Below, in pieces: positions 1 through 64,000 of a stretch of 64,000 bases of DNA. A model generated the notes under the pieces. The model saw nothing but the letters and a program-made list of their open reading frames with translations, was not told where the DNA came from and made no database searches. How positions within the stretch are numbered: position 1 is the stretch's first letter; the number at the start of each line of letters is the position of its first letter. The translations under genes and the position numbers were made by a program. This stretch comes from a virus (taxonomy: Duplodnaviria > Caudoviricetes). The DNA is taken from the IMG/VR virus record IMGVR_UViG_3300016471_001002, positions 32,001 through 96,000 of that record; one strand, given 5' to 3'.

Positions 1-1
1 T

Positions 2-1513
2 AAAGTTACAAAGGGACCAATGACAACTCCTGCATGGGATGGAGATCCAGGTCCTCAAGAGGTAGCTTCTCCTCAATTCTATTGGGGTGTTAAGTTTGAA
101 AGAAATGATGTTCCTCTTAATTCAAATCTTTCAGAAGTAAAAAATTCTCTTCTTGAAAGTTATACGAAGTTTAGCGGAATCAAGAAATTAGATGTTTTGT
201 TAACTGGATCTGGTGCTGATACATTTAATAACAACAAATTCTCATTGTCCAAGGTTGCATTCTCTGCTGGAACGATCGCTGGATTAACAGGAACCGTTCG
301 TTCTCATATGAAAGAAGCAGCTTACATCAGAAATGCGAAAGTTGATCCAACGACATATACAATAAATGATCCTACATTAGGTAGTAGAATAACATTTGCA
401 TCTTTGTTGTCAAATGGAGAACCATACGAATTTAACAAATATTCATCATTTGCTAAGTTCACAACATTCATGCAAGGTGGATTTGATGGTCTAAACATTT
501 TAGATCCTGCAGCCGCAAGAATGAATGATAAGGCAACATCATTTGAAACTCCTCTTGGCGGAGCTTCATCAACTTTCGTATCACCTGGAATGTTGACAAA
601 CCGTGCAGGTGTTGGAGTAGACAACAATGCAGTCAATTCTTACATAACTGCGGTTGATGTTATGACAGATCCTCTTCAAGTTAATGTCAACTTGTTAGCA
701 CTTCCTGGTATCCGCGAAGATTACATTACAAATTACACTGCAAAGAAAGTTCGCGACTATGGCCTTTCAATGTATGTAATGGATCTTCCAAATTACGATG
801 ATAATGATGGTAGAATTTATGATGATTCAACAAGCAGAATTAACATAGAAAATACTGCCGCAACATTTGAAGCAAGATCATTTGACAACAATTATGTTGC
901 TGCTTACTTCCCAAATGTGTACGTAAATGATGAAACTAACAAGCGTTACGTTAAAGTTCCTTCATCAGTTGCTGCTTTAGGGGCTTTAGGATTCAATGAC
1001 AGAGTTGCATATCCATGGTTTGCACCGGCAGGATTTAATAGAGCAGCTCTAGATTTCGTCAATAACGTTGAAGTTAGATTAAACGTTTCTGATAGAGATA
1101 GACTTTATGATGCTAGAATCAATCCAATTGCAACATTCCCACGTTTGGGATTTGTGATTTACGGACAAAAGACTCTTCAAATAAGAAAGTCTGCTCTTGA
1201 TAGAGTTAACGTTCGTAGACTTCTACTTGAAGTTAAGAGATTGATCATAAACATCGCAAATAGAATTGTGTTCGAACAAAACACTCCAGCCGTTAGAAAC
1301 AAGTTTGTTGCTGATTCAGTTCTTCAATTAGGACTTATTCAAGCGCAAGCAGGCATCGAGGCATATCAAGTTGTGATGAATGAAACAAACAACACACAAG
1401 AAGATGTTGATCTCAATAGATTAAATGGTAGAATCGTCGTTGTTCCAACGAGAGCAATAGAATTCATTGCAATTGACTTTATTGTCACAAATGCAGGAGT
1501 TCAATTCGTTTGA
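2..1513 (+). CDS. Tail sheath protein, paralog 1 (5'-truncated; frame is open to the window edge)
   Basis: Sheath C-terminal motifs YPWFAPAG, INPI, GQKT, LDRVNVRRLL, EFIAIDF; no in-frame stop upstream of ATG 20. Confidence 0.9.
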   Translation, partial: KVTKGPMTTPAWDGDPGPQEVASPQFYWGVKFERNDVPLNSNLSEVKNSLLESYTKFSGIKKLDVLLTGSGADTFNNNKFSLSKVAFSAGTIAGLTGTVRSHMKEAAYIRNAKVDPTTYTINDPTLGSRITFASLLSNGEPYEFNKYSSFAKFTTFMQGGFDGLNILDPAAARMNDKATSFETPLGGASSTFVSPGMLTNRAGVGVDNNAVNSYITAVDVMTDPLQVNVNLLALPGIREDYITNYTAKKVRDYGLSMYVMDLPNYDDNDGRIYDDSTSRINIENTAATFEARSFDNNYVAAYFPNVYVNDETNKRYVKVPSSVAALGALGFNDRVAYPWFAPAGFNRAALDFVNNVEVRLNVSDRDRLYDARINPIATFPRLGFVIYGQKTLQIRKSALDRVNVRRLLLEVKRLIINIANRIVFEQNTPAVRNKFVADSVLQLGLIQAQAGIEAYQVVMNETNNTQEDVDLNRLNGRIVVVPTRAIEFIAIDFIVTNAGVQFV

Positions 1514-1536
1514 TCTAAAAATTCTTATGTAATCTG

Positions 1537-1543
1537 ATACTTA
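1537..1543 (+). promoter_or_regulatory. Putative phage late promoter motif ATANTTA (ATACTTA)
   Basis: Upstream of sheath 2; the same heptamer recurs shortly upstream of many structural genes. Confidence 0.55.
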
Positions 1544-1571
1544 TCAAGCAAGTTGTAGGAGCGAAAAATAA

Positions 1572-4500
1572 ATGGCACAGCTCAAATTTGGAAGCGCAGG
1601 GGTAACGACAAGAGAAATTGATTTAACAGGACCGGTTTCAGTATCACCTTCAGGGGTTCCTGCTGGGATAATTGGAACATCAGTTAAAGGACCGGCATTC
1701 GTTCCTTTAACGTACGGTACATTAAGCGATTTCTTCGCAAAGTTTGGCGAAAGTGATTCTAAGAAATTTGGACCGATGGCGGTAGCAGAATGGATGAAGA
1801 GAGCTACTTCCGTAACTTACCTTAGGGTTTTAGGTGTAGGCGATGGAAAGAAAAGAGTAGCTAGCGGCCAAGCTGCTGGTGACGTAACGAATTCTGGATT
1901 CACTGTTGGTGAACAACTTCCTTCTTCTAATGGAACATTATCATCTAACACGTATGCAAATTCTGGCGGCGTTTTAGGTAGAACATATTTCTTAGGATGT
2001 TTCATGTCTGAATCTGCAGGATCTAACGTTTTTAATTCTGCTGGATTGCAAGGAACAGGAAGTGTTAACGGAATCGGATTAAACACAGCGGTACCAATTG
2101 TAAGAGGAATTTTAATGGCTCCATCAGGAGTCATTTTAAGATTATCTGCTTCTGCAACAGGACTAGATTCTAGTAAACCTTCTTCAGGATTGGTAGGAGA
2201 TGATTCTGCAGCAAAGGGAACATCATTGGGTTCTCTTGTTTTAGGATCCGGAGCATCTGCAAAACAAGAATTTACCATTTTGTTAAATGGTCATAAGGGA
2301 ACAGACGCTTCATATCCGAACGTTCTTACTGCGTCTTTTGATGTCACTGCAGCAAATTACATCAGCAAGGTTTTAAACACGGATCCTTATAAGATTCAAC
2401 AAGCTGGTCATTATCTTGCTGCACACTGGGATATTCATCCAACTTTAGCGGTCGTAACCGGCGTTGGCGTAGTTTCAGCAGCACCAGTTAATCAAAGTGA
2501 AAGATCTGCATTCTTATTATCTTCATCGTTATCAAGAAATGTTGGGTCTTCTACTGTTCCAAACTATGAAGGATTTAGAGACAGATTCTCTAGCGCAAAA
2601 TCGCCTTGGGTCGTTTCACAAAAATTCGGTGGATCTCAAACAAACTTGTTCAAGCTCCACGCTCTAGACTCCGGTGCGGGGATTTCTAACAAATTCAAGA
2701 TTTCGATTTACAACATCGTTCCTTCAAACGATCCATTAAACAAATATGGATCATTCAGCCTTGCAGTAAGAAGCCTTACTGATACAGACATAGACCAAAA
2801 AGTTCTAGAACGTTGGGAAGGATTGAATCTAGATCCTTCATCGGATAGATACATCGGCAAGGTCATCGGAGATGTCAACGCTTATTATGATTTTGATAGA
2901 GATGATGCTGCTCAAAAGCTTGTCATCGAAGGAAATTATGAACTAAGATCCAGATATGTTAGAGTTGAAGTATCAACTGCTGTTGCAGAACAAGCAGTTG
3001 ATCCAACTGCTCTTCCAATGGGCTTTAGAGGAATTTCTCATCTAGTTACATCAGGTTCTGCTCCTCTTGCGGCTTTAGGTGGAGTAGATGCTTCTGCACT
3101 ATCAGATTCCACATTTACAAGAAACTCAGTTGAACCCCCACTTCCATTTAGAAATCACTTAAATGACGGAACAGGTCAACAAACTCAAGTAAATTCAAGA
3201 TATCATTGGGGCGCTAAGTTTGAGCACATTATAAGCTTGACAGAACAAAACAGTTCAGTTCTTCAAGACAAGTCATTTAATAGCTTTACAAAGCATTTCC
3301 CAGGTCATTCAACATCTAATGTTAACTTCGTCGTCGGTGATAATTCTGGAGCTGCTGATACTGTTCAAAACGGTATTATGGATGCAGATAGATTCTGTGG
3401 TAATTTATTCACTCTTGAAAACATTAAGATCACAACAGGATCGAACGGAACTGTCGCACAAAATGATGATTGGAAGTATGCATCTTATATCAGAAATGGT
3501 AACATAGTTGCCGACGACACGGCAAAGACTCGTGCAGTTCAAGTCAGCGATCTTTCAAATTCTCAAAATCGTAAGTTCCTTAAATTCTCATTCATCATGC
3601 AAGGTGGATTCGATGGTGTTAACATCTTTGACAAGGACGAGTCAGAGATTAATAACGCGGCCGTAGTTGCAGACATGGATGATGTTAATAGAGGAAGATC
3701 ATCAGGTCCAAACGTATCTGCATATGTTAAGGCACTCGAAGTGATGAAGAATACAACCAATGTTGATATTCAACTTTTGGCAATACCAGGAATTCGCGCA
3801 CCAATCGTTACAGATGAAGCGATAAGAGCAACAGAAGAACGCTTCGACGCACTTTACATCATGGACATTGAGCAAGTCGATAAGGATGGAAATCTTATCA
3901 ATATTACTTCAAACGTCAAACCATCTGTCACGGAAACAGTTGCACAACATAAGGCAAGAAGCCTTAACACGTCATTTGCTGCAGCTTACTTCCCAGATGT
4001 ATTGATCAAGGATCCTTCCCTTCAAACAAACTCTGTCATTGTTCCACCATCAGTTGTAGTGATGGGAGCATTGGCATTGAATGATTCTTTAGGATATCCA
4101 TGGTTTGCGCCGGCTGGTTTAACAAGAGGCGAGCTTCCTTCAACATTAGAGACAAGCATTCAACTTAAGGATGCAGATCTTGATTCTCTTTATGATGAGG
4201 ACATCAACCCTCTATATGCTCCAGCAACAGCAACGCGTGGAGGAACAGGTCCAAAAGGTGGAGTTGTAGTGTGGGGACAAAAGACAATGCTTCAATCAGC
4301 ATCAGCGCTTGATAGAATCAACGTTAGACGTCTTCTTATCGACATTCGTCGTCAAGTTCGTGAGATTGCTCAAACAATCATTTTCGAGCCAAATCGCGAA
4401 GCAACCCTCGCAAGATTCACTGCTGCAGTCACTCCGAGACTCCAAAGAATTCAAGCTCTCGCTGGTCTTGAAAGATTCAGAGTTATCATTGATTCTTCTA

Positions 4501-4625
4501 CGACAACGCAACAAGATGTCGAGAATAACACTGTCCGTGGCAAGATCTTCTTACAACCCACCAAGACAATTGAGTTCGTTTCATTGGACTTCGTTGTGGC
4601 CAACAACCTTCAACAAGTACAGTGA
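1572..4625 (+). CDS. Tail sheath protein, paralog 2
   Basis: N-terminal SAGVTTREID and GPAFVP; C-terminal YPWFAPAG, WGQKT, LDRINVRRLL, IEFVSLDF; AGGAG SD. Confidence 0.92.
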   Translation: MAQLKFGSAGVTTREIDLTGPVSVSPSGVPAGIIGTSVKGPAFVPLTYGTLSDFFAKFGESDSKKFGPMAVAEWMKRATSVTYLRVLGVGDGKKRVASGQAAGDVTNSGFTVGEQLPSSNGTLSSNTYANSGGVLGRTYFLGCFMSESAGSNVFNSAGLQGTGSVNGIGLNTAVPIVRGILMAPSGVILRLSASATGLDSSKPSSGLVGDDSAAKGTSLGSLVLGSGASAKQEFTILLNGHKGTDASYPNVLTASFDVTAANYISKVLNTDPYKIQQAGHYLAAHWDIHPTLAVVTGVGVVSAAPVNQSERSAFLLSSSLSRNVGSSTVPNYEGFRDRFSSAKSPWVVSQKFGGSQTNLFKLHALDSGAGISNKFKISIYNIVPSNDPLNKYGSFSLAVRSLTDTDIDQKVLERWEGLNLDPSSDRYIGKVIGDVNAYYDFDRDDAAQKLVIEGNYELRSRYVRVEVSTAVAEQAVDPTALPMGFRGISHLVTSGSAPLAALGGVDASALSDSTFTRNSVEPPLPFRNHLNDGTGQQTQVNSRYHWGAKFEHIISLTEQNSSVLQDKSFNSFTKHFPGHSTSNVNFVVGDNSGAADTVQNGIMDADRFCGNLFTLENIKITTGSNGTVAQNDDWKYASYIRNGNIVADDTAKTRAVQVSDLSNSQNRKFLKFSFIMQGGFDGVNIFDKDESEINNAAVVADMDDVNRGRSSGPNVSAYVKALEVMKNTTNVDIQLLAIPGIRAPIVTDEAIRATEERFDALYIMDIEQVDKDGNLINITSNVKPSVTETVAQHKARSLNTSFAAAYFPDVLIKDPSLQTNSVIVPPSVVVMGALALNDSLGYPWFAPAGLTRGELPSTLETSIQLKDADLDSLYDEDINPLYAPATATRGGTGPKGGVVVWGQKTMLQSASALDRINVRRLLIDIRRQVREIAQTIIFEPNREATLARFTAAVTPRLQRIQALAGLERFRVIIDSSTTTQQDVENNTVRGKIFLQPTKTIEFVSLDFVVANNLQQVQ

Positions 4626-4680
4626 AAATAATTGATAAAAATGTTTGATATATTCAAGCATTTTAATATCAAATAATTTT

Positions 4681-4712
4681 TAAGGGCTTCTTATGAGGCC
4701 CTTAATTTTTTG
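4681..4712 (+). terminator. Rho-independent terminator
   Basis: taagggc-ttcttatgag-gccctta stem followed by a T run. Confidence 0.65.
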
Positions 4713-4747
4713 TTTTGAAATCTTGGTTATATAGATTAAAAAGCAGC

Positions 4748-4754
4748 ATAGTTA
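4748..4754 (+). promoter_or_regulatory. Putative late promoter ATAGTTA
   Basis: ATANTTA upstream of sheath 3, after a terminator. Confidence 0.55.
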
Positions 4755-4777
4755 TGAACCAATAGAAGTTTATTTAA

Positions 4778-7700
4778 ATGCCACAAGTCAAGTATAATAG
4801 CCCTGGAGTTACAGCCAATGATGCTGGCATAATTCCGCGATTAAATAGAAATGTAGTTTCAAATCCCGCGACTGTTATAGGCACATCCCCTAAAGGACCT
4901 GCTTTCGTCCCAATGGGTTTTTCTAAAGTTCAAGAATTTCAAGACATGTTTGGAATTCCCTATGTATCTGGATCCAGGGTTTCCTCTTATGAACGATTAA
5001 CTGATTATGGGCCGTTGGCTGTACAAACGCACATAAGCAATGGCGGATCAGCCACTTTTATGAGAGTTTTAGGGTCGGGAAATTGTAAAAAAAGAGTTGA
5101 AACAGGATCTACTGCAGGAGATGTAATAAATTCTGGATTTACCGTTGGAGAAGAACAACCAGATCAAGAAAATTTTTCTGGATCCATCAATAAAAATCCA
5201 TATGCAAATGCAGGTGGGCCCTTAGGAAGAACATACTTCTTAGGGTGTTTTATGTCTGAATCTGTAGGATCTAACATTTTTAACTCAGCTGGCCTACAAG
5301 GAACAGGAAGCGTTAACGGAATTGGATTAAATACGGCAGTACCAATTGTCCGTGGAATTTTAATGGCTCCATCAGGAGTCATTTTAAGATTATCTGCTTC
5401 CGTCGCCGGATATAACTCTTCTCAACCTTCTTCTGCACAAATTGCTTCTGATTCTTCAGCAAAAGGAACAACTTTAGGTGCAATTAAATTATTTGATGAA
5501 AATTCTGGTAATCAATTGCAACAATTTATCATCTTATTGAATGGACACAAAGGATCTGAAGATTATCCGAATGTTATAACTGCATCTTTAGATATGCAGT
5601 CTCCTCTGTATATAACTAGAGTTTTAAATACTACAGCTTCATTAGCACAAAAAGCTGGCCATTATTTAGCATCTCATTGGGATATACATCCAGCCGTTGC
5701 AACGTTAACTGGAGTCGGTGTAATTTCATCCGGCGCAGGTGCCGCCAGTAATTCTTCTAGAGTATTTTCTACTGAAAGATCTGTGTTTTTATTAACATCT
5801 TCTTTACAAAGAGATGTCGGGTCTTTGACCGTTCCAAACTATGAAGGTTTTAGAGATAGATTTTCTTATGCATCTACTCCTTGGATTATTTCTCAAAAAA
5901 TTCATGGCAAATACATAAATTTATTTAAGCTTCATTCTTTAGATGCAGGATATCAAAGAGAAAAATACAAGATCATAATTCATGATATTTCATTGATTGA
6001 AGATGAATCCAAATTAAAATTTGGAACATTTAGTTTAACGATACGAAGAATGCATGATTTTGATGAAATAGATTCTCCATTAGAAACGTTTATTAATTTA
6101 AGTTTGAATCCAAAATCTGATCGATATATTGCAAAAGTGATAGGAGATTCTAACACTTACTTCGATTTTGATAGACCTGATGATAGTCAAAAGCTTGTTT
6201 TCGAAGGAAATTATCCAAACAATTCAAAATACATTAGAGTAGAAATGTCTAACGACGTTTCAAATGATAAAATTCCTTACGATACAATTCCAATGGGTTT
6301 CAGAGGAATACCTCACATTGTAACCTCTGGGTCTTCAGTTATGGCTTCTTTAGGAGGTCAGGATTCTACAGCATTATTGGATTCTACTTTCTTAAAAAAT
6401 CTTGTAACTTATCCTCTACCGTTAGCTGACAACATTTCTGTTTTTAATGGTGATGTTCAAGACGTATCCAAGACAAGAAGGTGGGGAATTAAATTTGATC
6501 ATATTGTTAACCAACAAAAACAGAATAATTTTAAGCACATAAATGAATCGATTGATAGCTTTACAAAACATTATCCAAATCATTCAACAATTAATGTGAA
6601 TTTTTCAGTAGCTGATAATCAAGGAGTTCAAGATACTACTCAGCTTGGAATATTGGACGCAGATAGATTCTGCAATAACGTTTTTACATTAGAAAATGTA
6701 AAAATTGTGACTGGATCAACGGGATACTCTCCAAACGAAAATTGGAAATATGCTAGATACGTTAGGAATGGAATTATAACGGTTGATGATGTAGAAAAAA
6801 CTAGAAGAGTCGATATATCAGATTTTACAGATGTAACAAGTAGAAATTTCTTATCATTTCAAACGACGCTTTGCGGAGGATTTGACGGAACAAACGTTTT
6901 TGATTCGAACGAATTTAATTTGACAAACTTAGCCGTAGTTGCAGACATGAATGATCCTACTAGAGGAAAATCTTCCGCAGCTACGACCGCAGCTTATCTA
7001 AAGTCTTTAGAAATACTTGCAGACACATCTGCAGTAGACATGCAAGTACTAGCAATTCCAGGGATAAGAGCCCCTATTATAACTGATGAAGCAGCGGATG
7101 TAGCGGAAAGACGAATGGACTCTTTGTATGTGATGGATATTGAACAGATTGATGATAATGATGAACAGATTGAAATATCTAAAACTATCGCTTATAGTAA
7201 TCAATTGATACCAAACTTGCAGAAAACGATTGACAACTTTGAATCCAGAGCAATTAATACATCTTATGCTGCAGCATATTATCCTGACGTATCATTAAAA
7301 ATTGATGCTCCTACTTACGGTTTTGGCTCTATTGAAGTTCCTCCTTCCGTCGCAGTCTTAGGAGGTCTAGCAGTAAATGATCTTTTCGGTCAACCTTGGT
7401 TATCACCAGCTGGAAACATTAGAGGATCTCTTCCCGACGTTGATTCTACAATAGTAAAATTAAAAAAATCTGATGTAGATTTTCTATATAAAAAGAATAT
7501 TAATTTTCTATATGCGCCTTCCAATGTAGCAGGAACGATAATAAATGGTATCGGTTCTGGCGTGGTCATTGGAGGTCAGAAAACATTAAATAAGTCCATG
7601 TCTTCATTGTCTAGAATTAGTACAAGAAGATTGCTTATTAACATTAGAAAAAGAGTAAGAAATATATCGTTGCGTCTTTTGTTTGAACAAGACAGAACAA

Positions 7701-7918
7701 TAATTTCAGATAGATTTACTCAAGAAGCTTCTGAGGCTCTTGATTCTATTAAGGCGACAGGCGGAATAGAAAATTACAGAATTGAATTTGAAACAGCTTC
7801 AACGAATGACATAGACAATCAAACGGTCCGTGGAAAAATTTATATCAAGCCTCCAAAATCCATTGATTATCTATCATTGGATTTTATAGTATCTAACAAT
7901 CTACAATCAGAGATTTAA
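4778..7918 (+). CDS. Tail sheath protein, paralog 3 (more divergent)
   Basis: Colinear with paralog 2 along its length; PWLSPAG, GGQKT, LSRISTRRLL, IDYLSLDF. Confidence 0.88.
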   Translation: MPQVKYNSPGVTANDAGIIPRLNRNVVSNPATVIGTSPKGPAFVPMGFSKVQEFQDMFGIPYVSGSRVSSYERLTDYGPLAVQTHISNGGSATFMRVLGSGNCKKRVETGSTAGDVINSGFTVGEEQPDQENFSGSINKNPYANAGGPLGRTYFLGCFMSESVGSNIFNSAGLQGTGSVNGIGLNTAVPIVRGILMAPSGVILRLSASVAGYNSSQPSSAQIASDSSAKGTTLGAIKLFDENSGNQLQQFIILLNGHKGSEDYPNVITASLDMQSPLYITRVLNTTASLAQKAGHYLASHWDIHPAVATLTGVGVISSGAGAASNSSRVFSTERSVFLLTSSLQRDVGSLTVPNYEGFRDRFSYASTPWIISQKIHGKYINLFKLHSLDAGYQREKYKIIIHDISLIEDESKLKFGTFSLTIRRMHDFDEIDSPLETFINLSLNPKSDRYIAKVIGDSNTYFDFDRPDDSQKLVFEGNYPNNSKYIRVEMSNDVSNDKIPYDTIPMGFRGIPHIVTSGSSVMASLGGQDSTALLDSTFLKNLVTYPLPLADNISVFNGDVQDVSKTRRWGIKFDHIVNQQKQNNFKHINESIDSFTKHYPNHSTINVNFSVADNQGVQDTTQLGILDADRFCNNVFTLENVKIVTGSTGYSPNENWKYARYVRNGIITVDDVEKTRRVDISDFTDVTSRNFLSFQTTLCGGFDGTNVFDSNEFNLTNLAVVADMNDPTRGKSSAATTAAYLKSLEILADTSAVDMQVLAIPGIRAPIITDEAADVAERRMDSLYVMDIEQIDDNDEQIEISKTIAYSNQLIPNLQKTIDNFESRAINTSYAAAYYPDVSLKIDAPTYGFGSIEVPPSVAVLGGLAVNDLFGQPWLSPAGNIRGSLPDVDSTIVKLKKSDVDFLYKKNINFLYAPSNVAGTIINGIGSGVVIGGQKTLNKSMSSLSRISTRRLLINIRKRVRNISLRLLFEQDRTIISDRFTQEASEALDSIKATGGIENYRIEFETASTNDIDNQTVRGKIYIKPPKSIDYLSLDFIVSNNLQSEI

Positions 7919-9573
7919 AGGTCTAGTTCAAAAACGTAATTTTCGCAGCCCCAAATCTTAACAACTCCGGCTTGGTCTGCTACTTCGGCTTCTGTAAGAC
8001 CCTCAGAGGCATCCGCTTTAAACTTGAATCGGTTGTATCTGTTTTCAAAATCAGTCCACCAGAATCGAGGAGGGGTTCGATTGATTTCTTTGAATCCAGC
8101 CAATTTATAACCGTTGCCAGTTCCTCCCCAACGGTGGTCAACATATGTTACGATTTTTTTATGACCATTTTCATTGGCCCATTTTTTGACATATTTTATG
8201 AGCCTGCTAAGGCCGCCGGGAATGTTATGATTTAACTTTGGACAGCATCTTGCGACTTCGATTCCTTCATGTTTTTTATGAAACGGCCGGCGTACAGACA
8301 CACCATAAACAATTTCATCTGAATCGTCAATTAATCCCCATGCCGTGATTGAAGCGACATCTCCATCTGCATGATTTTCTTCAAAGAAATCTTTTCTTTC
8401 CATGCGAGTTAATTGCCTAATTTTACACTTTCTTGCATGAATTGTCTTTGAAGCAAGTCCGAGGCGAGACATAATCATTGATTGAATGATGTTCTTTTTG
8501 TCTCTCCATTCGTCTTCAAAAACGTGAACCAGTTTGACGCCGGCTTCTTCTGCGCTTAATGTTTTATTGTTGTGATATCCTTGCGTTTTATTAATGTAAC
8601 TATGCCAATATAGACCGTTGTATTCCACGGCTAACTTTTTATCTTCAACTAGAATATCCAGTTCCAATCCGCCTAAAGTTTTTCTTATGTTTCTAGAGAC
8701 CTTAACGCCTAATGACTCAATCCACTTTGCTAATTCTTCTTGTGCTGCAGATCCGCCGGGAGAGCAATGATAACAATGACCTCTCTGTAAGCTACGTAAT
8801 GAACCTTGAAATTGCTTGCCACATTTATTACATTCAACTACAATGATTTTCTGTGCATCATTGATGTAATTTTCAAGTCCACCGATGATTTTAAGTTGAC
8901 CTGAACTCTCTATTCTTCCTTTAATTTCATCGTGTGATAATCGCTTTAAGTGGTCCAACCTGTCTCTAATCTGTCGTTGTTTCATCTTTAATGAAACCTT
9001 TTGTGACAGCATTTGAATTCTATCGTCAGCGTCTTTGGATAATCCTTTTGCCCAAGGAATAATCTCTCCGGATGCAAACTTGCTTTTTAAGTTTTCTTTT
9101 ATAGCCGCGACTCTAGTGTCTGTCGCCGAAGTTAATCCTTTATTCCATGACTGGATTTGACCATTATCGAAACTTGCTTTTCTACCCTTCGAAGTCGCTG
9201 CTGCTCTATCTTTAATTCTTTGGTCAGTTTCTTTTGTCAGGCCTTTGGCCCAACTTGACTTTCCTTTCAAAGATTCAGACCTTTTCTTCGCGATTTCTGC
9301 TGCGCCTTCAGGTTTCATGACCTTGTATATGGAACCGTTGTGACCGTTGATGACCTTGGAATATCCTTTCCACCACCCATTCCATTTTGTTGGTTGTTCA
9401 CAACCACATGCGCATCTTATGGGGCCATTGTTTAATTGATTCCATAGTTCTTGTGTCGTAATTTGATGAATTTCTTTAAGGTGATCCTCAAATGACGTGA
9501 GCCTCTTTGATTTAAAGTCTTTGCATAAAGGGCATTCTATGATCCTTAATTTCATTTTTTCGTTGATAGCCAT
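7915..9573 (-). CDS. Free-standing homing endonuclease (Hef/Vsr-like PD-(D/E)xK) with three WxKGL NUMOD-like repeats
   Basis: ELDILVEDKKLAVEYNGLYWHS and HVFEDEW nuclease motifs; repeats SWAKGLTKETDQRI, SWNKGLTSATDTRV, PWAKGLSKDADDRI; antisense insertion in the tail operon. Confidence 0.75.
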   Translation of the reverse strand: MAINEKMKLRIIECPLCKDFKSKRLTSFEDHLKEIHQITTQELWNQLNNGPIRCACGCEQPTKWNGWWKGYSKVINGHNGSIYKVMKPEGAAEIAKKRSESLKGKSSWAKGLTKETDQRIKDRAAATSKGRKASFDNGQIQSWNKGLTSATDTRVAAIKENLKSKFASGEIIPWAKGLSKDADDRIQMLSQKVSLKMKQRQIRDRLDHLKRLSHDEIKGRIESSGQLKIIGGLENYINDAQKIIVVECNKCGKQFQGSLRSLQRGHCYHCSPGGSAAQEELAKWIESLGVKVSRNIRKTLGGLELDILVEDKKLAVEYNGLYWHSYINKTQGYHNNKTLSAEEAGVKLVHVFEDEWRDKKNIIQSMIMSRLGLASKTIHARKCKIRQLTRMERKDFFEENHADGDVASITAWGLIDDSDEIVYGVSVRRPFHKKHEGIEVARCCPKLNHNIPGGLSRLIKYVKKWANENGHKKIVTYVDHRWGGTGNGYKLAGFKEINRTPPRFWWTDFENRYNRFKFKADASEGLTEAEVADQAGVVKIWGCENYVFELDL

Positions 9574-9657
9574 TCGTTCTTGAGCTTCCCTACTACCCTA
9601 ATATATTCACTAACGGAAAAAAACTTTAGAAAAAATAGCATCAGTTTTCTTATAAGA

Positions 9658-9664
9658 ATATTTA
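9658..9664 (+). promoter_or_regulatory. Putative late promoter ATATTTA
   Basis: ATANTTA upstream of the tail tube gene (AGGAG SD follows). Confidence 0.55.
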
Positions 9665-9695
9665 TCAATACTCATCCTCATAGGAGACAATCACA

Positions 9696-10184
9696 ATGGC
9701 TGAGACACTCGACGTTACATCAATGATTCCCAATAAATTCGAACCAAAGCGCAAGAATCGCTGGGTTCTCATGATTGAAGGCATTGACGCCTACATCATC
9801 AAGACAGCAGCTCGTCCACAAGTCACGACCGAAGAAGTTGAAATTCCATTCATCAACTCTCGCCGTTACCTCGCTGGCAAGACAACGTTCAGCACAATGA
9901 ACGTGACTCTTCACGACCCAATTGCTCCATCCGGTGCGCAACAAGTCATGGAGTGGATTCGCCTCCACTTCGAGTCAGTCTCCGGCCGCTCTGGCTATGC
10001 TGATTTCTATAAGCGTGATATTCAGTTAAAGATGCTTGATCCAGTCGGCACTGTCGTAGAATTATGGGACATCAAGGGAGCATTTATCACAGATGCAAAC
10101 TTCAATGAAGTCACGTATGAGGACGGCGCGCCAGTTGAAATTTCTTTAACTCTTCGTTACGATAATTGCGTACTGCAATACTGA
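9696..10184 (+). CDS. Tail tube protein (T4 gp19-like)
   Basis: 162 aa; FEPKRKNRW, RRYLAGK, YKRDIQLKMLDPVG..VE.W.IKGAF, LTLRYD; follows the sheath genes. Confidence 0.88.
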   Translation: MAETLDVTSMIPNKFEPKRKNRWVLMIEGIDAYIIKTAARPQVTTEEVEIPFINSRRYLAGKTTFSTMNVTLHDPIAPSGAQQVMEWIRLHFESVSGRSGYADFYKRDIQLKMLDPVGTVVELWDIKGAFITDANFNEVTYEDGAPVEISLTLRYDNCVLQY

Positions 10185-10205
10185 TTTATTCACACTCAAA
10201 ATTGG

Positions 10206-10236
10206 AAGGTCCGCAGAAATAACTGTGGACCTTTTT
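10206..10236 (+). terminator. Rho-independent terminator
   Basis: aaggtccgcag-aaataa-ctgtggacctt followed by T run. Confidence 0.8.
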
Positions 10237-10324
10237 AGTTTTTATAATTTATAATTTTTCTAACGCAAAAGATTTACTTTTTTATCTTATGATTACATAA
10301 TGTAGACAGATCGTTAGGAGATTT

Positions 10325-11191
10325 ATGTCAGATCAGAGAGAAATTAAGAATTCAGTTTTTACTCCCAATACACCCGGCGGAGTTGATCCACGCATCACAT
10401 CTATGTCACAAGCTGAAGCTGTAAAAACAGAGTTTGGTCTTGATATTCCTACCGAGTTAGTTCCTCTTCCTTCAAATGGAAAAGTTTATCCTCCAACTTC
10501 AACTCTTCATGGCAGAGAGACTGTTGAGATTCGTCCAATGACAGCAAGAGAAGAAGATATTTTGACGAGCCGAGCTCTTTTAAAGAAAGGCACCGTTGTA
10601 ACAGAGCTGATTAAGTCTTGCCTTGTTGATAAATCAATCAATACTTTGGATCTTCTTGCTGGAGATAGAAATGCATTGATGGTCGCTGTTAGAATCACTG
10701 GATACGGTGCAGAGTACACTGCTGAAACAACATGCGGAGAATGCGATGCAAAGAGCCAGCAGATGTTTAATCTCGCAGAGTTGCCGATTAAACGTCTTGA
10801 AATTGATCCAGTCGCTGAGGGTCAAAACCTATTTGAGTTCGTTCTTCCTCACACGAAGAAGAAGGTAAAGTTCAAATTTACGACCGGCAGAGATGAAGAA
10901 GAGCTTTCAGTAACGCAAGAAAAGCAAAAGAAACTCGGTCTAAAGACAGACACAACAGTGACGACGGCATTGCAACAATCTATTGTGTCTGTTGACAACG
11001 TTGAGGATAGAGCAAAGATTAATAACTTTATTAAGATGATGCCAGCAAGAGATTCTTTAGCTCTTAGAAATTACATTCGACAAAATGAGCCAGGATTGAC
11101 CATGAAGCAAGAGATGACATGTCCAGAGTGTGGTCACTCTGAGGAGGTGAACATGCCGCTCGGAGTTAGCTTTCTTTGGCCTACGTCCTGA
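10325..11191 (+). CDS. Tail assembly chaperone / baseplate hub assembly protein (T4 gp26-like)
   Basis: LPSNGKVY, IRPMTAREEDIL, two CxxC pairs, ends FLWPTS; located between tube and tape measure. Confidence 0.7.
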   Translation: MSDQREIKNSVFTPNTPGGVDPRITSMSQAEAVKTEFGLDIPTELVPLPSNGKVYPPTSTLHGRETVEIRPMTAREEDILTSRALLKKGTVVTELIKSCLVDKSINTLDLLAGDRNALMVAVRITGYGAEYTAETTCGECDAKSQQMFNLAELPIKRLEIDPVAEGQNLFEFVLPHTKKKVKFKFTTGRDEEELSVTQEKQKKLGLKTDTTVTTALQQSIVSVDNVEDRAKINNFIKMMPARDSLALRNYIRQNEPGLTMKQEMTCPECGHSEEVNMPLGVSFLWPTS

Positions 11192-11444
11192 AGATAAAGC
11201 AGACATAATCCTAGAGCCAATCTTCTTGCTCATGTATTATGGAGGCTTCACTTATAAAGAAGCCTACAATATGCCTGTGTCTCATAAACAGTGGTTTATT
11301 CAAAGAATAAGTAAGGAATTATCTAGAACTAGTGAAGAAGGACACACGCAATCAAGAGCGCTTCACGATAATCCCCCAGACGTTCGGGCATTATCAGGAC
11401 ATACCCGAACAGAGACACCTTCTAGACTCAGGAGATTTTCTTGA
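11175..11444 (+). CDS. Probable frameshift extension of the tail chaperone (GT-type); ORF track start 11226
   Basis: +1 frame is open from 11151 and reads FGLRPEDKADIILEPIFLLMYYGGF.. across the upstream stop; no good SD for ATG 11226. Confidence 0.55.
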   Translation, partial: FGLRPEDKADIILEPIFLLMYYGGFTYKEAYNMPVSHKQWFIQRISKELSRTSEEGHTQSRALHDNPPDVRALSGHTRTETPSRLRRFS

Positions 11445-11459
11445 CTTATTTTAACTAAT

Positions 11460-11801
11460 TTGGCATATCTTCTTTTTAATTGTGTAGATATATGCATGGT
11501 GAACTGCAAGAAGAACTTAAAAATTTCTCTCATCGACCTCAAGGGAAATTTAAATGCTCAAAAATCGTTATTCGAGTCAGTGGCACGTTGGATGTCAGCC
11601 GATGAGACGATGGGTCTTGAACTTATTGGAACAGAAGAGCAAATTTTCGTGGTAAAAAATGCCATGCTTGAAACCAAGCGTTTTCAAGATGCTCTTTTTA
11701 ATGAGGGTGCTACATTAGAGAATGTTTTGAATAAACTAGAAGCAAAACATTCAGCAGCTAATTCTTTCACCAGTTTTTTCGGAATGAAGTGGGTCTTTTG
11801 A
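11460..11801 (+). CDS. Hypothetical protein (start may be ATG 11496)
   Basis: ORF filling the gap before the tape measure gene. Confidence 0.55.
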   Translation: MAYLLFNCVDICMVNCKKNLKISLIDLKGNLNAQKSLFESVARWMSADETMGLELIGTEEQIFVVKNAMLETKRFQDALFNEGATLENVLNKLEAKHSAANSFTSFFGMKWVF

Positions 11802-11816
11802 CTTAGGTGATTTTAA

Positions 11817-14800
11817 ATGGCTGAAGAAACTAAAAAATCTAAAGGATCATCTAAAAGCGCGAAAGAAGCTCAAGAGCTGGTAGGCATTTTTGCTGAACTT
11901 GCGAAAAGCATGGAGTCTTTTTCTCAACAAAGTTCAGCAAGCTTATTGATGATAGATGAATCGATGAAAAAGTTTTCCACCACTGGAAAAGAAACATTAG
12001 AGCAATTTAAAGAACGTTCATTTCAGGCAGCAAAAAACCTCGAGGAATTAAATTCATCTTCTAATTCAAGTTCTCAAGGAATTGGAAAATTGACAGATTC
12101 GATGAAGGATCTAGCAAAAGCTGAAGAAAAAGCTAGCAAAGAAGCTGGATTCAAAAAAGGTGGCGACGGTAAGAACAACATCTTCGAGCAGATGGGCAAA
12201 TCGTCGAAGGTCGCCAAGCTAGGTGTCATAGCTCTCGGCGGAGCCTTTAGTTTGTTAGGAAAAGCCATAAAAGGAATTACTTCTATCGTCGGAACCGTGT
12301 TTGATCTTATTGGATCAGGTCTTGGTATGATCAAGTCGTTCATCGGCGGAATCATCGATTTTGTAGGCGACACTTTTAGCGCGCTTGCAGAACAATCTAA
12401 CACGATGAAAGATCGAATGTTTGAGCAAGCTGTCGCTCTAGAAAAGGTTAAAGAAACATTCGGTGATACCTCCAAGGGCGCAGGAAAAGCCATGCTCGAT
12501 TTTACGGCAACCGCTGTTGGCATGTATAGTCCCACTGCTCTGCGACAAATATTCGGAAGCGCTGCTGAAGCAGGCGAATATGCTTTAAATCTCCTTAACG
12601 CCGGCGCAGAATCGTCGATTCTTTTAAGAGACCAAATAAAAGAAAACGCAAAAGAAATCATCGTGTTTAGCAAAGCAATAGGCATGACCGTAGATGAATT
12701 TGAAGCGATGAAATTAAATGCTATCGCGACAGGTCAAAGTGTCGTTGATATGCAAAAAGACATACTCAAATATTCTCAAGGATTCGCAAAACGCTTGGGT
12801 CTTGATGCAAAACTTCTTGCAAAAAATGTTTTAATTGCTCAAAAAGACGTTAAACACTTCGCAAATGTTACGATTAAAGAGATGACTCAAGCTGCTGCTT
12901 ATGCAAATAAGTTGGGTCTTTCATTGGAAAAAATAACGGGCATCATGGATGCGTTCGATACGTTTGAAACTGCAGCTAATAACGTTTCTAAGCTATCTCA
13001 AGCTTTCGGTGTCAACTTGGACACAATGAAGCTATTAGAAGCAAATACTCCTGATGAGCAATTAGCACAAATAAAAGATGCATTCAATGCCGCAGGAAAA
13101 TCTGCTGCTAACATGAATCGCCATGAGCTTTCATTGATTGCATCAATGCTTCATCTTGATGAAGCGACTGTTAAAGCCGCTCTATCTGCAGAAAATCAGG
13201 GAGCTTCTCTTGAAGACATAAAAGATGCCGGAAGCACGATGGAGAAGCAAATGTTATCCACTTCTCAAGCCATGAAGACTTCTATGGATGAAATTGCGAT
13301 GAGCTTAAAGAAGCTTGAAAGAAATTCAACAGGTTTCTTTGATGCATTCCTCGATGGTTTAGCTGAAGGCGTTATTGAATCTGGGCCCATGAAAGGTCTT
13401 CTTGCAAATCTTGCACAAGCTTTAGACACAGTGTTTTTGATGGGTAGAAAGCTAGGAGACATCATCGTCAAGACGTTCCCTGGAATCAAAGACATGCTTG
13501 CAGGATTGGCAGGATTCTTTGATCCCAAGAAGATAGGAGATATGTTTGGTGGATTTAATAGAGTTTTTGAAAAGTTTTTTAAAAATCTCCAGAACGGTAC
13601 CGGCAATGTAAAAGATCTTTTTGGAGATTTATTTAATGAGATCAAAAGCTATTTTTCTAGCCAAGGGTCCAATGGTCAAAAGTTTTTAAGTGGCGCATCC
13701 GACTTTTGGAATGCAATTAAACAAATTATAGCGACTGCGATCCTTGGAATTGGCGAATTGATTGCAGATGGATTATCATTCATTGCAGATTTGCTGGAAG
13801 GGAAAAAGACGTTGAACACCGGTGGCCTTGCAGCCGCGGCCGGCAAAGGAGTTGATAAACTTAAAAAAGAGTTTTCTCCAATTGGAGAAGCATTTACAAA
13901 ATCTTTTGAAAAAATAGGTCCACAGTTTAATAGGATTTTTGATCAAATAAGTCAAAGATTAGATGCATGGTGGCAAAAGACGAAACGACAAATTTCAGAT
14001 TGGTGGGAAAAATTTGACTTGCTTGATGCTATAATGAAAAACCCTGGTACTGCTACTGTACTTACGTTTTTAATAGGAGGAAAAGTTTTAGATGCAGCTG
14101 GTACAATAGCAAATATTGCTTCTGTAGTTGGAAAAGGATTATCTGCAGCCGCTGAAGGTAGCGGCGGACTTATAAGTAAACTTGCTTCAGGGTTTGGAAA
14201 AGCAGGGCCTATAGGTTTAGCGGCAGTCGGATTAGCAGCAATTATTTATGAATCATTTTCAGCTGCATCAAAATTTTTAGGAGACCCCTCAAGACATAAA
14301 AGTGAAGCTGAAGACTTTGATAAATCTATAAAAAGATTACAAGAATTAAAAAAAGAAGGCAAAACTTCAGAAGCTGCTGATCTTGCTAGAGAATTAAAAG
14401 AAAAACAATTAAAAGTTATACAATCAGAAAAGATTACAGGAATAGATGCCTTATTTTCTGGTGAACAATTAACTTCATTGGGAGAATCAGCAAAGGCTCG
14501 AGCTGATGCGATCGATAAAGAATTAATCGGTTTAATAGGTTCGGGATCTAAAACTAAAATAAAAGAAGCCGCTGATACAGCTGCACAAGAATTTGGTAAA
14601 ACTTTACAATCAGCATATACTGAAGAACTTACCGACATAGGATTAGGGGGCGTCAAACCAGAAAATTTAACTGAACAGTTAAATCAATTTTTAATTGAAA
14701 CTGAACGCGAATTTAATGCTGCAATGAAAGAAAGCAACCTCTCCGAGGCCAAATCAGGATCGGGAGCTAGCTTTGGTAAACTCGGAGATTTGCCTATTGA

Positions 14801-16187
14801 ACAACAGATGGAAAATGTGATGCATGGCGCCCTCGCCGGGAATTTTAAACACCTTTCCACGGAACTTCAAACAAAATTAGCTTACTACGAAAAATTTAAA
14901 GGTGGAGAACGAGACAAAGTAAAGCAGTTAATTTCAGACCAACGAAATGCTGATAGAGAATTTAACAAATCGATCGTAGAAGAACAAAAAGCAGAAGAAG
15001 AAAGAGCAAGTCGAGAAGCCGGTAAAAAAATGATGGAAGAAGCAGCGGCTGTAATAGGTCCTACAACTGTTGACAACGTTGAAGAAAGAATAAAGAAGAT
15101 TCAAGAGATTGGTGCAAAAGTTGCAGGAGGAAAAGAAGAGTTCAATAAGAACATGGAGACTTTGAGAAAAAATTTATCTGAGATGAATTTTTCTTTATTT
15201 GACAAATCAGAAGACAGAGACAAGTTTGCAAAAATGTTAGGTGATTCTACAGCTATAAGTGCATTCTTAGGAGCCATGGATAAAGTTTTCGTTGGAATTC
15301 AAGCTTTTGGAGACAAAGCTATCGGAATAGGAAGTGTCGCTGATTCAAGCTCAATTATGGGAAGATTTGCTACGGGAATGCAATATCTGAGTGCAGCAAG
15401 TCAATCTATTAAAATAATGTTTGCTGGAGGTCCTCTAGATAATGGACAAACAACAAAAGGATTAGTCAAGGGACTAGAAGAACGTGCCGTTCATGCAGAC
15501 ATTGCAAATGCAACAAACAATCTTAATTTGTTAGAAGCTTCTTTATATCTTCTTGCAGATTCTATCGATAACGTTGGCGCTGATATTGAAAAAATGAAGC
15601 TTGAAAAGATCGTTAGCTCTGAAACGTGGTCAAATTTATCTACATTAGGAATTTTATTAGGATCTACTTTAACAAATGAAGGTGGCCAAAAAGGATTAGT
15701 CGACTTGTTAGGAACCCCAGCTGATTTAACTTCGACGAGCGATGCAGTTACGAAGTGGTCCGATCAAGCTTCCAAGATATTCGACGCTTTAGGCGAATCG
15801 CTAAAGAAGATGGATGAGAAGCTTGGTTCAGTTGAAGCCATAAAGAGCAAGATTCAATCGATTAGCGAATTGCGTCAACAGCTTGATAACGCAATGGAAT
15901 CGTTACAGACTGAACAAAAAATAACTGTTCCATATTCTCCTAGTGGTACAGGGGTTACTGCTGCTCAACCTACCCCAAGCAGAATACAAAGTGGCGGAAC
16001 TCAAATAACATTAAAGTTTGATATTGTTATGGATTCAAAGTCATTAGAAAAGACTTTGGTTACAAGATCTGATTCTATCGTCGTAAAAGCCTTGACTGGT
16101 TTGGCAGAAGGAACGAATAAGACGGTAGTAGCATACCCAGGAAACGAAATTGCAGTTGCAACTTCATCAAAATCAGGAAGTCCGTAA
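11817..16187 (+). CDS. Tape measure protein
   Basis: 1456 aa, Ala/Gly/Lys-rich, predicted helical, hydrophobic Gly-rich segments; canonical position after tube and chaperones. Confidence 0.8.
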   Translation: MAEETKKSKGSSKSAKEAQELVGIFAELAKSMESFSQQSSASLLMIDESMKKFSTTGKETLEQFKERSFQAAKNLEELNSSSNSSSQGIGKLTDSMKDLAKAEEKASKEAGFKKGGDGKNNIFEQMGKSSKVAKLGVIALGGAFSLLGKAIKGITSIVGTVFDLIGSGLGMIKSFIGGIIDFVGDTFSALAEQSNTMKDRMFEQAVALEKVKETFGDTSKGAGKAMLDFTATAVGMYSPTALRQIFGSAAEAGEYALNLLNAGAESSILLRDQIKENAKEIIVFSKAIGMTVDEFEAMKLNAIATGQSVVDMQKDILKYSQGFAKRLGLDAKLLAKNVLIAQKDVKHFANVTIKEMTQAAAYANKLGLSLEKITGIMDAFDTFETAANNVSKLSQAFGVNLDTMKLLEANTPDEQLAQIKDAFNAAGKSAANMNRHELSLIASMLHLDEATVKAALSAENQGASLEDIKDAGSTMEKQMLSTSQAMKTSMDEIAMSLKKLERNSTGFFDAFLDGLAEGVIESGPMKGLLANLAQALDTVFLMGRKLGDIIVKTFPGIKDMLAGLAGFFDPKKIGDMFGGFNRVFEKFFKNLQNGTGNVKDLFGDLFNEIKSYFSSQGSNGQKFLSGASDFWNAIKQIIATAILGIGELIADGLSFIADLLEGKKTLNTGGLAAAAGKGVDKLKKEFSPIGEAFTKSFEKIGPQFNRIFDQISQRLDAWWQKTKRQISDWWEKFDLLDAIMKNPGTATVLTFLIGGKVLDAAGTIANIASVVGKGLSAAAEGSGGLISKLASGFGKAGPIGLAAVGLAAIIYESFSAASKFLGDPSRHKSEAEDFDKSIKRLQELKKEGKTSEAADLARELKEKQLKVIQSEKITGIDALFSGEQLTSLGESAKARADAIDKELIGLIGSGSKTKIKEAADTAAQEFGKTLQSAYTEELTDIGLGGVKPENLTEQLNQFLIETEREFNAAMKESNLSEAKSGSGASFGKLGDLPIEQQMENVMHGALAGNFKHLSTELQTKLAYYEKFKGGERDKVKQLISDQRNADREFNKSIVEEQKAEEERASREAGKKMMEEAAAVIGPTTVDNVEERIKKIQEIGAKVAGGKEEFNKNMETLRKNLSEMNFSLFDKSEDRDKFAKMLGDSTAISAFLGAMDKVFVGIQAFGDKAIGIGSVADSSSIMGRFATGMQYLSAASQSIKIMFAGGPLDNGQTTKGLVKGLEERAVHADIANATNNLNLLEASLYLLADSIDNVGADIEKMKLEKIVSSETWSNLSTLGILLGSTLTNEGGQKGLVDLLGTPADLTSTSDAVTKWSDQASKIFDALGESLKKMDEKLGSVEAIKSKIQSISELRQQLDNAMESLQTEQKITVPYSPSGTGVTAAQPTPSRIQSGGTQITLKFDIVMDSKSLEKTLVTRSDSIVVKALTGLAEGTNKTVVAYPGNEIAVATSSKSGSP

Positions 16188-16190
16188 TAA

Positions 16191-16469
16191 ATGAAAATAC
16201 CAACGAAACAAGAATATTTTAAAATGATACGTTCAAACCCAGAATATCTTTCTTTGTTAAAGAAGATACCTGAAGCAGATGAACGAAGAAAAGCGATTCA
16301 TACAGTTGAATACATTGCAGGAAGTATATTTGATGCGTTGTTGATGATTAGCGCTGGTGCAAGCAAAAACCCTGAAGCTTCAGAAAAAATATCAGCGGCA
16401 ATGAAAACAGGCGATGGCATAATTAAAGAAAACGATGGTTCACCCATTGTGCAAGATAAAAAGAAATAG
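16191..16469 (+). CDS. Hypothetical protein
   Basis: 92-aa ORF tightly coupled to flanking genes. Confidence 0.6.
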   Translation: MKIPTKQEYFKMIRSNPEYLSLLKKIPEADERRKAIHTVEYIAGSIFDALLMISAGASKNPEASEKISAAMKTGDGIIKENDGSPIVQDKKK

Positions 16470-16478
16470 TAGGATTAA

Positions 16479-19400
16479 ATGTCAGGAATTAAGACAGGAA
16501 ATAAGGGATTCGTAAATCCAGTTGATGGTAAGGTTTACACCGTTGATCCTGTTTTGAATGGTGAAGATGGCATAAATTCAAACCCTCAAGATTTAAAAAC
16601 TTATGATCCTGGCGACATGAATGTCGACAAGAGCGTAAAAGATATTGGAAAATCTACACGAATCACGCTCGGAACATATCTTTCTAAATCCACGAAAGGT
16701 GAAGTTTCGCCGTATACGAACGTTCCAAACAAATATTCAATTGATCCTTCTACTGATTCTTCATCGTTATTATCTCTTACAGATAATGGTTATCCTGTTT
16801 CACCTAGCCCTACAGGAAATTCTGAAAAATTTGACGGTAATTTACCATCGTCATTTTCTGAAAATTTTGCTGTATTAAACCAGGATAGTAAGAAGATAAA
16901 CAAAGGATTGTCGTCCGATTCAGCACCAGATGGACATACATTATTACCGACCGCGGCAGAAAAAGCTCCCGCTGGTGGAGCATACATAAAAAACGCTAAT
17001 TTGCTTAATGATCCTATATCAACTTACACGAAAGAAGTTGTTACAGATAACTCATTCAATCCTTATAACTTTTCATTTTTACCTCCTGAAATTGATGCAA
17101 TTTCCCCGCCAAAGGAATTTCAACCTTCAATTAATGTCGGAGAAACTTTAGGCAATTATTCAGATGAAGGCGCTTCAAAATCAAAATGGAACTTAGAACA
17201 ATTACGATCGAAAGCGTCTGAAATAACTCAAGAAAACAAATATTCAGTAGACCCTCCCATTGAGGGACAAGTTTTAATTTCTACAAATGATCCCGTAACA
17301 TCCAGACCATCTCCACTGTCTAATGGCAATGTAGACTCATATGCTCCTAGAGAAGCAATAAGGCCTTTATCTCGTGATCCTAGCATCAAGAATTTTTCAA
17401 AAGGAAAAGAGTCGCAAGAATTAAATGATGGTAATACTCTCCTAAGATTAGGAATACCAGGAAGCAATTCACCAGAAGACCCAGGAATTACACAACTTAA
17501 TCCTCTCTATGATTACGTCGGAGGCAGAGGCTCTTCTATTCTTAATGTAGGAAATAATAGGTTTGCAGCTTCTTCTCGTCCCGAAGCTGGATTCAATCCA
17601 GCGTTGAAGTTGGCCGACGGCAGAGCTGTTTCACATTTAAAAATGGCTCAAGTTGGTACAGGATTATTACAAAGAGCAGCAGCTGAAATACCTGCATGGA
17701 CTGCAGATAAATTTAATCCTAATGGCCCCGAGGCCGCGTTAGGGTCAATTATCCCATCAGTTGCTCAACTTGGCATATTAAAAGTTGATAACATATTACT
17801 TGAAGCCAGAGATGTTCTTGAATCTTTAACGGGCGTTTCTCAATCTGAGGAAATTGATGATGAATCAGATGCATTGGCTGCTGGTTCATTGATGTCAATC
17901 TCACCGATTGATGGTCAATCATGGGGAACATTTACAACTCCAGATGAAATGTTTGACAGCCCTGGTAGCATAGGGTTTAACATTACGTTTTTTCTATTGA
18001 TGATTACGATCATTTTGGCTGTTTCTGCATTTTCAAATGTGGATAATACGCCTGTTAAAAAACGAAATGAAAAAGGACAACTCGCATTAGGAAAATTTCA
18101 GTTTTCCGAAGCAGGATTAGGCGTTTTTAACCTTGAAAATACGATGGGTATAAGAAGAACAAACAACACTTTTACAAAATGTGTTGGTGTAGGAATAAGA
18201 TCATTTTTCTTAGGGGCTTCAAATGCAGAAGTATCCGAAGGTCAATTGGTTGCAGCAGCAGCAGGTATCGGTGCAGATTCTTTAATCGGAGAAGGATCAG
18301 CTGTCGGGGCAAATCTTGTTATCATGAGAACAATTTTAAGATCTGGATTTGTCATAGCTCAATTTATAGATAGAATATCAAAGGCTGCATCTCAAAATCC
18401 GGCCGCGGCCCTTTCTGCAGCAACGGGTATACAAAGCATATTTAGATCTTCAAAGTTAATTGCTGCCATCAACGTATTTGCTCAGTTAGGCGATGCATTG
18501 ATAGACAGGCAACAAAAACAAGTCTTAGACGCAGAAGGAAAACCTTTAAATACTCCTTCGTATGGAATGGATTCGCAAGATCCAAATTCTAGTCATTCAA
18601 CTGTTACAAAAAATAGATTGTCTTTTTATGACTCAGATCCAGCAACTAAAAAGACTTCTTTTAACTATAGCAGCCAATTAGCATGGGCCTTGAAGCGTGC
18701 CCCATCACGATATCTCATTCCTGCAAATATTGCTGGATTGCAAAAGCGTTCTAATTTGACCCCAGGTGCCCCATTAAATGCGTTTGCGGGAGCTTTAGCG
18801 TTATCTCAACCAATTAAAGATGATAAATTTTCATCAAACAAAACATTAAACAGCGTAACTACAGGAAGAATAGATGGAAAGCTAAGAGAAGATTTAGAAA
18901 ATATTTTAGATGCAGAGTATGTTCCATTTTATTTTCATGATATAAGAACAAATGAAATAGTTTCTTTTCACGCGTTTTTGACGTCATTGAGTGATGATTA
19001 CAACGTGTCTTATGAATCAGTAGAAGGTTTCGGTAGAGTAGAACCAGTTAAAATATATAAAGGAACTCAAAGAAAAATTGGACTTAGCTTTACAGTTGCA
19101 GCTACAAGCGAAGATGATTTTCAACACATGTGGTTTAAAATTAACAAATTAATCACATTAGCATATCCACAATACACCGCTGGTAGAGATTTAGTCGGAT
19201 CAAATTATCAATTCAAGGCTCCGTTTAGTCAAATGATAGGAGCATCTCCTCTAATCAGAATTAGATTAGGAGATTTATTACGCTCAAATTATTCAAGATT
19301 TGCTCTGGCAAGACTTTTTGGTGCGACTGACGGCAATATGGAAATACCAAATTCTGACGGAAGCACAATCAAACTCGAGTCTAAAAACTTAACGGATGCC

Positions 19401-20144
19401 GAAGAAAAAAAAGCTAGACAAAAAAGAAATGAATTAAAGAACCAACTTTACTTTATAAAGCCTGGTAGTGATGACGATAATGGAATAACTGATCAATTTA
19501 TAGGAAAAACTGTAACAATTAATACAAAATCATACCCTGATGTTAATGCGTCGACGACTCTTCCCGTGAATGCACGTGCAGAAAGAATTACTAACGCTAA
19601 TTCAGGATTTAACGGAAGATTAGGCGAAGCAAAAATAATTGGTAAAGAAACAGGTGGATATTATAGAGTAGGAGTTGATTTATATAAGGGACAAGATATT
19701 GATCCTGCAGCTGAAGCCTTTTTCACGGAAGCACCACCGGCTGTTAAAATTGGAAGCGTCACATTCCCAGTCTATAAAACTGCATTAAATTTAACTGAAC
19801 AATCTTTAAACGAGCTTGTTGGGATAGATCCAAAAGCTGTAGATCCGCAAAAAGCTCATGATGCGTTAGCAGGATTCATGAATCCCGACACAAACATAAT
19901 TGTTAAATCTTTCGAGTCAGCAGGCGGTAAAGGATTGGCTGGGGTCATCGAGTCGATAAACTTTGATTGGTATAACCAGGCGACATGGGAAGTTTTACCT
20001 GGGCACACTGCCCCTAAGATGTGTAAAGTTACAATATCATTTGCACCAATTCATGATATCACCCCTGGTATTGATCATACGGGTTATAATAGAGCACCAA
20101 TATACCCTGTTGGAAACGCCATGAATGACAATAAAGCAACATAA
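16479..20144 (+). CDS. Large tail/baseplate protein with tube-initiator-like domain
   Basis: YVPFYFHDIRTNE..FHAFLTSLSDDY..GFGRVEPVKIYKGTQRKIGLSF resembles tube-initiator domains; follows the tape measure gene. Confidence 0.55.
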   Translation: MSGIKTGNKGFVNPVDGKVYTVDPVLNGEDGINSNPQDLKTYDPGDMNVDKSVKDIGKSTRITLGTYLSKSTKGEVSPYTNVPNKYSIDPSTDSSSLLSLTDNGYPVSPSPTGNSEKFDGNLPSSFSENFAVLNQDSKKINKGLSSDSAPDGHTLLPTAAEKAPAGGAYIKNANLLNDPISTYTKEVVTDNSFNPYNFSFLPPEIDAISPPKEFQPSINVGETLGNYSDEGASKSKWNLEQLRSKASEITQENKYSVDPPIEGQVLISTNDPVTSRPSPLSNGNVDSYAPREAIRPLSRDPSIKNFSKGKESQELNDGNTLLRLGIPGSNSPEDPGITQLNPLYDYVGGRGSSILNVGNNRFAASSRPEAGFNPALKLADGRAVSHLKMAQVGTGLLQRAAAEIPAWTADKFNPNGPEAALGSIIPSVAQLGILKVDNILLEARDVLESLTGVSQSEEIDDESDALAAGSLMSISPIDGQSWGTFTTPDEMFDSPGSIGFNITFFLLMITIILAVSAFSNVDNTPVKKRNEKGQLALGKFQFSEAGLGVFNLENTMGIRRTNNTFTKCVGVGIRSFFLGASNAEVSEGQLVAAAAGIGADSLIGEGSAVGANLVIMRTILRSGFVIAQFIDRISKAASQNPAAALSAATGIQSIFRSSKLIAAINVFAQLGDALIDRQQKQVLDAEGKPLNTPSYGMDSQDPNSSHSTVTKNRLSFYDSDPATKKTSFNYSSQLAWALKRAPSRYLIPANIAGLQKRSNLTPGAPLNAFAGALALSQPIKDDKFSSNKTLNSVTTGRIDGKLREDLENILDAEYVPFYFHDIRTNEIVSFHAFLTSLSDDYNVSYESVEGFGRVEPVKIYKGTQRKIGLSFTVAATSEDDFQHMWFKINKLITLAYPQYTAGRDLVGSNYQFKAPFSQMIGASPLIRIRLGDLLRSNYSRFALARLFGATDGNMEIPNSDGSTIKLESKNLTDAEEKKARQKRNELKNQLYFIKPGSDDDNGITDQFIGKTVTINTKSYPDVNASTTLPVNARAERITNANSGFNGRLGEAKIIGKETGGYYRVGVDLYKGQDIDPAAEAFFTEAPPAVKIGSVTFPVYKTALNLTEQSLNELVGIDPKAVDPQKAHDALAGFMNPDTNIIVKSFESAGGKGLAGVIESINFDWYNQATWEVLPGHTAPKMCKVTISFAPIHDITPGIDHTGYNRAPIYPVGNAMNDNKAT

Positions 20145-20163
20145 TATCGGATGAAAATATTTT

Positions 20164-20463
20164 ATGGCAATATTCAGTCGTTATAGATCATCTCCAAAGC
20201 TTGGGTTTGGATTTCAATATGGAACTTCACGAGCAATCGCTGCAGTTCGAAATGCTGTTTCTGCTGGAATTGTTCCAATCATTCAAACTGTAACCCTAAC
20301 AGAAAATCAACGATTAGATCAACTTGCGGCTCTTTATTATAAAGATGCTAGGTTTTGGTGGGTATTAGCCGCAGCATCAGATATAGGATGGGGTCTTCAA
20401 GTTCCACCGGGCACAATAATAAATGTTCCGGATATTAATGCAGTCGCAGCAATAGTTACGTAA
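20164..20463 (+). CDS. LysM-like / tail protein X baseplate component
   Basis: RLDQLAALYYKDARFWWVLAAAS..VPPGTIINVP. Confidence 0.75.
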   Translation: MAIFSRYRSSPKLGFGFQYGTSRAIAAVRNAVSAGIVPIIQTVTLTENQRLDQLAALYYKDARFWWVLAAASDIGWGLQVPPGTIINVPDINAVAAIVT

Positions 20464-20472
20464 TAAGTTTAT

Positions 20473-23400
20473 ATGACATCTAGAAAATTAGAAGATATCT
20501 TTAAAAAAGACGGAACTGGACGATTACAAGATATTTACGCAGATTTTACTTCATCTGAAGACATTGCAATATCACAGTTTCAAAAAGAAAGTACAGCATT
20601 TACTGATACTAACTTTAAAACCTTGATCGATCTGCTGTTCCCTCGTCAACAAAGCGGATTTTATTCTGGAGATGAGTTGTGGAAACGTATAAAAGAGCTT
20701 ACTAATTCAGCTGACGACGTACAGAAAGATACTCTTACTAAATTTTTTGCAAAAAAAATTAGAATGTATTATTATTCTGGATACGAAGGAGTCTCTTCTG
20801 CAGAAGGAGAAATATTCGATTTTTATAAAAAAAATAGACCCTCTGCATATAATGCGTTTGTAGAAAAAGAATATAAGGAAGTTTCTACAGGATTAAGAGG
20901 TCTATTAAATGCATCAAAAAATCCTACTGAACGAGTTGAAACAAAGTTGAAATCTTCTTTGACTATGATTCTTGTTGACACTCCTTCTATTGATCTAAAA
21001 CTTAGAAATTCAGATATAGTTTCTACATTTATCAATTATATGCCTGGAATTATGGCATCACAATTAGTTCCATATTTAGACGTTAAGTTTTCGTTTGAAA
21101 GAAAAGGATCGACAGCAGATGAAAACAATAGGCCACAGTCTACTATGTCTCCATTGAAGTTTTTGATGGGTGCGGAACCAATTACTCCTCCAAGTTCTGA
21201 TGGAAGCGTTTCTGCAACTGCTTTGATCTATGACACTTACACGACAAATGTTGTCAAACGAGGTCTTACTCTTGATAAAGATGCATTTAAAAAGCAAATT
21301 GAACGATTATACAGTTTTCGTAAACCAGGTCAACCTGCAAAACAGTTTCCTGAGGTCAAAGATATTAAAGTTGAACAAACAAGTTCAAGCACTCAAACGA
21401 CGACGACTGGAATGGAAATGTTTTGTATGCCGCAAACATTAATTAATATGGATTATGATCAAGAAACCGTTCCACGGTATAATCCTGTTTTAAACGCAAC
21501 TCTTCCATTTGGAACAATACAATCTTTTAACGTTAATGTTACGTCAGCGGGGCATGGAGTTATTTCTTATAAAACCGCAACATTAACTTTGAAAATATTT
21601 GATAGATCACGATTAGTAGAAATTGCTGACTTTTTAAATCCAAAATTATATGGTCAAGCGTTATTGTGGATAACGTATGGGTGGAGGGCACCATCTCAGC
21701 CTATTGGCGGTGAGGATAGAAATTCATATCTAGCGATGATTAATGAACATATGCTGAAAAAAGAAGCCTATGGAATAGTCAATAGCTCGATTTCTATAGG
21801 CGATGATGGAACTGCAAGTGTGACATTAAGCTTAGCTATGAAATTTGCGCAAGAATTATCTCGAATAACTCCTAATGTTGGATCAGAAGTTTTTAATGCA
21901 GAACAGCAAGATTTAGAAACTAAAATGATTAATGTAAAAAAGCTAGCTGAAAAATTAGGATTAGGAGGATCTGGTGCAGCGGATATTCGTGGGTCAACAA
22001 TTATTAATGCAGCATTAGGTGGATCTTTTCCAACAGGAGATGCAAAAACCATTAAAAGCGAATTTGGCGTAATTGAGAGAGCTTTAGAAAAAAACACCAG
22101 TCCAGACGCGCAAGAGTTTTTAAAGTCTGCAAAAGCTCTTTATGCTATTGCAGACAGCGCATCTAAATCTAGCGCAACTTCAAGATTAGAAGGAGCTGCA
22201 AATGTTGTCGCTACGAACAGATTCGACGTTTTAAAAAAAGGAAAAGATTATGATATGTGGTCAATCATATCTTCTGCAGGTGAAGCAAATAAATTCAAAA
22301 GCGACGATGACCCACAGGTTGTTCATCCTTTGACAAATATGCATAAATTATTGTCAGAGAGAAAAATAACAAAAGCAGGGGGAAAAATAGTAGATTCTTT
22401 TGGCGATGTTTCTTTTGCTAGATTATTTGCGACGTATTTTTCCAGCGCAGCAACGACCATCGGAGGCGAAGACGCTCCAATTGATGAATATCAAGTCATA
22501 TTTTATAACTTTAATGAGCTTGCTGGAACTGTTGCAAGCGTTAATATCGGAGAGTTTCCAATTGATATCGATTCATTACAGAATTTATATGCAGAGAAAG
22601 TTGTTAAACAAAAGGGAGAAAATATGACTCTCTTAAACTTTTTAGAAATTGTTAGAGAATCGCAATTTGGAAATCAACGTCACAAGGCTTACGGATTTAG
22701 CGACTTATACGATGAAAAAGGAAATTTAAAAACAGATCATACAGATGAATTATTAAAAAGGCAGATTCAAAATCAAGGACTGGGATCTTCTTTCGTATTG
22801 CCAGCAATAGATTTTTATGTTGAAACATCAAATTATTCTTCCAATAATGCAGTTCAAGATTTGTTAACAACTTTTGAAGTAGGTTCCGTGATATCATCTA
22901 AAGGAATTAAACCAGATGGTTACAAAAAAATTGTTAGAATTCACATCTATGATAAAGCTTCAATTCCTCACAAGGCTGCATATGATATTTTAACGAATGA
23001 TGGAGCATATGTTGAAGTCGATACAAAATGGCAACAAACATATAGAGCTAAACAACAAGAATTAATTAAAAAAATTAATGAAATAAAAGACCAAAAGATA
23101 AAAAAGGATGCTTTAGAAGATTTTGAAAAAACAGTAAAAGAACAGACGAGTTCAGATCAAATAAAAATTGAAAAAGATCAAGTTACCATCGCAGGAATCT
23201 CCGCAACAGCAAGATCTATTTCTTTTGCAGACAAGAATGGCAAAGCTCGTTTTGATTTAGTGAAAAGAGAAATTTCAAGATTTACGCCGACGATAACGGT
23301 GGGAACAAACGGAACGACGATCAAAAGCGTCAATTATGGATCAGAGCAAGACGCAAAGATATCCACAATTATGATGTTAAGAAATAGATCTGAAACTCAA

Positions 23401-23772
23401 AACCCATCTCTTCCAAATGGGTCAGCCCCCGGTGATCTTCCGCTAAGAGTCATACCAGGTTCATTATCCATCACAACGATGGGTTGTCCCTTGTTCGATT
23501 ATATGCAACAATTTTTTATTGATCTAGGAACTGGAACGACGATAGATAATTTATACAACATAACCAATTTATCTCATACATTAACCCCAGGATCATTCAC
23601 TTCAGATATAAAGTTTACATTTGCTGATGCATATGGAAAGTATGAAAGCCCGCAAAATTATGCAACACAAATGTCCGCTCTCGCGCAAAGAATTGCAAAT
23701 AGAGCGAAAGAATCTGAAACAATACAAAAAAGAAATGGTCCACCTACAAAACCAGCTGCCCCGAAGAAATAA
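20473..23772 (+). CDS. Probable baseplate hub protein (gp27/gpD-like C-terminus)
   Basis: 1099 aa after the LysM gene; C-terminal SITTMGCP..DNLYNITNLSHTLTPGSFTS. Confidence 0.45.
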   Translation: MTSRKLEDIFKKDGTGRLQDIYADFTSSEDIAISQFQKESTAFTDTNFKTLIDLLFPRQQSGFYSGDELWKRIKELTNSADDVQKDTLTKFFAKKIRMYYYSGYEGVSSAEGEIFDFYKKNRPSAYNAFVEKEYKEVSTGLRGLLNASKNPTERVETKLKSSLTMILVDTPSIDLKLRNSDIVSTFINYMPGIMASQLVPYLDVKFSFERKGSTADENNRPQSTMSPLKFLMGAEPITPPSSDGSVSATALIYDTYTTNVVKRGLTLDKDAFKKQIERLYSFRKPGQPAKQFPEVKDIKVEQTSSSTQTTTTGMEMFCMPQTLINMDYDQETVPRYNPVLNATLPFGTIQSFNVNVTSAGHGVISYKTATLTLKIFDRSRLVEIADFLNPKLYGQALLWITYGWRAPSQPIGGEDRNSYLAMINEHMLKKEAYGIVNSSISIGDDGTASVTLSLAMKFAQELSRITPNVGSEVFNAEQQDLETKMINVKKLAEKLGLGGSGAADIRGSTIINAALGGSFPTGDAKTIKSEFGVIERALEKNTSPDAQEFLKSAKALYAIADSASKSSATSRLEGAANVVATNRFDVLKKGKDYDMWSIISSAGEANKFKSDDDPQVVHPLTNMHKLLSERKITKAGGKIVDSFGDVSFARLFATYFSSAATTIGGEDAPIDEYQVIFYNFNELAGTVASVNIGEFPIDIDSLQNLYAEKVVKQKGENMTLLNFLEIVRESQFGNQRHKAYGFSDLYDEKGNLKTDHTDELLKRQIQNQGLGSSFVLPAIDFYVETSNYSSNNAVQDLLTTFEVGSVISSKGIKPDGYKKIVRIHIYDKASIPHKAAYDILTNDGAYVEVDTKWQQTYRAKQQELIKKINEIKDQKIKKDALEDFEKTVKEQTSSDQIKIEKDQVTIAGISATARSISFADKNGKARFDLVKREISRFTPTITVGTNGTTIKSVNYGSEQDAKISTIMMLRNRSETQNPSLPNGSAPGDLPLRVIPGSLSITTMGCPLFDYMQQFFIDLGTGTTIDNLYNITNLSHTLTPGSFTSDIKFTFADAYGKYESPQNYATQMSALAQRIANRAKESETIQKRNGPPTKPAAPKK

Positions 23773-23802
23773 TGATGATGGATTTTTGATCATGTAAAAG
23801 TT

Positions 23803-25020
23803 TTGATGATATTGATACCATGTAAGCTGATGGATATCACAATAACATCTGATTTGCTGGGATCCAAGAAAAATTTATCGTTGTCGCACGACGGCGTTTC
23901 ATGGGTAGAAAAAATCCAAAATGATTTTTGGTGTCTATCCGGCGAAATCAAACAAGATCATAATTTTTGCCTGGATACAGTGAGCCGGTTGAATCACATG
24001 CCAGCACCTCCAACGGTTCATGAAAAATATAAAAAATCCATGCAGTCTTTAATGCAAGGATCTCCTCCTTGGTCGATGATTCTTCCTAAACAAGAATATA
24101 AAAAGTTTTTTGATGACGTTGTCAATTATTCTAAAGAATTAAAAAACGTAGAAATAGATTACTATCTTAACACGTGGGTACCTGGAAATAAGATTTTAAA
24201 CATGATTAAACCAGCCAAGACAGACGCTGGAAAAATCAATGACATCGTTTCGTCTTCTGCGGTAAATTCTCATGTCGTTGAAACGTTTCGTCCACGCTCA
24301 GGTGGATATGCATTTCCAGTAACATATGATCGATTTGGAACTGTTACAGGTCGTCTTGTTGTTTCGTCAGGCCCTAGCATTCTTTTGTTGAAGAAAAGCT
24401 ACAGAAACATTTTAAAGCCATCATTTCCTGAAGGAAAGATAGTGTCATTGGATTTTTCTTCTTTGGAAGCAAGAATCTTGTTGTATGAATCAGGAAATGA
24501 TTGTCCTGAATCAGATTTGTATCAAATGCTTTCAAATAAATTCGGTGGAATGTCAAGAGAGATGGTAAAAGCTGCAGTTCTTGCTGTTCTATATGGATCT
24601 TCAAAATCTGCCATCGCTCTTCATTTAGGGACATCTGAAGAGAAGATTGCAAAATTAATCCTTCAAATCGAAGATTATATCAGTACAAAGTCTTTATTAA
24701 AAAGATTAAAACAAGAACACAAAACGACAGGATTCATAAAAAATAGATTTGGAAGAAAAATCCCAGTTGATCGAACGCAAGATAACATATTCATCAACTA
24801 TTATGCTCAAAGTACCGGCGTTGATGTATCTTTAATGGGATTTTCAAAGATCATGGATTGTTTAGGAGTCGAAGGCGTGAGACCTATATTTGTTCTTCAC
24901 GACGCTTTGATTCTTGATGTCCACCCAGACAGACTTGCTGATGTATCCAACGTTTCAAAAATAAATGTTCATGGGTATGATCAGGAGTTTCCAATAAAAT
25001 TCGAAGAAATTTCGATGTAA
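23803..25020 (+). CDS. Family A DNA polymerase catalytic core, lacking exonuclease domains
   Basis: Motif A LDFSSLEARIL, motif B REMVKAAVLAVLYG, NYYAQSTGVD, motif C LHDALIL; YDRFGTVTGRL. Confidence 0.8.
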   Translation: MMILIPCKLMDITITSDLLGSKKNLSLSHDGVSWVEKIQNDFWCLSGEIKQDHNFCLDTVSRLNHMPAPPTVHEKYKKSMQSLMQGSPPWSMILPKQEYKKFFDDVVNYSKELKNVEIDYYLNTWVPGNKILNMIKPAKTDAGKINDIVSSSAVNSHVVETFRPRSGGYAFPVTYDRFGTVTGRLVVSSGPSILLLKKSYRNILKPSFPEGKIVSLDFSSLEARILLYESGNDCPESDLYQMLSNKFGGMSREMVKAAVLAVLYGSSKSAIALHLGTSEEKIAKLILQIEDYISTKSLLKRLKQEHKTTGFIKNRFGRKIPVDRTQDNIFINYYAQSTGVDVSLMGFSKIMDCLGVEGVRPIFVLHDALILDVHPDRLADVSNVSKINVHGYDQEFPIKFEEISM

Positions 25021-25024
25021 AAAC

Positions 25025-25053
25025 TTGTACAGAAAATTAAAAAGAATTACGAT
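25025..25053 (+). promoter_or_regulatory. Sigma70-like early promoter TTGTAC-N17-TACGAT (near-leaderless)
   Basis: Exact 17-nt spacing; ATG 8 nt after the -10 with no SD. Confidence 0.6.
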
Positions 25054-25061
25054 GTGTCATT

Positions 25062-25091
25062 ATGTCATTAACCCCTGAAGATATTGCATAA
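25062..25091 (+). pseudogene. Orphaned 5' end of the HD-domain gene (MSLTPEDIA-stop)
   Basis: LTPEDIA is repeated at 26046-26066 with synonymous changes. Confidence 0.7.
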
Positions 25092-25102
25092 TTTTTTCTT
25101 GA

Positions 25103-25125
25103 CAGGATAGATATATCCTGGAGGA
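25103..25125 (+). promoter_or_regulatory. Hairpin abutting/overlapping the SD of the GIY-YIG endonuclease
   Basis: caggata-gata-tatcctg, last base shared with GGAGGA. Confidence 0.5.
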
Positions 25126-25135
25126 TTAGTCCATC

Positions 25136-26056
25136 ATGTCAAACGTTGATTATGTTGTTTATTGTTATAGTTGCCATTGTTGTGAGTGTCAAGGTAAAGA
25201 TGTTTATGTTGGCAAGTCCAAATACGGTGTTGATAAACGTCATGCAGGTCACTTAAAACGGGTTAAAGCAATTGTTGAAGGCAGATCAAATAAAAAAGAT
25301 CTTAAGATTGATTATTTGATTGCTAGACATGGTGTTGATAATTGCAAAATAAGAATGCTTCAACGTTGCTCCTCAGAAGAGGAAATGAATCAACGTGAAG
25401 TCGATTTAATTGTTGAGCATAAAACCAATATTAAGTTTGGAGGTATGAACTTTGATATTGGTGGCAAAGGAGGTCGTCCAAAAGGAGTTTATGTTACATC
25501 AGCTGAAACAAAAGAAAAGATAAGTGTAGCAACAAGAGCTTATTACGATAATCGTGTGTATACTGAAGAAGAAAGAAAGCTGTTATCCGAGAGGTCGAAA
25601 AAGATTTACCAGAATGATCCGAACTTAGCAAGTCGTAGAGCAAAAAATAGCTGGTTGAAAATGAAATCAAAAGCGGAGGTCGATGAAGAATATAGAGAAA
25701 ATCTCCAGAAATTAATGACTACCAAGGCTAAATTGGGCGGCGAAGCTTTTCTTGAACGTTTATCTTCAGACCCTAACTTTAGGGAAGAATATTCTGAAAA
25801 AATAAGTAATGCAGTTTCATCATGGTGCAAGGATAATCCAGATAAAGTTGCTAATAGAGCTCAAAAAATAGCTCAGGCTCGTGTTGAAAATGGTACATGG
25901 ATTTCGTCTGTAAGAGAAGCAAATTCAAAAGTCACACAAGAAGAGCGAATTTCACATGCAAAAAAAGGTTGGGAGACGAGAAAGAAAAATGCCTTGAACA
26001 AATTAAGCAATACAGATGATATTAATTTAAATGAAGCAAAAACAACTGACTCCTGA
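25136..26056 (+). CDS. GIY-YIG (Seg-like) homing endonuclease
   Basis: YVVYCY..VYVGKS..KRHAGH, EMNQREVDLI, GMNFDIGGKGG, NUMOD3-like SAETKEKIS. Confidence 0.8.
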   Translation: MSNVDYVVYCYSCHCCECQGKDVYVGKSKYGVDKRHAGHLKRVKAIVEGRSNKKDLKIDYLIARHGVDNCKIRMLQRCSSEEEMNQREVDLIVEHKTNIKFGGMNFDIGGKGGRPKGVYVTSAETKEKISVATRAYYDNRVYTEEERKLLSERSKKIYQNDPNLASRRAKNSWLKMKSKAEVDEEYRENLQKLMTTKAKLGGEAFLERLSSDPNFREEYSEKISNAVSSWCKDNPDKVANRAQKIAQARVENGTWISSVREANSKVTQEERISHAKKGWETRKKNALNKLSNTDDINLNEAKTTDS

Positions 26057-26657
26057 AGACATTGCTGCCAATTTTGATAAATTTAGATCATTGTGCGAAA
26101 AGCTTGGGGATCGATCACAGGCCACGTTAAATCTCGTAGACCATTTAGGAGAACGTTTGGCAATTTGTCCTGCTTCGTCTAGGGTTGATTTTCATAATTG
26201 CATGGTTGGCGGATTAGTTGATCATTCACTCCGAGTCCTTTCAAACGCGATGAAGCTCATGAAAGCATTCGGCTGGGAAGTTCCTAAGGATTCTCTCATC
26301 ATCGGTTGTCTCTTCCACGATATCGGCAAGGTAGGTCTGGCAAATGACGATGGGTCAATTACAGATTACTATGTTCCTCAAGATTCTGATTGGCATCGCG
26401 AAAAATTAGGGGAGTTTTATAAACACAATAAGGACATGCAATACATGTCTACACCCCAGCGTAGTGTTCATATGTGTCAGGCTTTTGGTCTTAAATTAAA
26501 AACAGATGAATATCTTTCCATCCTTCTCAACGATGGATTTGTTCTAGATGAAAATAAGCCTTATTGTTTGAAGACGAGTCCATTGGTTTTTGCGGTGATG
26601 ACAGCTGACTATATTTCTACAATGCAGGAAAAAGTCGGTGGTGTCTGGATTCCATGA
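26031..26657 (+). CDS. HD-domain phosphohydrolase
   Basis: FH..GGLVDHSLRV and CLFHDIGK motifs. Confidence 0.8.
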   Translation: MKQKQLTPEDIAANFDKFRSLCEKLGDRSQATLNLVDHLGERLAICPASSRVDFHNCMVGGLVDHSLRVLSNAMKLMKAFGWEVPKDSLIIGCLFHDIGKVGLANDDGSITDYYVPQDSDWHREKLGEFYKHNKDMQYMSTPQRSVHMCQAFGLKLKTDEYLSILLNDGFVLDENKPYCLKTSPLVFAVMTADYISTMQEKVGGVWIP

Positions 26658-26659
26658 CG

Positions 26660-26666
26660 ATATTTA
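26660..26666 (+). promoter_or_regulatory. Putative late promoter ATATTTA
   Basis: ATANTTA 6 nt before ATG 26673. Confidence 0.5.
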
Positions 26667-26672
26667 ATCTTC

Positions 26673-26933
26673 ATGAACAAAGAGTTTCGTGACTACATTA
26701 GGATGCTTGTGTCTGAAGTTTTAGCAGAAAACCCTAGTGTGTCTTCACGACTCGTTTCTTCTGAAGAAACAAAAAAGGATTCGGAAATGGATGAGGAAGA
26801 TAAGCTTGATGAGTTCAGCGGCGTGGGCGCCATCGCTGGTTATGCATTGCCTCTTGGTATGACTCCTGATTTCCCAATTTCAGGGTCGAAGAAGCGTAAG
26901 AAGGGCAAGCGCAAGAATCCAAGTTGGGCGTGA
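26673..26933 (+). CDS. Small hypothetical protein, probable head-internal protein
   Basis: Late motif upstream; KLDE followed by FSGVGAIAGY; basic C-terminus. Confidence 0.6.
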   Translation: MNKEFRDYIRMLVSEVLAENPSVSSRLVSSEETKKDSEMDEEDKLDEFSGVGAIAGYALPLGMTPDFPISGSKKRKKGKRKNPSWA

Positions 26934-26979
26934 ATAAAAGCGTTGAACACAAAATAAGGTTTGTGGTAGGGTAACCATT

Positions 26980-27048
26980 ACCTGCAATCAAGCAGGGAAA
27001 GTATTCCTGCCACAGGTACGGAATCGGAAAAGGAAAAGGAAAAATATT
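26980..27048 (+). promoter_or_regulatory. Structured then purine-rich 5' leader of the SSB gene
   Basis: cctgc/gcagg/cctgc alternative stems, acctg..caggt outer pairing, three GGAAAA repeats. Confidence 0.45.
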
Positions 27049-27885
27049 ATGGCAATCGATCTAGAAGCAATCAAGCGACGTGTAGCAGAGCTTAGCGGTG
27101 TAAAGAAGACTTCAGCTGTCCAACTTTGGAAGCCTAGTCTAGGAGAACACAAGGTAAGATGTCTTCCGTGGAAGAATTCACCAGACGGTCAACCATTTGC
27201 TGAGCGATGGTTCTATTATATCGGTGAGAATGCAGGTATTTTGGCACCAAATCAATTCGGTAAGCCAGATCCAATCAACGATTTGATCCGTAAGCTTTAT
27301 AGCAGTGGCAAGCCAGACGATCGTGTTCTTGCCAAGAAGCTTGCACCAAAGATGCGATGCTATGCCCCTGTTGTCGTCCGCGGTGAGGAAGATAAGGGCG
27401 TTCAAGTTTGGGCATTTGGTAAGCTTGTTTATCAACGCATGTTGGGATTCTTCCTTGATGAGGAGGTTGGCGACATCCTTTCGCCAACTGAAGGTTTTGA
27501 TCTTAAGGTTTCAATCACGAAGCAGCCAGGTAAGCAATTTAACGATACGACGGTTGATCCCGCACGCAGGCCATCAAAGCTTCATGAGGATTCAAAGACG
27601 ATGGAGCAATGGCTAAATTCAATTCCAAATATCGATGACATGTATCGTCTTAAGTCGACTCAAGAAATTGAAACGGTTCTTAATAATTGGTTGAACGGTG
27701 GGTCAACTGCTGATGCAACACCTGAAATGTCCAGAGGAGTTGCAACGACGGATGCGCTAGATGACCTCGTCGCTGAGGTTAAGTCATCTGACACCAAGAC
27801 AGCCGCCAAGAAGCCGAAGAAAGAAGATGATGGAAAAAAGCAATCTCTTGATGATGCATTTGCAGACTTGATGAATGATGATTGA
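27049..27885 (+). CDS. Single-stranded DNA-binding protein (T4 gp32-like)
   Basis: LWKP..HKVRCLPW, FGKPDPI, VQVWAFGK, EGFDLKV, acidic tail DDAFADLMNDD. Confidence 0.85.
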   Translation: MAIDLEAIKRRVAELSGVKKTSAVQLWKPSLGEHKVRCLPWKNSPDGQPFAERWFYYIGENAGILAPNQFGKPDPINDLIRKLYSSGKPDDRVLAKKLAPKMRCYAPVVVRGEEDKGVQVWAFGKLVYQRMLGFFLDEEVGDILSPTEGFDLKVSITKQPGKQFNDTTVDPARRPSKLHEDSKTMEQWLNSIPNIDDMYRLKSTQEIETVLNNWLNGGSTADATPEMSRGVATTDALDDLVAEVKSSDTKTAAKKPKKEDDGKKQSLDDAFADLMNDD

Positions 27886-27974
27886 TCTAGAGATTTAGAA
27901 CGCAAACGCCAGGAATCAACAAGGTTTCTGGCGTTTGTACTATCTACGCGTTTAAGGAGATAATAACAAGACAT

Positions 27975-29168
27975 ATGGCAAAGAATAGATTAGAAGAAAC
28001 GACTACGCATAAGAAGAGCGACGTTGACAATATGATGAAGGAATTAATTTCTTCTATCAATAAAGAATATGGAACTCGCATCGCATATAACTTGTCAGAA
28101 ATGGATGCTCCTACGGTTGTAAAAAGGTGGATCGACACAGGTTCTATTCAATTGAACTATGCGATTCGTAATGAACTCGGTGGAGGATATCCAGAAGGTA
28201 GAATTATTGAGATTTCTGGATTACCTTCTTCAGGCAAGTCTCATCTAGCTTATCATGCTGCAGCAGTTGCTCAAAAGATGGGAGGGTTAGTCGTTTATAT
28301 CGATACAGAAAATGCTACGCCTGTGCAAAAGCTGTCTGACATGGGAATTGACGTTCGTAAACGATTTGTCTACTGCGATTCTCACTGCACTGAAGAGGTC
28401 TTTTCTATCATCGAGTCTACAATTCTTAAGGCAAAGCAAGTTTTAGAAAAGAACATTCCCATTCTGGTTATTTGGGATTCTGTCGCAGCTACTTCACCAA
28501 AGGCAGAACTCGATGGTGAATATGAACAAAACTCTATCGGCCTTCAGGCTCGAGCTATCTCCAAGGGTATGCGTAAGATTACCGGCGTCATTGGTCAGAA
28601 CAATGTAACCTTATTGTGCCTCAATCAAATTCGCGATAATATCGGAGTACTTCACGGGGATCCTCTAACAACACCGGGAGGACGTGCAATTCCCTTCCAC
28701 TCTTCGGTTCGAATTCGCCTTGGAAGTGGAAATCAAGTCAAGGATAAGAACGGCATGCCAATCGGTATCCATACAACGGTTACAATTAAGAAGAACAAAG
28801 TTGCTCCGCCTTTCCGTAAGTGTGAATTTGACATCATCTTCGGTAAAGGTATCGTTGAGGATGAATATCTCTTTGATGAAGTTCGATCCCACTGCAAGGA
28901 GTCAGGTCCGGTAAAGAGAAGAGGACACGCAATCAATATCTCTGGAGAAGGTGCATGGAAAGAATTGAGCGTTGTCAATGAAAAGACGGGTGAAGTTGTG
29001 GTAGAAAAGAAGTTCTATAAGTCTGAATTTGGAAACTTAATGAGAGATGATATTCACGGGCCATTTATCATGGAAGCAATCGATTCAGCTTTGACGTTGA
29101 CTTCAGGACCGGCAACCCCAACAGAGGGTGATGATAACGTTTCAGACGACGGAGGATCAGATGAGTGA
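27975..29168 (+). CDS. recA: RecA/UvsX recombinase
   Basis: GRIIEISGLPSSGKS (Walker A), YIDTENA, WDSVAA, CLNQIR, TPGGRAIPFHSSVRI, KNKVAPPF. Confidence 0.93.
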   Translation: MAKNRLEETTTHKKSDVDNMMKELISSINKEYGTRIAYNLSEMDAPTVVKRWIDTGSIQLNYAIRNELGGGYPEGRIIEISGLPSSGKSHLAYHAAAVAQKMGGLVVYIDTENATPVQKLSDMGIDVRKRFVYCDSHCTEEVFSIIESTILKAKQVLEKNIPILVIWDSVAATSPKAELDGEYEQNSIGLQARAISKGMRKITGVIGQNNVTLLCLNQIRDNIGVLHGDPLTTPGGRAIPFHSSVRIRLGSGNQVKDKNGMPIGIHTTVTIKKNKVAPPFRKCEFDIIFGKGIVEDEYLFDEVRSHCKESGPVKRRGHAINISGEGAWKELSVVNEKTGEVVVEKKFYKSEFGNLMRDDIHGPFIMEAIDSALTLTSGPATPTEGDDNVSDDGGSDE

Positions 29169-29610
29169 AAGACCAACCAATCCAATTTGGGTCAAAGTTC
29201 TAACTGATGATGATTCATTAATTCCAGCATATCAGACTCAAGGATCTGCTGCATGTGATCTAAAGTCTACCGATGAAGTCACACTCCCGCCAGGATCTAG
29301 AACAATCATTGGAACTGGTGTCAAACTAGAAATTCCTCGAGGGTTTGGAGCAATGGTATGTTCTAGATCTGGAATGGCAGCCAAGAATGGTATTCAAGTT
29401 CTTAATGCTCCAGGGATCATTGATACCGACTACCGCGGCGAGGTAAAGGTAATTCTTTATAACGCAGGTAAGGAAGAATTTATTATTAAAAAAGGAGATA
29501 GGGTTGCACAACTTCTATTTTTTCCAATTTTTCAAGCAATCTTTCAAAAGGCTACAGAAGTTTCAGAGACCGTTCGAGGTGAAGGCGGATTTGGAAGCAC
29601 TGGAGTTTGA
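29161..29610 (+). CDS. dut: Trimeric dUTPase
   Basis: AACDL, RSG, PGIIDTDYRGE, RVAQL, RGEGGFGSTG; ATG 29161 preferred to 29128. Confidence 0.95.
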   Translation: MSERPTNPIWVKVLTDDDSLIPAYQTQGSAACDLKSTDEVTLPPGSRTIIGTGVKLEIPRGFGAMVCSRSGMAAKNGIQVLNAPGIIDTDYRGEVKVILYNAGKEEFIIKKGDRVAQLLFFPIFQAIFQKATEVSETVRGEGGFGSTGV

Positions 29611-30572
29611 GTTTGAATCCTGATCATCCAATTTTGATAATTGATGCGCAGAACCTTTTCTTACGAAGCTGGGCTGCATATCCGACGATGAACAAGAATG
29701 GGGAACCGATGGGTGGATGCATCGGTTTCCTAAAATCCTTTCAAAGGATTGTTCGTGAAATCCAGCCTTCTCATGTGTATATTGCATGGGAAGGTGGTGG
29801 ATCTCGTCGCAGAAGAAATCTGTATTCAGAATATAAACTCGGTCGCCGACCCGAAAAGTTGAACCGGTTCTATGGCGATGACATTCCTGATTCTGAAGAG
29901 AACAGAAAACATCAGTTGATAACTCTTTTAGGAATGCTAAAGTTCGTCCCTGCATGTCAAATTTACGTCTCTGATTGCGAAGGAGATGACATCGTAGCCC
30001 ACCTGTGTGAAGGTCCTCTTCGTAACGATGATAAGGTCATTGTCTCTTCAGATAAAGACATGTACCAATTGCTTGATGATAACACGAAGATTTACAGTCT
30101 TCACAAGAAGAAAATCGTCACAGCAGACGAGATTTTTGAAGAATTTAGGATCAAAACGAAAAATTTTGCAATTGCAAAAGCAATTTGCGGAGACCCAGGG
30201 GATAATGTTCCTGGAGTAAAAGGTATTGGATTTAAAAAGGTTGCATCAAAAATACCAATTCTAGGTAGTGATCAAGAATTAATTTTGCAAGAAGTTTTTG
30301 ACTTTTGTCAATCCAAAATTGATGAATCTATTATTTATCGTCGCATCATGGATAGCGTAGAAGACATCAAGAGAAATTGGAAGTTGGTCCATCTTGATGG
30401 AAGTATGTTGTCTGCAGATCAAGTTTCGAAGGTGCGACATGTCATCGATACATTCACACCTCGGATGGATAGGATGGGATTGATTCGAGCACTAGTTAAA
30501 GAAGGTATCGAAGGTTTTGATGTCGAAGGTTTCTTTTACGACCTCAGCTCTTTAATCGCTATTCAACACTGA
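29607..30572 (+). CDS. 5'-3' exonuclease / flap endonuclease (T4 RNase H-like)
   Basis: LIIDAQN, EGDD, SSDKDMYQL, GDPGDNVPGVKGIG. Confidence 0.9.
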   Translation: MSLNPDHPILIIDAQNLFLRSWAAYPTMNKNGEPMGGCIGFLKSFQRIVREIQPSHVYIAWEGGGSRRRRNLYSEYKLGRRPEKLNRFYGDDIPDSEENRKHQLITLLGMLKFVPACQIYVSDCEGDDIVAHLCEGPLRNDDKVIVSSDKDMYQLLDDNTKIYSLHKKKIVTADEIFEEFRIKTKNFAIAKAICGDPGDNVPGVKGIGFKKVASKIPILGSDQELILQEVFDFCQSKIDESIIYRRIMDSVEDIKRNWKLVHLDGSMLSADQVSKVRHVIDTFTPRMDRMGLIRALVKEGIEGFDVEGFFYDLSSLIAIQH

Positions 30573-30581
30573 TTTTTATTT

Positions 30582-32003
30582 ATGACTACACAAAACACTA
30601 CTCCGACATTCGGCACGTACGGCAAGTCTTTTCAAGAAAAGATCATGCAAGCATTGTTGACTGATTGGAAGTTTGCCGAACAGATGACAGAAGTATTTGA
30701 TTCAAATTACTTTGAATTGAAGTACCTTCAATTTCTATCAGATCGTTATTTTTCTTATTCAAAAAAATACAAAGTTTTTCCAACTTTACAGTTGCTTGTT
30801 ACGATCATTAGAGAAGATCTTAAGATAGGGACTGACGTCATTCTGCGAGACCAAATCATCGATTATCTCCAGAGGATGAAGAGTAATCCTGATCCTGGAG
30901 ATCTTCAGTTCGTTCGTGAAAAATCGCTTGACTTTTGTCGCAAGCAGGCGCTGAAAGCCGCATTAGAAAATGCAGTTGATCAGATGCAGGCGGACAAATA
31001 TGAATCAATTGTAGAATCAATTAAGAAAGCAGTCCAGGTCGGAACGGCTCCATCTGTAGGCCACGACTTCTTTAATGAGATGGATGCACGTTTCACTAGA
31101 CTCAAGCGTGATACAATTCCGACTGGCATCCCAGAGATTGACAAAAAGGAACTATTAAACGGTGGATCAGGAAAGGGAGAACTTCTTTGTGTCGTCGGCG
31201 GTTCTGGTTCTGGTAAATCTCACTTCCTCACGATGATTGGAGCCAATGCTCTTAGAAACGGAAAGAATGTTCTTCATTATACCTTTGAACTATCTGAAAC
31301 AGCCGTCGGTATCAGGTATGATTCAAACTTATGTGACATTGATTCAAATGAAGTGATGGACCGTAAAGACGAAGTGAAGTCATTCTATGAATCAAATAAA
31401 AACCTTGGAAGACTTTTTATTAAAGAGTACCCAACAAATACTGCATCAATCTTTACGATCAGGTCTCATGTTGAGCGACTGGATCTCAAAGGTTTCAAAC
31501 CAGACATTATTATCATTGATTATGCAGACATCATGAGATCGACAAGACAATTCGATTCTTTACGACACGAGCTTAAGCTTGTTTATGAAGAGTTGCGTGG
31601 ATTGGCAATGGAGTATGGAATTCCAATTTGGACTGCTTCACAGTCCAACAAGGAAGGTGCTAATGCAGAAGTCATTGACATGACAAACATGTCTGAAGCA
31701 TATGGTAAGGCAATGATTTGTGATTTTATCATCTCCGTATCCCGTCGCTCGCATGAAAAAGCTAATGGATGGGGAAGACTATACGTTGCAAAGAACCGCG
31801 CAGGAAGAGATGGATTGATTTTCCCAGCAAAGATTAATACTGCAAGAAGTCAATTTGAGATAGTCGGCGCAGCAGATGTTCCTGATGCGGCAATCGTTTC
31901 CGATGATGAAGCTCAAAAAAGAGCATTAAGAGCTAAATGGCAAGAATTAAAGAAAGAATTTTCGACACAAAAACCAAACAATTTGGAAGCCAACGTTATA
32001 TAA
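30582..32003 (+). CDS. dnaB: Replicative helicase (DnaB/gp41 family)
   Basis: GGSGSGKS, YTFELSE, IIIDYADIM, WTASQSN, VAKNRAG. Confidence 0.88.
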   Translation: MTTQNTTPTFGTYGKSFQEKIMQALLTDWKFAEQMTEVFDSNYFELKYLQFLSDRYFSYSKKYKVFPTLQLLVTIIREDLKIGTDVILRDQIIDYLQRMKSNPDPGDLQFVREKSLDFCRKQALKAALENAVDQMQADKYESIVESIKKAVQVGTAPSVGHDFFNEMDARFTRLKRDTIPTGIPEIDKKELLNGGSGKGELLCVVGGSGSGKSHFLTMIGANALRNGKNVLHYTFELSETAVGIRYDSNLCDIDSNEVMDRKDEVKSFYESNKNLGRLFIKEYPTNTASIFTIRSHVERLDLKGFKPDIIIIDYADIMRSTRQFDSLRHELKLVYEELRGLAMEYGIPIWTASQSNKEGANAEVIDMTNMSEAYGKAMICDFIISVSRRSHEKANGWGRLYVAKNRAGRDGLIFPAKINTARSQFEIVGAADVPDAAIVSDDEAQKRALRAKWQELKKEFSTQKPNNLEANVI

Positions 32004-32028
32004 TTAAATTTCCCACTGAGAGACCAAT

Positions 32029-34611
32029 ATGACTTACACACGCGATGAAGCATACCAGGCATCTTTAAAATACTTTAACGGTGATGAATTAGCAGCAAGC
32101 GTATATTGCGACAAATATGCTCTAAGGAATCCTGCAGGAAGTTTGCTGGAACTAACTCCATCAGACATGCACGTTCGATTAGCCAAGGAATTTGCTCGAA
32201 TCGAGGCAAAATATCCGAACCCCATGTCTGAGAAGGAGATTTTTTGCCTCCTCGCTGATGTTGAGCACATCGATGTTTCGCAACGTGCAGTAATGTCTCT
32301 TGAGGAACTTGCCAAGGAATCTCGTGGTCTAGGACCTGTAGTTCCTCAAGGTTCACCGATGTCGGCAATTGGAAATGAATTCCAGTATCAATCTCTGTCG
32401 AACTGCTTTGTCATTCAGTCTCCTTATGATTCTTATGCCGGTATTCTTAAGGCTGATCAAGAACAAGCGCAGATCATGAAACGAAGAGGTGGCGTTGGTT
32501 TTGACATTTCTACGATTCGTCCGAAAGGAATTGTCACCGCCAATGCAGCTCGCACTACCGACGGTATTGGCGTCTTCATGGAGAGGTTCTCAAACACCTG
32601 CCGTGAAGTGGCCCAAGGCGGCCGCCGCGGTGCTTTGATGTTGACGATTGATGTTCACCATCCCGAAATTAGAACATTCGTTAACATCAAACGAGACCTC
32701 AAAAAGGTTACCGGTGCAAACATCTCGATCCGCTTGACGGATGAATTCATGCAGGCGGTGAAGGACGGTAATAAGGTTCATCTTCGGTTCCCTGTTGAGA
32801 AAAACGCAAAACATTTAGTTGAAGAGATGGTTGATGCCAAGCAACTTTGGCATGAAATCATCGAGGCTGCATGGGCCTCAGCTGAACCCGGTCTTCTATT
32901 TTGGGATACTGTCAAAAAGCGTACCCCAACTGAAGCGTATGCATCTGTTGGATATGGGTCAACATCAACGAATCCATGCGGTGAGATTGTTCTATCTCCT
33001 TACGATTCGTGCAGATTGCTTCTAGTCAATCTTTATAAGTTTGTAAAGAATCCATTTACTTCAGCTGCTGCATACGACAATGAAAGATTCAAGGACGTCG
33101 TCATCAAGGCTCAACGCCTTATGGACGATCTCATCGATCTTGAGATTGAAGCTGTAGATAAAATTATTTCCAAGATTAAGAAAGATCCTGAACCTGATGA
33201 TGTAAAACAATCGGAACTTAATCTTTGGATTAAAATTAAGGAAGCAGCTTTGGGCGGTCGTAGAACCGGTCTTGGAATTACTGCTTTGGGTGATGCTATA
33301 GCCGCTATGGGATTCGTTTACGGATCGCAACAATCCATTCAGATGACAGAATCACTCTACAAGGCTCTTGCACTCTCTGCATATCGTTCAACAATCACGA
33401 TGGCAGAGGAACGTGGAGCATTCCCTGTCTTCTCACACAAGCTCGAGGCCGAGCATCCATTCGTCAAGCAGATCCTCGAAGCAAATCCAGAGCTCGTCAG
33501 AGATTATAAGAAGCATGGTCGTAGAAACATTGCCCTTACGACAACGGCTCCTGCTGGTTCTGTCTCGGTTCTTACCCAAACCACATCCGGTATCGAACCT
33601 GCATTCATGTTGTTCTACAAACGCCGCAAGAAGGTCAACGGTGATGATCCAAATGTCAAGGTCGACTTTGTTGATCCACTCGGTGATAAGTGGCAGGAAT
33701 TCATGGTCTACCACCATGCATTCAAGAAATGGATGGAGGTCAACCACAAGACAAAGGACAACGTTGCAGAGTCTCCTTACCACGGTGGAACAGCCAACGA
33801 GATCGATTGGGTCGCCAAGGTAGATCTTCAGGCCGCGGCCCAGAAGTGGATCTGCCATTCTATCTCCAACACAACAAACATCCCTAATTCAACTTCCGTA
33901 GATGTTGTCAAGGAGATCTACATGAAGGGTTGGGAGACTGGATGCAAGGGTGTCACTATCTATCGTGATGGTTGCCGAACCGGCGTCCTTGTGGCCGAGA
34001 CGAAGCCTGAAGAGAAGAAGGTGGACCTCGATGGTCAACCGGAGACCATGGTAGAAAGCCATGCGCCAAAGCGACCCAAGGAATTAACCTGTGATATTCA
34101 CAGAATTAACGTGAGGGCAGGTGGTGACAACGAGAGCTACTTGGTGTTGGTCGGACGGTTGGATGACAAACCTTACGAGATCTTCTGCGGTCTATCTCAA
34201 CACGTCGAGGTACCAAAGAAGGCGAAGACAGGCACTCTTATCAAGAATGGTAAGAAGGATGGTGTGGCGACGTACAATCTCCAGATTCCAATCGGTGATG
34301 ATGACCACCTCCTTTTTAAGGATGTTGTCGAACTTTTTGCCAATCCAAACCACGGAGCAATGACGAGGACACTTTCTCTTGCTCTTCGACACGGAGTCCC
34401 TGTTCAATATGTCGTCGAACAGTTGCAGAAAGACAAGCACAGCGGATTGCAGTCTTTTTCAAAGGCGATTGCTAGAGTCTTAAAGAGCTACATTCCGGAT
34501 GGAACCAAGTCCAACTCTGATAAGATCTGCGGGTCGTGCGGACTTGAAGGAATCGTCTATAAAGAAGGATGCGCGACTTGTAATTCTTGCGGGTGGAGCA
34601 AGTGCGGGTAA
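32029..34611 (+). CDS. nrdJ: Class II (B12-dependent) ribonucleotide reductase with C-terminal TSCPD/Zn-ribbon
   Basis: SNCFV, RRGGVG, TNPCGE, APAGS, TTSGIEP, GCKGVTIYRDG, terminal CxxC..CxxCGWSKC; no NrdB nearby. Confidence 0.88.
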   Translation: MTYTRDEAYQASLKYFNGDELAASVYCDKYALRNPAGSLLELTPSDMHVRLAKEFARIEAKYPNPMSEKEIFCLLADVEHIDVSQRAVMSLEELAKESRGLGPVVPQGSPMSAIGNEFQYQSLSNCFVIQSPYDSYAGILKADQEQAQIMKRRGGVGFDISTIRPKGIVTANAARTTDGIGVFMERFSNTCREVAQGGRRGALMLTIDVHHPEIRTFVNIKRDLKKVTGANISIRLTDEFMQAVKDGNKVHLRFPVEKNAKHLVEEMVDAKQLWHEIIEAAWASAEPGLLFWDTVKKRTPTEAYASVGYGSTSTNPCGEIVLSPYDSCRLLLVNLYKFVKNPFTSAAAYDNERFKDVVIKAQRLMDDLIDLEIEAVDKIISKIKKDPEPDDVKQSELNLWIKIKEAALGGRRTGLGITALGDAIAAMGFVYGSQQSIQMTESLYKALALSAYRSTITMAEERGAFPVFSHKLEAEHPFVKQILEANPELVRDYKKHGRRNIALTTTAPAGSVSVLTQTTSGIEPAFMLFYKRRKKVNGDDPNVKVDFVDPLGDKWQEFMVYHHAFKKWMEVNHKTKDNVAESPYHGGTANEIDWVAKVDLQAAAQKWICHSISNTTNIPNSTSVDVVKEIYMKGWETGCKGVTIYRDGCRTGVLVAETKPEEKKVDLDGQPETMVESHAPKRPKELTCDIHRINVRAGGDNESYLVLVGRLDDKPYEIFCGLSQHVEVPKKAKTGTLIKNGKKDGVATYNLQIPIGDDDHLLFKDVVELFANPNHGAMTRTLSLALRHGVPVQYVVEQLQKDKHSGLQSFSKAIARVLKSYIPDGTKSNSDKICGSCGLEGIVYKEGCATCNSCGWSKCG

Positions 34612-34617
34612 TATTTA
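34611..34617 (+). promoter_or_regulatory. Putative late promoter ATATTTA
   Basis: ATANTTA 6 nt before ATG 34624. Confidence 0.5.
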
Positions 34618-34623
34618 GTTTTT

Positions 34624-34950
34624 ATGAAAATAAAAGTTAAAGATCTTAAACGATTAATTAGGGAAAGTTATGCTCGTGAAATCCCGTCATATGTCGTTGA
34701 TGAGATTTACATTTCAGCTTCTAAATTAGATCCAAAAAAATCTGCAAAATATTGCAAAGAACAATTAGAGCATTATTTTAAAATGCATATTAATTCTACT
34801 TCTTCAAATCCAGCTGATATGAGAATGAAGATTATCAAAATGCATAATGTTCTTTCGAATATGGAAGAAGAGATTAGAGAATTAAAAAACTTTAAAGAAG
34901 AATTAAAAGAAGTAATTGATCAAAGTATCAGACGTTTCCTGTTCATTTAA
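34624..34950 (+). CDS. Hypothetical protein with shared N-terminal motif
   Basis: MKIKVKDLKRLIRES matches the motif family in this window. Confidence 0.6.
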   Translation: MKIKVKDLKRLIRESYAREIPSYVVDEIYISASKLDPKKSAKYCKEQLEHYFKMHINSTSSNPADMRMKIIKMHNVLSNMEEEIRELKNFKEELKEVIDQSIRRFLFI

Positions 34951-34992
34951 ATTGTTGTGTTCAATTAAAGTAGTACATAGTAATATTGTCCC

Positions 34993-35652
34993 ATGCCTCC
35001 TAGGTCTAACAAAGTTGAATTAATTGGATATTATGGTTCTGACGAAACTCATGCACTTTCAGCATGGACATCAACATCAAGAGATCTAACTGAGGATAAA
35101 AGAGAAAGAATTCCAAAGCTACTTAAAATGTTAGCCGAAAATTCACATGAGACCCCTTTTGAAAAGAGTTCACTGCATTTTCTGGTAACCACAGACATTG
35201 CTTCTCACATCCATCTCTTGAAGCATCGTATCGGCGTATCAATTAATGCTGAATCAGCTCGTTATAAAGAGCTTAAGGAAGACAAATATCACGTTCCGAT
35301 TGACTGGGACTCAGAGGAACAAGAGATTTACATCGAACATATGGAATCCAGCCTACAAAAGTATCACTCTACGTTAGAAAGGTTGGTTCAAAAAGGGATG
35401 AGTAGGAAGAGAGCTAAGGAATCAGCTCGATTATATCTTCCTTATGGAAATCAGATAACTGCCGACGTCATGTTCAATTTTCGTAGTTTTGTCCACTTTC
35501 TTCGATTACGATATTCAGAACACGCCCAAGTAGAAATTAGAGACATCGCAAAACAGATGTTAGATCTTGTTCATTCGACTGGATCTTTTAATCATACGAT
35601 GGAGGCATTTGGATTGACGATTGAAGGAAATTTGAGAGGGCCTTTTACATGA
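34993..35652 (+). CDS. thyX: Flavin-dependent thymidylate synthase
   Basis: HETPFE, KHRIGVSINAESARY (ThyX motif), KESARLYLP, NFRSFVHFLRLR..HAQVEIR. Confidence 0.93.
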   Translation: MPPRSNKVELIGYYGSDETHALSAWTSTSRDLTEDKRERIPKLLKMLAENSHETPFEKSSLHFLVTTDIASHIHLLKHRIGVSINAESARYKELKEDKYHVPIDWDSEEQEIYIEHMESSLQKYHSTLERLVQKGMSRKRAKESARLYLPYGNQITADVMFNFRSFVHFLRLRYSEHAQVEIRDIAKQMLDLVHSTGSFNHTMEAFGLTIEGNLRGPFT

Positions 35653-36242
35653 GCAAGATCATCGTGATTGAAGGACCAGATCGTGTAGGAAAACAGACTC
35701 AAACTCGTCTTTTGAAAAGAAAACTTTCAGAAAGAGGATTTTCTTCGATCGTTATTGAAGTACCAATTAAATCGGCGGTAACGTACAGAATCATTTATTG
35801 GATGCTTCAAAATGGTCTTGCAAAAAAATTTCCAAAAATCTTTCAATGGTTTCAATATATGAATAGAAAGATTTTTCAAGTTTTTAAATTGCCTCATTTA
35901 GAAAAAAACCATGATTGTATCATCATGGACAGATGGAGTTTATCTACTATAGTGTATGGCGTTGCCGAAGGAGTTCCTTTGGAGTATACCATGAAATTAG
36001 CTAGAAAGTTGAGAGAACCAGATCATACGATTATTCTTCATGGAGATTCGCACGTTCATGAAGCTGAAGATTCATATGAGGCAGATTCTGAACTTCAAAA
36101 AAATGTTAGAATTGAGTATGCAAAATGGGCAAAAAACAACCCAAAAACGACAACACTTATTGACTGCCGACAAGAAAAAAAGGTAATTTCTAAAAGAATT
36201 AGAAATGTATTGTATGAAAGAGGAATTTTAGAAAGACCTTAA
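35649..36242 (+). CDS. tmk: Thymidylate kinase
   Basis: IEGPDRVGKQTQ P-loop, MDRWSLST, PDHTI. Confidence 0.8.
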   Translation: MSKIIVIEGPDRVGKQTQTRLLKRKLSERGFSSIVIEVPIKSAVTYRIIYWMLQNGLAKKFPKIFQWFQYMNRKIFQVFKLPHLEKNHDCIIMDRWSLSTIVYGVAEGVPLEYTMKLARKLREPDHTIILHGDSHVHEAEDSYEADSELQKNVRIEYAKWAKNNPKTTTLIDCRQEKKVISKRIRNVLYERGILERP

Positions 36243-36295
36243 ATTTATAATACAAAATAGTTTTTTTATGTATGATTTATTAAATTAGAGGTGTT

Positions 36296-36559
36296 ATGAA
36301 CTATAAAATTTCAGATTCAGTTGCGATGCGGTTTATTCAAATTTTTCAAGAGGCAGTTTTAATGGGAGTAGATGGCGCAGATTTAATGCGACAGGTTCGT
36401 TTAACTGTCGACGAGTCATCTCCTGATACGTTAACCTTACATCCTGAATATGAGAAAATGGTTGAAGCCCAGCATAAGAAATACCTTGAAGATGCTGAAA
36501 AATTAAAGTCTCAATCTGAAACTTTGACCGATGTTCCTAAATTAATTTTTGAGAATTGA
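36296..36559 (+). CDS. Hypothetical protein
   Basis: 87-aa ORF with GAGG SD. Confidence 0.65.
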   Translation: MNYKISDSVAMRFIQIFQEAVLMGVDGADLMRQVRLTVDESSPDTLTLHPEYEKMVEAQHKKYLEDAEKLKSQSETLTDVPKLIFEN

Positions 36560-36637
36560 AACTGCGATGAAATTTGCAATATTCATGATATTGTTTTCTA
36601 TCATTGTTATCATGAAAGCTTCAAACACAAAGGAATA

Positions 36638-37006
36638 TTGATGGACAAGCTACAAGAAATGTGGGAGCAACAAAAACAATTTATGGAGTTGTTGCGACAA
36701 CAACGAGACTTTCCTCCATTTCCAGTTGATCCAACGTCTAAGTCTGGTCAAAAACTTCTTAAAGGAATTACGCATGAATGTATGCATGAGCTCTTCGAAG
36801 CTAACCAGACATTAAAAAACTCAAAGGATCATCGTGCAACAGATGTGAAAGAGTTTGATAGAGAACATTATGTCGAAGAGCTCGTCGACGCTCTTCATTA
36901 TTTTTTTGAAATTGCAATTCTTAGTGGCATAACTTTGGATGAGCTTCATGATTCATACATGAAAAAAGGCGAAACTAACGTAAACAGAATTAAAAATGGG
37001 TATTGA
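36638..37006 (+). CDS. All-alpha NTP pyrophosphatase (MazG/dimeric dUTPase fold; dCTPase gp56-like candidate)
   Basis: HECMHELFEA and YVEELVDALHYF acidic motifs; YMKKGETN..R..NGY. Confidence 0.7.
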   Translation: MMDKLQEMWEQQKQFMELLRQQRDFPPFPVDPTSKSGQKLLKGITHECMHELFEANQTLKNSKDHRATDVKEFDREHYVEELVDALHYFFEIAILSGITLDELHDSYMKKGETNVNRIKNGY

Positions 37007-37111
37007 TAAAAATATTTTTACCCCTTTTCAAAATTTTAATGATGTTTATCATGTCTCCGTAACGATGGAATGCAACAAAATCCATCGACTTTATAAAAAG
37101 GAGATAGAAAA

Positions 37112-37471
37112 ATGTTGACTAGATACTACGATAGTATTCGCACACCTGTGTTTAATTTGCTTGATCCATTTAAGGTTTTTAACGACTTTGAAATGACGAG
37201 TTATCAACGTCAATTAGATTCTATTGATGAAGAAGGTATTAAAATTGAACTACCCGGTGTTAAATCCATGGATGTCGACGTAACGGTAGAAGGTAGAACT
37301 TTGAAAGTTTCAGGTAAATCTAGGCATGGAAAAGAATTTAGTTATGCTTACAATTTAAGATCAACTGTAGATGAATCAGGGATTGTTGCAAAGCTTGAAG
37401 ACGGTCTTTTGTCAATTTCTTTACCAAAGAAACAAGAGAGTACCGCAAGAAAAATTCACGTTTCTGGTTAA
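37112..37471 (+). CDS. Small heat shock protein (Hsp20)
   Basis: IELPGVK..DVDV.VEGRTLKVSG, AKLEDGLLSISLPK. Confidence 0.9.
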   Translation: MLTRYYDSIRTPVFNLLDPFKVFNDFEMTSYQRQLDSIDEEGIKIELPGVKSMDVDVTVEGRTLKVSGKSRHGKEFSYAYNLRSTVDESGIVAKLEDGLLSISLPKKQESTARKIHVSG

Positions 37472-37494
37472 AAGTTGTTTTCAGTTGATGCTCG

Positions 37495-37521
37495 AGGCTC
37501 GATAAAAAATCGAGCCTTTTT
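37495..37521 (+). terminator. Rho-independent terminator
   Basis: aggctcgat-aaaaa-atcgagcct plus T run. Confidence 0.8.
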
Positions 37522-37534
37522 ACTTTTATGATGT

Positions 37535-37541
37535 ATAATTA
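37535..37541 (+). promoter_or_regulatory. Putative late promoter ATAATTA
   Basis: After terminator, upstream of GGAG-ATG 37565. Confidence 0.5.
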
Positions 37542-37552
37542 ATCGTATCAAT

Positions 37553-38086
37553 TTGGAGATACATATGAAAATAACTGAATCAAAACTTCGTCAAATAATC
37601 AAAGAAGAATACCTCAGAGTAACCCCCGTGATGCCCGGTGAGATTATGTCTGAAGCTCGCGCGATGTACTTGGCAGAAGAAATTGTCAATGAAGGATTTT
37701 TTACCAACGCATTGGGCGCTATCAAGGGATTAGCGTCTGGAATCGGTGCTGCAGGAGCGAAAGCTGGAGAAAAAGCTGCAGGAGCAGCTTCTAAAGTTGG
37801 AGGACAGCTAGCAGCAGCTGCTCAAAAATTAGCAGCGCCGGTCGCCGCTGCAGGAAAAGATGCAATTGCAGCGATTAAAGACATCAAAGACGCCGGCGTG
37901 AAAGCAGCTGCGATGACAGCATCGAATACAATCAAAGCTGCTTTAGAAAAAGAAGTCAAGAATCAAGTTGCTATAATCATTCAAAAAGAAGTTGCCGCTG
38001 GAAAGGATGAGGCTTCAGCAAAGGCTGAAGCTGAAGCAGTCGTATCAAACGCTTTAGCTGCCGCTCTTATGGGCATTGGCGGCTGA
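37553..38086 (+). CDS. Ala/Lys-rich hypothetical protein with shared N-terminal motif (start likely 37565)
   Basis: MKITESKLRQIIKEE; IVNE site; amphipathic Ala-rich body. Confidence 0.7.
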   Translation: MEIHMKITESKLRQIIKEEYLRVTPVMPGEIMSEARAMYLAEEIVNEGFFTNALGAIKGLASGIGAAGAKAGEKAAGAASKVGGQLAAAAQKLAAPVAAAGKDAIAAIKDIKDAGVKAAAMTASNTIKAALEKEVKNQVAIIIQKEVAAGKDEASAKAEAEAVVSNALAAALMGIGG

Positions 38087-38108
38087 TTAGTTAATTAGAA
38101 CTTTATCT

Positions 38109-38137
38109 TTGTATAATATTTCAATGTTGTATACAAT
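38109..38137 (+). promoter_or_regulatory. Sigma70-like early promoter TTGTAT-N17-TACAAT
   Basis: Exact spacing; ATG 38150 12 nt downstream with no SD. Confidence 0.6.
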
Positions 38138-38149
38138 GTTGATCATTAT

Positions 38150-38587
38150 ATGACAGAAGAAGAAGATAAAGTTCTTTGCGAAAAATATCCCAAGATATTC
38201 AAAAACAGAAACGGATCCATACAAGAAACCTGTATGGCTTGGGGGTTTGAGTGTGGATCCGGATGGTTTGATATCATCGATATCCTTTGTCACGAAATAC
38301 AAAATCATGTAGACTGGAAGTCTAAAGATCTATCAGAAGAAGAGAAAGAATCTCTACAGGTTGTTGCAGACCAGGTCAAAGAAAAATTTGGCACTCTTCG
38401 TTTTTATTACAGCGGAGGTGATGATGTCATCGAAGGTATGGTTTCGATGGCTGAATCGATATCACATCGCATTTGTGAAGAATGTGGTTGTCCAGGTGAT
38501 CCGCGCAAAGGTTCATGGATAAAAACTCTTTGTGACAAATGCAATGATGAAAGAAAGACGAAGATGGGAGTAATTCGATGCGTTTAG
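38150..38587 (+). CDS. Conserved phage hypothetical protein with C-terminal Zn-finger
   Basis: WGFECGSGW, QVKEKFGTLRFY, CEECG..CDKC. Confidence 0.75.
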   Translation: MTEEEDKVLCEKYPKIFKNRNGSIQETCMAWGFECGSGWFDIIDILCHEIQNHVDWKSKDLSEEEKESLQVVADQVKEKFGTLRFYYSGGDDVIEGMVSMAESISHRICEECGCPGDPRKGSWIKTLCDKCNDERKTKMGVIRCV

Positions 38588-39411
38588 CATGGATGACTGA
38601 TATTCATCTCGATATGGCAGGAGATATTTTTAATAAAATCTTGTCAATGTCGATGTCTAGTCATGAAGCTGATGCAATATTAATCACTGGAGACATATCA
38701 GTTTCTAATACCTTAACGCAGCATCTGTCTGCTCTTGAAATTGGGTTTAATAAACCAATTTATTTCGTTCTTGGAAATCATGACTATTACGGATCTAATA
38801 TATCGACAGTAAGAAGAAACGTCGTGAATTATTGTAATTCTTCATCTTTTTTAAGATATATGACATCCGTTCCTTACGTAAAATTAGAAGAAGGAACATA
38901 TTTGATTGGACACGATGGATGGTATGATGCCCAAAATGGTAATCCGTACAGCGATTCTTTGTTGATGAATGATTGGATTCAAATAGCTGATTATAATGCA
39001 GCGTTAAGATCTTCTTTTGGTGGAAAGACTTTAAATAAAAACGTTATCATCAATATTTCACAAAAGTTAGCGCAACTTGCAGCGAACCATGTAGCAAATT
39101 CTATTAAGTCTATTGTTAAAGAAAGTGAACATATCATCATAATGACTCATGTTCCTCCATTTAAAGAGACTTTTAATGCATCTGAAAAATATAAAGGAAT
39201 GTCTTCATTAGAAATTATGCCGTGGTATACTTCTAAGATCATGGGAGATACTTTGTTTGCTGCTGCAAAAACATATCCACACGTTAAGTTTACAGTATTA
39301 TCTGGTCACGTTCATAGTTATTATGACGATGATTTGCTAAATAACTTAAACGTTAAAGTCGGAAAAGCTATTTACGGAAATCCTCAGTTAGCAAGTTTGA
39401 TATCGATTTAA
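38578..39411 (+). CDS. Calcineurin-like metallophosphoesterase
   Basis: TDIH, TGD, GNHD, THVPP, GHVH. Confidence 0.9.
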   Translation: MRLAWMTDIHLDMAGDIFNKILSMSMSSHEADAILITGDISVSNTLTQHLSALEIGFNKPIYFVLGNHDYYGSNISTVRRNVVNYCNSSSFLRYMTSVPYVKLEEGTYLIGHDGWYDAQNGNPYSDSLLMNDWIQIADYNAALRSSFGGKTLNKNVIINISQKLAQLAANHVANSIKSIVKESEHIIIMTHVPPFKETFNASEKYKGMSSLEIMPWYTSKIMGDTLFAAAKTYPHVKFTVLSGHVHSYYDDDLLNNLNVKVGKAIYGNPQLASLISI

Positions 39412-39428
39412 TTATTGGGAGGCGACTC

Positions 39429-39959
39429 ATGAAAAGATCGCTGCTTTTAAATTCAAATGGCGAACCTCTTCAGTTTATCACTGAAGTTAGGGCAATTAAA
39501 CTTATGTTAAGCGGTCGAGCCGACCCTCAAACAGGATCTACTGGTGAACTTTCATATTGGAATGAAGAGTATCAAACTTGCTCAAGCAGTTTCAAATTAC
39601 CAGCTATCTTAAGATTGAAGAATTATATCGTTCGCAAAATTGATAGAAAGCCTGCTCGTTTTCAAAAAAAGGTACTATTCAATAGAGATTCATGGTGCTG
39701 CCAATATTGTGGCATTGAATTAAGCTATTCTTCAGTTACAGTAGATCATGTGATTCCTGTATGCAAGGGTGGACCGACTACATGGTTCAATTGTGTTACC
39801 GCATGTAAAAATTGTAATAGAAGAAAAGGTGGCAAAACGCTTGAAGAAACTGGTATGCGTCTTTCGAAAAGGCCAATTGAACCATCAGCATTACATTTTT
39901 GGGATTTATCTAAGTCAACTGCGTGGCACGAAGATTGGTCTATGTTCGTCAATACATAG
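39429..39959 (+). CDS. HNH endonuclease (McrA-like)
   Basis: RD..CQYCG, TVDHVIP..GG, NCVTACKNCNRRK. Confidence 0.9.
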   Translation: MKRSLLLNSNGEPLQFITEVRAIKLMLSGRADPQTGSTGELSYWNEEYQTCSSSFKLPAILRLKNYIVRKIDRKPARFQKKVLFNRDSWCCQYCGIELSYSSVTVDHVIPVCKGGPTTWFNCVTACKNCNRRKGGKTLEETGMRLSKRPIEPSALHFWDLSKSTAWHEDWSMFVNT

Positions 39960-39997
39960 TTATTAACTTACATTTACAAAAACTGCGTTTGAACAGA

Positions 39998-40004
39998 ATA
40001 GTTA
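39998..40004 (+). promoter_or_regulatory. Putative late promoter ATAGTTA (second copy at 39956-39962)
   Basis: ATANTTA upstream of AGGAG-ATG 40024. Confidence 0.5.
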
Positions 40005-40023
40005 TGCTAGGAGTTTTTTACAC

Positions 40024-41076
40024 ATGCGTTTGAAATTATCTGATCTACAGAAAGTTGTCAAAGAAACTTTGCAAGAAAAGAGCCATACGGAAGCATTTTG
40101 CAATGAGATTAAGAAAGTTTTTGGTCCTTCTGTCGTGGTCAATGACAATCTAGAGTCTTTGGTTGAAGCTGCAAATGAACGTTTAGACGTTATTGAATAC
40201 GTGGGAAGAGAGACGGTAAACTTTTCTCGTAAAGTTGCATTGGCTATGTCAACACATGAATCTCCTGAAGTAAGAAAATTAGTCGCAAGAGTTCTTCCAG
40301 AAAACGCATCTACAATTTTACTTTTTGACCCCGCCGCTAACGTTCGTCTTGCTGCAGCAAAAAAAGCGAAAAAAGAAGTTTTAGAAGAAGCAGTAAAGAA
40401 GTTTCCAAAAGATTCTGCTCTTCAAGATTTGTTTGAAGAAAAGAAAAAAGAAAAAGTTTCTGCTGTCGAAGCAGCTGCTGGACATGACAATGAAGATATG
40501 TTGAGCGACGATTGGTATGAAGGAGTCGCTCGTAAATTAATTCAAGATTATGCTAGATCGTTGGATACAACATGGCAAACATCTGCAGTTAAACAATTTT
40601 GCTCTTCTGTTAGATCTTCAACAAGAATTCCAGTAGATCCAATAAAGCTGATGGACAAAATGTCAGAACTTTTAAAGAAACATGATGATGCAAGAGAAGA
40701 ATATCTTGAGTTGAAAGAAAATGCGCAATTCCAAATGATCATTTCTCAAGATTTAGTTGATGATATGATGTGTGAAAGTTTATCTCCGCAATTGTTCATA
40801 GAACGTTGCAATGATGTTTTTAACATAAAGTATTCTGAGCTTCCTAGAGCAATTATGAAATTTAAGATTGAAGAAGGAACGAAGGCAAGAAAAATACCTA
40901 TTTCATGCACACTTCCTCATGGCAAAGCGCCTAGAAGAATTGATGAATTGGCTTTAGATTCTTACGTAAAACATTGGAATGATAAACAAAAATTAAATGG
41001 TGAGCCTTTTGTTGTACGTTGGTCTCCACATCCAGATTCAGCAAACAAAATTACATTTAAAGTTGAGCTTAAGTGA
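40024..41076 (+). CDS. Hypothetical protein with shared N-terminal motif and HEAT-like segments
   Basis: MRLKLSDLQKVVKETLQE; PEVRKLVAR and ANVRLAAA. Confidence 0.65.
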   Translation: MRLKLSDLQKVVKETLQEKSHTEAFCNEIKKVFGPSVVVNDNLESLVEAANERLDVIEYVGRETVNFSRKVALAMSTHESPEVRKLVARVLPENASTILLFDPAANVRLAAAKKAKKEVLEEAVKKFPKDSALQDLFEEKKKEKVSAVEAAAGHDNEDMLSDDWYEGVARKLIQDYARSLDTTWQTSAVKQFCSSVRSSTRIPVDPIKLMDKMSELLKKHDDAREEYLELKENAQFQMIISQDLVDDMMCESLSPQLFIERCNDVFNIKYSELPRAIMKFKIEEGTKARKIPISCTLPHGKAPRRIDELALDSYVKHWNDKQKLNGEPFVVRWSPHPDSANKITFKVELK

Positions 41077-41636
41077 TGAAAAAGAAAAAATTATCAGAAT
41101 CTATGGAAATGGTTCTTACAGTTGAACCAAATTTATCTGTGATGACAGATAATATGATTGCCGAATGGGGAGGTTCTTCATATGCTCCTCTTTCTGTCGT
41201 TTTAGTGCATCTCAAGTACTTGTATGCTCTTCATCAAAATCATCATTGGACCGCAATGGGAGATCCTTATTACGGCGATCACCTGTTGTTCCAAAGACTA
41301 TATGGAAATATAGTTCAAGAAATTGATGGAATTGCTGAAAAAGCAATTGGCTTAGGGTCTACTTCAAATGTGGATTTACAGCTTGTAAATTCTCAAGTTC
41401 TAAAACTTATTTGTGGTCAAGGGTCTGTGACAATGATTCCTCAATCAACTGACCTTGCAAAGAAATCTTTGTTTGCTGAACTAAATTTTCTTAAAGTTAT
41501 CGATCACGTTATGGTATGTCTTAAAGAACTTGGTCTTCTTACACATGGACTTTCAAACATGCTTGAAGGTATTGCCGACGTACACGAAAGTCATGTTTAC
41601 CTATTGAAGCAAAGGATTTCAAAATCTTTAATTTGA
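41073..41636 (+). CDS. Dps/ferritin-like protein
   Basis: HQNHHW..G..YGDHLLFQRLY..EIDGIAEK, DVHE. Confidence 0.7.
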   Translation: MMKKKKLSESMEMVLTVEPNLSVMTDNMIAEWGGSSYAPLSVVLVHLKYLYALHQNHHWTAMGDPYYGDHLLFQRLYGNIVQEIDGIAEKAIGLGSTSNVDLQLVNSQVLKLICGQGSVTMIPQSTDLAKKSLFAELNFLKVIDHVMVCLKELGLLTHGLSNMLEGIADVHESHVYLLKQRISKSLI

Positions 41637-42187
41637 AAGAAAATATTATGAAGTTAACAGCTACGAAATTAAAACAAATTATAGCAGAAGAAATAAAGGC
41701 TGCTGTTCAACAAAAGAAAACCATTTCAGAGGCTATGTCTCCTATTACTCCTGATGAAGTTGAAGCTTGGAAGAGCGGAGATTGGGGATACGTTTCTGGT
41801 GATCAAGGCAGAATGATGGACGATGGTGATGATCCAGAAAGATTTTTACATGGAGAAGATCCCCATGATGATGAAGGATCAATGGTGAAATCTCGTTTGT
41901 ATTCAATGAAACAAATGAGTGCAGATCTTTGCGATTTATTAAACCCAGAAGATCAGCTTCCTGGTTGGGTTCAAGATCATATTTCAGTTGCTCATGAAAA
42001 CATGCAACAAGTTCATGGATATCTAATGGGAAGACAACATGCCATTGAACATGAAATGTCTTCGGGCGACGTTGTTGAATCCAAGAGCCGATTGAATGAA
42101 TCTCACAATCGAATCACAAAAGAAGAAATGAATGCTTGGATGCGCGGTGATTGGGGATTTAATTCCGAAGATTCTTCAAACGATTAA
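41633..42187 (+). CDS. Hypothetical protein with shared N-terminal motif and duplicated WxxGDWG repeat
   Basis: MKLTATKLKQIIAEE; two ITxxExxAWxxGDWG copies. Confidence 0.7.
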   Translation: MKENIMKLTATKLKQIIAEEIKAAVQQKKTISEAMSPITPDEVEAWKSGDWGYVSGDQGRMMDDGDDPERFLHGEDPHDDEGSMVKSRLYSMKQMSADLCDLLNPEDQLPGWVQDHISVAHENMQQVHGYLMGRQHAIEHEMSSGDVVESKSRLNESHNRITKEEMNAWMRGDWGFNSEDSSND

Positions 42188-42193
42188 TATTGT

Positions 42194-42222
42194 TTGTAAA
42201 TTCAATAATATAAAGATATTAT
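42194..42222 (+). promoter_or_regulatory. Sigma70-like early promoter TTGTAA-N17-TATTAT (leaderless)
   Basis: ATG 42229 lies 6 nt after the -10. Confidence 0.65.
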
Positions 42223-42228
42223 CAAAGC

Positions 42229-43308
42229 ATGCAACGAACGCTTTGTTTTGATGATGTTCTTTTAGTTCCCCAATACTCAGAGATTGAGTCTAGAAAAAAT
42301 GTTGACGTGTCTGTTTCGGGATTTGATGATCTTGATGCAGCGTTGACAAAATCGCATTCGACTCTAAAATGCCCTATCATCGGATCGCCGATGGATACGG
42401 TCATTAGTCCTGAAGTAGCTAGCGTTTTGGAAGATTTTGGTGGATTCGGGGTTTTGCATCGATATTGTACGATTCAAGATTCAGTAAAAATGTTCAAGGA
42501 AACACTTGAAAAGTGTCCAGGACATCCTTTACCAAATATCATGGTTGCAATTGGCGCAACAGGGGATTATCTTGAACGTGCAACTGCTCTATATGAAGCT
42601 GGATGTAGAGCATTTTGCATTGATGTTGCTCATGGCCATCATTCATCTGTTAAAAACGCATTAAAAGAACTACGTCTTAAACTTGGGGATGAAGTTCATT
42701 TAATGTCTGGCAATGTTGCAACGCTAGATGCGTTTAATGATCTTGCGGATTGGGGCTCTAACTCTATCAGGGTTGGTGTGGGTGGTGGAAGCATGTGTTC
42801 GACAAGAATTCGAACGGGTCATGGTATTCCAACTCTACAATCGGTGATGGATTGTGCAAAATCTGATCGTGATGTTTTTATCGTCGCAGATGGCGGAATT
42901 AGAAATTCAGGTGATGCTGTTAAAGCTTTGGCTGCAGGTGCTGATATGATTATGTTAGGATCTATTCTTGCAGGACATGATGAATGTCCCGGAGATCTTG
43001 TAGATTCTCATGGGTTGACATATAAGTCATCGCAACCTATTGGAGTTCCACTTTTTAAGAAATTTAGGGGAATGGCTTCACGAGAAGCTCAACTACAATG
43101 GAGAGGTAGAGTTTCTGTCGTTGAAGGAGAAAGTACGATGATCCCTTACAAGGGATCTGTAGCAAACACATTGACAGATTTGCTTGAAGGAATTAAATCA
43201 GGAATATCTTATTCAGGTGCCAGGACGATTAGAGAACTTAGATCAAAGGCTAAATTCATCACAGTGACATCACAAGGGGTCCGAGAAAATGGACCCCATG
43301 GTAAATGA
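42229..43308 (+). CDS. IMP dehydrogenase / GMP reductase family protein (no CBS domains)
   Basis: [53 protein letters not shown]; lacks the IMPDH flap RY so the direction of reaction is unresolved. Confidence 0.85.
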
Positions 43309-43334
43309 ACCTGATTTAAAAGTATTTTTCTAAA

Positions 43335-43880
43335 TCACTTTTCGCTCGGCCATTTGCCTGTAGCTTTATGTGCCATCCACGCTGCTGCAGCAGCTGGATC
43401 TTCTGCCCAGCTAGAAACTTTTTTCATTTTTTGAGCGAATGTTTTTGTTCCTTTGAGGATTTTTTTTGCAGTTTCTTTTGATGGGCCTTTCTTTTTGGCT
43501 TCACTCATACCGCATTTACATTCACTTTCATACATTCCACACTCACCACAAGCAGAACCTTCTTCAACTTCATTCAATCCGCAAGAGCAAGGTGCATCAA
43601 GTTGAACAGGCATCATGCCGCACATTGGGCAGACGCTCTTCATACCACACTGACATTGCGAAGCTGGAAGTCCACAACCTTCGCAAACTTTTTCTTGTTC
43701 AACTTCTGGACATCCACATTTTCCATCGATTGACATCATTCCGCAGGATGGACAAATATCTCCTAGATTATCTTCATGCATGTCTCTAACCCCGACAGCT
43801 CCTACTGTTGTAATTCCAGGAACTTTTCCGATTGGTTCACCAAACATTTCTAATATTGTTTTTTCTAGATTATTTTTCAT
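43335..43880 (-). CDS. Cys-rich protein with repeated CxxCG units (ORF track start 43916; ATG 43880 preferred)
   Basis: CPSCG, CEGCG, CPMCG, CGECG; ATACTTA late motif on the minus strand at 43886-43892. Confidence 0.6.
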   Translation of the reverse strand: MKNNLEKTILEMFGEPIGKVPGITTVGAVGVRDMHEDNLGDICPSCGMMSIDGKCGCPEVEQEKVCEGCGLPASQCQCGMKSVCPMCGMMPVQLDAPCSCGLNEVEEGSACGECGMYESECKCGMSEAKKKGPSKETAKKILKGTKTFAQKMKKVSSWAEDPAAAAAWMAHKATGKWPSEK

Positions 43881-43915
43881 GGAATTAAGTATCATCAATA
43901 CATAGATTATATTCA

Positions 43916-44221
43916 ATGGAATCTATCATTGTTACCACAAACATATTGTTATATGGAACAGCTTTTGTTCTAGGTTTTATTGTAGGTAGAATAACTGGAA
44001 AGCCTGATTTAAGTGACCCAAGAATAGATCCGAAGGGTTCATTTTTTAAACCTGAAGTTCGACAAAGAAAAGTTGTAGAGATTGATGAGAAGAAATTTGT
44101 CACAACAATTTCAACTGATTCTTTGAAGAAAAAAGGAAAAGATTTGGGAACCCAAACTATCGTCGATGATGACGTAAGCGCTTCTGCTTCGAAATTGGCG
44201 ATGTTGAAGAAAAACAAATAG
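43916..44221 (+). CDS. Small protein with N-terminal transmembrane anchor
   Basis: ILLYGTAFVLGFIVG hydrophobic segment; directly upstream of the actin-like gene. Confidence 0.65.
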   Translation: MESIIVTTNILLYGTAFVLGFIVGRITGKPDLSDPRIDPKGSFFKPEVRQRKVVEIDEKKFVTTISTDSLKKKGKDLGTQTIVDDDVSASASKLAMLKKNK

Positions 44222-44247
44222 TATATAATTCAATTAGGAGATAAGAC

Positions 44248-45252
44248 ATGGCTAAAGGATTAGATGTAGGAACATCGTTCATCGTTCTTGCAGAAGAAGG
44301 AACGAAAGGAAAAGTTACATATAAAGATTTTCGAGATGCGTTTTATGTTATAAAACCAACGACCCCCATCGCTACAAAGATGATTGAAAAAGGATTAGCT
44401 GGAAAAGTTTTCGTTAAAGACGCCGATGGTTCATTCATCATACTTGGCAAAGACGCGATTGAAAAAGCAGTGGAAAGAAACGATTCAGCGAAGCGTCCCA
44501 TGTATAAAGGTGTAGTTTCTTCTAAAGAAAAAGACGCCCGCAGAATTTTAACATATATTCTCAAAGAAGTTGCTGGCTCACCACCTGAACCCGGAGAGAA
44601 GCTTGTTTTCTGCGTCCCGGCGCAACCTGTTGATCAAGAAGATGAAGACTTCGATGTAGGATATCATGAGGATGTCATTGTGAAACTCCTTTCAGAAGTA
44701 GGGTATTCAGCTAGAGCAATTAACGAAGCCGAAGCACTTTGTTACTCAGAACTAGAAAAGGATGATTATACCGGAGTCACACTATCATGGGGAGCTGGCA
44801 TGGTCAACGTTTGCGTTATGCTAAATGGCGAACCTATCGTCACATTCTCAACCACGAAGTCTGGTGATTGGGTTGATCGTATGGCAGCCGTTGCTACAGG
44901 CGAGACAGATTCAGTCGTTCAAGCAGAGAAGGAACAAGGCGATTTCACTGTCGGTCAACCAAACGATAATCAAGTTCTTGCTGCTGTTTCAACCTACTAT
45001 GATCGTCTCATCGATTATACGACTAAACAACTTGCTTCAGCCATGGACGGACACAAATCTCTTCCAAAGTTCAAGGATGCATTACCTGTAGTTGTTGCCG
45101 GTGGAACATCAAAGGCCAAGGGATTTGTCGATCTATTTGCAAAGAAGCTCGAAGAGAACGGTTTCCCTCTTCCAGTCAAGGAAGTTCGTCACGCAGCAGA
45201 TCCTCTTCATGCAGTTGCCCGTGGGTGTTTAATCGCAGCACAAATTATGTGA
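44248..45252 (+). CDS. Actin-like ATPase (MreB/ParM/FtsA superfamily)
   Basis: Phosphate-1 GLDVGTS, connect-1 NEAEA, phosphate-2 SWGAGMVN, adenosine AGGTS, connect-2 DPLHAVARG. Confidence 0.85.
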   Translation: MAKGLDVGTSFIVLAEEGTKGKVTYKDFRDAFYVIKPTTPIATKMIEKGLAGKVFVKDADGSFIILGKDAIEKAVERNDSAKRPMYKGVVSSKEKDARRILTYILKEVAGSPPEPGEKLVFCVPAQPVDQEDEDFDVGYHEDVIVKLLSEVGYSARAINEAEALCYSELEKDDYTGVTLSWGAGMVNVCVMLNGEPIVTFSTTKSGDWVDRMAAVATGETDSVVQAEKEQGDFTVGQPNDNQVLAAVSTYYDRLIDYTTKQLASAMDGHKSLPKFKDALPVVVAGGTSKAKGFVDLFAKKLEENGFPLPVKEVRHAADPLHAVARGCLIAAQIM

Positions 45253-45273
45253 CTTTCGAAGTTGATTAATCCT

Positions 45274-45300
45274 AAAAGCTCTCGGAAACGGGAGCTTTTT
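45274..45300 (+). terminator. Rho-independent terminator
   Basis: aaaagctctcg-gaaa-cgggagctttt, GNRA loop, T run. Confidence 0.85.
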
Positions 45301-45340
45301 CATTTTAGAATCTTTGCTGTGCAAAACTTACAACCTCGCA

Positions 45341-45349
45341 TGGTATAAT
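45341..45349 (+). promoter_or_regulatory. Extended -10 promoter TGgTATAAT (leaderless dnaE transcript)
   Basis: ATG 45356 lies 6 nt downstream; no SD. Confidence 0.65.
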
Positions 45350-45355
45350 CATGGT

Positions 45356-46327
45356 ATGTCAAACAGCAAGAAGGAAATGCGCGATCGGAGGCCAAATCGT
45401 TTTGTCGGCCTCCACGCGCATTCGTAATTTCCGCCCGGAATTTATTTTCCGGGCGGAATAATATCAGGATTCTCAACATTTGATGGGCTTGATTATCCAC
45501 AAGAGCACATCGATTACGTCTTAGAAAATGGCATGGATGCGTGGGCATTAACCGACCATGGCCACATGAACGGATTCTGCCATGCATATCTTCACGCTGA
45601 AAAAATGAGGAAATCAGGCAAGAACTTCAAGTTCATTCCTGGATGCGAGATGTATGTCCATCCCGATCTGAAACAGTGGCAGATCGATATCGAAAAATCG
45701 AAAGAGAAACCGGTCAAGGATGAATCTATCATCACGCCTATCACGGCTGTTGTTGATGGAAACGATGAGACGACGGATCTTGGAACTGATGAAGCTTCTC
45801 TGACGATCGAAAATGAAGATGAGACGAAGTCAGGTAAGTATAACGACCCAGTTAAACGTCGGCATCATCTGGTTGTCCTACCAAAAACTTCAGTTGGTCT
45901 GCAGAGGTTATTCCATCTGGTTTCTCGGGGTTATTTGGAGGGCTTCTACAGGTTCCCCCGAATTGATTACAGGATGCTGAAGGAGGCTGCGCAAGGTGGT
46001 CACTTGATGGTGTCAACCGCATGTTTAACTGGAGATGTAGAACTCATAACGAATAGAGGCCTAGAAAACCTGTTGTCTGTCGTTGAAAGATTCAATATGG
46101 GTGATGATGTCTTGGTTCTTTCATATGACGAAAAAACAGGGTCTAAGGAATTCAAGAAAGTTTCTTGGGCAGCAATGACTAGAAAAAACGCGAAATTATT
46201 GAGAATTAAACTGAAGGATGGAAAGAGTGTTACGCTGACACCAGACCACAAAGTCTTTACTAATCTGGGATGGATGGAAGCTCAAGATTTAAAAAAGCAT
46301 GAAGGAATTCAAATTCTTACTTTGTAA
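45356..46327 (+). CDS. dnaE: DNA polymerase III alpha, N-terminal PHP part fused to split intein N-half; interrupted by a 42-nt gap with an in-frame stop
   Basis: MSNSKKEMRDRRPNRFVGLHAHS-[TAA..]-SGFSTFDGLDYPQEH..ALTDHGHMNG..PGCEMY..HHLVVL..RIDY..VSTA/C; all in one frame. Confidence 0.88.
45425..45466 (+). other. 42-nt coding gap in dnaE, candidate translational bypass element
   Basis: TCG-TAA-T-[ttccgcccggaa-tttatt-ttccgggcggaa]-taata-TCA; removal restores HAHSGFSTFDG. Confidence 0.7.
46022..46324 (+). mobile_element. Split intein, N-terminal half (101 aa)
   Basis: Block A CLTGDVELIT, block B LTPDHKVF; ends at stop 46325-46327. Confidence 0.92.
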
Positions 46328-46336
46328 GCTTTAGGT

Positions 46337-46368
46337 CCTCCAAGACAAACATAATTATGTCTTGGAGG
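46337..46368 (+). promoter_or_regulatory. SD-sequestering hairpin with late-promoter motif in its loop
   Basis: cctccaagaca / tgtcttggagg perfect 11-bp stem containing GGAGG; ATAATTA at 46351-46357. Confidence 0.75.
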
Positions 46369-46378
46369 TTCACAAACA

Positions 46379-47359
46379 ATGGGAGCAGAAAAGTATAATA
46401 AATTTTTAGGAGAGGAAAAAAGCAGAATATTTGAAAGTTTTCTAGTTACGTGGAAAACAAAAGATCAAATACTCGAGATGTATAGAGAAGGTTATTCTCC
46501 TTCTCAACTTGCCAAGTTGTTTGAATATGAAGTTGGATTTGACGAGCTCCGTGAGCAACAATCTACTTTTCACGGTAAAAAACCAAGAAGCTTTTTAGTT
46601 TTTCCGACTATTACAACAAACATCTTTGCAAAAAGACTAACATCTATAATACCCTACTCAAAAGAGTTTCATGATATTCATCTTTCAAAACCGCAATGGT
46701 GGAAAATAAAATTTTCACACCTTGATAAAAGTGAAGATGAAGTTAAAGAACTTGCAAAAGTTCAGCTTCTAGATTGGCAAAAAAGTACATGCGAAAAAAG
46801 AAAAAAGTCAGGTGCTTATAATCCAATTTACACAATTGATTATTGGAAAGAGAAATCCGATGATCCTGAAAAATCAATTGAAAAATATAAACGAGAAATT
46901 AGTCCAAGGTGCATTGAGTTTTGGATAAAAAAAGGATATGACATAAATGAGGCAAAAAAAAGAATAGGCGATACATGTCGACCTGGTGCCATTAAGGTTT
47001 TGAAAAATCTCAATGGAAAAAATGCTTCGAAATTAGAAAAAAGAATTTATGAGCTCATAAATGATGATTCTGTTTGTCAACAGCTTTTTTTGGGCAAATA
47101 TGCATATGACATTTACAAAAAAGAAACAAAGAAGATCGTAGAAATCAATGGAACGTATTGGCACGCAGACCAAAGGGTTTATCAAGATTTGCAGCAAAAT
47201 CTCATTCATGGAACAGTTCAGCAGATTAGAGAAAAAGATGAACAAAAAATATCTTATGCAAAATCTAAGGGATGGGATGTTCTGGTCATTTGGGAACTTG
47301 ACTATTGCAAATCTCCAAATGAAGTGATAGAATCTATTAGAAGGTTTTTCAAAACATGA
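46379..47359 (+). CDS. Vsr/DUF559-like homing endonuclease between the two intein halves
   Basis: YDIY..KKIVEINGTYWHAD..KDEQK..YAKSKGWDVLVIWE; ATGA overlap with dnaE-C. Confidence 0.8.
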   Translation: MGAEKYNKFLGEEKSRIFESFLVTWKTKDQILEMYREGYSPSQLAKLFEYEVGFDELREQQSTFHGKKPRSFLVFPTITTNIFAKRLTSIIPYSKEFHDIHLSKPQWWKIKFSHLDKSEDEVKELAKVQLLDWQKSTCEKRKKSGAYNPIYTIDYWKEKSDDPEKSIEKYKREISPRCIEFWIKKGYDINEAKKRIGDTCRPGAIKVLKNLNGKNASKLEKRIYELINDDSVCQQLFLGKYAYDIYKKETKKIVEINGTYWHADQRVYQDLQQNLIHGTVQQIREKDEQKISYAKSKGWDVLVIWELDYCKSPNEVIESIRRFFKT

Positions 47360-47472
47360 GTAATTTTGTAGAAGTTGTTGAGGTCGAAGAACTTGATTAC
47401 GTCGAAGACGTCTATGATATTACCGTAGAAGATAATCATAACTTCTTTGCAAATGGGATGTTGGTTCACAAT
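47356..47472 (+). mobile_element. Split intein, C-terminal half (39 aa)
   Basis: Block F VYDITVEDNHNF, block G LVHN followed by extein Cys+1 at 47473. Confidence 0.92.
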
Positions 47473-50442
47473 TGTCTCGGTGGCACGTTGAGTTATGACG
47501 TCTTTTCCAAATTGCAAAAGATCAAGTTTGATGATCTGAAGCATCAGTTGCTCGATGATGCTGCGCTATTTGAATCTGTCTTGCTCGAGATGGGCAACAC
47601 TTATGATAAGCTTGCAGATGCGGTAGGTCGCGAAAACGTTGCTTTGGAGTTGCAGTTCAATAAACTTCCAGCGCAACATCTTGTCAACCGCGCGCTGATC
47701 GAATTTGCGAAACGAAACTCTTTGTCGAATCGGCTAGTCGTCACCTGCGATTCGCATTATTCTCGTCCTGATAACTGGAAAGAACGTGAGATCTACAAGA
47801 AGCTCGGATGGCTCAACTATCAGAACTTCGATCCTAATATGCTTCCAAAGTCTAAGGATGATCTCAAATGTGAACTGTACCCGAAGAACGCAACCCAGGT
47901 CTGGGATTCATATCTGTCCACAACCGAAGGCATGGATTTCTATGATGATGACCTAATCCGCGAGGCCATCGAACGTACTCATGACATCGTTCATAATGAG
48001 TTAGGTGACATTCATCCCAATAAGGAGATGAAGCTTCCTTCATATGTGATTCCTGAAGGGTCGACGGAAGACAAGGCCCTCGTCGAAGCTTGTAAGAAAG
48101 GATTAATCTGGCGAGGTCTGGATGACAAGCCTGGGTATATCGAGCGAATCAAGTATGAGCTGAAGATTATTCGAGACAAGAAGTTTTCTCGATACTTCCT
48201 CACGATGAAGGCAATCATGGACCTTGCACGTGAACACATGCTGATTGGTCCGGGGCGCGGTTCGGCCGCAGGTTCTCTAGTTGCTTATGTCCTCGGCGTC
48301 ACGAACCTTGACCCAATTGAGTATGACCTTTCATTTGAACGGTTCCTTAATCCCTCTCGCCAGGGCGCTCCTGATATCGATTCTGATATTGGAGACCGCG
48401 ATAAGCTGATCGAACTTCTCCGTGATAATTTTGGTAATAACAATGTTATTCCAATCTCTAACTACAATACCTTTAAGCTTAAGAGCCTTGTCAAAGACAT
48501 TTCAAGATTTTATAACATTCCATTCGAAGAAGTCAATGCTGCTCTTGCTCCGGTAGAAGACGATGTCAAGAAAGAAGTCTTCAAACCTGGTGTCGACAAG
48601 AACCTTTTTGTGTTGACTTATGAAGACGCGATGAAGTATTCTAAGTCGATGCAAGACTTCGTTGCATCGCATCCTGAAGTCGCCGAACCGATTGAGATTC
48701 TTTTCAAGCAGAATCGTTCTCTTGGCCGCCATGCCGGCGGTGTTATCGTGTCTGAAGACATTGCTGAACGTATGCCTCTTATTCTCGCAAAGGGTGAACC
48801 TCAGACTCCATGGGTTGAAGGCATGCATTATAAGCATCTCGAAGAGTTCGGATGGATTAAGTTCGATCTACTCGGCCTCGAAACTTTGCGCATCATCGAA
48901 CGATGCATCTATCTAATTTTGCAAAGGCGTGAAGGAATTGCAAATCCAACGTTCCAAGACATTAAGGCTTGGTTTGATAAACACATGGATCCGAAGAATA
49001 TTGATCTAAATGATCAAAAAGTCTATGAATATGTTTATCACGAAGGAAGGTTTGCCGGCGTGTTCCAATGTACGCAACCTGGCGCACAGCGTCTATTTAC
49101 GAAAGCAAAGCCTCGTAGTATCATTGACATTGCTACTCTAACTTCAATCTATCGTCCAGGTCCTCTTGCGGCAAACGTCGACAAGATCTACATTGGCGCT
49201 AAGAACGAACCTGAAAAGATCGATTACCAACATCCTCTTATCAAGAAGGTGCTAGAACCGACTTACGGATGCATCATTTTTCAGGAGCAAACCATGAAAC
49301 TTTGCTCTGTCGTCGCAGGATTCCCTGAGGCAGAGACGGATACAATTCGCAGAAACATTATGAAACGTTCTGCTTCAAAGAAAGACGCCGCGGCAGCAGA
49401 CGCCAAGAAGGCCAAGGAAGACTTCGTTTCTGGTGCGATGAAGAATGGTGTTCCTGAAAGAGTGGCAGATGAACTCTATGAAAAGATTCTCTTCTTCTCC
49501 GGATACGGTTTTAACGCATCTCACGCAGTGTCTTATGCAATTGATTCTTACTACTGTGCATGGCTCCTCACTTACTTTGAGGAGGAATGGCTTTGTGCTT
49601 ATCTTGAATCGATGTCAGGAAATGATGAGAAGCGTGCTAAGGCTTTCTCAGAGGTCAAAGCGCTTGGATACAAGATCGTAAACATCGACGTCAACTATGC
49701 AACGAAGAGCTGGACTATCCTCGAAGGAAAAAGATTCATGCCAAGCTTCCTTTCATGTAAGGGCGTGGGGGAAGCTGCAGTTGATGAGATCATGGAAAAT
49801 CGTCCATACAAATCAATAGAGGACATGTTATGGAATGAGGACGGTACGTGGAAACATTCTAAATTCAACAAACGAGCTCTTGAAGCCCTGATCGGAATCA
49901 AGGCATTTGACTCATTGGATTGTGTTGGCGTAGATAGAACGTTTAGCAGCTATAGACAAATGTATCAAATCCTGATTGATCATAATAATGAAATCAAGAA
50001 GCATACCAAAAAGAACCCTCTCGTTGGAATGGAAGCATTTCGTAATCTCCTGATCGAATCTAAGGATGAACCTGAGTGGACTCGCGGTGAGATTGTCGAT
50101 AATAGCATTAAATACCTTGGTTCATTTAATGCAGCCATGTTAATGCCTGATGATATCCTAAAGAAGTTGGAATCCAGAGGTGTCAAATCAGTTGATGATC
50201 TTTCAGGTAGTGACATTTACTGGTTTATTGTTTCTGACGCAAAACCCAAAAAGACAAAAACAGGGAAAAACTATTTGCTTTTAACGATTACGGGTATTGG
50301 AGGTCAAAATCATAGATTGTTCTGTTGGGGGTGGGATGGTATTAGAGAAATTCCCAAGTACAGCGTTTGTCTTTCTGAAATCACAGTCGATGGATACGGT
50401 AATAAAACTTTTATGAGTAAGGTTAAAGTATTGGATTCATGA
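47356..50442 (+). CDS. dnaE: DNA polymerase III alpha, C-terminal part preceded by split intein C-half
   Basis: HN/CLGG junction; TCDSHY, GPGRGSAAGSLVAY, FERFLNPSR..PDIDSD, HAGGV, KFDLLGL, IIFQEQ, YGFNASHA, C-terminal OB fold. Confidence 0.93.
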   Translation: MSNFVEVVEVEELDYVEDVYDITVEDNHNFFANGMLVHNCLGGTLSYDVFSKLQKIKFDDLKHQLLDDAALFESVLLEMGNTYDKLADAVGRENVALELQFNKLPAQHLVNRALIEFAKRNSLSNRLVVTCDSHYSRPDNWKEREIYKKLGWLNYQNFDPNMLPKSKDDLKCELYPKNATQVWDSYLSTTEGMDFYDDDLIREAIERTHDIVHNELGDIHPNKEMKLPSYVIPEGSTEDKALVEACKKGLIWRGLDDKPGYIERIKYELKIIRDKKFSRYFLTMKAIMDLAREHMLIGPGRGSAAGSLVAYVLGVTNLDPIEYDLSFERFLNPSRQGAPDIDSDIGDRDKLIELLRDNFGNNNVIPISNYNTFKLKSLVKDISRFYNIPFEEVNAALAPVEDDVKKEVFKPGVDKNLFVLTYEDAMKYSKSMQDFVASHPEVAEPIEILFKQNRSLGRHAGGVIVSEDIAERMPLILAKGEPQTPWVEGMHYKHLEEFGWIKFDLLGLETLRIIERCIYLILQRREGIANPTFQDIKAWFDKHMDPKNIDLNDQKVYEYVYHEGRFAGVFQCTQPGAQRLFTKAKPRSIIDIATLTSIYRPGPLAANVDKIYIGAKNEPEKIDYQHPLIKKVLEPTYGCIIFQEQTMKLCSVVAGFPEAETDTIRRNIMKRSASKKDAAAADAKKAKEDFVSGAMKNGVPERVADELYEKILFFSGYGFNASHAVSYAIDSYYCAWLLTYFEEEWLCAYLESMSGNDEKRAKAFSEVKALGYKIVNIDVNYATKSWTILEGKRFMPSFLSCKGVGEAAVDEIMENRPYKSIEDMLWNEDGTWKHSKFNKRALEALIGIKAFDSLDCVGVDRTFSSYRQMYQILIDHNNEIKKHTKKNPLVGMEAFRNLLIESKDEPEWTRGEIVDNSIKYLGSFNAAMLMPDDILKKLESRGVKSVDDLSGSDIYWFIVSDAKPKKTKTGKNYLLLTITGIGGQNHRLFCWGWDGIREIPKYSVCLSEITVDGYGNKTFMSKVKVLDS

Positions 50443-50451
50443 GGTACCATT

Positions 50452-50976
50452 ATGAGCATGGTCATTTTATTTGATGGGTCAGATAAGGTCGGCAAGACCG
50501 AAATGGCCAAAGAGTTATCACGAAGATTAAACATTCCTTACTTTAAGAACGAATCTGAATGGAATGCTTTTTCAAATGATCCTTCATATTTTAAAAATGC
50601 TTTACGATATGGAGATCCGTATTTTTATAATTTTCTAAAAAAGACTGGGACTTCAACGATTTTAGATAGATCTTATCCATCTGAATGGGTTTATTCTGAA
50701 GTGTATGGTCGTCAAACTGATATTGAAGCTTTAAATTACATTGATTCTTTGGCTGCATCAATTGGAGTAAAAATCATTGTTCCTTATAGAACTTCATATG
50801 AGGGTTTTCATGACGACATGCATGACATTGATTCTCGTCAAATGCAAATAATCTCTGACAAATATGCAGATTTTATAAAATGGACTAGATGCAAAACTTT
50901 GCATCTATGTGTTGATTCTGAAGACCTTGATTGGGAAATGAAAACCATTCTAGAATTTATTAACAAAAAAGGATAG
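50452..50976 (+). CDS. Second deoxynucleoside monophosphate kinase (candidate hm-dCMP kinase)
   Basis: FDGSDKVGKT P-loop, LDRSYPSEWVYS. Confidence 0.7.
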   Translation: MSMVILFDGSDKVGKTEMAKELSRRLNIPYFKNESEWNAFSNDPSYFKNALRYGDPYFYNFLKKTGTSTILDRSYPSEWVYSEVYGRQTDIEALNYIDSLAASIGVKIIVPYRTSYEGFHDDMHDIDSRQMQIISDKYADFIKWTRCKTLHLCVDSEDLDWEMKTILEFINKKG

Positions 50977-50977
50977 T

Positions 50978-52003
50978 ATGAAAATAGGAATCAGTTATTG
51001 GGGATTTTGTGAGTCATTTGAATCATCAAAAGAGGCCAAAACGCCGGATGGTCATCGTTATGGTCGGCCCATCATGGTCGATACTTTGATTGATAGAGGT
51101 CATGATGTATATGCGCTCCAACAACAACGAGAAGCAACACCATATCCAGGATTGAAATATGATGATGGATTTCCTGATTTAGATATCCTATTCGTTGAAT
51201 GGCGCTGGAAAACGTATAAAAATTCTGGACCTGATAAATTTGAGCCAGATCTTGACAGGCAATTTGCGTTGTTGTCAAAATATCATGGGAAAATTCCTGT
51301 CGTGATTTGGGATTGCGATTATAAAGTTTCTCATGTTGACGAAATGATGTGGCCTGAAGCAATTATCGCAGATCCTGCTTTCGAACCGAGGAATCTAACG
51401 AGGAAACGCGAAAGATTGATGTTTTGGACGAACTGGAAGAAGCTAATGCCAGTCAATTCGACTTCTTTTGAATACGGATATGTTGGCAACAATTATGAAA
51501 GGCCTCAGGCATTTGAGAGATATTATTCTTTACCCTCAGCGGGATTGCGAAGCTTAGGTATTCAAACGACTGTTCATGGTAATTGGTTAGAAGTTTCTCC
51601 AGAACGTGAATCGCCAAAGTCTTTGATTCAATCGCACCCAAATGTTGCGTTTGCTCCTAGATTAAATTTCTATGATTCAATGAAGAGGCTAAATTCTTTT
51701 ATCTGTACGACTCACATAACTAAACCAGAGTATGCTCAGAGAGGATTCGCTTCTCCTAGATACGTTGAAAATATAGTTTCAAACGTTCCAGCGCTTGTTC
51801 CTGAAGAGTTTTTAATTCCTTCATTATTAGGAAGCCGTTGGACAGTAAATGGTTCTGGGTCCGTTGTGGAAAAGGTTAGTTTAATTTCTTCTATGAATCT
51901 TGAAGATAGAACCGAATTAATTTTAGAACAAGAAAATAATTTAAAGTCAAGCGGTGTATTTTCAATTAACAGTGTTGTAGATTTTCTAGAGTCACTTAAG
52001 TGA
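50978..52003 (+). CDS. GT-B glycosyltransferase resembling T4 DNA beta-glucosyltransferase
   Basis: Similar size; by-eye colinear with recalled BGT motifs (MKIAI/MKIGI, YDIVYGG/FEYGYVG, IEFFGN/TTVHGN, TLRVWE..MLIDEEF/SPRYVE..ALVPEEF). Confidence 0.6.
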   Translation: MKIGISYWGFCESFESSKEAKTPDGHRYGRPIMVDTLIDRGHDVYALQQQREATPYPGLKYDDGFPDLDILFVEWRWKTYKNSGPDKFEPDLDRQFALLSKYHGKIPVVIWDCDYKVSHVDEMMWPEAIIADPAFEPRNLTRKRERLMFWTNWKKLMPVNSTSFEYGYVGNNYERPQAFERYYSLPSAGLRSLGIQTTVHGNWLEVSPERESPKSLIQSHPNVAFAPRLNFYDSMKRLNSFICTTHITKPEYAQRGFASPRYVENIVSNVPALVPEEFLIPSLLGSRWTVNGSGSVVEKVSLISSMNLEDRTELILEQENNLKSSGVFSINSVVDFLESLK

Positions 52004-52010
52004 GGAAAAG

Positions 52011-53000
52011 ATGAAAGTATTAATTACAGGTGTTGCAGGACTTCTTGGTGCCAATTTCTCTAGATACCTTTTAGAAAAAGGATACAAGGTCGTAGGAATT
52101 GACGACCTCAGCGGAGGATACGTCGATTCAGTTCATAAAGATGTGACGTTTTACGAACAAGATCTTTGGGATAGAGACGCAGTAGAAAGTATCTTTTCAT
52201 CTGAAAAGCCCGATTATGTTTTTCATTTTGCAGCATATGCAGCAGAAGGATTAAGTCCATTTATTAGAAATTACAATTACACGAATAATGTTCTTTCTTC
52301 TGCAAATATTATTAACGCGTGTGTTAATAACAATGTTAAGAAAGTTATTTTTACTTCATCAATGGCCGTCTACGGCGTAGGAAAGCCTCCATTTACAGAA
52401 GATCAATTACCAACGCCAGAAGACCCATACGGAATTGCAAAGTATGCAGTTGAAATGGATTTGAAGCTTGCTCATGAAATGTTTGGTCTAAAATACAGTA
52501 TTGTTCGACCACATAATGTCGTTGGCATTTATCAAAACATTTGGGATCGATATAGAAACGTCATAGGCATTTGGATTCGTAAAGCCATGAACAATGAACC
52601 TCTGTCTATCTTTGGTGACGGAACACAAGTTAGAGCATTCTCTGATATTAAGTTTTATATGGAACCTTTCGAGAAGCTTATGATGTCTCATGACGGAGAA
52701 ATTTTTAATATTGGTGCAGACAAATATTATACGATCAATGAAGCTGCAGATGTAGTAATCGATGTAGCAAAAGAATTGGGAATTAACGCAACGAAAGTTC
52801 ATCTAGAAAAGAGGAATGAGGTTCACACAGCTTATTGCGACCATGCGAAAGCTCATGAACTCTTAGGGTTTAACGACCAAACAAATCTTCGAGAAACTGT
52901 TATGAAAATGTTTAAATGGGCGTTAGAACAACCGAACCGTCCAACAAAAATGATGAATTATGAAATTGAGAAAAACATGTATTCATTCTGGAAGAAATGA
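52011..53000 (+). CDS. NAD-dependent NDP-sugar epimerase/dehydratase (extended SDR) 1
   Basis: TGVAGLLG, FTSSMAVYG, YGIAK, RPHNVVG. Confidence 0.9.
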   Translation: MKVLITGVAGLLGANFSRYLLEKGYKVVGIDDLSGGYVDSVHKDVTFYEQDLWDRDAVESIFSSEKPDYVFHFAAYAAEGLSPFIRNYNYTNNVLSSANIINACVNNNVKKVIFTSSMAVYGVGKPPFTEDQLPTPEDPYGIAKYAVEMDLKLAHEMFGLKYSIVRPHNVVGIYQNIWDRYRNVIGIWIRKAMNNEPLSIFGDGTQVRAFSDIKFYMEPFEKLMMSHDGEIFNIGADKYYTINEAADVVIDVAKELGINATKVHLEKRNEVHTAYCDHAKAHELLGFNDQTNLRETVMKMFKWALEQPNRPTKMMNYEIEKNMYSFWKK

Positions 53001-53003
53001 CAT

Positions 53004-53786
53004 ATGACTACGACATCATTGACATTTCCTGAAAAGATCCCTGATAGAGAAAAATTTATTTTTGATCAAGTTATGTCAGGAAACTTTGAAGCTTCTTGGT
53101 CATCGCTTGAATACACTGTTTCAGGAAAAAAAGTTAGATTAAATGTAATGTCTGACGCCTTGAAGATCGGAGGCATTAGAGTGAACGTTTCTGCTACGTT
53201 GCAACAACAGCTAGCTGACATTTTTGATGCATCGTTGTTAACGGCACAAGTTGCTGATTTAATGTACATCAATGCAAGTCATATTTTAAATCCATCTCCG
53301 CAAACAATTTCAACGACTGTTGCTTCCATGATTTCTCATGATAGTAAAGTCACTAAACAATTAGGCGTCTATTCAGGAGGAATTGTTTCAACGGTTGGAA
53401 AACATTGGATTTTGGACAAAAAGATAGATCAATCTCCTAATCGTGCTTGCAATTATGGATGGCATTTTACTGGATCAAATTTTCAAGGAATAAATGGATT
53501 TCCTTGTGCGTCTACATTTAAAAGCATAAATGGAAAGCAAGTTAAAGTTATTCAACCTAATGCAGTAGCCCATGATTCAAGGCATAGTGATTATTCGCAG
53601 ATTTGTCAACTTGTTTCGCAACAATGTTGGATTGATGATGTAGAATATAGATTCTCTGATGTTCTTCAAAATCCTTCTTTTTGTGATCTTATTAATCATA
53701 ATGGAGTTTTAAAAAATGTCAGACAACCTGGCGTTCAAAAAGTATCAGGACAAATTGTTTTATTTCCAGTCGTAATTACTTCTTGA
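53004..53786 (+). CDS. Uncharacterised enzyme-like protein
   Basis: 260 aa; conserved-looking GKHW, NYGWH, HDxxHxDYSQ motifs. Confidence 0.6.
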   Translation: MTTTSLTFPEKIPDREKFIFDQVMSGNFEASWSSLEYTVSGKKVRLNVMSDALKIGGIRVNVSATLQQQLADIFDASLLTAQVADLMYINASHILNPSPQTISTTVASMISHDSKVTKQLGVYSGGIVSTVGKHWILDKKIDQSPNRACNYGWHFTGSNFQGINGFPCASTFKSINGKQVKVIQPNAVAHDSRHSDYSQICQLVSQQCWIDDVEYRFSDVLQNPSFCDLINHNGVLKNVRQPGVQKVSGQIVLFPVVITS

Positions 53787-53793
53787 GGTTAAC

Positions 53794-54003
53794 ATGCCGA
53801 CTTACGAATATCAATGTGAAGCTTGCAAACATTTATTGGAAACCTTTCAATCAATAAAAGATGATCCTTTGACTACTTGCCCCAATTGTAATTCAGAGAC
53901 AATGAAACGCTTAATTTCCGCCGGCGGAGGTTTTACTTTGAAAGGTGGAGGTTGGTATAAAGATCTTTACGCTTCAAATAAGTCTTCTATTTCTTCTGAA
54001 TAG
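53794..54003 (+). CDS. FmdB-family zinc-ribbon protein
   Basis: MPTYEYQCxxC..FQS..DPL..CPxC..KRLIS..GF.LKGGGWY. Confidence 0.85.
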   Translation: MPTYEYQCEACKHLLETFQSIKDDPLTTCPNCNSETMKRLISAGGGFTLKGGGWYKDLYASNKSSISSE

Positions 54004-54712
54004 AAGGTTGTTTTTTTGCGATGTTCCTACTTGTTCTAGCTGCAACATGACTTGGCTTTATTAAGTTATGCTCATCTTCATTTTGTTTTGATTCAAATGT
54101 AGGTTTAATTTCGCCGGTTTCACAATTTAAAATTATATTATATCCCCCATGTGCAAGTGTAAGAGGCGCTTTTATTGTAGATAGATAATCATATCTTGCT
54201 TCATTTATCATTTCTTTATCAAACCAAGGGTCTAGAACAAAATTTGAAACGCTAACGTTTTTTCCATTGATGTTTATTTCATAAGAGCTATTTTCTACTG
54301 GATCGCAAACTTCAACTGCAACAAAAGTTTCGTCCCCTCTGTGCGACCAGAGATTTATAAAAGGATTATAAAAAGTTTCAAGAATTTCATGAGAAAGAAC
54401 GACAGAAACAGATTTTGTTCCATTTAATATCGTTCCTCCGTTATTTAAGATAGGATTTACAAACACTCTACCCCAAACTTTCCCATCAGGATCTTGCGAA
54501 TGATAACCTAATGCAGTAGCGTGATCACTATCATCCATTATGACCATCGGAAATCCATCGTTGCCATCAATTTTTATTTCCCATTCAATCCTTCCAAGAA
54601 GCGGAGCAGCATGATCTTTTAATTGAACTCTGCAAGCTTCAACCATTAGTTCTAAATCTTCTTTTGATATCTTAGATGATTTGTTTATTACGTTGAATGT
54701 TTTCATTATCAT
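53987..54712 (-). CDS. Hypothetical protein with HExxE zincin-like motif (ORF track start 54958 too long)
   Basis: LSHEILE, VEVCDPVE, VSNFV; Met at 54712/54706 avoids overlap with the epimerase at 54762. Confidence 0.6.
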   Translation of the reverse strand: MIMKTFNVINKSSKISKEDLELMVEACRVQLKDHAAPLLGRIEWEIKIDGNDGFPMVIMDDSDHATALGYHSQDPDGKVWGRVFVNPILNNGGTILNGTKSVSVVLSHEILETFYNPFINLWSHRGDETFVAVEVCDPVENSSYEININGKNVSVSNFVLDPWFDKEMINEARYDYLSTIKAPLTLAHGGYNIILNCETGEIKPTFESKQNEDEHNLIKPSHVAARTSRNIAKKQPSIQKK

Positions 54713-54761
54713 AATTAATGAACTTTTTATGTTTGCGCAGTAATATTTTATTGAAGTTTTT

Positions 54762-55724
54762 ATGAAAAAAGTTTTATTAACAGGCGGCGCAGGTTTTATA
54801 GGAAGCAATATTGCTCGTAAATTGGAAGAATTAAATTTTGATTTTGATATTGTGGATGATTTGTCAAATGGATTTATTGAGTTTTTGCCTGAAAATATCA
54901 AATCAAAATTGATTCTTGACGATTTTTCTTCCGAAGCAATCTTAGAAAAGATACGCAATAAAGAGTATGATTATGTAATGCACATCGCTGCTGTTCCAAG
55001 AGTAAGTTACTCTGTAGAGTATCCTATAAAGACAAATGATATCAACGTTTCAAAGACTTTAAGGTTGATTGAAGCTTGTAAGAATAATGTAAAGAGAATA
55101 GTTTTTGCATCGTCGTCATCAGTTTATGGAAATACTGATGTACTTCCCACAACAATTTTGCAAAATAAAAACCCTCAATCTCCATATGCTTTACAAAAAT
55201 CAATCATAGAAGATTATCTAAGATTGTATAGCTCTTTATACGGATTAGATTCAGTTTGCCTTAGGTTTTTTAACGTCTTTGGACCAAATCAACTTGGGGG
55301 TTCTCCTTATGCAACAGTCGTTGGATCTTGGCTCACTGCAATCAAAAGTGGAACCTCAATGAGATCAGACGGAGATGGAACGCAGTCTAGAGATATGTGT
55401 TACATAGACAACGTAGTTGATGCATGCATCAAAGGAATTCAAGTTGATCATGCTTTGAAAGCAGAATGTTTAAATATTGCATGTGGAGACAGGACAACAA
55501 ATAAAGAAATTCTTCAATACCTTTTGACCAAATATCCAAATGCTAAGTACCATGATGCACCATGGAGACCAGGCGATGTCATGCACACGCTTGCAGACAT
55601 TTCAAAAACAGAGGAAATCCTAGGATACAAACCGTTGGTGAGATTTTGGGAAGGCCTAGATTTAACCATAAAGTGGTATGAAGAAAATTGGGATATGATT
55701 AAAACTTTGATTCTTAAGGCATAA
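54762..55724 (+). CDS. NAD-dependent NDP-sugar epimerase 2 (UDP-GlcNAc/Glc 4-epimerase-like)
   Basis: TGGAGFIG, FASSSSVYG, YALQK, LRFFNVFGPNQ, GDGTQSRD. Confidence 0.9.
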   Translation: MKKVLLTGGAGFIGSNIARKLEELNFDFDIVDDLSNGFIEFLPENIKSKLILDDFSSEAILEKIRNKEYDYVMHIAAVPRVSYSVEYPIKTNDINVSKTLRLIEACKNNVKRIVFASSSSVYGNTDVLPTTILQNKNPQSPYALQKSIIEDYLRLYSSLYGLDSVCLRFFNVFGPNQLGGSPYATVVGSWLTAIKSGTSMRSDGDGTQSRDMCYIDNVVDACIKGIQVDHALKAECLNIACGDRTTNKEILQYLLTKYPNAKYHDAPWRPGDVMHTLADISKTEEILGYKPLVRFWEGLDLTIKWYEENWDMIKTLILKA

Positions 55725-55725
55725 T

Positions 55726-56727
55726 ATGAAAGCATATAATAACTTCACAGAAGCTTATGTTGACATCATAAAAGATGTCTATTCTAATCCAGAATTTACT
55801 TCATCGCCTAGAGGTATGAAGGTTAAAGAAATTTTAGGATATCAATTTAAAATTCTAAATCCTAGAAACAGAATTCCTTATGTTCCTGGTAGAGATTTGT
55901 CAGTTCATTACATGATTGCTGAACTTTTATGGTATTTGAGTGGAAATAATTCCACTGAATGGATTAGCAATTATTCTGCGTTTTGGTCTAAAATTTCTGA
56001 TGACGGTAGCACAGCTAATAGCGCTTATGGTGCAAGAATTTTTAAACCTCATGATAGAATTGCATCGACAATCAAGCAAGATTGGACGCAATGGGATTAT
56101 GTTATCAATGAACTAAAATCTGATCCTGATTCAAGACGTGCAGTTATTCATATTCGTTCCCCACAAGATTCATTGTTAGCACAGCTCGATGTTCCATGCA
56201 CATTATCATTGCAATTTTTCTTGCGAAATGATAAAGTACACATGGTCGTTTCTATGAGATCTTCAGATGTCATCCTTGGCTTGGCATACGACGTGCCAGC
56301 TTTCACAATTTTCCAAGAATTGCTCGCTGTACAATTAACAAAAGAGCTTGGAAGATCAATTGGATTAGGGTCTTATACGCACCTTAGCGCATCTCTACAT
56401 GTGTACGAGAGGCACTTTAAAATGGTCGAAAAAATACTTAATGAAGATATGAAGCAAGATTATCGAAACATTCCTGAGATGCCTCTGATGCCTAGTGATA
56501 TTCCTCTTGAAGATCTAATGGCTGTTGAAAAAGATCTAAGAAAATCTAAAACTTCAAGTTCTTTGATCAAAACTGTAGAGAATTTTGGTTTTTCTAATGA
56601 TTATTGGAAAGATTGGTGTAAAGTTTTGGCATCTCACAAAGCATTGAAATTAGATGATCAAAAAACGTCAAATGATCTTCTTTCATCAACAATTTTTGAA
56701 GGGTATAGGTATTTTACGAAGCCATGA
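55726..56727 (+). CDS. Thymidylate-synthase-family enzyme, probable dCMP hydroxymethylase
   Basis: DSRRA, catalytic PC, MRSSDVILGLAYDV with Asp at the Asn177-equivalent position, HVYERH. Confidence 0.75.
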   Translation: MKAYNNFTEAYVDIIKDVYSNPEFTSSPRGMKVKEILGYQFKILNPRNRIPYVPGRDLSVHYMIAELLWYLSGNNSTEWISNYSAFWSKISDDGSTANSAYGARIFKPHDRIASTIKQDWTQWDYVINELKSDPDSRRAVIHIRSPQDSLLAQLDVPCTLSLQFFLRNDKVHMVVSMRSSDVILGLAYDVPAFTIFQELLAVQLTKELGRSIGLGSYTHLSASLHVYERHFKMVEKILNEDMKQDYRNIPEMPLMPSDIPLEDLMAVEKDLRKSKTSSSLIKTVENFGFSNDYWKDWCKVLASHKALKLDDQKTSNDLLSSTIFEGYRYFTKP

Positions 56728-57302
56728 CCACAACATTTACTGTATTTTGCGGGCCGATGTTTTCTGCAAAAACTACTTCTTTATTATCTGTTCTTGATAG
56801 ATTCAAGTATCAAGGTAAAAAGATTGCTGTTTTTAAACCGAAGTTAGATGACAGGTATAGCGAATCTGACGTTTCTACGCATGGGGGATGGAAAATGCCG
56901 GCAATTTGCGTAAAGTTAGGAACTGATATCTTAGAGCATCTTGCTAATATGGAAGAAAATCCTCAAGTAATTGCTGTTGATGAAGCCTTTATGATACCAG
57001 GAGTAGCAGATGTATTGGTTTGGTTATATAGAAGCGGGTATTCAGTTGTGGTTTCTAGCTTGGATTTATCTGCAACTGGAAAACCATTCTTAGAAGTTGA
57101 AAAAATGTTGCCTTGGGCAACGAAGGTAGAAAAATTAAGCGCAGTTTGTACAGTATGTAATAAAGACGCTTTTTACACGTATAAGAAACAAACAGGTGGA
57201 GATGAAATAGAAGTTGGAGGAAATGAACTATATGAGCCGAGATGTTCTCGTTGCCATCCTTCAATCTTAAATCGAGATGGAGTTTATTCTACAAGAGGTT
57301 GA
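56724..57302 (+). CDS. tdk: Thymidine kinase (type II)
   Basis: GPMFSAKTT, VFKPKLDDRY, VDEA, AVCTVC, GGNELYEPRCSRC. Confidence 0.9.
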   Translation: MTTTFTVFCGPMFSAKTTSLLSVLDRFKYQGKKIAVFKPKLDDRYSESDVSTHGGWKMPAICVKLGTDILEHLANMEENPQVIAVDEAFMIPGVADVLVWLYRSGYSVVVSSLDLSATGKPFLEVEKMLPWATKVEKLSAVCTVCNKDAFYTYKKQTGGDEIEVGGNELYEPRCSRCHPSILNRDGVYSTRG

Positions 57303-57304
57303 TT

Positions 57305-57781
57305 ATGTCAAATTCTTTGGATCGACATGTAAAAAAGTTGTCAGTTTTCATGAAAATGTGTAATGAATTATCTTCATTGTCATACGACGACAAATATAAA
57401 GTTGCTTCAATCATAATCACTAAAGACTATAGAGAAGTATGTGCAATAGGGTATAACGGAGGATATAAGGGAGGTCCTAATAAGAGATCTTCTTTAGACC
57501 ATGGTAAATCTGGTTTTCTTCATGCGGAAGAAAATGCATTGTTTCATTTATGCAAACCATATGAATTAAGAAATGATCTTTTAATGTTATGCACGCATAA
57601 ACCATGTTCGATGTGTGCAAGGAGGATTGTTAATAGTGGGATCAAGGATATTGTGTATTATGCTGATTATACTGATGCAGAAGCCGCTACCGATCATATT
57701 TTTGAGATTACTGGAACTTCTTGCACTAAATTTGATGATATTTTGCAAAACCCAGCTGCTATCATGAATATTCGAGCGTGA
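57305..57781 (+). CDS. dCMP deaminase family protein (ORF track start 57242)
   Basis: GYNG, HAEENA, PCSMC zinc motifs. Confidence 0.85.
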   Translation: MSNSLDRHVKKLSVFMKMCNELSSLSYDDKYKVASIIITKDYREVCAIGYNGGYKGGPNKRSSLDHGKSGFLHAEENALFHLCKPYELRNDLLMLCTHKPCSMCARRIVNSGIKDIVYYADYTDAEAATDHIFEITGTSCTKFDDILQNPAAIMNIRA

Positions 57782-57784
57782 TCG

Positions 57785-57791
57785 ATAATTA
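57785..57791 (+). promoter_or_regulatory. Putative late promoter ATAATTA
   Basis: ATANTTA upstream of GGAG-ATG 57810. Confidence 0.5.
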
Positions 57792-57809
57792 CTTAGACAT
57801 GGAGATAAC

Positions 57810-58181
57810 ATGAAGCAAAAGCTTACAGGAAATTACATTATCAATCTTATGAGAGAAGAATGGCAAAAAAAAGTTAATTCTTTACTCTCAGAAACTCCCT
57901 CGCAAAAGAAAAAGCCACGAGGGTTAAAGATGCAAGTCGACGTCGATGGAGATGGAAGTAAAGAGAACGTGATTGATGTTGGTTTGAAGGTACAAAAAAA
58001 GATGCCAGATGACAAACGCATAAATGTTAAAGGTGACCCCACTTCTGGATTAGTTTATACTGTAGTTTCAGTGAACGATCAGGATAAAACGATTACTTTA
58101 AGCAGACCAGATTCTGGTAACGGCGAGAAAACAATAGTTATAACAAAACAAGCTTTTGAGAACGAATATCAAAGAAAGTGA
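57810..58181 (+). CDS. Hypothetical late protein
   Basis: KLTGNYIINLMREE motif variant; LLSE site. Confidence 0.65.
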   Translation: MKQKLTGNYIINLMREEWQKKVNSLLSETPSQKKKPRGLKMQVDVDGDGSKENVIDVGLKVQKKMPDDKRINVKGDPTSGLVYTVVSVNDQDKTITLSRPDSGNGEKTIVITKQAFENEYQRK

Positions 58182-58191
58182 TGATGCTATC

Positions 58192-58920
58192 ATGAACATT
58201 AAATCTTTAGGCGTAGACTTAGATAATATCCTCAAGGATGCAGTAAAAAATTCAATTAAAGCACAAACTAAAGAATTGCCTACTGCTGAAAAACTAGATG
58301 AAGCTTATGTTGCTGAGCCTAAGGTTTTTAAGCAAGTTTCTGAATTTTCTACTCAAAAAACAAAAGACGCACATGACACCTTATATAAAGGATATGTCGA
58401 ATCTTTAAACAAAATTTCCGCAGAGCTAGATTCTGCAGATCGAAATGCAGCTGATTCTAAACATTCTCAATATCGTTCTTTAAAACTCGATGAAGTTTAT
58501 AATTTAAATGCGACATGGCTTCATGAGCTATATTTTGCAAATGCATTTGATCCTCACTCTGAAATCACCATGGATTCATTATCCTATATGAGACTTGAAA
58601 GAGATTTCGGAACGTTTGAAGATTGGCAAAAAGATTTCATGGCTTGCGCATTATCTTCAGGGAGTGGATGGGCCGTGTGCGGATATCATATCTTTTTGCA
58701 AAGATACGTCAATACTGTAGTTAGCCACCACAGCGGAGACGTCATGCTTGGTTTATATCCAGTTATCGTTGTTGACATGTGGGAACATGCTTATTATAGA
58801 GATTACTTGAATGACAAAAAGAGTCATCTTGTGGCAAGAATGAGAGAATTTGATTGGGATGTGATTGAGGAAAGAGTAAAGAAAGCTGAGTTAATTTCTC
58901 AAGCCATAAAGGTGAAGTGA
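58192..58920 (+). CDS. Fe/Mn superoxide dismutase family protein with N-terminal extension (ORF track start 58156)
   Basis: HDTLYKGYV, LHELYFAN, SGWA, DMWEHAYYRDY. Confidence 0.8.
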   Translation: MNIKSLGVDLDNILKDAVKNSIKAQTKELPTAEKLDEAYVAEPKVFKQVSEFSTQKTKDAHDTLYKGYVESLNKISAELDSADRNAADSKHSQYRSLKLDEVYNLNATWLHELYFANAFDPHSEITMDSLSYMRLERDFGTFEDWQKDFMACALSSGSGWAVCGYHIFLQRYVNTVVSHHSGDVMLGLYPVIVVDMWEHAYYRDYLNDKKSHLVARMREFDWDVIEERVKKAELISQAIKVK

Positions 58921-59468
58921 TGAATCGTAAATTAAACGTATCACAATTAAAGAAGATTATTCGTGAGCAAGTAAAATTATTGGTTGAAGGAGACAAGAAA
59001 GAATTAAAAGATTCTTTAGACCAACAAGTCGATGATCTTCTTATGTCTTATGAATCAGAAGCAAAAACTAAAAAAAATGAAGGGTTAGATTTCAGGATGA
59101 TGACCCGCAGGTTTTTATCATCTTCAACAACACAATTGCTTGAAGCAGACGAAGATAAAGGATCTGATAAGGAAAAAGAAGAAAAAAAGAAATTGAAGAT
59201 GGAAGATATCGACGTCGAGGAATTTGCTGGCAGCGTTTCAAGGTTGATAGACAATTACGACTCTTTATTAGAAGTTAGAAATACGTTGGCAAGAAGAGCT
59301 GTTAATTTTTTGATTGAAAATTATGAGCAAGATGTTGTTAATGAATTTAAGAACGTTTTAGAAGATTCTTATGATATTACAATTGGAAAATCAAAAATAG
59401 AAATTGAAGATGAAAAATTTGAAGCACCACTTGCAGATAGAGCTGGAGGTTCAGGAGGTGGTGCTTGA
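58917..59468 (+). CDS. Hypothetical protein with shared N-terminal motif
   Basis: RKLNVSQLKKIIREQ; LLVE and QLLE sites. Confidence 0.7.
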   Translation: MMNRKLNVSQLKKIIREQVKLLVEGDKKELKDSLDQQVDDLLMSYESEAKTKKNEGLDFRMMTRRFLSSSTTQLLEADEDKGSDKEKEEKKKLKMEDIDVEEFAGSVSRLIDNYDSLLEVRNTLARRAVNFLIENYEQDVVNEFKNVLEDSYDITIGKSKIEIEDEKFEAPLADRAGGSGGGA

Positions 59469-59767
59469 TTAGAACTGATATTTTGCATGATAAAAAATGT
59501 ATTCATATTAAATTGACAAAAGACGTTCATTTAAAATTAAGAGAAAAGTTATTTCAATATCAATTGTCGATGCAATCTATCTTTGACGAATTTGCAAGGC
59601 TTGTAATTGAAGATGAAAAATCTGCAATTAAAGTTTTAGAAGATCTTGCATTAAAAAGAGCTCGTGAGCAAATTGAAAAACCTATAAAAAAGTCTACTTC
59701 ATATAATCGAGATAGCATAAATGAACTAGATCATAATACGTTGTATAATATGATCAACGATGACTGA
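59465..59767 (+). CDS. Probable ribbon-helix-helix DNA-binding protein
   Basis: CIHIKL strand then two helices (DVHLKLREKL, SMQSIFDEFARL). Confidence 0.45.
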   Translation: MIRTDILHDKKCIHIKLTKDVHLKLREKLFQYQLSMQSIFDEFARLVIEDEKSAIKVLEDLALKRAREQIEKPIKKSTSYNRDSINELDHNTLYNMINDD

Positions 59768-60071
59768 CGAAAAAGAAACTAGCAAACCTAAGATGAAATT
59801 GTTTGACTATATTTTTGAGTCATCGATTAAATCATCAAAAACTATCTTAAACATAGTTAATGAACTTATTTTATTATCTCAAGACGTTCGCTCTTTAAGA
59901 GACACGATTTTAACTTTATCTAAAGTTCTACAAACTCACCAAGCCATTATAGAAGATATATGTAAAGTTCTTGAAAGTGCAGCTGAACATGTAGAAAAGC
60001 AAGAACAAAAACTAGAAAATAGTTTCTCAGTTTCTTTAACTAAAGATCCAAAAAAAGATAAACCTAATTGA
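59760..60071 (+). CDS. Hypothetical coiled-coil protein
   Basis: Coupled ORF with heptad pattern. Confidence 0.6.
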   Translation: MTDEKETSKPKMKLFDYIFESSIKSSKTILNIVNELILLSQDVRSLRDTILTLSKVLQTHQAIIEDICKVLESAAEHVEKQEQKLENSFSVSLTKDPKKDKPN

Positions 60072-60072
60072 T

Positions 60073-60462
60073 ATGATCTGGAATAAAATTATAAATTTAG
60101 CAAAAAAATATTGGCAATACATTCTTTTGTTTTTTGGAGCAATTTTTACGTTTATTTTGTTTAGAAAAAAAGATTCTCCTGTTGATGATCAAACTCAGTC
60201 AAGAAAAGACAAGGATAAGCAATTAGACGTCATTGATGATGTGAGAAAAGAAGAGAGAAAAGAGCATGATAATGCTGATAAAAAGCTAAAAGAAGGATTA
60301 GAGATTGTAGAAAAACAATACCAAGAACAAAAAAAAGAACTTGACGAAAAGAAAAAGCAAGAAGTAAAAAATGTTCTTGAAAAATATAAAGATGATCCAA
60401 CAGGGCTAGCAAAAAAGTTGTCAGAGGTAACAGGATTCAAGATTATAATGCCAGATGAGTGA
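60073..60462 (+). CDS. Membrane-anchored coiled-coil protein (i-spanin-like)
   Basis: N-terminal TM WQYILLFFGAIFTFILF then charged helix. Confidence 0.5.
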   Translation: MIWNKIINLAKKYWQYILLFFGAIFTFILFRKKDSPVDDQTQSRKDKDKQLDVIDDVRKEERKEHDNADKKLKEGLEIVEKQYQEQKKELDEKKKQEVKNVLEKYKDDPTGLAKKLSEVTGFKIIMPDE

Positions 60463-60468
60463 GAGTTT

Positions 60469-61029
60469 ATGAAAAATAAATTAATCCAATTAATTACTTT
60501 ATTCTCGATGACGTTATCTTCTATCACTTTTGCAAGTGAACGAACGATTAGTCCAGAGCCAGACGACCTAGAAGGTCCTATTACAACGACCACAATATTC
60601 CCTCCTATACCAGAAATTCCTAAATCAGAGCCAGATGTTGGTGAAGCAATCTCTCCAATGAGAAAAGGACAAATTGCTCCATTCACTGGATTGTTGTTGT
60701 CTCCTGCTGCTGTAGCATCCGTCATGACTGATTTAGAAACTAAAGACGAATTGATAAGATTAGAAGTTGAACGTGCGACTTCTAGACTTAAATTAAATCA
60801 TGAACATGAAATGACTATTTTGAGAATTAGATCAGAGTCTGATTCTAAAATAGATAAATTACGAATTGAAGAACAAAGGAAAGACATCGATAGAATAGAT
60901 GCTCAATTAAAAAAAGAAAGAGAGAGCAGGCCTGATCCTTTAGTTTGGGCATCAATAGGGTTGGGAGCTGGTGTCGTTTTGTCAACGTTAACTGCTGCCA
61001 TAATTGCTGCTGTTTCTAACGTTAACTAA
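60469..61029 (+). CDS. Signal-peptide protein with coiled coil and C-terminal TM
   Basis: MKNKLIQLITLFSMTLSSITFAS; C-terminal LVWASIGLGAGVVLSTLTAAIIAAV. Confidence 0.55.
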   Translation: MKNKLIQLITLFSMTLSSITFASERTISPEPDDLEGPITTTTIFPPIPEIPKSEPDVGEAISPMRKGQIAPFTGLLLSPAAVASVMTDLETKDELIRLEVERATSRLKLNHEHEMTILRIRSESDSKIDKLRIEEQRKDIDRIDAQLKKERESRPDPLVWASIGLGAGVVLSTLTAAIIAAVSNVN

Positions 61030-61060
61030 TAAATAAGCTTGTCAATCATAAAGGTGAATT

Positions 61061-61459
61061 ATGCCAAGAAAAGCGCAAGAAAACAAAAAAGTTATACCAA
61101 CAGAACAACCTGTCGAACAAGCAACAGAACAAGTAAAAAAAGTTGAAGAAGCTAAAGATCACAAACATTCTGAAGCAAAGCATGATAAAGATGTTAAACG
61201 CGGATCTAAAGTTCCATGGTGGTGGATGAGAAATGATAAAGGCACTCAATCTGTTTCGGTGACATTTGCTTCAATATCATTTTTAGTAACGACAGTAATT
61301 TATTTAGGATCAGCATTTGAGAAAATCGGCTCAGTTGCTTTACGCCCATTCGATGTGTCTGCAGCCATGGCGTATTTCATTCCAGCATTATCATTATACT
61401 TCGGTAGAAGGCTTACTGATGCAAAGTATAATGTTTCTCAAAAAAATGACATTGCTTAA
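61061..61459 (+). CDS. Two-TM membrane protein (holin-like)
   Basis: Charged N-terminus, two hydrophobic segments, LYFGRR end. Confidence 0.45.
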   Translation: MPRKAQENKKVIPTEQPVEQATEQVKKVEEAKDHKHSEAKHDKDVKRGSKVPWWWMRNDKGTQSVSVTFASISFLVTTVIYLGSAFEKIGSVALRPFDVSAAMAYFIPALSLYFGRRLTDAKYNVSQKNDIA

Positions 61460-61461
61460 TA

Positions 61462-61468
61462 ATACTTA
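61462..61468 (+). promoter_or_regulatory. Putative late promoter ATACTTA
   Basis: ATANTTA 12 nt before ATG 61481. Confidence 0.5.
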
Positions 61469-61480
61469 TCGACATTCAAC

Positions 61481-62335
61481 ATGCGTCAAGTATTAATAAC
61501 AGAATCATCATTAAGAGAATTACTAAAAGAAATGATGGATTCAGAATCCCCAGTTAATGTAAATCCAGTCGTGGATCCTTCAGCTGCGGAAACAGATCCT
61601 TCAAATATAAATTTTTTGCCATCAAATAAGGCAGAACTTATGTCTGCTCTTAGGGTTTTAGTAAATTCAATCGATGATCAAATTGCAGCCGACATCTACG
61701 TCACTGTTCAAGACGCTATGAAAGAAAAGGAAGATGAAATGAAGAACTCAAATGTTGAAGAATCAATCCGCGCAATCGTTAGAAAAACATTATTAGAAGC
61801 ACAAACTAATCTTGAAGAGGCTCCTATGCCTCCTGTGAAAAAAATACCAGCAGGAGTTCATGGGTCAGAATACATGCAAAGATTTGAAAAAGCAAAGAGC
61901 GGACTACAAAAAACTCTTTCTACTTTGAGAGATGATGAAGAATTTGTTAGCTCAGATGAACCAGAAGAAGGTCGTTCTCGCAAAAACGTAATGATGTCTG
62001 ACGTCGGCGGAGCGTCTTTTAAGGAAATTGCGAAAGAATTAGGATTTGCAGCAGAATCTGGTGCAAAACAAGCTGTGGAAAAGGCTTTGGCAAAAGCTAA
62101 GTTTGTCATGAAAATGGACATGTTCCAACCAGATGAATTAGAGATTCTTGTCCTTCAAAACATGAATGACTATATTGATGTTTTGAAGAGCACAGGCGAA
62201 ATTGATGATTCAGAGGTCAAATTATTAAAAGACAACCCAGATATTGTAAGAGAACTTGACGGGTTTAGAGAATTTTTGGATAAGGCTCTTAAAAAAGCTC
62301 GTAAAGAAAAAGAATCAGAAGCTTCAGAAGAGTGA
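61481..62335 (+). CDS. Hypothetical protein with shared N-terminal motif and a sigma-region-4-like HTH
   Basis: VLITESSLRELLKEMM; ASFKEIAKELG..AKQAVEKALAK. Confidence 0.6.
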   Translation: MRQVLITESSLRELLKEMMDSESPVNVNPVVDPSAAETDPSNINFLPSNKAELMSALRVLVNSIDDQIAADIYVTVQDAMKEKEDEMKNSNVEESIRAIVRKTLLEAQTNLEEAPMPPVKKIPAGVHGSEYMQRFEKAKSGLQKTLSTLRDDEEFVSSDEPEEGRSRKNVMMSDVGGASFKEIAKELGFAAESGAKQAVEKALAKAKFVMKMDMFQPDELEILVLQNMNDYIDVLKSTGEIDDSEVKLLKDNPDIVRELDGFREFLDKALKKARKEKESEASEE

Positions 62336-62338
62336 AAC

Positions 62339-63097
62339 ATGAATCAAACAAAAGCCATAGTAGCCGCGATTCAATATGAACCTAAAATTTTGAAGGTTCA
62401 TGAAAATCTTGGTACAGCTGTACAGCTAGTCCATGAAGCGGCTGCTAAAGGTGCATGCGTAATCGTATTACCTGAATTATGCATAAGTGGTTACGTTTTA
62501 AGAAATGCTTCAGAAGCAATGGAATGTGCTCAACAACGAGATGGTTATCAAACGCAAGCGTTCAAAAATATCGCTGAAAATTATAATTGTCATATTGTTC
62601 TTGGGTATGTGGAATTAAAAGAAGGAAATTTATATAATTCTGCAGCAATAATTGGACCGACGGGACTAGTCGGAAATTCTCAAAAGCATAATTTATGGGG
62701 AAGTGATTATTTGTGGGCAACGCCAGCAGACTCAATGAGTCCCATTGCTATTACTCGAGCAGGAAGATTAGGCGCTCTTGTTTGTAGAGATGCAATGAAT
62801 AACTATAGAAATTCTTATAAGTTCCATAACGAAAATCATAGATTTTATAAGAAAGGATCTATCGATACTTTAGCGTTATTAACAAACTGGAGCGGGGACT
62901 ACGGATATCCCGATAACAATTGGGTTGATCTTGCTGAAGAAACTTGTTCGAATGTAATTGTTTCTAATAGAGTTGGAAAAGAAAGAGATTTGTTTTTCAA
63001 GGGCGGATCTTGCATAATCGATAAGAATCGTAAAGTTTGGTCAAATGGATCATCGTTTACGGAATCTGCCGTCGTTGGCGGAGTCGTTTTATTATGA
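62339..63097 (+). CDS. Carbon-nitrogen hydrolase (nitrilase superfamily)
   Basis: Catalytic triad motifs LPEL, QKHNL, LVCRD; YNSA, NRVG. Confidence 0.88.
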   Translation: MNQTKAIVAAIQYEPKILKVHENLGTAVQLVHEAAAKGACVIVLPELCISGYVLRNASEAMECAQQRDGYQTQAFKNIAENYNCHIVLGYVELKEGNLYNSAAIIGPTGLVGNSQKHNLWGSDYLWATPADSMSPIAITRAGRLGALVCRDAMNNYRNSYKFHNENHRFYKKGSIDTLALLTNWSGDYGYPDNNWVDLAEETCSNVIVSNRVGKERDLFFKGGSCIIDKNRKVWSNGSSFTESAVVGGVVLL

Positions 63098-63465
63098 AAT
63101 TAGTCGATTTAAATAAAGAATTTATTGAAAGATCAATTAGACCAATAGTCTCAGGCATTCCTATAAAAGTTTCAAATCCAGATAAGCCTATTATTGCAAT
63201 AGAAAAATGGAAAGTTAACAAAGAACATAAGCTTAGCAAAAAATTTATGTTTGAATCTTATGATGACAGAAATCGATTTATTAAATCGATGCTTGAATAT
63301 GAAACTCAATTAGGCCATCATGGTTCTTTTGAAATTGATGAACTTGAAGTTAAAATATCTTTATTAACTAAAGACGTAGAAAAAGTAACAGAACTTGATA
63401 AAGAATACGCAAAATATGCCGATACAGTCAGAAGAGATTTAGTGTATAAATCTACTAATGATTGA
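63094..63465 (+). CDS. Pterin-4-alpha-carbinolamine dehydratase-like protein (ORF track start 63037)
   Basis: W..LSKKFMF..F..HHG..VKI.LLTKD..VTELD..A..D; ATGA overlap. Confidence 0.7.
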   Translation: MKLVDLNKEFIERSIRPIVSGIPIKVSNPDKPIIAIEKWKVNKEHKLSKKFMFESYDDRNRFIKSMLEYETQLGHHGSFEIDELEVKISLLTKDVEKVTELDKEYAKYADTVRRDLVYKSTND

Positions 63466-63832
63466 AGACGACAATAAATTAATGATGAGTCAGGAATTGT
63501 TAGGCATAATTCCTGATTTTGATGATCAGTTTCAACAAGATAAATTTTTTATTTCTTATAAGACATCAAAAGCTGATTTAGCTTTTGTTTTTCCTCTAAC
63601 TCAAATATCTGTAGGAGAAAATCTTTCTATTGAATGCATCGCAAATTTAGAGCATTCTTTAGAAATTATTAGAAATTATAATGAAATTTCAATTAAAGAA
63701 ATTAATTTAATTTATCAAGATTCAAGTTCTTCATTCGAAGGATCATTTAAAGTTACGACAGCTGCGTTAAAAATAGTTAATTTGAAAGATAAAACCTGCT
63801 TATTGTCTTTAAATTTAATGAAAAATTCTTAA
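63458..63832 (+). CDS. Hypothetical protein
   Basis: 124-aa coupled ORF. Confidence 0.55.
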   Translation: MIEDDNKLMMSQELLGIIPDFDDQFQQDKFFISYKTSKADLAFVFPLTQISVGENLSIECIANLEHSLEIIRNYNEISIKEINLIYQDSSSSFEGSFKVTTAALKIVNLKDKTCLLSLNLMKNS

Positions 63833-63878
63833 AGTAATCTTTTTTCTCGTGCTTCCTATTTATTAAAAGGAGTTAATC

Positions 63879-64000
63879 ATGTCGCAAGATAATGAAAATG
63901 ATGATGTTACATTTACGTTCGATAAATTCATGGATGATATTCTAATCAAAGAATCCAAACAACAGCCTGTTCTTGCTGAAGAAACTCCTTCTCGTGAATA
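63879..64000 (+). CDS. Hypothetical protein, 3'-truncated
   Basis: AAGGAG SD; MSQDNENDDVTFTFDKFMDDILIKE.. open to the window end. Confidence 0.6.
   Translation, partial: MSQDNENDDVTFTFDKFMDDILIKESKQQPVLAEETPSRE

Follow-up and report, generated by a model that had tools for sequence, protein, structure and literature searches.

We analysed a window of 64,000 nucleotides (positions 32,001 to 96,000 of IMG/VR record IMGVR_UViG_3300016471_001002) from a freshwater jumbo phage that is represented by a 211-kb metagenome-assembled contig, about 65% complete. A blastn comparison of positions 45200-46400 with 50,697 GenBank phage records matched no cultured relative. The features of the dnaE gene carried by the window are collected in table 1. 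Its mechanical open reading frame begins at ATG 45533, the first in-frame ATG after a gap in the coding sequence, and a DnaE initiated there would be without the HxH and FDG metal-ligand motifs. As an earlier note made from the window sequence had recognized, the PHP metal-binding motif missed by this open reading frame is encoded upstream, in a short 5' exon. The essential motif looks absent in genes of this kind because gene callers truncate them at the internal ATG or split them. The reading frame of the exon, its stop codon and the 6-nt spacing between ATG 45356 and a -10-like box all lie where the note had placed them, and box, spacer and ATG are kept in relatives L140-L163 (L### labels denote the loci of relatives, X## labels contigs from independent assemblies). 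A consensus scan yielded no -35/-10 pair. The dnaE transcript probably has no leader, or only a very short one.

Table 1. Features of dnaE and its 5' region, in window coordinates.
Feature	Position	Strand	Basis or remark
Extended -10-like box, TGGTATAAT	45341..45349	+	Read directly from the sequence; 6 nt before ATG 45356
dnaE 5' exon, 23 codons, MSNSKKEMRDRRPNRFVGLHAHS	45356..45424	+	PHP HxH motif; last codon is the putative take-off UCG, 45422-45424
5' stem-loop: outer stem atgcgcg/cgcgcat (45377-83/45415-21), inner stem ggaggcc/ggcctcc (45387-93/45407-13)	45377..45421	+	RNAalifold consensus, 12 alleles
Putatively untranslated coding gap, 39 nt: UAA, one U, hairpin, AU-rich spacer UAAUA	45425..45463	+	
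Take-off hairpin: perfect 12-bp stem, 6-nt loop UUUAUU	45429..45458	+	
Putative landing codon UCA (Ser)	45464..45466	+	Decoding would resume at GGA 45467
DnaE N-extein remainder (PHP domain), GFSTFDGLDYPQEH...MVSTA	45467..46021	+	Pfam PHP PF02811, E = 8.5e-23
Split intein, N-terminal half (CLTGDVELIT...)	46022..46327	+	Pfam Intein_splicing PF14890
DUF559/Vsr-like endonuclease gene standing free between the two halves of the intein	46379..47359	+	Pfam DUF559, PHROG endonuclease families
C-terminal intein half (to HN at 47472), then DnaE C-extein (polymerase, fingers, HhH)	47356..50442	+	Pfam Intein_splicing, DNA_pol3_alpha, DNA_pol3_finger, HHH_6

The 5' exon ends in UCG, directly followed by the stop UAA at 45425-45427. 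From 45467 the gene continues as GGA TTC TCA ACA TTT GAT GGG, in the same frame as the exon, and deleting 42 nt restores HAHSGFSTFDG. This deletion, the hairpin, the flanking TCG and TCA and the GGA 6 nt before TCA had all been described in the earlier note, and each was found as described. The GGA (45455-45457) is the end of the G-rich 3' arm of the hairpin. The segment from take-off to landing codon (45422-45466) folds at -24.1 kcal/mol, and the fold of the 161-nt region has a z-score of -6.75, with 0 of 200 shuffles as good, so the structure is beyond chance. In the 211-kb genome the hairpin is the longest perfect stem and is present as a single copy; no other GC-rich perfect stem of at least 9 bp interrupts a coding context there. 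We rejected it as an intrinsic terminator (a T tail is lacking and the scan did not call it; the real terminator is at 45274-45299) and as a repeated or mobile element (one copy in the genome and, in IMG/VR, only the contig of L002).

The inner stem just upstream, also noticed before, was confirmed and is extended by the outer stem, which ends at the base directly before the take-off codon. Across the 12 alleles one pair of this 5' stem-loop changes from G-C through G.U to A-U by synonymous changes. The contiguous allele L162 carries the same sequence elements, so the 5' stem-loop is not specific to gap alleles and was rejected as a marker for them.

Gap alleles in related phages

In one point the reading of the earlier note needs adjusting, as the gap is not an isolated case. 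Two kinds of gap occur at this motif among a large group of uncultured phages, dozens of which have gaps of 2 to 39 nt in dnaE. As that note had expected of an alignment of homologous dnaE 5' ends, most are contiguous (H.HSGFSTFDG and variants), and gap alleles keep the Ser codons, the stop and the hairpin. In L162/L163, the same 5' exon is joined to the gene without a gap.

The gap architecture seen in the window recurs at the same codon in 15 metagenome contigs from at least 14 assemblies, which comprise at least 8 sequence variants. In every hairpin variant, TAA or TAG comes next after a Ser take-off codon, and in all 12 hairpin alleles an 11-12 bp stem starts 1-2 nt after the stop. Their take-off-to-landing segments fold at -20 to -25 kcal/mol, with spacers of 5-8 nt that are mostly AU-rich. 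Landing is at UCA or UCG in 12/12 alleles; L151 (UCA/UCA) and L175 (UCG/UCG) use the same codon for take-off and landing. Stem pairing is kept by compensatory changes (C-G to U-A in L140/L141, U-A to A-U in L160), and L175/L176 have a non-homologous hairpin at the same position. The variants shift the reading position by +39, +40, +41 or +42 nt and cover all three frame relations. Every hairpin allele has at least one in-gap stop in the downstream frame. Two in-frame stops lie within the gaps of L002/L146, L148 and L160; in L002 and the X4 contig the hairpin loop is inverted, which creates the second one. GGA or GGG stands 5-6 nt before the landing codon in 10/12 alleles, followed by the AU-rich spacer, the exceptions being L160 with CGG and L175 with a G-run 11 nt upstream; this position may simply follow from the stem, because the triplet is part of the 3' arm of the hairpin.

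Both exons are under strong purifying selection. Among hairpin-gap alleles the 5' exon has pN 0-0.04 against pS 0.14-0.34. For the downstream PHP part, hairpin alleles of the WIN lineage give pN 0.05-0.09 against a near-saturated pS of 0.6-0.85, and pairs with the divergent L175 give pN 0.23-0.27 against pS 0.76-0.97. The downstream open reading frames are intact in the gap alleles.

The second gap type was found in relatives from IMG/VR and metagenomes. Here the motif is interrupted after its second Ser (GFS|T), by gaps of 2-13 nt that begin with a stop. Take-off and landing codons co-vary at these short gaps: TCG/ACG (three classes), TCC/ACC, TCC/TCC, TCT/TCT and AGT/AGT. Comparing the triplet before the resume codon with the take-off codon, we found that at least two of three positions match in 15/15 gap classes (13 short-type and 2 hairpin-type), for which chance probabilities overstate independence because the classes share ancestry. 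TAA, TAG or TGA directly follows the take-off codon in every stop-bearing gap allele; the sole exception to the stop is L084/L086, a 1-nt insertion without one. The pN/pS of short-gap 5' exons is 0.22.

The gap element is real and old, and assemblies of independent lake metagenomes carry it. The independent freshwater assembly X3 covers 45150-45679 with zero indels, and the lake assembly X4, from another study, spans the gap with the inverted loop as its only difference.

Decoding across the gap

On the comparative pattern, we consider it probable that full-length DnaE is made by programmed translational bypassing like that of T4 gene 60. The earlier note had proposed such a hop, and the sequences of relatives lend it support in a pattern richer than it had predicted. 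The ribosome would translate the 23-codon exon until UCG (45422) occupies the P site and UAA the A site. The hairpin, one base after the stop, would then fold at the A-site entrance, and termination would be slow. The peptidyl-tRNA-Ser would release UCG and remain in the ribosome, which would slide 42 nt across the hairpin and the AU-rich spacer, possibly aided by the 5' stem-loop, which could refold in its wake, and by the GGA that precedes the landing site by 6 nt. Re-pairing of the tRNA at UCA (45464) would let decoding restart at GGA and yield ...FVGLHAHS-GFSTFDG..., with an intact PHP motif. The tryptic junction peptide of this product would begin FVGLHAHSGFSTFDGLDYPQEH...

One tRNA-Ser(UGA) can read both UCG and UCA; the phage's own tRNA-Ser(GGA) does not read UCG. 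Re-pairing of the tRNA is also supported by the second gap type, with its co-varying codon pairs. The presence of UCC triplets in both hairpin arms counts against bypassing. The 23-residue leader encoded by the 5' exon is basic and conserved, but its role in the PHP fold constrains it as well. A nascent-peptide signal of the gene 60 type may be missing, because 23 residues are fewer than the 46 of T4 and too few to span the exit tunnel.

We regard it as unlikely that the gene is truly split, with a 23-residue peptide ending at UAA and the rest of DnaE initiated separately, or that the 5' exon is vestigial. In neither the window nor its relatives is the gap followed by a start codon that has a ribosome-binding site, the resume codons of short-gap alleles are ACC, ACG, GTA or CCC, and initiation at ATG 45533, where the mechanical open reading frame starts, would delete the HxH and FDG motifs. 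DnaE would have to work without its first strand or with the peptide bound non-covalently. In favour of a split gene, dnaE is already assembled from pieces via the split intein, and endonuclease-split phage genes are reported to work as non-covalent complexes (Topo2L with MobA, nrdA with MobE; bioRxiv 10.1101/2022.08.31.505936). A split gene would, however, leave unexplained the matched landing codons, and purifying selection acts on the 5' exon, whose end falls precisely on the Ser codon in all cases.

Removal of the gap from the mRNA, by splicing or cleavage-ligation of an unrecognized type followed by translation of a contiguous message, appears less probable again. It would restore the frame whatever the length of the gap, and the hairpin could serve as a recognition structure. 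The RNA-library contig X19 (153 nt) nevertheless covers 45372-45524 without any difference and with the gap retained, which argues against the RNA-level excision listed as an alternative in the earlier note, although its depth is low (3.9), carried-over DNA is a possible source, and partial removal, or a spliced minority, would be invisible in contigs. A search of 45000-47600 for an Rfam family, intron or ribozyme returned nothing relevant at E <= 1, and the gaps of 2-13 nt in relatives are too short for any RNA structure. RNA removal also leaves unexplained the obligatory stop after the take-off codon and the co-variation of landing and take-off triplets.

Readthrough of UAA, or a frameshift through the gap, is in our judgement highly improbable. 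The window's own gap keeps the frame and has a single stop. Readthrough would place an insertion of 14 residues (X-FPPGIYFPGGII-S) in the first PHP motif and give a product containing FVGLHAHS-x-FPPGIYFPGGIISGF... In L002 and the X4 contig, which are the closest relatives, the loop inversion has created a second in-frame stop, and sister alleles shift by +41 (as in L143) or +40 nt (as in L175), each with a stop for the downstream frame inside the gap. Such a stop is found in every variant, so that neither readthrough nor simple frameshifting offers a route; all three frame relations and the extra in-gap stops thus dispose of the readthrough alternative that the earlier note had kept. No suppressor tRNA is among the 13 tRNAs of the 211-kb, about 65% complete genome. 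We rejected a suppressor tRNA or an altered code on this count, and because all three stops are used in gaps and the frames differ.

That the allele is dead, or that the gap is an assembly or sequencing artefact, as the earlier note had also allowed, is hardly conceivable even for a metagenome-assembled contig of partial completeness: it is contradicted by the presence of the element in independent assemblies from several studies, by its persistence in all frame relations and with extra in-gap stops across lineages with near-saturated synonymous sites and an intact gene, and by the compensatory stem changes.

Origin of the gap and relation to known systems

The short gaps are the right end of an insertion of about 1 kb (L014 versus L009, with flanks 99.3-99.6% identical); L053 versus L049 is a second pair for this patchy insertion. 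It encodes a conserved PD-(D/E)XK-like endonuclease with the invariant motif PDF...E.K and weak matches to Phage_endo_I and PHROG endonucleases. The gap is tied to this gene, being present at 25/37 loci with it versus 5/47 without it (Fisher p = 6e-8), and on the tree the gap state needs at least 9-10 changes. We rejected an intron that joins the old 5' exon to the gene as an account of the insertion, as the old exon of L014 is replaced and none is left. No endonuclease gene lies upstream of the window's dnaE. The one link between the cassette and the window's lineage is L168, where a remnant of the endonuclease C-terminus stands directly before an exon and hairpin gap of the window type.

We propose that a mobile cassette invades the dnaE 5' end in this phage group, bringing with it a gene for a PD-(D/E)XK homing endonuclease, a 5' exon that replaces the one of dnaE, and the coding gap at its right-hand end. 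The window would carry a descendant without the endonuclease gene that has retained exon and gap. This adjusts the reading of the earlier note, as the gap would belong to a homing-endonuclease cassette since lost from the window. By analogy with T4 MobA and gene 60, a conserved DNA target may be disrupted by the gap, which would shield the allele from cleavage, a rationale weakened by L158/L167 because there an intact endonuclease gene lies beside a canonical uninterrupted motif. The DUF559 gene 0.9 kb downstream was rejected as the partner endonuclease, having no significant similarity to the cassette endonuclease; on sequence comparison it is a separate mobile element. One tblastn match from the endonuclease comparison is to another insertion, carried by L002/L003.

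For bacteria and phages, long-range bypassing has been measured against the hop of T4 gene 60 for 35 years, and this 50-nt bypass is reportedly associated with a MobA homing-endonuclease cassette (Huang 1988; Bonocora 2011; Manning and Atkins, bioRxiv 10.1101/2022.08.31.505936). In gene 60 homologues the stop after the take-off codon is found together with a take-off stem-loop that is kept by compensatory change or replaced non-homologously, codon pairs that wobble makes compatible, a mini-SD placed 5-6 nt ahead of the landing codon and an AU-rich 3' gap, and the endonuclease can be lost while bypassing is retained (bioRxiv 10.1101/2022.08.31.505936). All known gene 60 relatives are homologous cassettes in the same topoisomerase gene (2022 survey, Manning and Atkins, bioRxiv 10.1101/2022.08.31.505936).

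The dnaE gap resembles T4 gene 60 in the stop directly after take-off, the stem-loop at the gap start, the AU-rich 3' end, codons that one tRNA can read and possibly the G-rich triplet 5-6 nt before landing. Both gaps interrupt a metal-binding motif that is highly conserved in an enzyme essential for replication. Each also marks one end of an endonuclease cassette with a replacement coding segment of its own, and lineages without the endonuclease keep the gap. The two share no sequence homology, however, and differ in the gene (topoisomerase versus the dnaE PHP domain), the codons (Gly GGA versus Ser UCG/UCA) and the endonuclease (MobA versus PD-(D/E)XK). Take-off is at codon 46 in T4 and at codon 23 here, with a much shorter nascent chain, and the T4 hairpin includes the stop whereas the dnaE hairpin starts 1-2 nt after it. 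The dnaE candidate also has the second, 2-13 nt gap type at the adjacent Ser codon. Elements of the MobA/gene 60 kind combine an insertion in a Toprim topoisomerase with MobA; the gene here is dnaE, and by sequence the gap is an analogue, not a member, of that element.

Three other systems share some of these traits. The Byp elements of Magnusiomyces capitatus mitochondria (Lang 2014; Nosek 2015) are said to be GC-rich hairpin inserts of 27-55 nt in coding regions, with matched or near-matched take-off and landing codons, tolerated mismatched pairs and an AU-rich 3' part, and reportedly occur in multiple copies over many genes of one genome without an endonuclease partner. The short GC-rich hairpin, the matched codons and the AU-rich 3' part are alike, but the dnaE hairpin is unique within the genome and IMG/VR, and is tied to one site in one gene. 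For the terminase of Streptomyces phage phiHau3, a UUA-mediated 10-nt bypass has been proposed and is partly supported by mass spectrometry in E. coli (PMC10732093). It is likewise a short coding gap in an essential phage gene, near in size to the 2-13 nt gaps of the relatives; it differs in its trigger, which is the rare sense codon UUA and not a stop, in its proposed regulatory role and in that no endonuclease cassette is described (PMC10732093). In 'fractured genes' (Dassa 2009, PMC2677866), a free-standing gene for an endonuclease separates the two halves of a split intein. The same dnaE has such an arrangement 0.6 kb downstream of the gap (46022-47472), and there, as with the gap, an endonuclease insertion in an essential gene is made harmless. 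That system works by trans-splicing at the protein level, whereas the gap at 45425-45463 has no intein sequence on either side.

A full-text literature search found no report of bypassing in dnaE, in line with the novelty claimed in the earlier note. The dnaE gap would be a bypass family independent of T4 gene 60, with a different gene, codon and endonuclease. Its alleles amount to a set of natural mutants, with hairpin gaps in all three frame relations, one hairpin exchanged for a non-homologous one, codon pairs that are identical or related by wobble, and graded gaps of 2-13 nt without a hairpin. This series would allow general features of bypassing (stop, stem-loop, mini-SD and codon match) to be tested against non-general ones (a long nascent peptide).

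Taken jointly, and tentatively, these observations admit a possible wider reading, in which exon and gap form an exchangeable 'vaccination' module, hopping is a general way of hiding insertions, and the hop in the window may be regulatory. If this were true, freshwater and marine jumbo phages would trade a module that makes their polymerase gene immune to a homing-endonuclease family, and hopping over 5-42 nt, with or without a hairpin, would be an evolvable cover for insertions in the most conserved protein motifs. A probably leaderless mRNA with a hop at codon 23 could then tie DnaE output to release-factor or tRNA-Ser status, and the hop in the window would be a regulatory device rather than a tolerated scar.

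The dnaE gap and its hairpin-bearing relatives

The earlier note had described a stop-containing gap with a hairpin near the start of the phage dnaE, and every element of its description of 45341-45480 was found in place (see table). The source is a freshwater phage whose IMG/VR record of 211 kb is about 65% complete, which makes it a jumbo phage. In the mechanical ORF list, the gene begins at ATG 45533. The gap region folds far better than its shuffles (z = -6.75), and the hairpin is the longest perfect stem of the genome, where it occurs as a single copy. As only 6 nt separate the -10-like box from the ATG (45341-45358), the dnaE mRNA is probably leaderless. Relatives with and without a gap (upstream regions of L140-L163) have kept the box, its spacing and an inverted repeat upstream, TCTTTGCnGTGCAAAAC. 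The gene immediately 5' of dnaE (44248-45252) codes for an actin-like ATPase (Pfam Volactin, E = 7e-66) and keeps this place in many relatives.

Elements of the dnaE gap in the window
Feature	Position	Strand	Basis
Extended -10-like box, TGGTATAAT	45341-45349	+	direct sequence reading
dnaE 5' exon, 23 codons, reading MSNSKKEMRDRRPNRFVGLHAHS	ATG at 45356	+	direct sequence reading
Take-off codon TCG	45422	+	direct sequence reading
Stop TAA	45425	+	direct sequence reading
Hairpin, perfect 12-bp stem and 6-nt loop	45429-45458	+	direct sequence reading
Spacer TAATA, then TCA	TCA at 45464	+	direct sequence reading
GGA TTC TCA ACA TTT GAT GGG after TCA, in the frame of the 5' exon		+	direct sequence reading

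Logan contigs of four sequencing runs were compared with window 45150-45850. An independent freshwater DNA assembly covered 45150-45679 and differed from it by three substitutions, without indels. A lake assembly from another study (run X4) covered the whole stretch, the element being changed only by T>A at 45441, 45442, 45445 and 45446, an inversion of the loop from TTTATT to AATAAA. The same sample carried a second allele with 974 other bases in place of 45255-45478. A metatranscriptome contig of 153 nt matched 45372-45524 without any difference, a hint that the RNA retains the gap, although the contig's depth of 3.9 is low and carried-over DNA is possible. The gap element is genuine, and RNA-library data contain it too. 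Both loop orientations (45441-45446) occur in nature (relative L002 and X4) in phages otherwise about 96% identical, and this flip-flop inversion of the palindrome loop creates a second in-frame stop.

Scanning JGI metagenome contigs with the N-extein gave 80 loci, 15 of which, from at least 14 assemblies and in at least eight sequence variants, have a gap at the window's codon (HAHS/GFS). The landing codon lies 42 nt from the take-off codon in the window, L146, L147, L148 and L160, 41 nt in L143/144, L150, L151 and L156/157, 40 nt in L175/176, and 39 nt in L140/141 and L168. Take-off is always at a serine codon, TCG except in L151, where it is TCA and identical to the landing codon. TAA or TAG follows directly, an 11-12-bp hairpin begins 1-2 nt 3' of this stop, and a mostly AU-rich spacer of 5-8 nt leads to a landing TCA or TCG. 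The take-off-to-landing segments fold at -20 to -25 kcal/mol, with compensatory stem changes in L140/141 (C-G to U-A) and L160 (U-A to A-U).

Over the 100 codons downstream of the gap, hairpin alleles are near synonymous saturation (pS 0.6-0.85) versus a pN of 0.05-0.09; for pairs that include L175, which is more divergent, pN was 0.23-0.27 and pS 0.76-0.97 downstream of the gap. In the 5' exon, pN was 0-0.04 among hairpin alleles of the window's own lineage. L162/163 have the same 5' exon joined to the gene without a gap, so this exon is the genuine N-terminus.

Short gaps and codon matching

Many of the 57 IMG/VR loci retrieved with the N-extein and the 34 retrieved with the endonuclease described below have a short gap one motif position on (GFS/T), as do two further loci from the metagenome scan (L142 and L159). 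Here one or two stops follow a serine codon, the whole gap measures 2-13 nt, and the coding sequence goes on in any of the three frames. Purifying selection acts on the 5' exons of these alleles (pN/pS = 0.22 at pS = 0.74), and their downstream ORFs are intact.

With the resume codon set by protein alignment, the triplet before it equalled the take-off codon at two or more of three positions in all 15 gap classes (13 short, two hairpin), and it tracked the take-off codon from class to class. Take-off TCC was paired with TCC, TCT or ACC; TCG with TCA, TCT, ACG (three separate classes) or TTG; TCT with TCT; and AGT, from the other serine codon family (L083), with AGT. The gaps contain little C (2.4%), but every TCN-type landing triplet includes it. 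Nominal chance values were below 1e-12; because the classes share ancestry, these bound the significance from above, but it is still clear which way the evidence points.

The phage's 13 tRNAs include a tRNA-Ser(GGA), encoded outside the window (minus strand, 190366-190453 of the 211-kb record), which would suit the relatives' UCC to UCU, UCC or ACC hops but would not serve the UCG to UCA hop of the window. Two endonuclease-bearing loci, L084 and L086, have a 1-nt insertion and no stop (ACC TTT C TCG CTT) about 100 nt past the endonuclease stop. If tRNA-Phe slipped by +1, from UUU to UUC, the sequence HGHSTFSLGDG would be restored, which makes this a possible programmed +1 frameshift at the same motif.

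Joining of the two exons

The data require that the gap is untranslated, that the two exons are each translated and under selection, and that they are joined at any gap length or frame. Translational bypassing would account for all three and is the likely mechanism. Excision of the gap from the RNA would also join the exons, but it does not account for the obligatory stop beside the take-off codon, for a landing triplet co-varying with that codon, for the hairpin's place on the A-site side or for the AU-rich sequence at the 3' end of the gap, nor for the G-rich triplet seen 5-6 nt before landing in 10 of 12 hairpin alleles, the place of which may be set by the stem it belongs to. These features are reported as conserved in homologues of T4 gene 60 (Manning and Atkins, bioRxiv 10.1101/2022.08.31.505936). 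Readthrough and a single frameshift were both rejected as sources of the protein across the hairpin family, because the downstream frame meets a stop inside the gap in every allele (two stops in three in-frame alleles).

Bypassing in dnaE would differ from T4 gene 60 in several respects. Take-off in the window is at codon 23, leaving a short nascent chain, the hairpin begins 3' of the stop, the codons are serine rather than glycine codons, and the endonuclease of the cassette described below is of the PD-(D/E)XK type, not MobA. A full-text literature search found no report of bypassing in dnaE, and polymerases go unmentioned in the 2022 survey of homologues of gene 60 (bioRxiv 10.1101/2022.08.31.505936).

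A homing-endonuclease cassette and possible mobility of the 5' end

On a tree of the first 185 DnaE residues, gap state required at least 9-10 changes; gap-bearing L014 and contiguous L009 are identical in protein over this length. In pairwise blastn, gap alleles differed from their nearest contiguous alleles by an insertion of ~1 kb reaching right up to the gap. It encodes a protein of 270-325 residues (C-terminus ...NLINWEGK), together with its own replacement dnaE 5' exon (M..ENPVRVP.RFVG.H.HSGFS). The protein has a nuclease motif, PDF...E.K, that is invariant, resembles Pfam Phage_endo_I weakly and has PHROG endonuclease or resolvase matches. An intron joining the old exon to the gene was rejected, the native exon of L014 being replaced outright. 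All near-full-length homologues of the endonuclease in IMG/VR lie directly upstream of dnaE, and gaps were present in 25 of 37 loci with it versus 5 of 47 without (Fisher p = 6e-8). In some relatives the actin-like gene and the cassette are separated by a DNA methyltransferase-like gene with a DPPY motif (L168 509-1270; L005 1148-1909), which is absent from the window.

Upstream of the window dnaE we found no endonuclease gene, the neighbours being the actin-like gene, a terminator and a promoter. The window allele looks like a descendant that lost it, since L168 retains an endonuclease C-terminal remnant (...YKNLLLHWEGR*) immediately 5' of a window-type exon and hairpin gap. The same decay has been described for MobA and gene 60 (Manning and Atkins, bioRxiv 10.1101/2022.08.31.505936). 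By analogy with that system the gap may confer immunity; this would not be a strict rule, because L158/L167 pair an intact endonuclease gene with the canonical uninterrupted motif.

On a tree of the downstream gene, alleles with a hairpin gap, a short gap or no gap are intermixed. The exon-plus-gap segment is far less diverged than the remainder of dnaE, and the 5' exon pS of hairpin alleles (0.14-0.34) is far below that of the next 100 codons. This would fit a 5' module that phages exchanged recently, or silent sites constrained by RNA structure.

As a feature separate from the gap, a split intein interrupts the window dnaE 0.6 kb further downstream (46022-47472), and a DUF559 endonuclease gene stands between the two intein halves. 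L002 and L003 lack these and have a different 1.35-kb insertion further downstream (L002 4440-5787), encoding a nuclease related to the cassette endonuclease. The dnaE gene of these phages is a hot spot for mobile elements.

Follow-up and report, generated by a model that had tools for sequence, protein, structure and literature searches.

Fractured genes, in which the halves of an intein divide a host gene on one strand and a free-standing endonuclease gene is lodged between them, were described from a phage context by Dassa, London, Stoddard, Schueler-Furman & Pietrokovski (2009, PMC2677866), and include three DnaE loci (DnaE-1, DnaE-2, and DnaE-3), at least one of which (DnaE-2) carries a Vsr-like endonuclease. 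The IntN halves of this class span 88–105 aa and the IntC halves 33–54 aa, and a hairpin was reported before 15 of the 16 endonucleases. Two further systems invite comparison: I-Bth0305I, the type member of the EDxHD (Vsr-like) family of homing endonucleases, which is encoded by a group I intron within recA (PMC3239194; PDB 3r3p), and the cyanobacterial DnaE split intein (Ssp, Npu), which shares the Pol III alpha host family and the principle of trans-splicing but is inserted in the polymerase core, its halves usually lying at distant loci without an endonuclease (Novikova, 2016; Dassa et al, 2009).

The locus described here lies in a 64,000-nt window (the whole stretch of DNA analyzed) of the 211-kb record of an uncultured freshwater giant phage, and codes dnaE in two genes on the same (+) strand with a nuclease gene between the halves. 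This is the layout of a textbook fractured gene, a type described in 2009 and common in metagenomes, and is not new; the initial annotation had itself pointed to fractured genes flanking Vsr-like endonucleases in metagenomes, and the locus fits that type (PMC2677866). What differs from the loci of Dassa et al is that the locus is available here in full and can be placed within its genome. The annotation had further proposed a dnaE broken within its PHP domain by a split intein, and every feature that it named was found at the position given.

The gene opens with 23 codons (MSNSKKEMRDRRPNRFVGLHAHS, 45356..45424, ending in a Ser TCG codon) that code the first two PHP metal ligands (HxH), followed by a 42-nt in-frame insert (45425..45466, hereafter the gap, a candidate for ribosomal bypass) and then by the remainder of the N extein (45467..46021, the PHP domain up to LMVSTA; Pfam PHP, E=7.3e-23). 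IntN follows directly, its 101 codons (46022–46324) and stop occupying 46022..46327, such that the N open reading frame (45428/45533–46327) reads GGHLMVSTA|CLTGD...TPDH...ILTL-stop at its 3′ end. Beyond an 11-bp hairpin (46337..46368), whose 3′ arm holds the GGAGG ribosome-binding site of the nuclease gene, lies the 326-aa endonuclease itself (46379..47359). The C gene opens at 47356 (MSNF..VYDITVEDNHNFFANGMLVHN|CLGG), its start codon overlapping the endonuclease stop (ATGA); IntC takes up 39 codons (47356..47472), and the C extein runs for 989 codons from the +1 Cys of CLGG (47473..50442), supplying the remainder of the PHP domain followed by the palm, fingers, and HhH (Pfam DNA_pol3_alpha, DNA_pol3_finger, HHH_6). 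The gene ends had been quoted correctly, both being read directly at the 46327-side and 47356-side reading-frame ends. By sequence, these are two adjacent same-strand reading frames whose joined ends restore an uninterrupted protein, with intein blocks A and B upstream and blocks F, G, and the +1 nucleophile downstream.

The point of insertion is exact: in each of the 73 intein-less related IMG/VR loci recovered by tblastn, the last base of the N extein is followed directly by the first base of the C extein (in the sibling phage L001, for example, the empty junction falls at 6489/6490). An independent metagenome, also from a lake, likewise contains a contig that joins 46002 to 47476, and the proposal that splicing would restore VSTA-CLGG accordingly holds at the level of the junction. 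The +1 Cys aligns with C145 of Taq Pol III alpha, the position of PHP metal ligand 7. [quoted passage not shown] A literature search for an intein insertion site in the DnaE PHP domain found no paper, and the PHP-cysteine site may be either one of the DnaE-1/-2/-3 sites or a fourth.

Both halves match Pfam Intein_splicing (PF14890) above cut-off (E=4.6e-9 and 4.3e-9), and together display the class 1 signature (C1, T73-P-D-H76, H38-N39, and +1 Cys), with the block F Asp and the block G His-Asn both residing in IntC. Conservation of these residues is complete: C1 and the T and H of TPDH are invariant over 48 allelic IntN sequences (identity to the window copy down to 42%), as are D21, H38, N39, and the +1 Cys over 27 allelic IntC sequences (down to 62%). 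By sequence, then, the element classifies as a naturally split class 1 intein (HINT domain) within the PHP domain. Among solved inteins, profile comparison of IntN returns NrdJ-1 (E=5.6e-20) and that of IntC returns gp41-1 (E=1e-7, with the acidic strand and blocks F and G aligned), with a further match to Spl DnaX (E=2.7e-10). The gp41-1 (6qaz) and NrdJ-1 (8ubs) split inteins share intein class by profile, split position, and half lengths with the present pair, and differ from it in host protein and insertion site, and by low identity except in blocks A, B, F, and G.

The charge distribution of the halves agrees with the residue counts first given: IntC (39 aa) contains 10 Asp/Glu and no Lys or Arg, and a 27-aa basic patch of IntN holds 10 basic and 2 acidic residues, although IntN as a whole (101 aa, 16 Lys/Arg vs 14 Asp/Glu) is just mildly basic. 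The cyanobacterial (Npu/Ssp) pair has the opposite polarity. Structure prediction of the IntN and IntC complex gave an ipSAE of 0.80 (best control 0.00), a level that 58 of 80 solved complexes attain, as do 2 of 110 mismatched pairs; since comparable split-intein complexes are already solved, this score demonstrates resemblance to them and may reflect structures that the predictor had learned. The prediction runs share at least 95% of contacts with partner pLDDT of at least 77, and place IntN R61–L64 against IntC V5–E11.

The initial annotation had inferred a likely orthogonal trans-splicing pair, which raises the question of whether this split intein is both new and orthogonal, with properties that known ones lack. 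Low identity to solved inteins, an IntC free of Lys and Arg, and the combination of weak similarity and reversed polarity relative to Npu/Ssp would favor such a description, and orthogonality to Npu is plausible. The N-basic/C-acidic polarity, however, is not unusual for this class, having been reported for gp41-1 and gp41-8 (Dassa et al, 2009, PMC2677866), and the gp41-1 and NrdJ-1 profile matches mean that orthogonality to inteins of the gp41-1 type cannot be assumed; cross-reaction within the class is possible, orthogonality to gp41-1 itself is doubtful, and we view the wider claim of a novel orthogonal intein with some scepticism. The locus adds one natural pair to a well-populated class. 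For engineering, its interest lies in dozens of natural variants, a short IntC lacking Lys and Arg, and a +1 Cys that aligns with a PHP metal ligand.

The Vsr-like endonuclease reading frame announced between the halves is present as the 326-aa frame, on the evidence of both a Pfam match to DUF559 (E=1.2e-5, above the curated cut-off) and fold. The best PDB match of its AlphaFold model by Foldseek is the catalytic domain of I-Bth0305I (3r3p, TM 0.73–0.74, prob 1.00), followed by Vsr (1cw0) and then 3hrl, with model pLDDT of ~77–94 across the nuclease domain; sequence profile matches to solved Vsr-type structures are weak (E=0.003–0.1), and a single-sequence phmmer search against the PDB gave insignificant matches only. 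A protein search recovered 14 relatives (52–91% identity, all 325–329 aa), and D244, E255, W261-H262 (Y-W before H262), and D287 are invariant in the resulting 15 sequences. The spacing of D244/E255/H262/D287 equals that of Vsr D51/position 62/H69/D97, and the putative catalytic residues are assigned by this spacing. Both the modeled fold and the putative catalytic Asp, Glu, His, and Asp thus point to an enzyme of the EDxHD/Vsr-like type, sharing with I-Bth0305I a predicted C-terminal nuclease fold and an active-site pattern whose positions correspond to D51, F62 (a Glu in this family), H69, and D97 of Vsr. In contrast to I-Bth0305I, the protein is free-standing between intein halves, and its N-terminal region is unlike that of I-Bth0305I and mostly helical. 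The Vsr-like type is shared with the endonuclease of DnaE-2 of Dassa et al, whose nuclease domain spans about residues 196–315. An IMG/VR related-locus search with the endonuclease protein returned none, relatives coming instead from tblastn on fetched loci and from the protein search.

The separate endonuclease frame is preceded by an RNA hairpin, as is typical of the Dassa loci: the 46337..46368 element folds at −20.3 kcal/mol (z=−3.35) and is predicted to sequester the endonuclease ribosome-binding site. We infer that translation of the endonuclease is low because the hairpin hides this site. A CCTCC/GGAGG hairpin of similar type is retained in a split locus that lacks the endonuclease (L082). 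A promoter scan of the locus gave no more sites than in shuffled sequence, a candidate in the 3′ end of the endonuclease gene being at chance level.

These data are best explained by a fractured gene whose intein halves trans-splice and whose endonuclease homes the cassette, a reading that we consider highly probable. A class 1 mini-intein would have sat at the codon for the cysteine conserved in the PHP domain, to be split later by a free-standing Vsr-like (EDxHD-type) endonuclease gene. The phage would now make DnaE(N)-IntN and IntC-DnaE(C) as separate polypeptides, with translation of the C half coupled to the endonuclease frame via the ATGA overlap; the basic strand KLLRIKLK of IntN would zip onto the acidic strand FVEVVEVEE of IntC, allowing the halves to fold into one HINT domain, and four-step splicing (Cys1, block B Thr/His, block F Asp, His-Asn, +1 Cys) would join VSTA to CLGG. 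The product would be an uninterrupted DnaE of about 1,150 aa with a complete PHP metal site and the junction peptide LMVSTACLGGTLSY. The endonuclease, for its part, would cut the intein-less dnaE of co-infecting relatives and so copy in the whole cassette.

A tight predicted IntN–IntC interface would suit equally well a noncovalent clamp, in which the halves no longer splice but hold two polymerase pieces together (cf. intein relics or the Aeh1 NrdA split), and two-piece enzymes joined by mobile-element remnants do exist (PMC3045599). Yet a clamp would need none of the catalytic residues, all of which are invariant over dozens of diverged alleles, and unless spliced out, 140 residues of foreign fold would part PHP metal ligand 7 from its neighbors; we judge a clamp improbable. 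Still less credible is a decaying or misassembled locus with a non-functional dnaE: the gene is indeed interrupted twice, by the gap and by the intein cassette, and the record is a metagenome assembly, but the same sequence, junctions and gap included, recurs in independent studies, all reading frames are intact, and the layout is common to relatives from many samples. No second dnaE or family-B polymerase was found in the 211-kb record, and dnaE appears to be its sole replicative polymerase gene, although the record is ~65% complete and another polymerase could thus lie elsewhere.

Consistent with the trans-splicing and homing reading, the site is polymorphic among relatives. In public metagenomes, ~78 of the best 120 N-half protein clusters carry the intein at this site, as do 30 C-half protein clusters, and the order N half, DUF559 gene, C half recurs in independent contigs (L074, L075, L076, and one of 122 kb). 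Also found at this site are a contiguous mini-intein (P0165) and a split intein without endonuclease (L082 and the P0022 contig), while intein-bearing pieces and a contig with the site empty occur together in a single lake metagenome from another study. A single codon of one gene therefore occurs empty, with a contiguous mini-intein, split with the endonuclease, and split without it, states that match the stages of the gene-breaking model of Dassa et al. Megablast of the locus against 50,697 GenBank phage records gave no match.

The sibling phage L001 is collinear with the window at 96–99% nucleotide identity and has an empty PHP-Cys site; it carries another split intein and endonuclease 880 nt downstream in dnaE. 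Between the two element sites the phages are only 90.9% identical (blastn segments), whereas at the finer scale of a sliding 60-nt identity profile no clear co-conversion tract was seen near the junction. Rfam at gathering thresholds returned nothing in the window or in L001, and so neither contains a group I intron. Near-identical phages thus bear different split inteins at different dnaE sites, showing the turnover of inteins and endonucleases clearly.

The initial annotation had counted two separate recoding steps toward the mature enzyme; the mature enzyme would indeed need a second, separate event at the gap, but splicing is post-translational and not recoding in the strict sense. Relatives read RFVGLHAHSGFSTFDG unbroken, and the frame of 45356..45424 is continuous with theirs. 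The gap comprises a TAA stop, a 12-bp hairpin without mismatches (45429–45440/45447–45458), an AU-rich spacer, and TCA, and folds at −25.3 kcal/mol (z=−3.6). Considering the gap only, it resembles the T4 gene 60 bypass in having a stop that immediately follows the candidate take-off codon, a stable stem-loop at its start, a G-rich mini-SD (GGCGGA) placed 6 nt ahead of a candidate landing codon synonymous with the first, and an AU-rich 3′ part. It differs from T4 in being 42 nt long and in frame, in pairing the Ser codons UCG and UCA, in placing the candidate take-off codon outside the stem, and in lacking homology to the gene 60 cassette.

Of 81 related phage dnaE loci, 18 carry inserts of 5–42 nt, in every case with a stop codon right after a Ser codon, the gaps of relatives being much shorter (5–16 nt) and at a neighboring Ser codon. 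Readthrough by a suppressor tRNA was rejected as an explanation, as gaps of 5, 7, 10, and 16 nt shift the frame and none of 13 phage tRNAs is a suppressor. We tentatively propose, with confidence just short of an even call, that maturation combines a programmed ribosomal hop over the gap with trans-splicing, both at PHP metal-ligand motifs, and that the gap belongs to an undescribed insert family (stop after a rare Ser codon, matching landing codon) whose members may persist by destroying homing-endonuclease targets in conserved PHP-motif DNA. This family is more novel than the intein, and if ribosomes do bypass such gaps, the known range of programmed bypassing would be greatly widened. The 42-nt gap is a single copy in the 211-kb record and missing from most relatives; it is present in L001 with its loop inverted, and is kept both in an RNA-library contig and in the DNA of another study.

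The fractured dnaE occupies positions 45356–50442, with all features on the plus strand, and recounting together with ORF and Pfam checks upheld in every detail, charge counts included, the initial annotation of a gene broken within its PHP domain by a split intein, with a Vsr-like endonuclease between the halves. Translation of dnaE starts at 45356 with 23 codons that are terminated by a stop; the rest of the N-terminal part runs to ...LMVSTA and continues into a 101-residue IntN (the N-terminal intein half, CLTGD...TPDH...ILTL), ending in a stop at 46325–46327. A 51-nt spacer separates this N gene from an ORF of 326 aa (46379–47359), which overlaps by ATGA the 1028-aa ORF of the C gene, whose first 39 residues (MSNF...VYDITVEDNHNFFANGMLVHN) form IntC, the C-terminal intein half, and are followed by CLGGTLSY..., the rest of DnaE. 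In Pfam terms, the first protein carries PHP and Intein_splicing, the second DUF559, and the third Intein_splicing, DNA_pol3_alpha, the finger domain and HhH. The surrounding record spans 211 kb with a completeness estimate of 65%, and sequence of the window is found in freshwater and lake metagenomes from several studies. As neither a second dnaE nor a family-B polymerase was found in this 211-kb record (~65% complete), the fractured dnaE is probably the replicase of the phage.

Within 45341–45358, an extended −10 element (TGgTATAAT) stops ~7 nt short of the dnaE start codon (ATG, 45356), so that translation may begin on a leaderless or almost leaderless mRNA. Just upstream (45274–45299) lies a terminator-like hairpin. 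Two kilobases upstream of dnaE lies an IMPDH/GMP-reductase-like gene (42229–43308), IMPDH being one of the genes in which split inteins have been described in the fractured arrangement (Dassa et al, 2009, PMC2677866); it is uninterrupted here.

Scanning IMG/VR with the N half yielded 73 related loci, and in 73/73 of these nothing lies between the final N-extein codon and the initial C-extein codon (the exteins being the flanking DnaE parts); removal of IntN, spacer, endonuclease gene and IntC hence restores the ...[ST][ST]A-C[LIV]GG... of the family. Judged from these alignments, the insertion point is exact, and the predicted spliced product would contain LMVSTACLGGTLSY at its junction. Inteins are usually located at active-site residues. 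Here, the +1 Cys aligns with C145 of Thermus aquaticus Pol III alpha, and since a Cys serves as ligand 7 of the PHP metal site (Gly134 in E. coli; Barros et al, 2013), the intein sits at an active-site residue, the +1 nucleophile apparently acting as a PHP metal ligand as well. For bacterial Pol III alpha, too, intein insertion points within its PHP domain have been reported (Novikova et al, 2016).

The residues expected of a splicing intein are retained in the alleles compared: Cys1 and the Thr and His of the block B TPDH are invariant in 48 IntN sequences (identity to the window copy down to 42%), as are the block F Asp, the terminal His-Asn and the +1 Cys in 27 IntC sequences (identity down to 62%). 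Among solved inteins, the IntN profile matches NrdJ-1 (E = 5.6e-20) and the IntC profile matches Spl DnaX (2.7e-10), gp41-1 (1e-7) and NrdJ-1 (6e-7), whereas matches of the two halves to the Npu and Ssp DnaE inteins reach only ~1e-3 to 1e-4. Prediction of the IntN–IntC complex scored 0.80 against 0.00 for the best control (of 80 solved complexes 58 attain the mark used for this score, and of 110 mismatched pairs 2 do), with at least 95% of contacts common to the runs and a partner pLDDT of at least 77; the predicted interface places the basic strand R61–L64 of IntN against the acidic strand V5–E11 of IntC. Because related split-intein complexes are solved, this pass indicates likeness and could reflect memory of those structures. 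The locus as a whole is real and well formed, and very probably functional.

The charge polarity of this interface is the reverse of that in the cyanobacterial DnaE intein. It equals the N-positive/C-negative arrangement reported for gp41-1 and gp41-8 (Dassa et al, 2009, PMC2677866), and is nothing new. The pair is plausibly orthogonal to Npu, and its orthogonality to inteins of the gp41-1 type is doubtful. Three DnaE loci, each with a split intein at a site then new, were described by Dassa et al (2009, PMC2677866), of which DnaE-2 carries a Vsr-like endonuclease (nuclease domain ~residues 196–315). The proposed kinship with such fractured genes was borne out in that the architecture is that of DnaE-2, the likeness to DnaE-1, -2 and -3 being drawn from the published description of architecture rather than from site sequence.

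The 326-aa protein has 14 relatives (52–91% identity, all 325–329 aa), some of which carry the JGI name very-short-patch-repair endonuclease. Modelled with AlphaFold (pLDDT 75 on average, with higher values in the C-terminal domain), the protein best matches the catalytic domain of I-Bth0305I (3r3p, TM 0.73–0.74, probability 1.00), the prototype of the EDxHD homing endonuclease family, with further matches to Vsr (1cw0) and the DUF559 protein 3hrl. Invariant residues D244, E255, Y-W-H262 and D287 reproduce the spacing of D51, position 62, F-W-H69 and D97 in Vsr, a pattern given for this endonuclease family (Dassa et al, 2009, PMC2677866; Taylor et al, 2011). Ahead of the gene, an 11-bp hairpin (46337–46368, z = −3.35) buries the GGAGG located 10 nt before the start codon, a device reported for 15 of 16 such endonuclease genes (Dassa et al, 2009, PMC2677866).

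The allele is widespread and no singleton. A search of 5.8 billion proteins, directed at N halves of comparable length, returned 188 matches, and ~78 among the best 120 of these are PHP + IntN proteins ending with an intein at the same ...AC| site (35–89% identity); a query made of the 90 N-terminal residues of the C-half protein returned ~30 clusters starting with the same kind of IntC, followed by C[LIVM]GG (CVAG in one cluster). The identical three-gene layout is shared by L074, L075 and L076, all independent contigs, and by one contig of 122 kb, with endonucleases 67–71% identical. At the same site, entry P0165 holds a contiguous mini-intein of ~145 aa, and both the P0022 contig and locus L082 hold a split intein lacking the endonuclease gene; the L082 spacer retains a CCTCC/GGAGG hairpin. 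In a lake metagenome of a different study, contigs span the intein, its endonuclease gene and the junction of that gene with IntC, and another joins 46002 to 47476, the empty-site sequence, so both alleles coexist in one sample. With empty-site, mini-intein and split forms with and without endonuclease, the gene-breaking stages of Dassa et al (2009) are all present at one codon.

Mobility is indicated by the sibling phage locus L001, which follows the window collinearly over 12.5 kb (96–99% nucleotide identity) but has this intein site empty (around L001:6460–6520) and bears instead another split intein (N half ...FLNPHR|CLNPET..., C half ...LLTHN|SGAPDIDSD, +1 = Ser) with a 311-aa zinc-finger-rich endonuclease gene between its halves. 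This cassette (L001:7370–8720, equivalent to window 48353/48364) interrupts the catalytic PDID (GAPDIDSD) motif 880 nt downstream of the site used in the window, a motif that is uninterrupted in the window itself; identity is only 90.9% over the 880 nt that separate the two sites. Related dnaE genes have interruptions at no fewer than four further positions, with the C extein broken at residues ~263 (L040, L061, L070), ~489 (L040, L043), ~601 (L008, L037, L042, L044) and ~693 (L039, L060, L062, L070), in some cases by inteins related to that of the window (IntC identity up to 76%), and L082 has several interruptions, with at least three inteins within one dnaE.

The split-intein dnaE belongs to a known and abundant kind; the part deserving attention is the family of short inserts near its 5′ end. 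Where relatives read RFVGLHAHSGFSTFDG uninterrupted, the window and L001 carry 42 nt (45425–45466) after a TCG Ser codon, comprising a TAA stop, a perfect 12-bp hairpin (z = −3.6; loop inverted between the two), GGCGGA, six A/U bases and TCA, and deleting the 42 nt restores the PHP motif exactly. Inserts occur within the HxHS-GFS-TFDG PHP motif in 18 of 81 phage loci scanned, just upstream of the N-extein match (the window, L001, L002, L007–L009, L028, L032, L039–L041, L045, L061, L067, L069, L073, L075 and L076), with lengths of 5 nt (eight loci, L002 among them), 7 nt (one), 9 nt (four, with L041), 10 nt (two, with L061), 16 nt (one, L040) and 42 nt (two). All open with a stop codon placed immediately behind TCG or TCC, Ser codons that this phage uses less than the other two of the TCN set, all end in a codon equal to the take-off codon at two or more of its three positions, and removal gives the consensus exactly across the family. 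Readthrough is ruled out as a rescue because several insert lengths change the frame; the 13 tRNA genes that ARAGORN finds in the record (157782–205044, outside the window) include tRNA-Ser(GGA) and no suppressor.

A putative programmed ribosomal hop is the simplest explanation common to the insert family, and its features are similar to those that a 2022 preprint gives for the T4 gene 60 cassette. The suggestion that mature DnaE needs two separate steps (gap and intein) would be right if such hopping takes place. The 42 nt are kept unchanged in an RNA-library contig, which is a weak hint only, as DNA can contaminate such libraries. Upstream of the inserts, a mini-ORF keeps its amino-acid sequence via synonymous changes.
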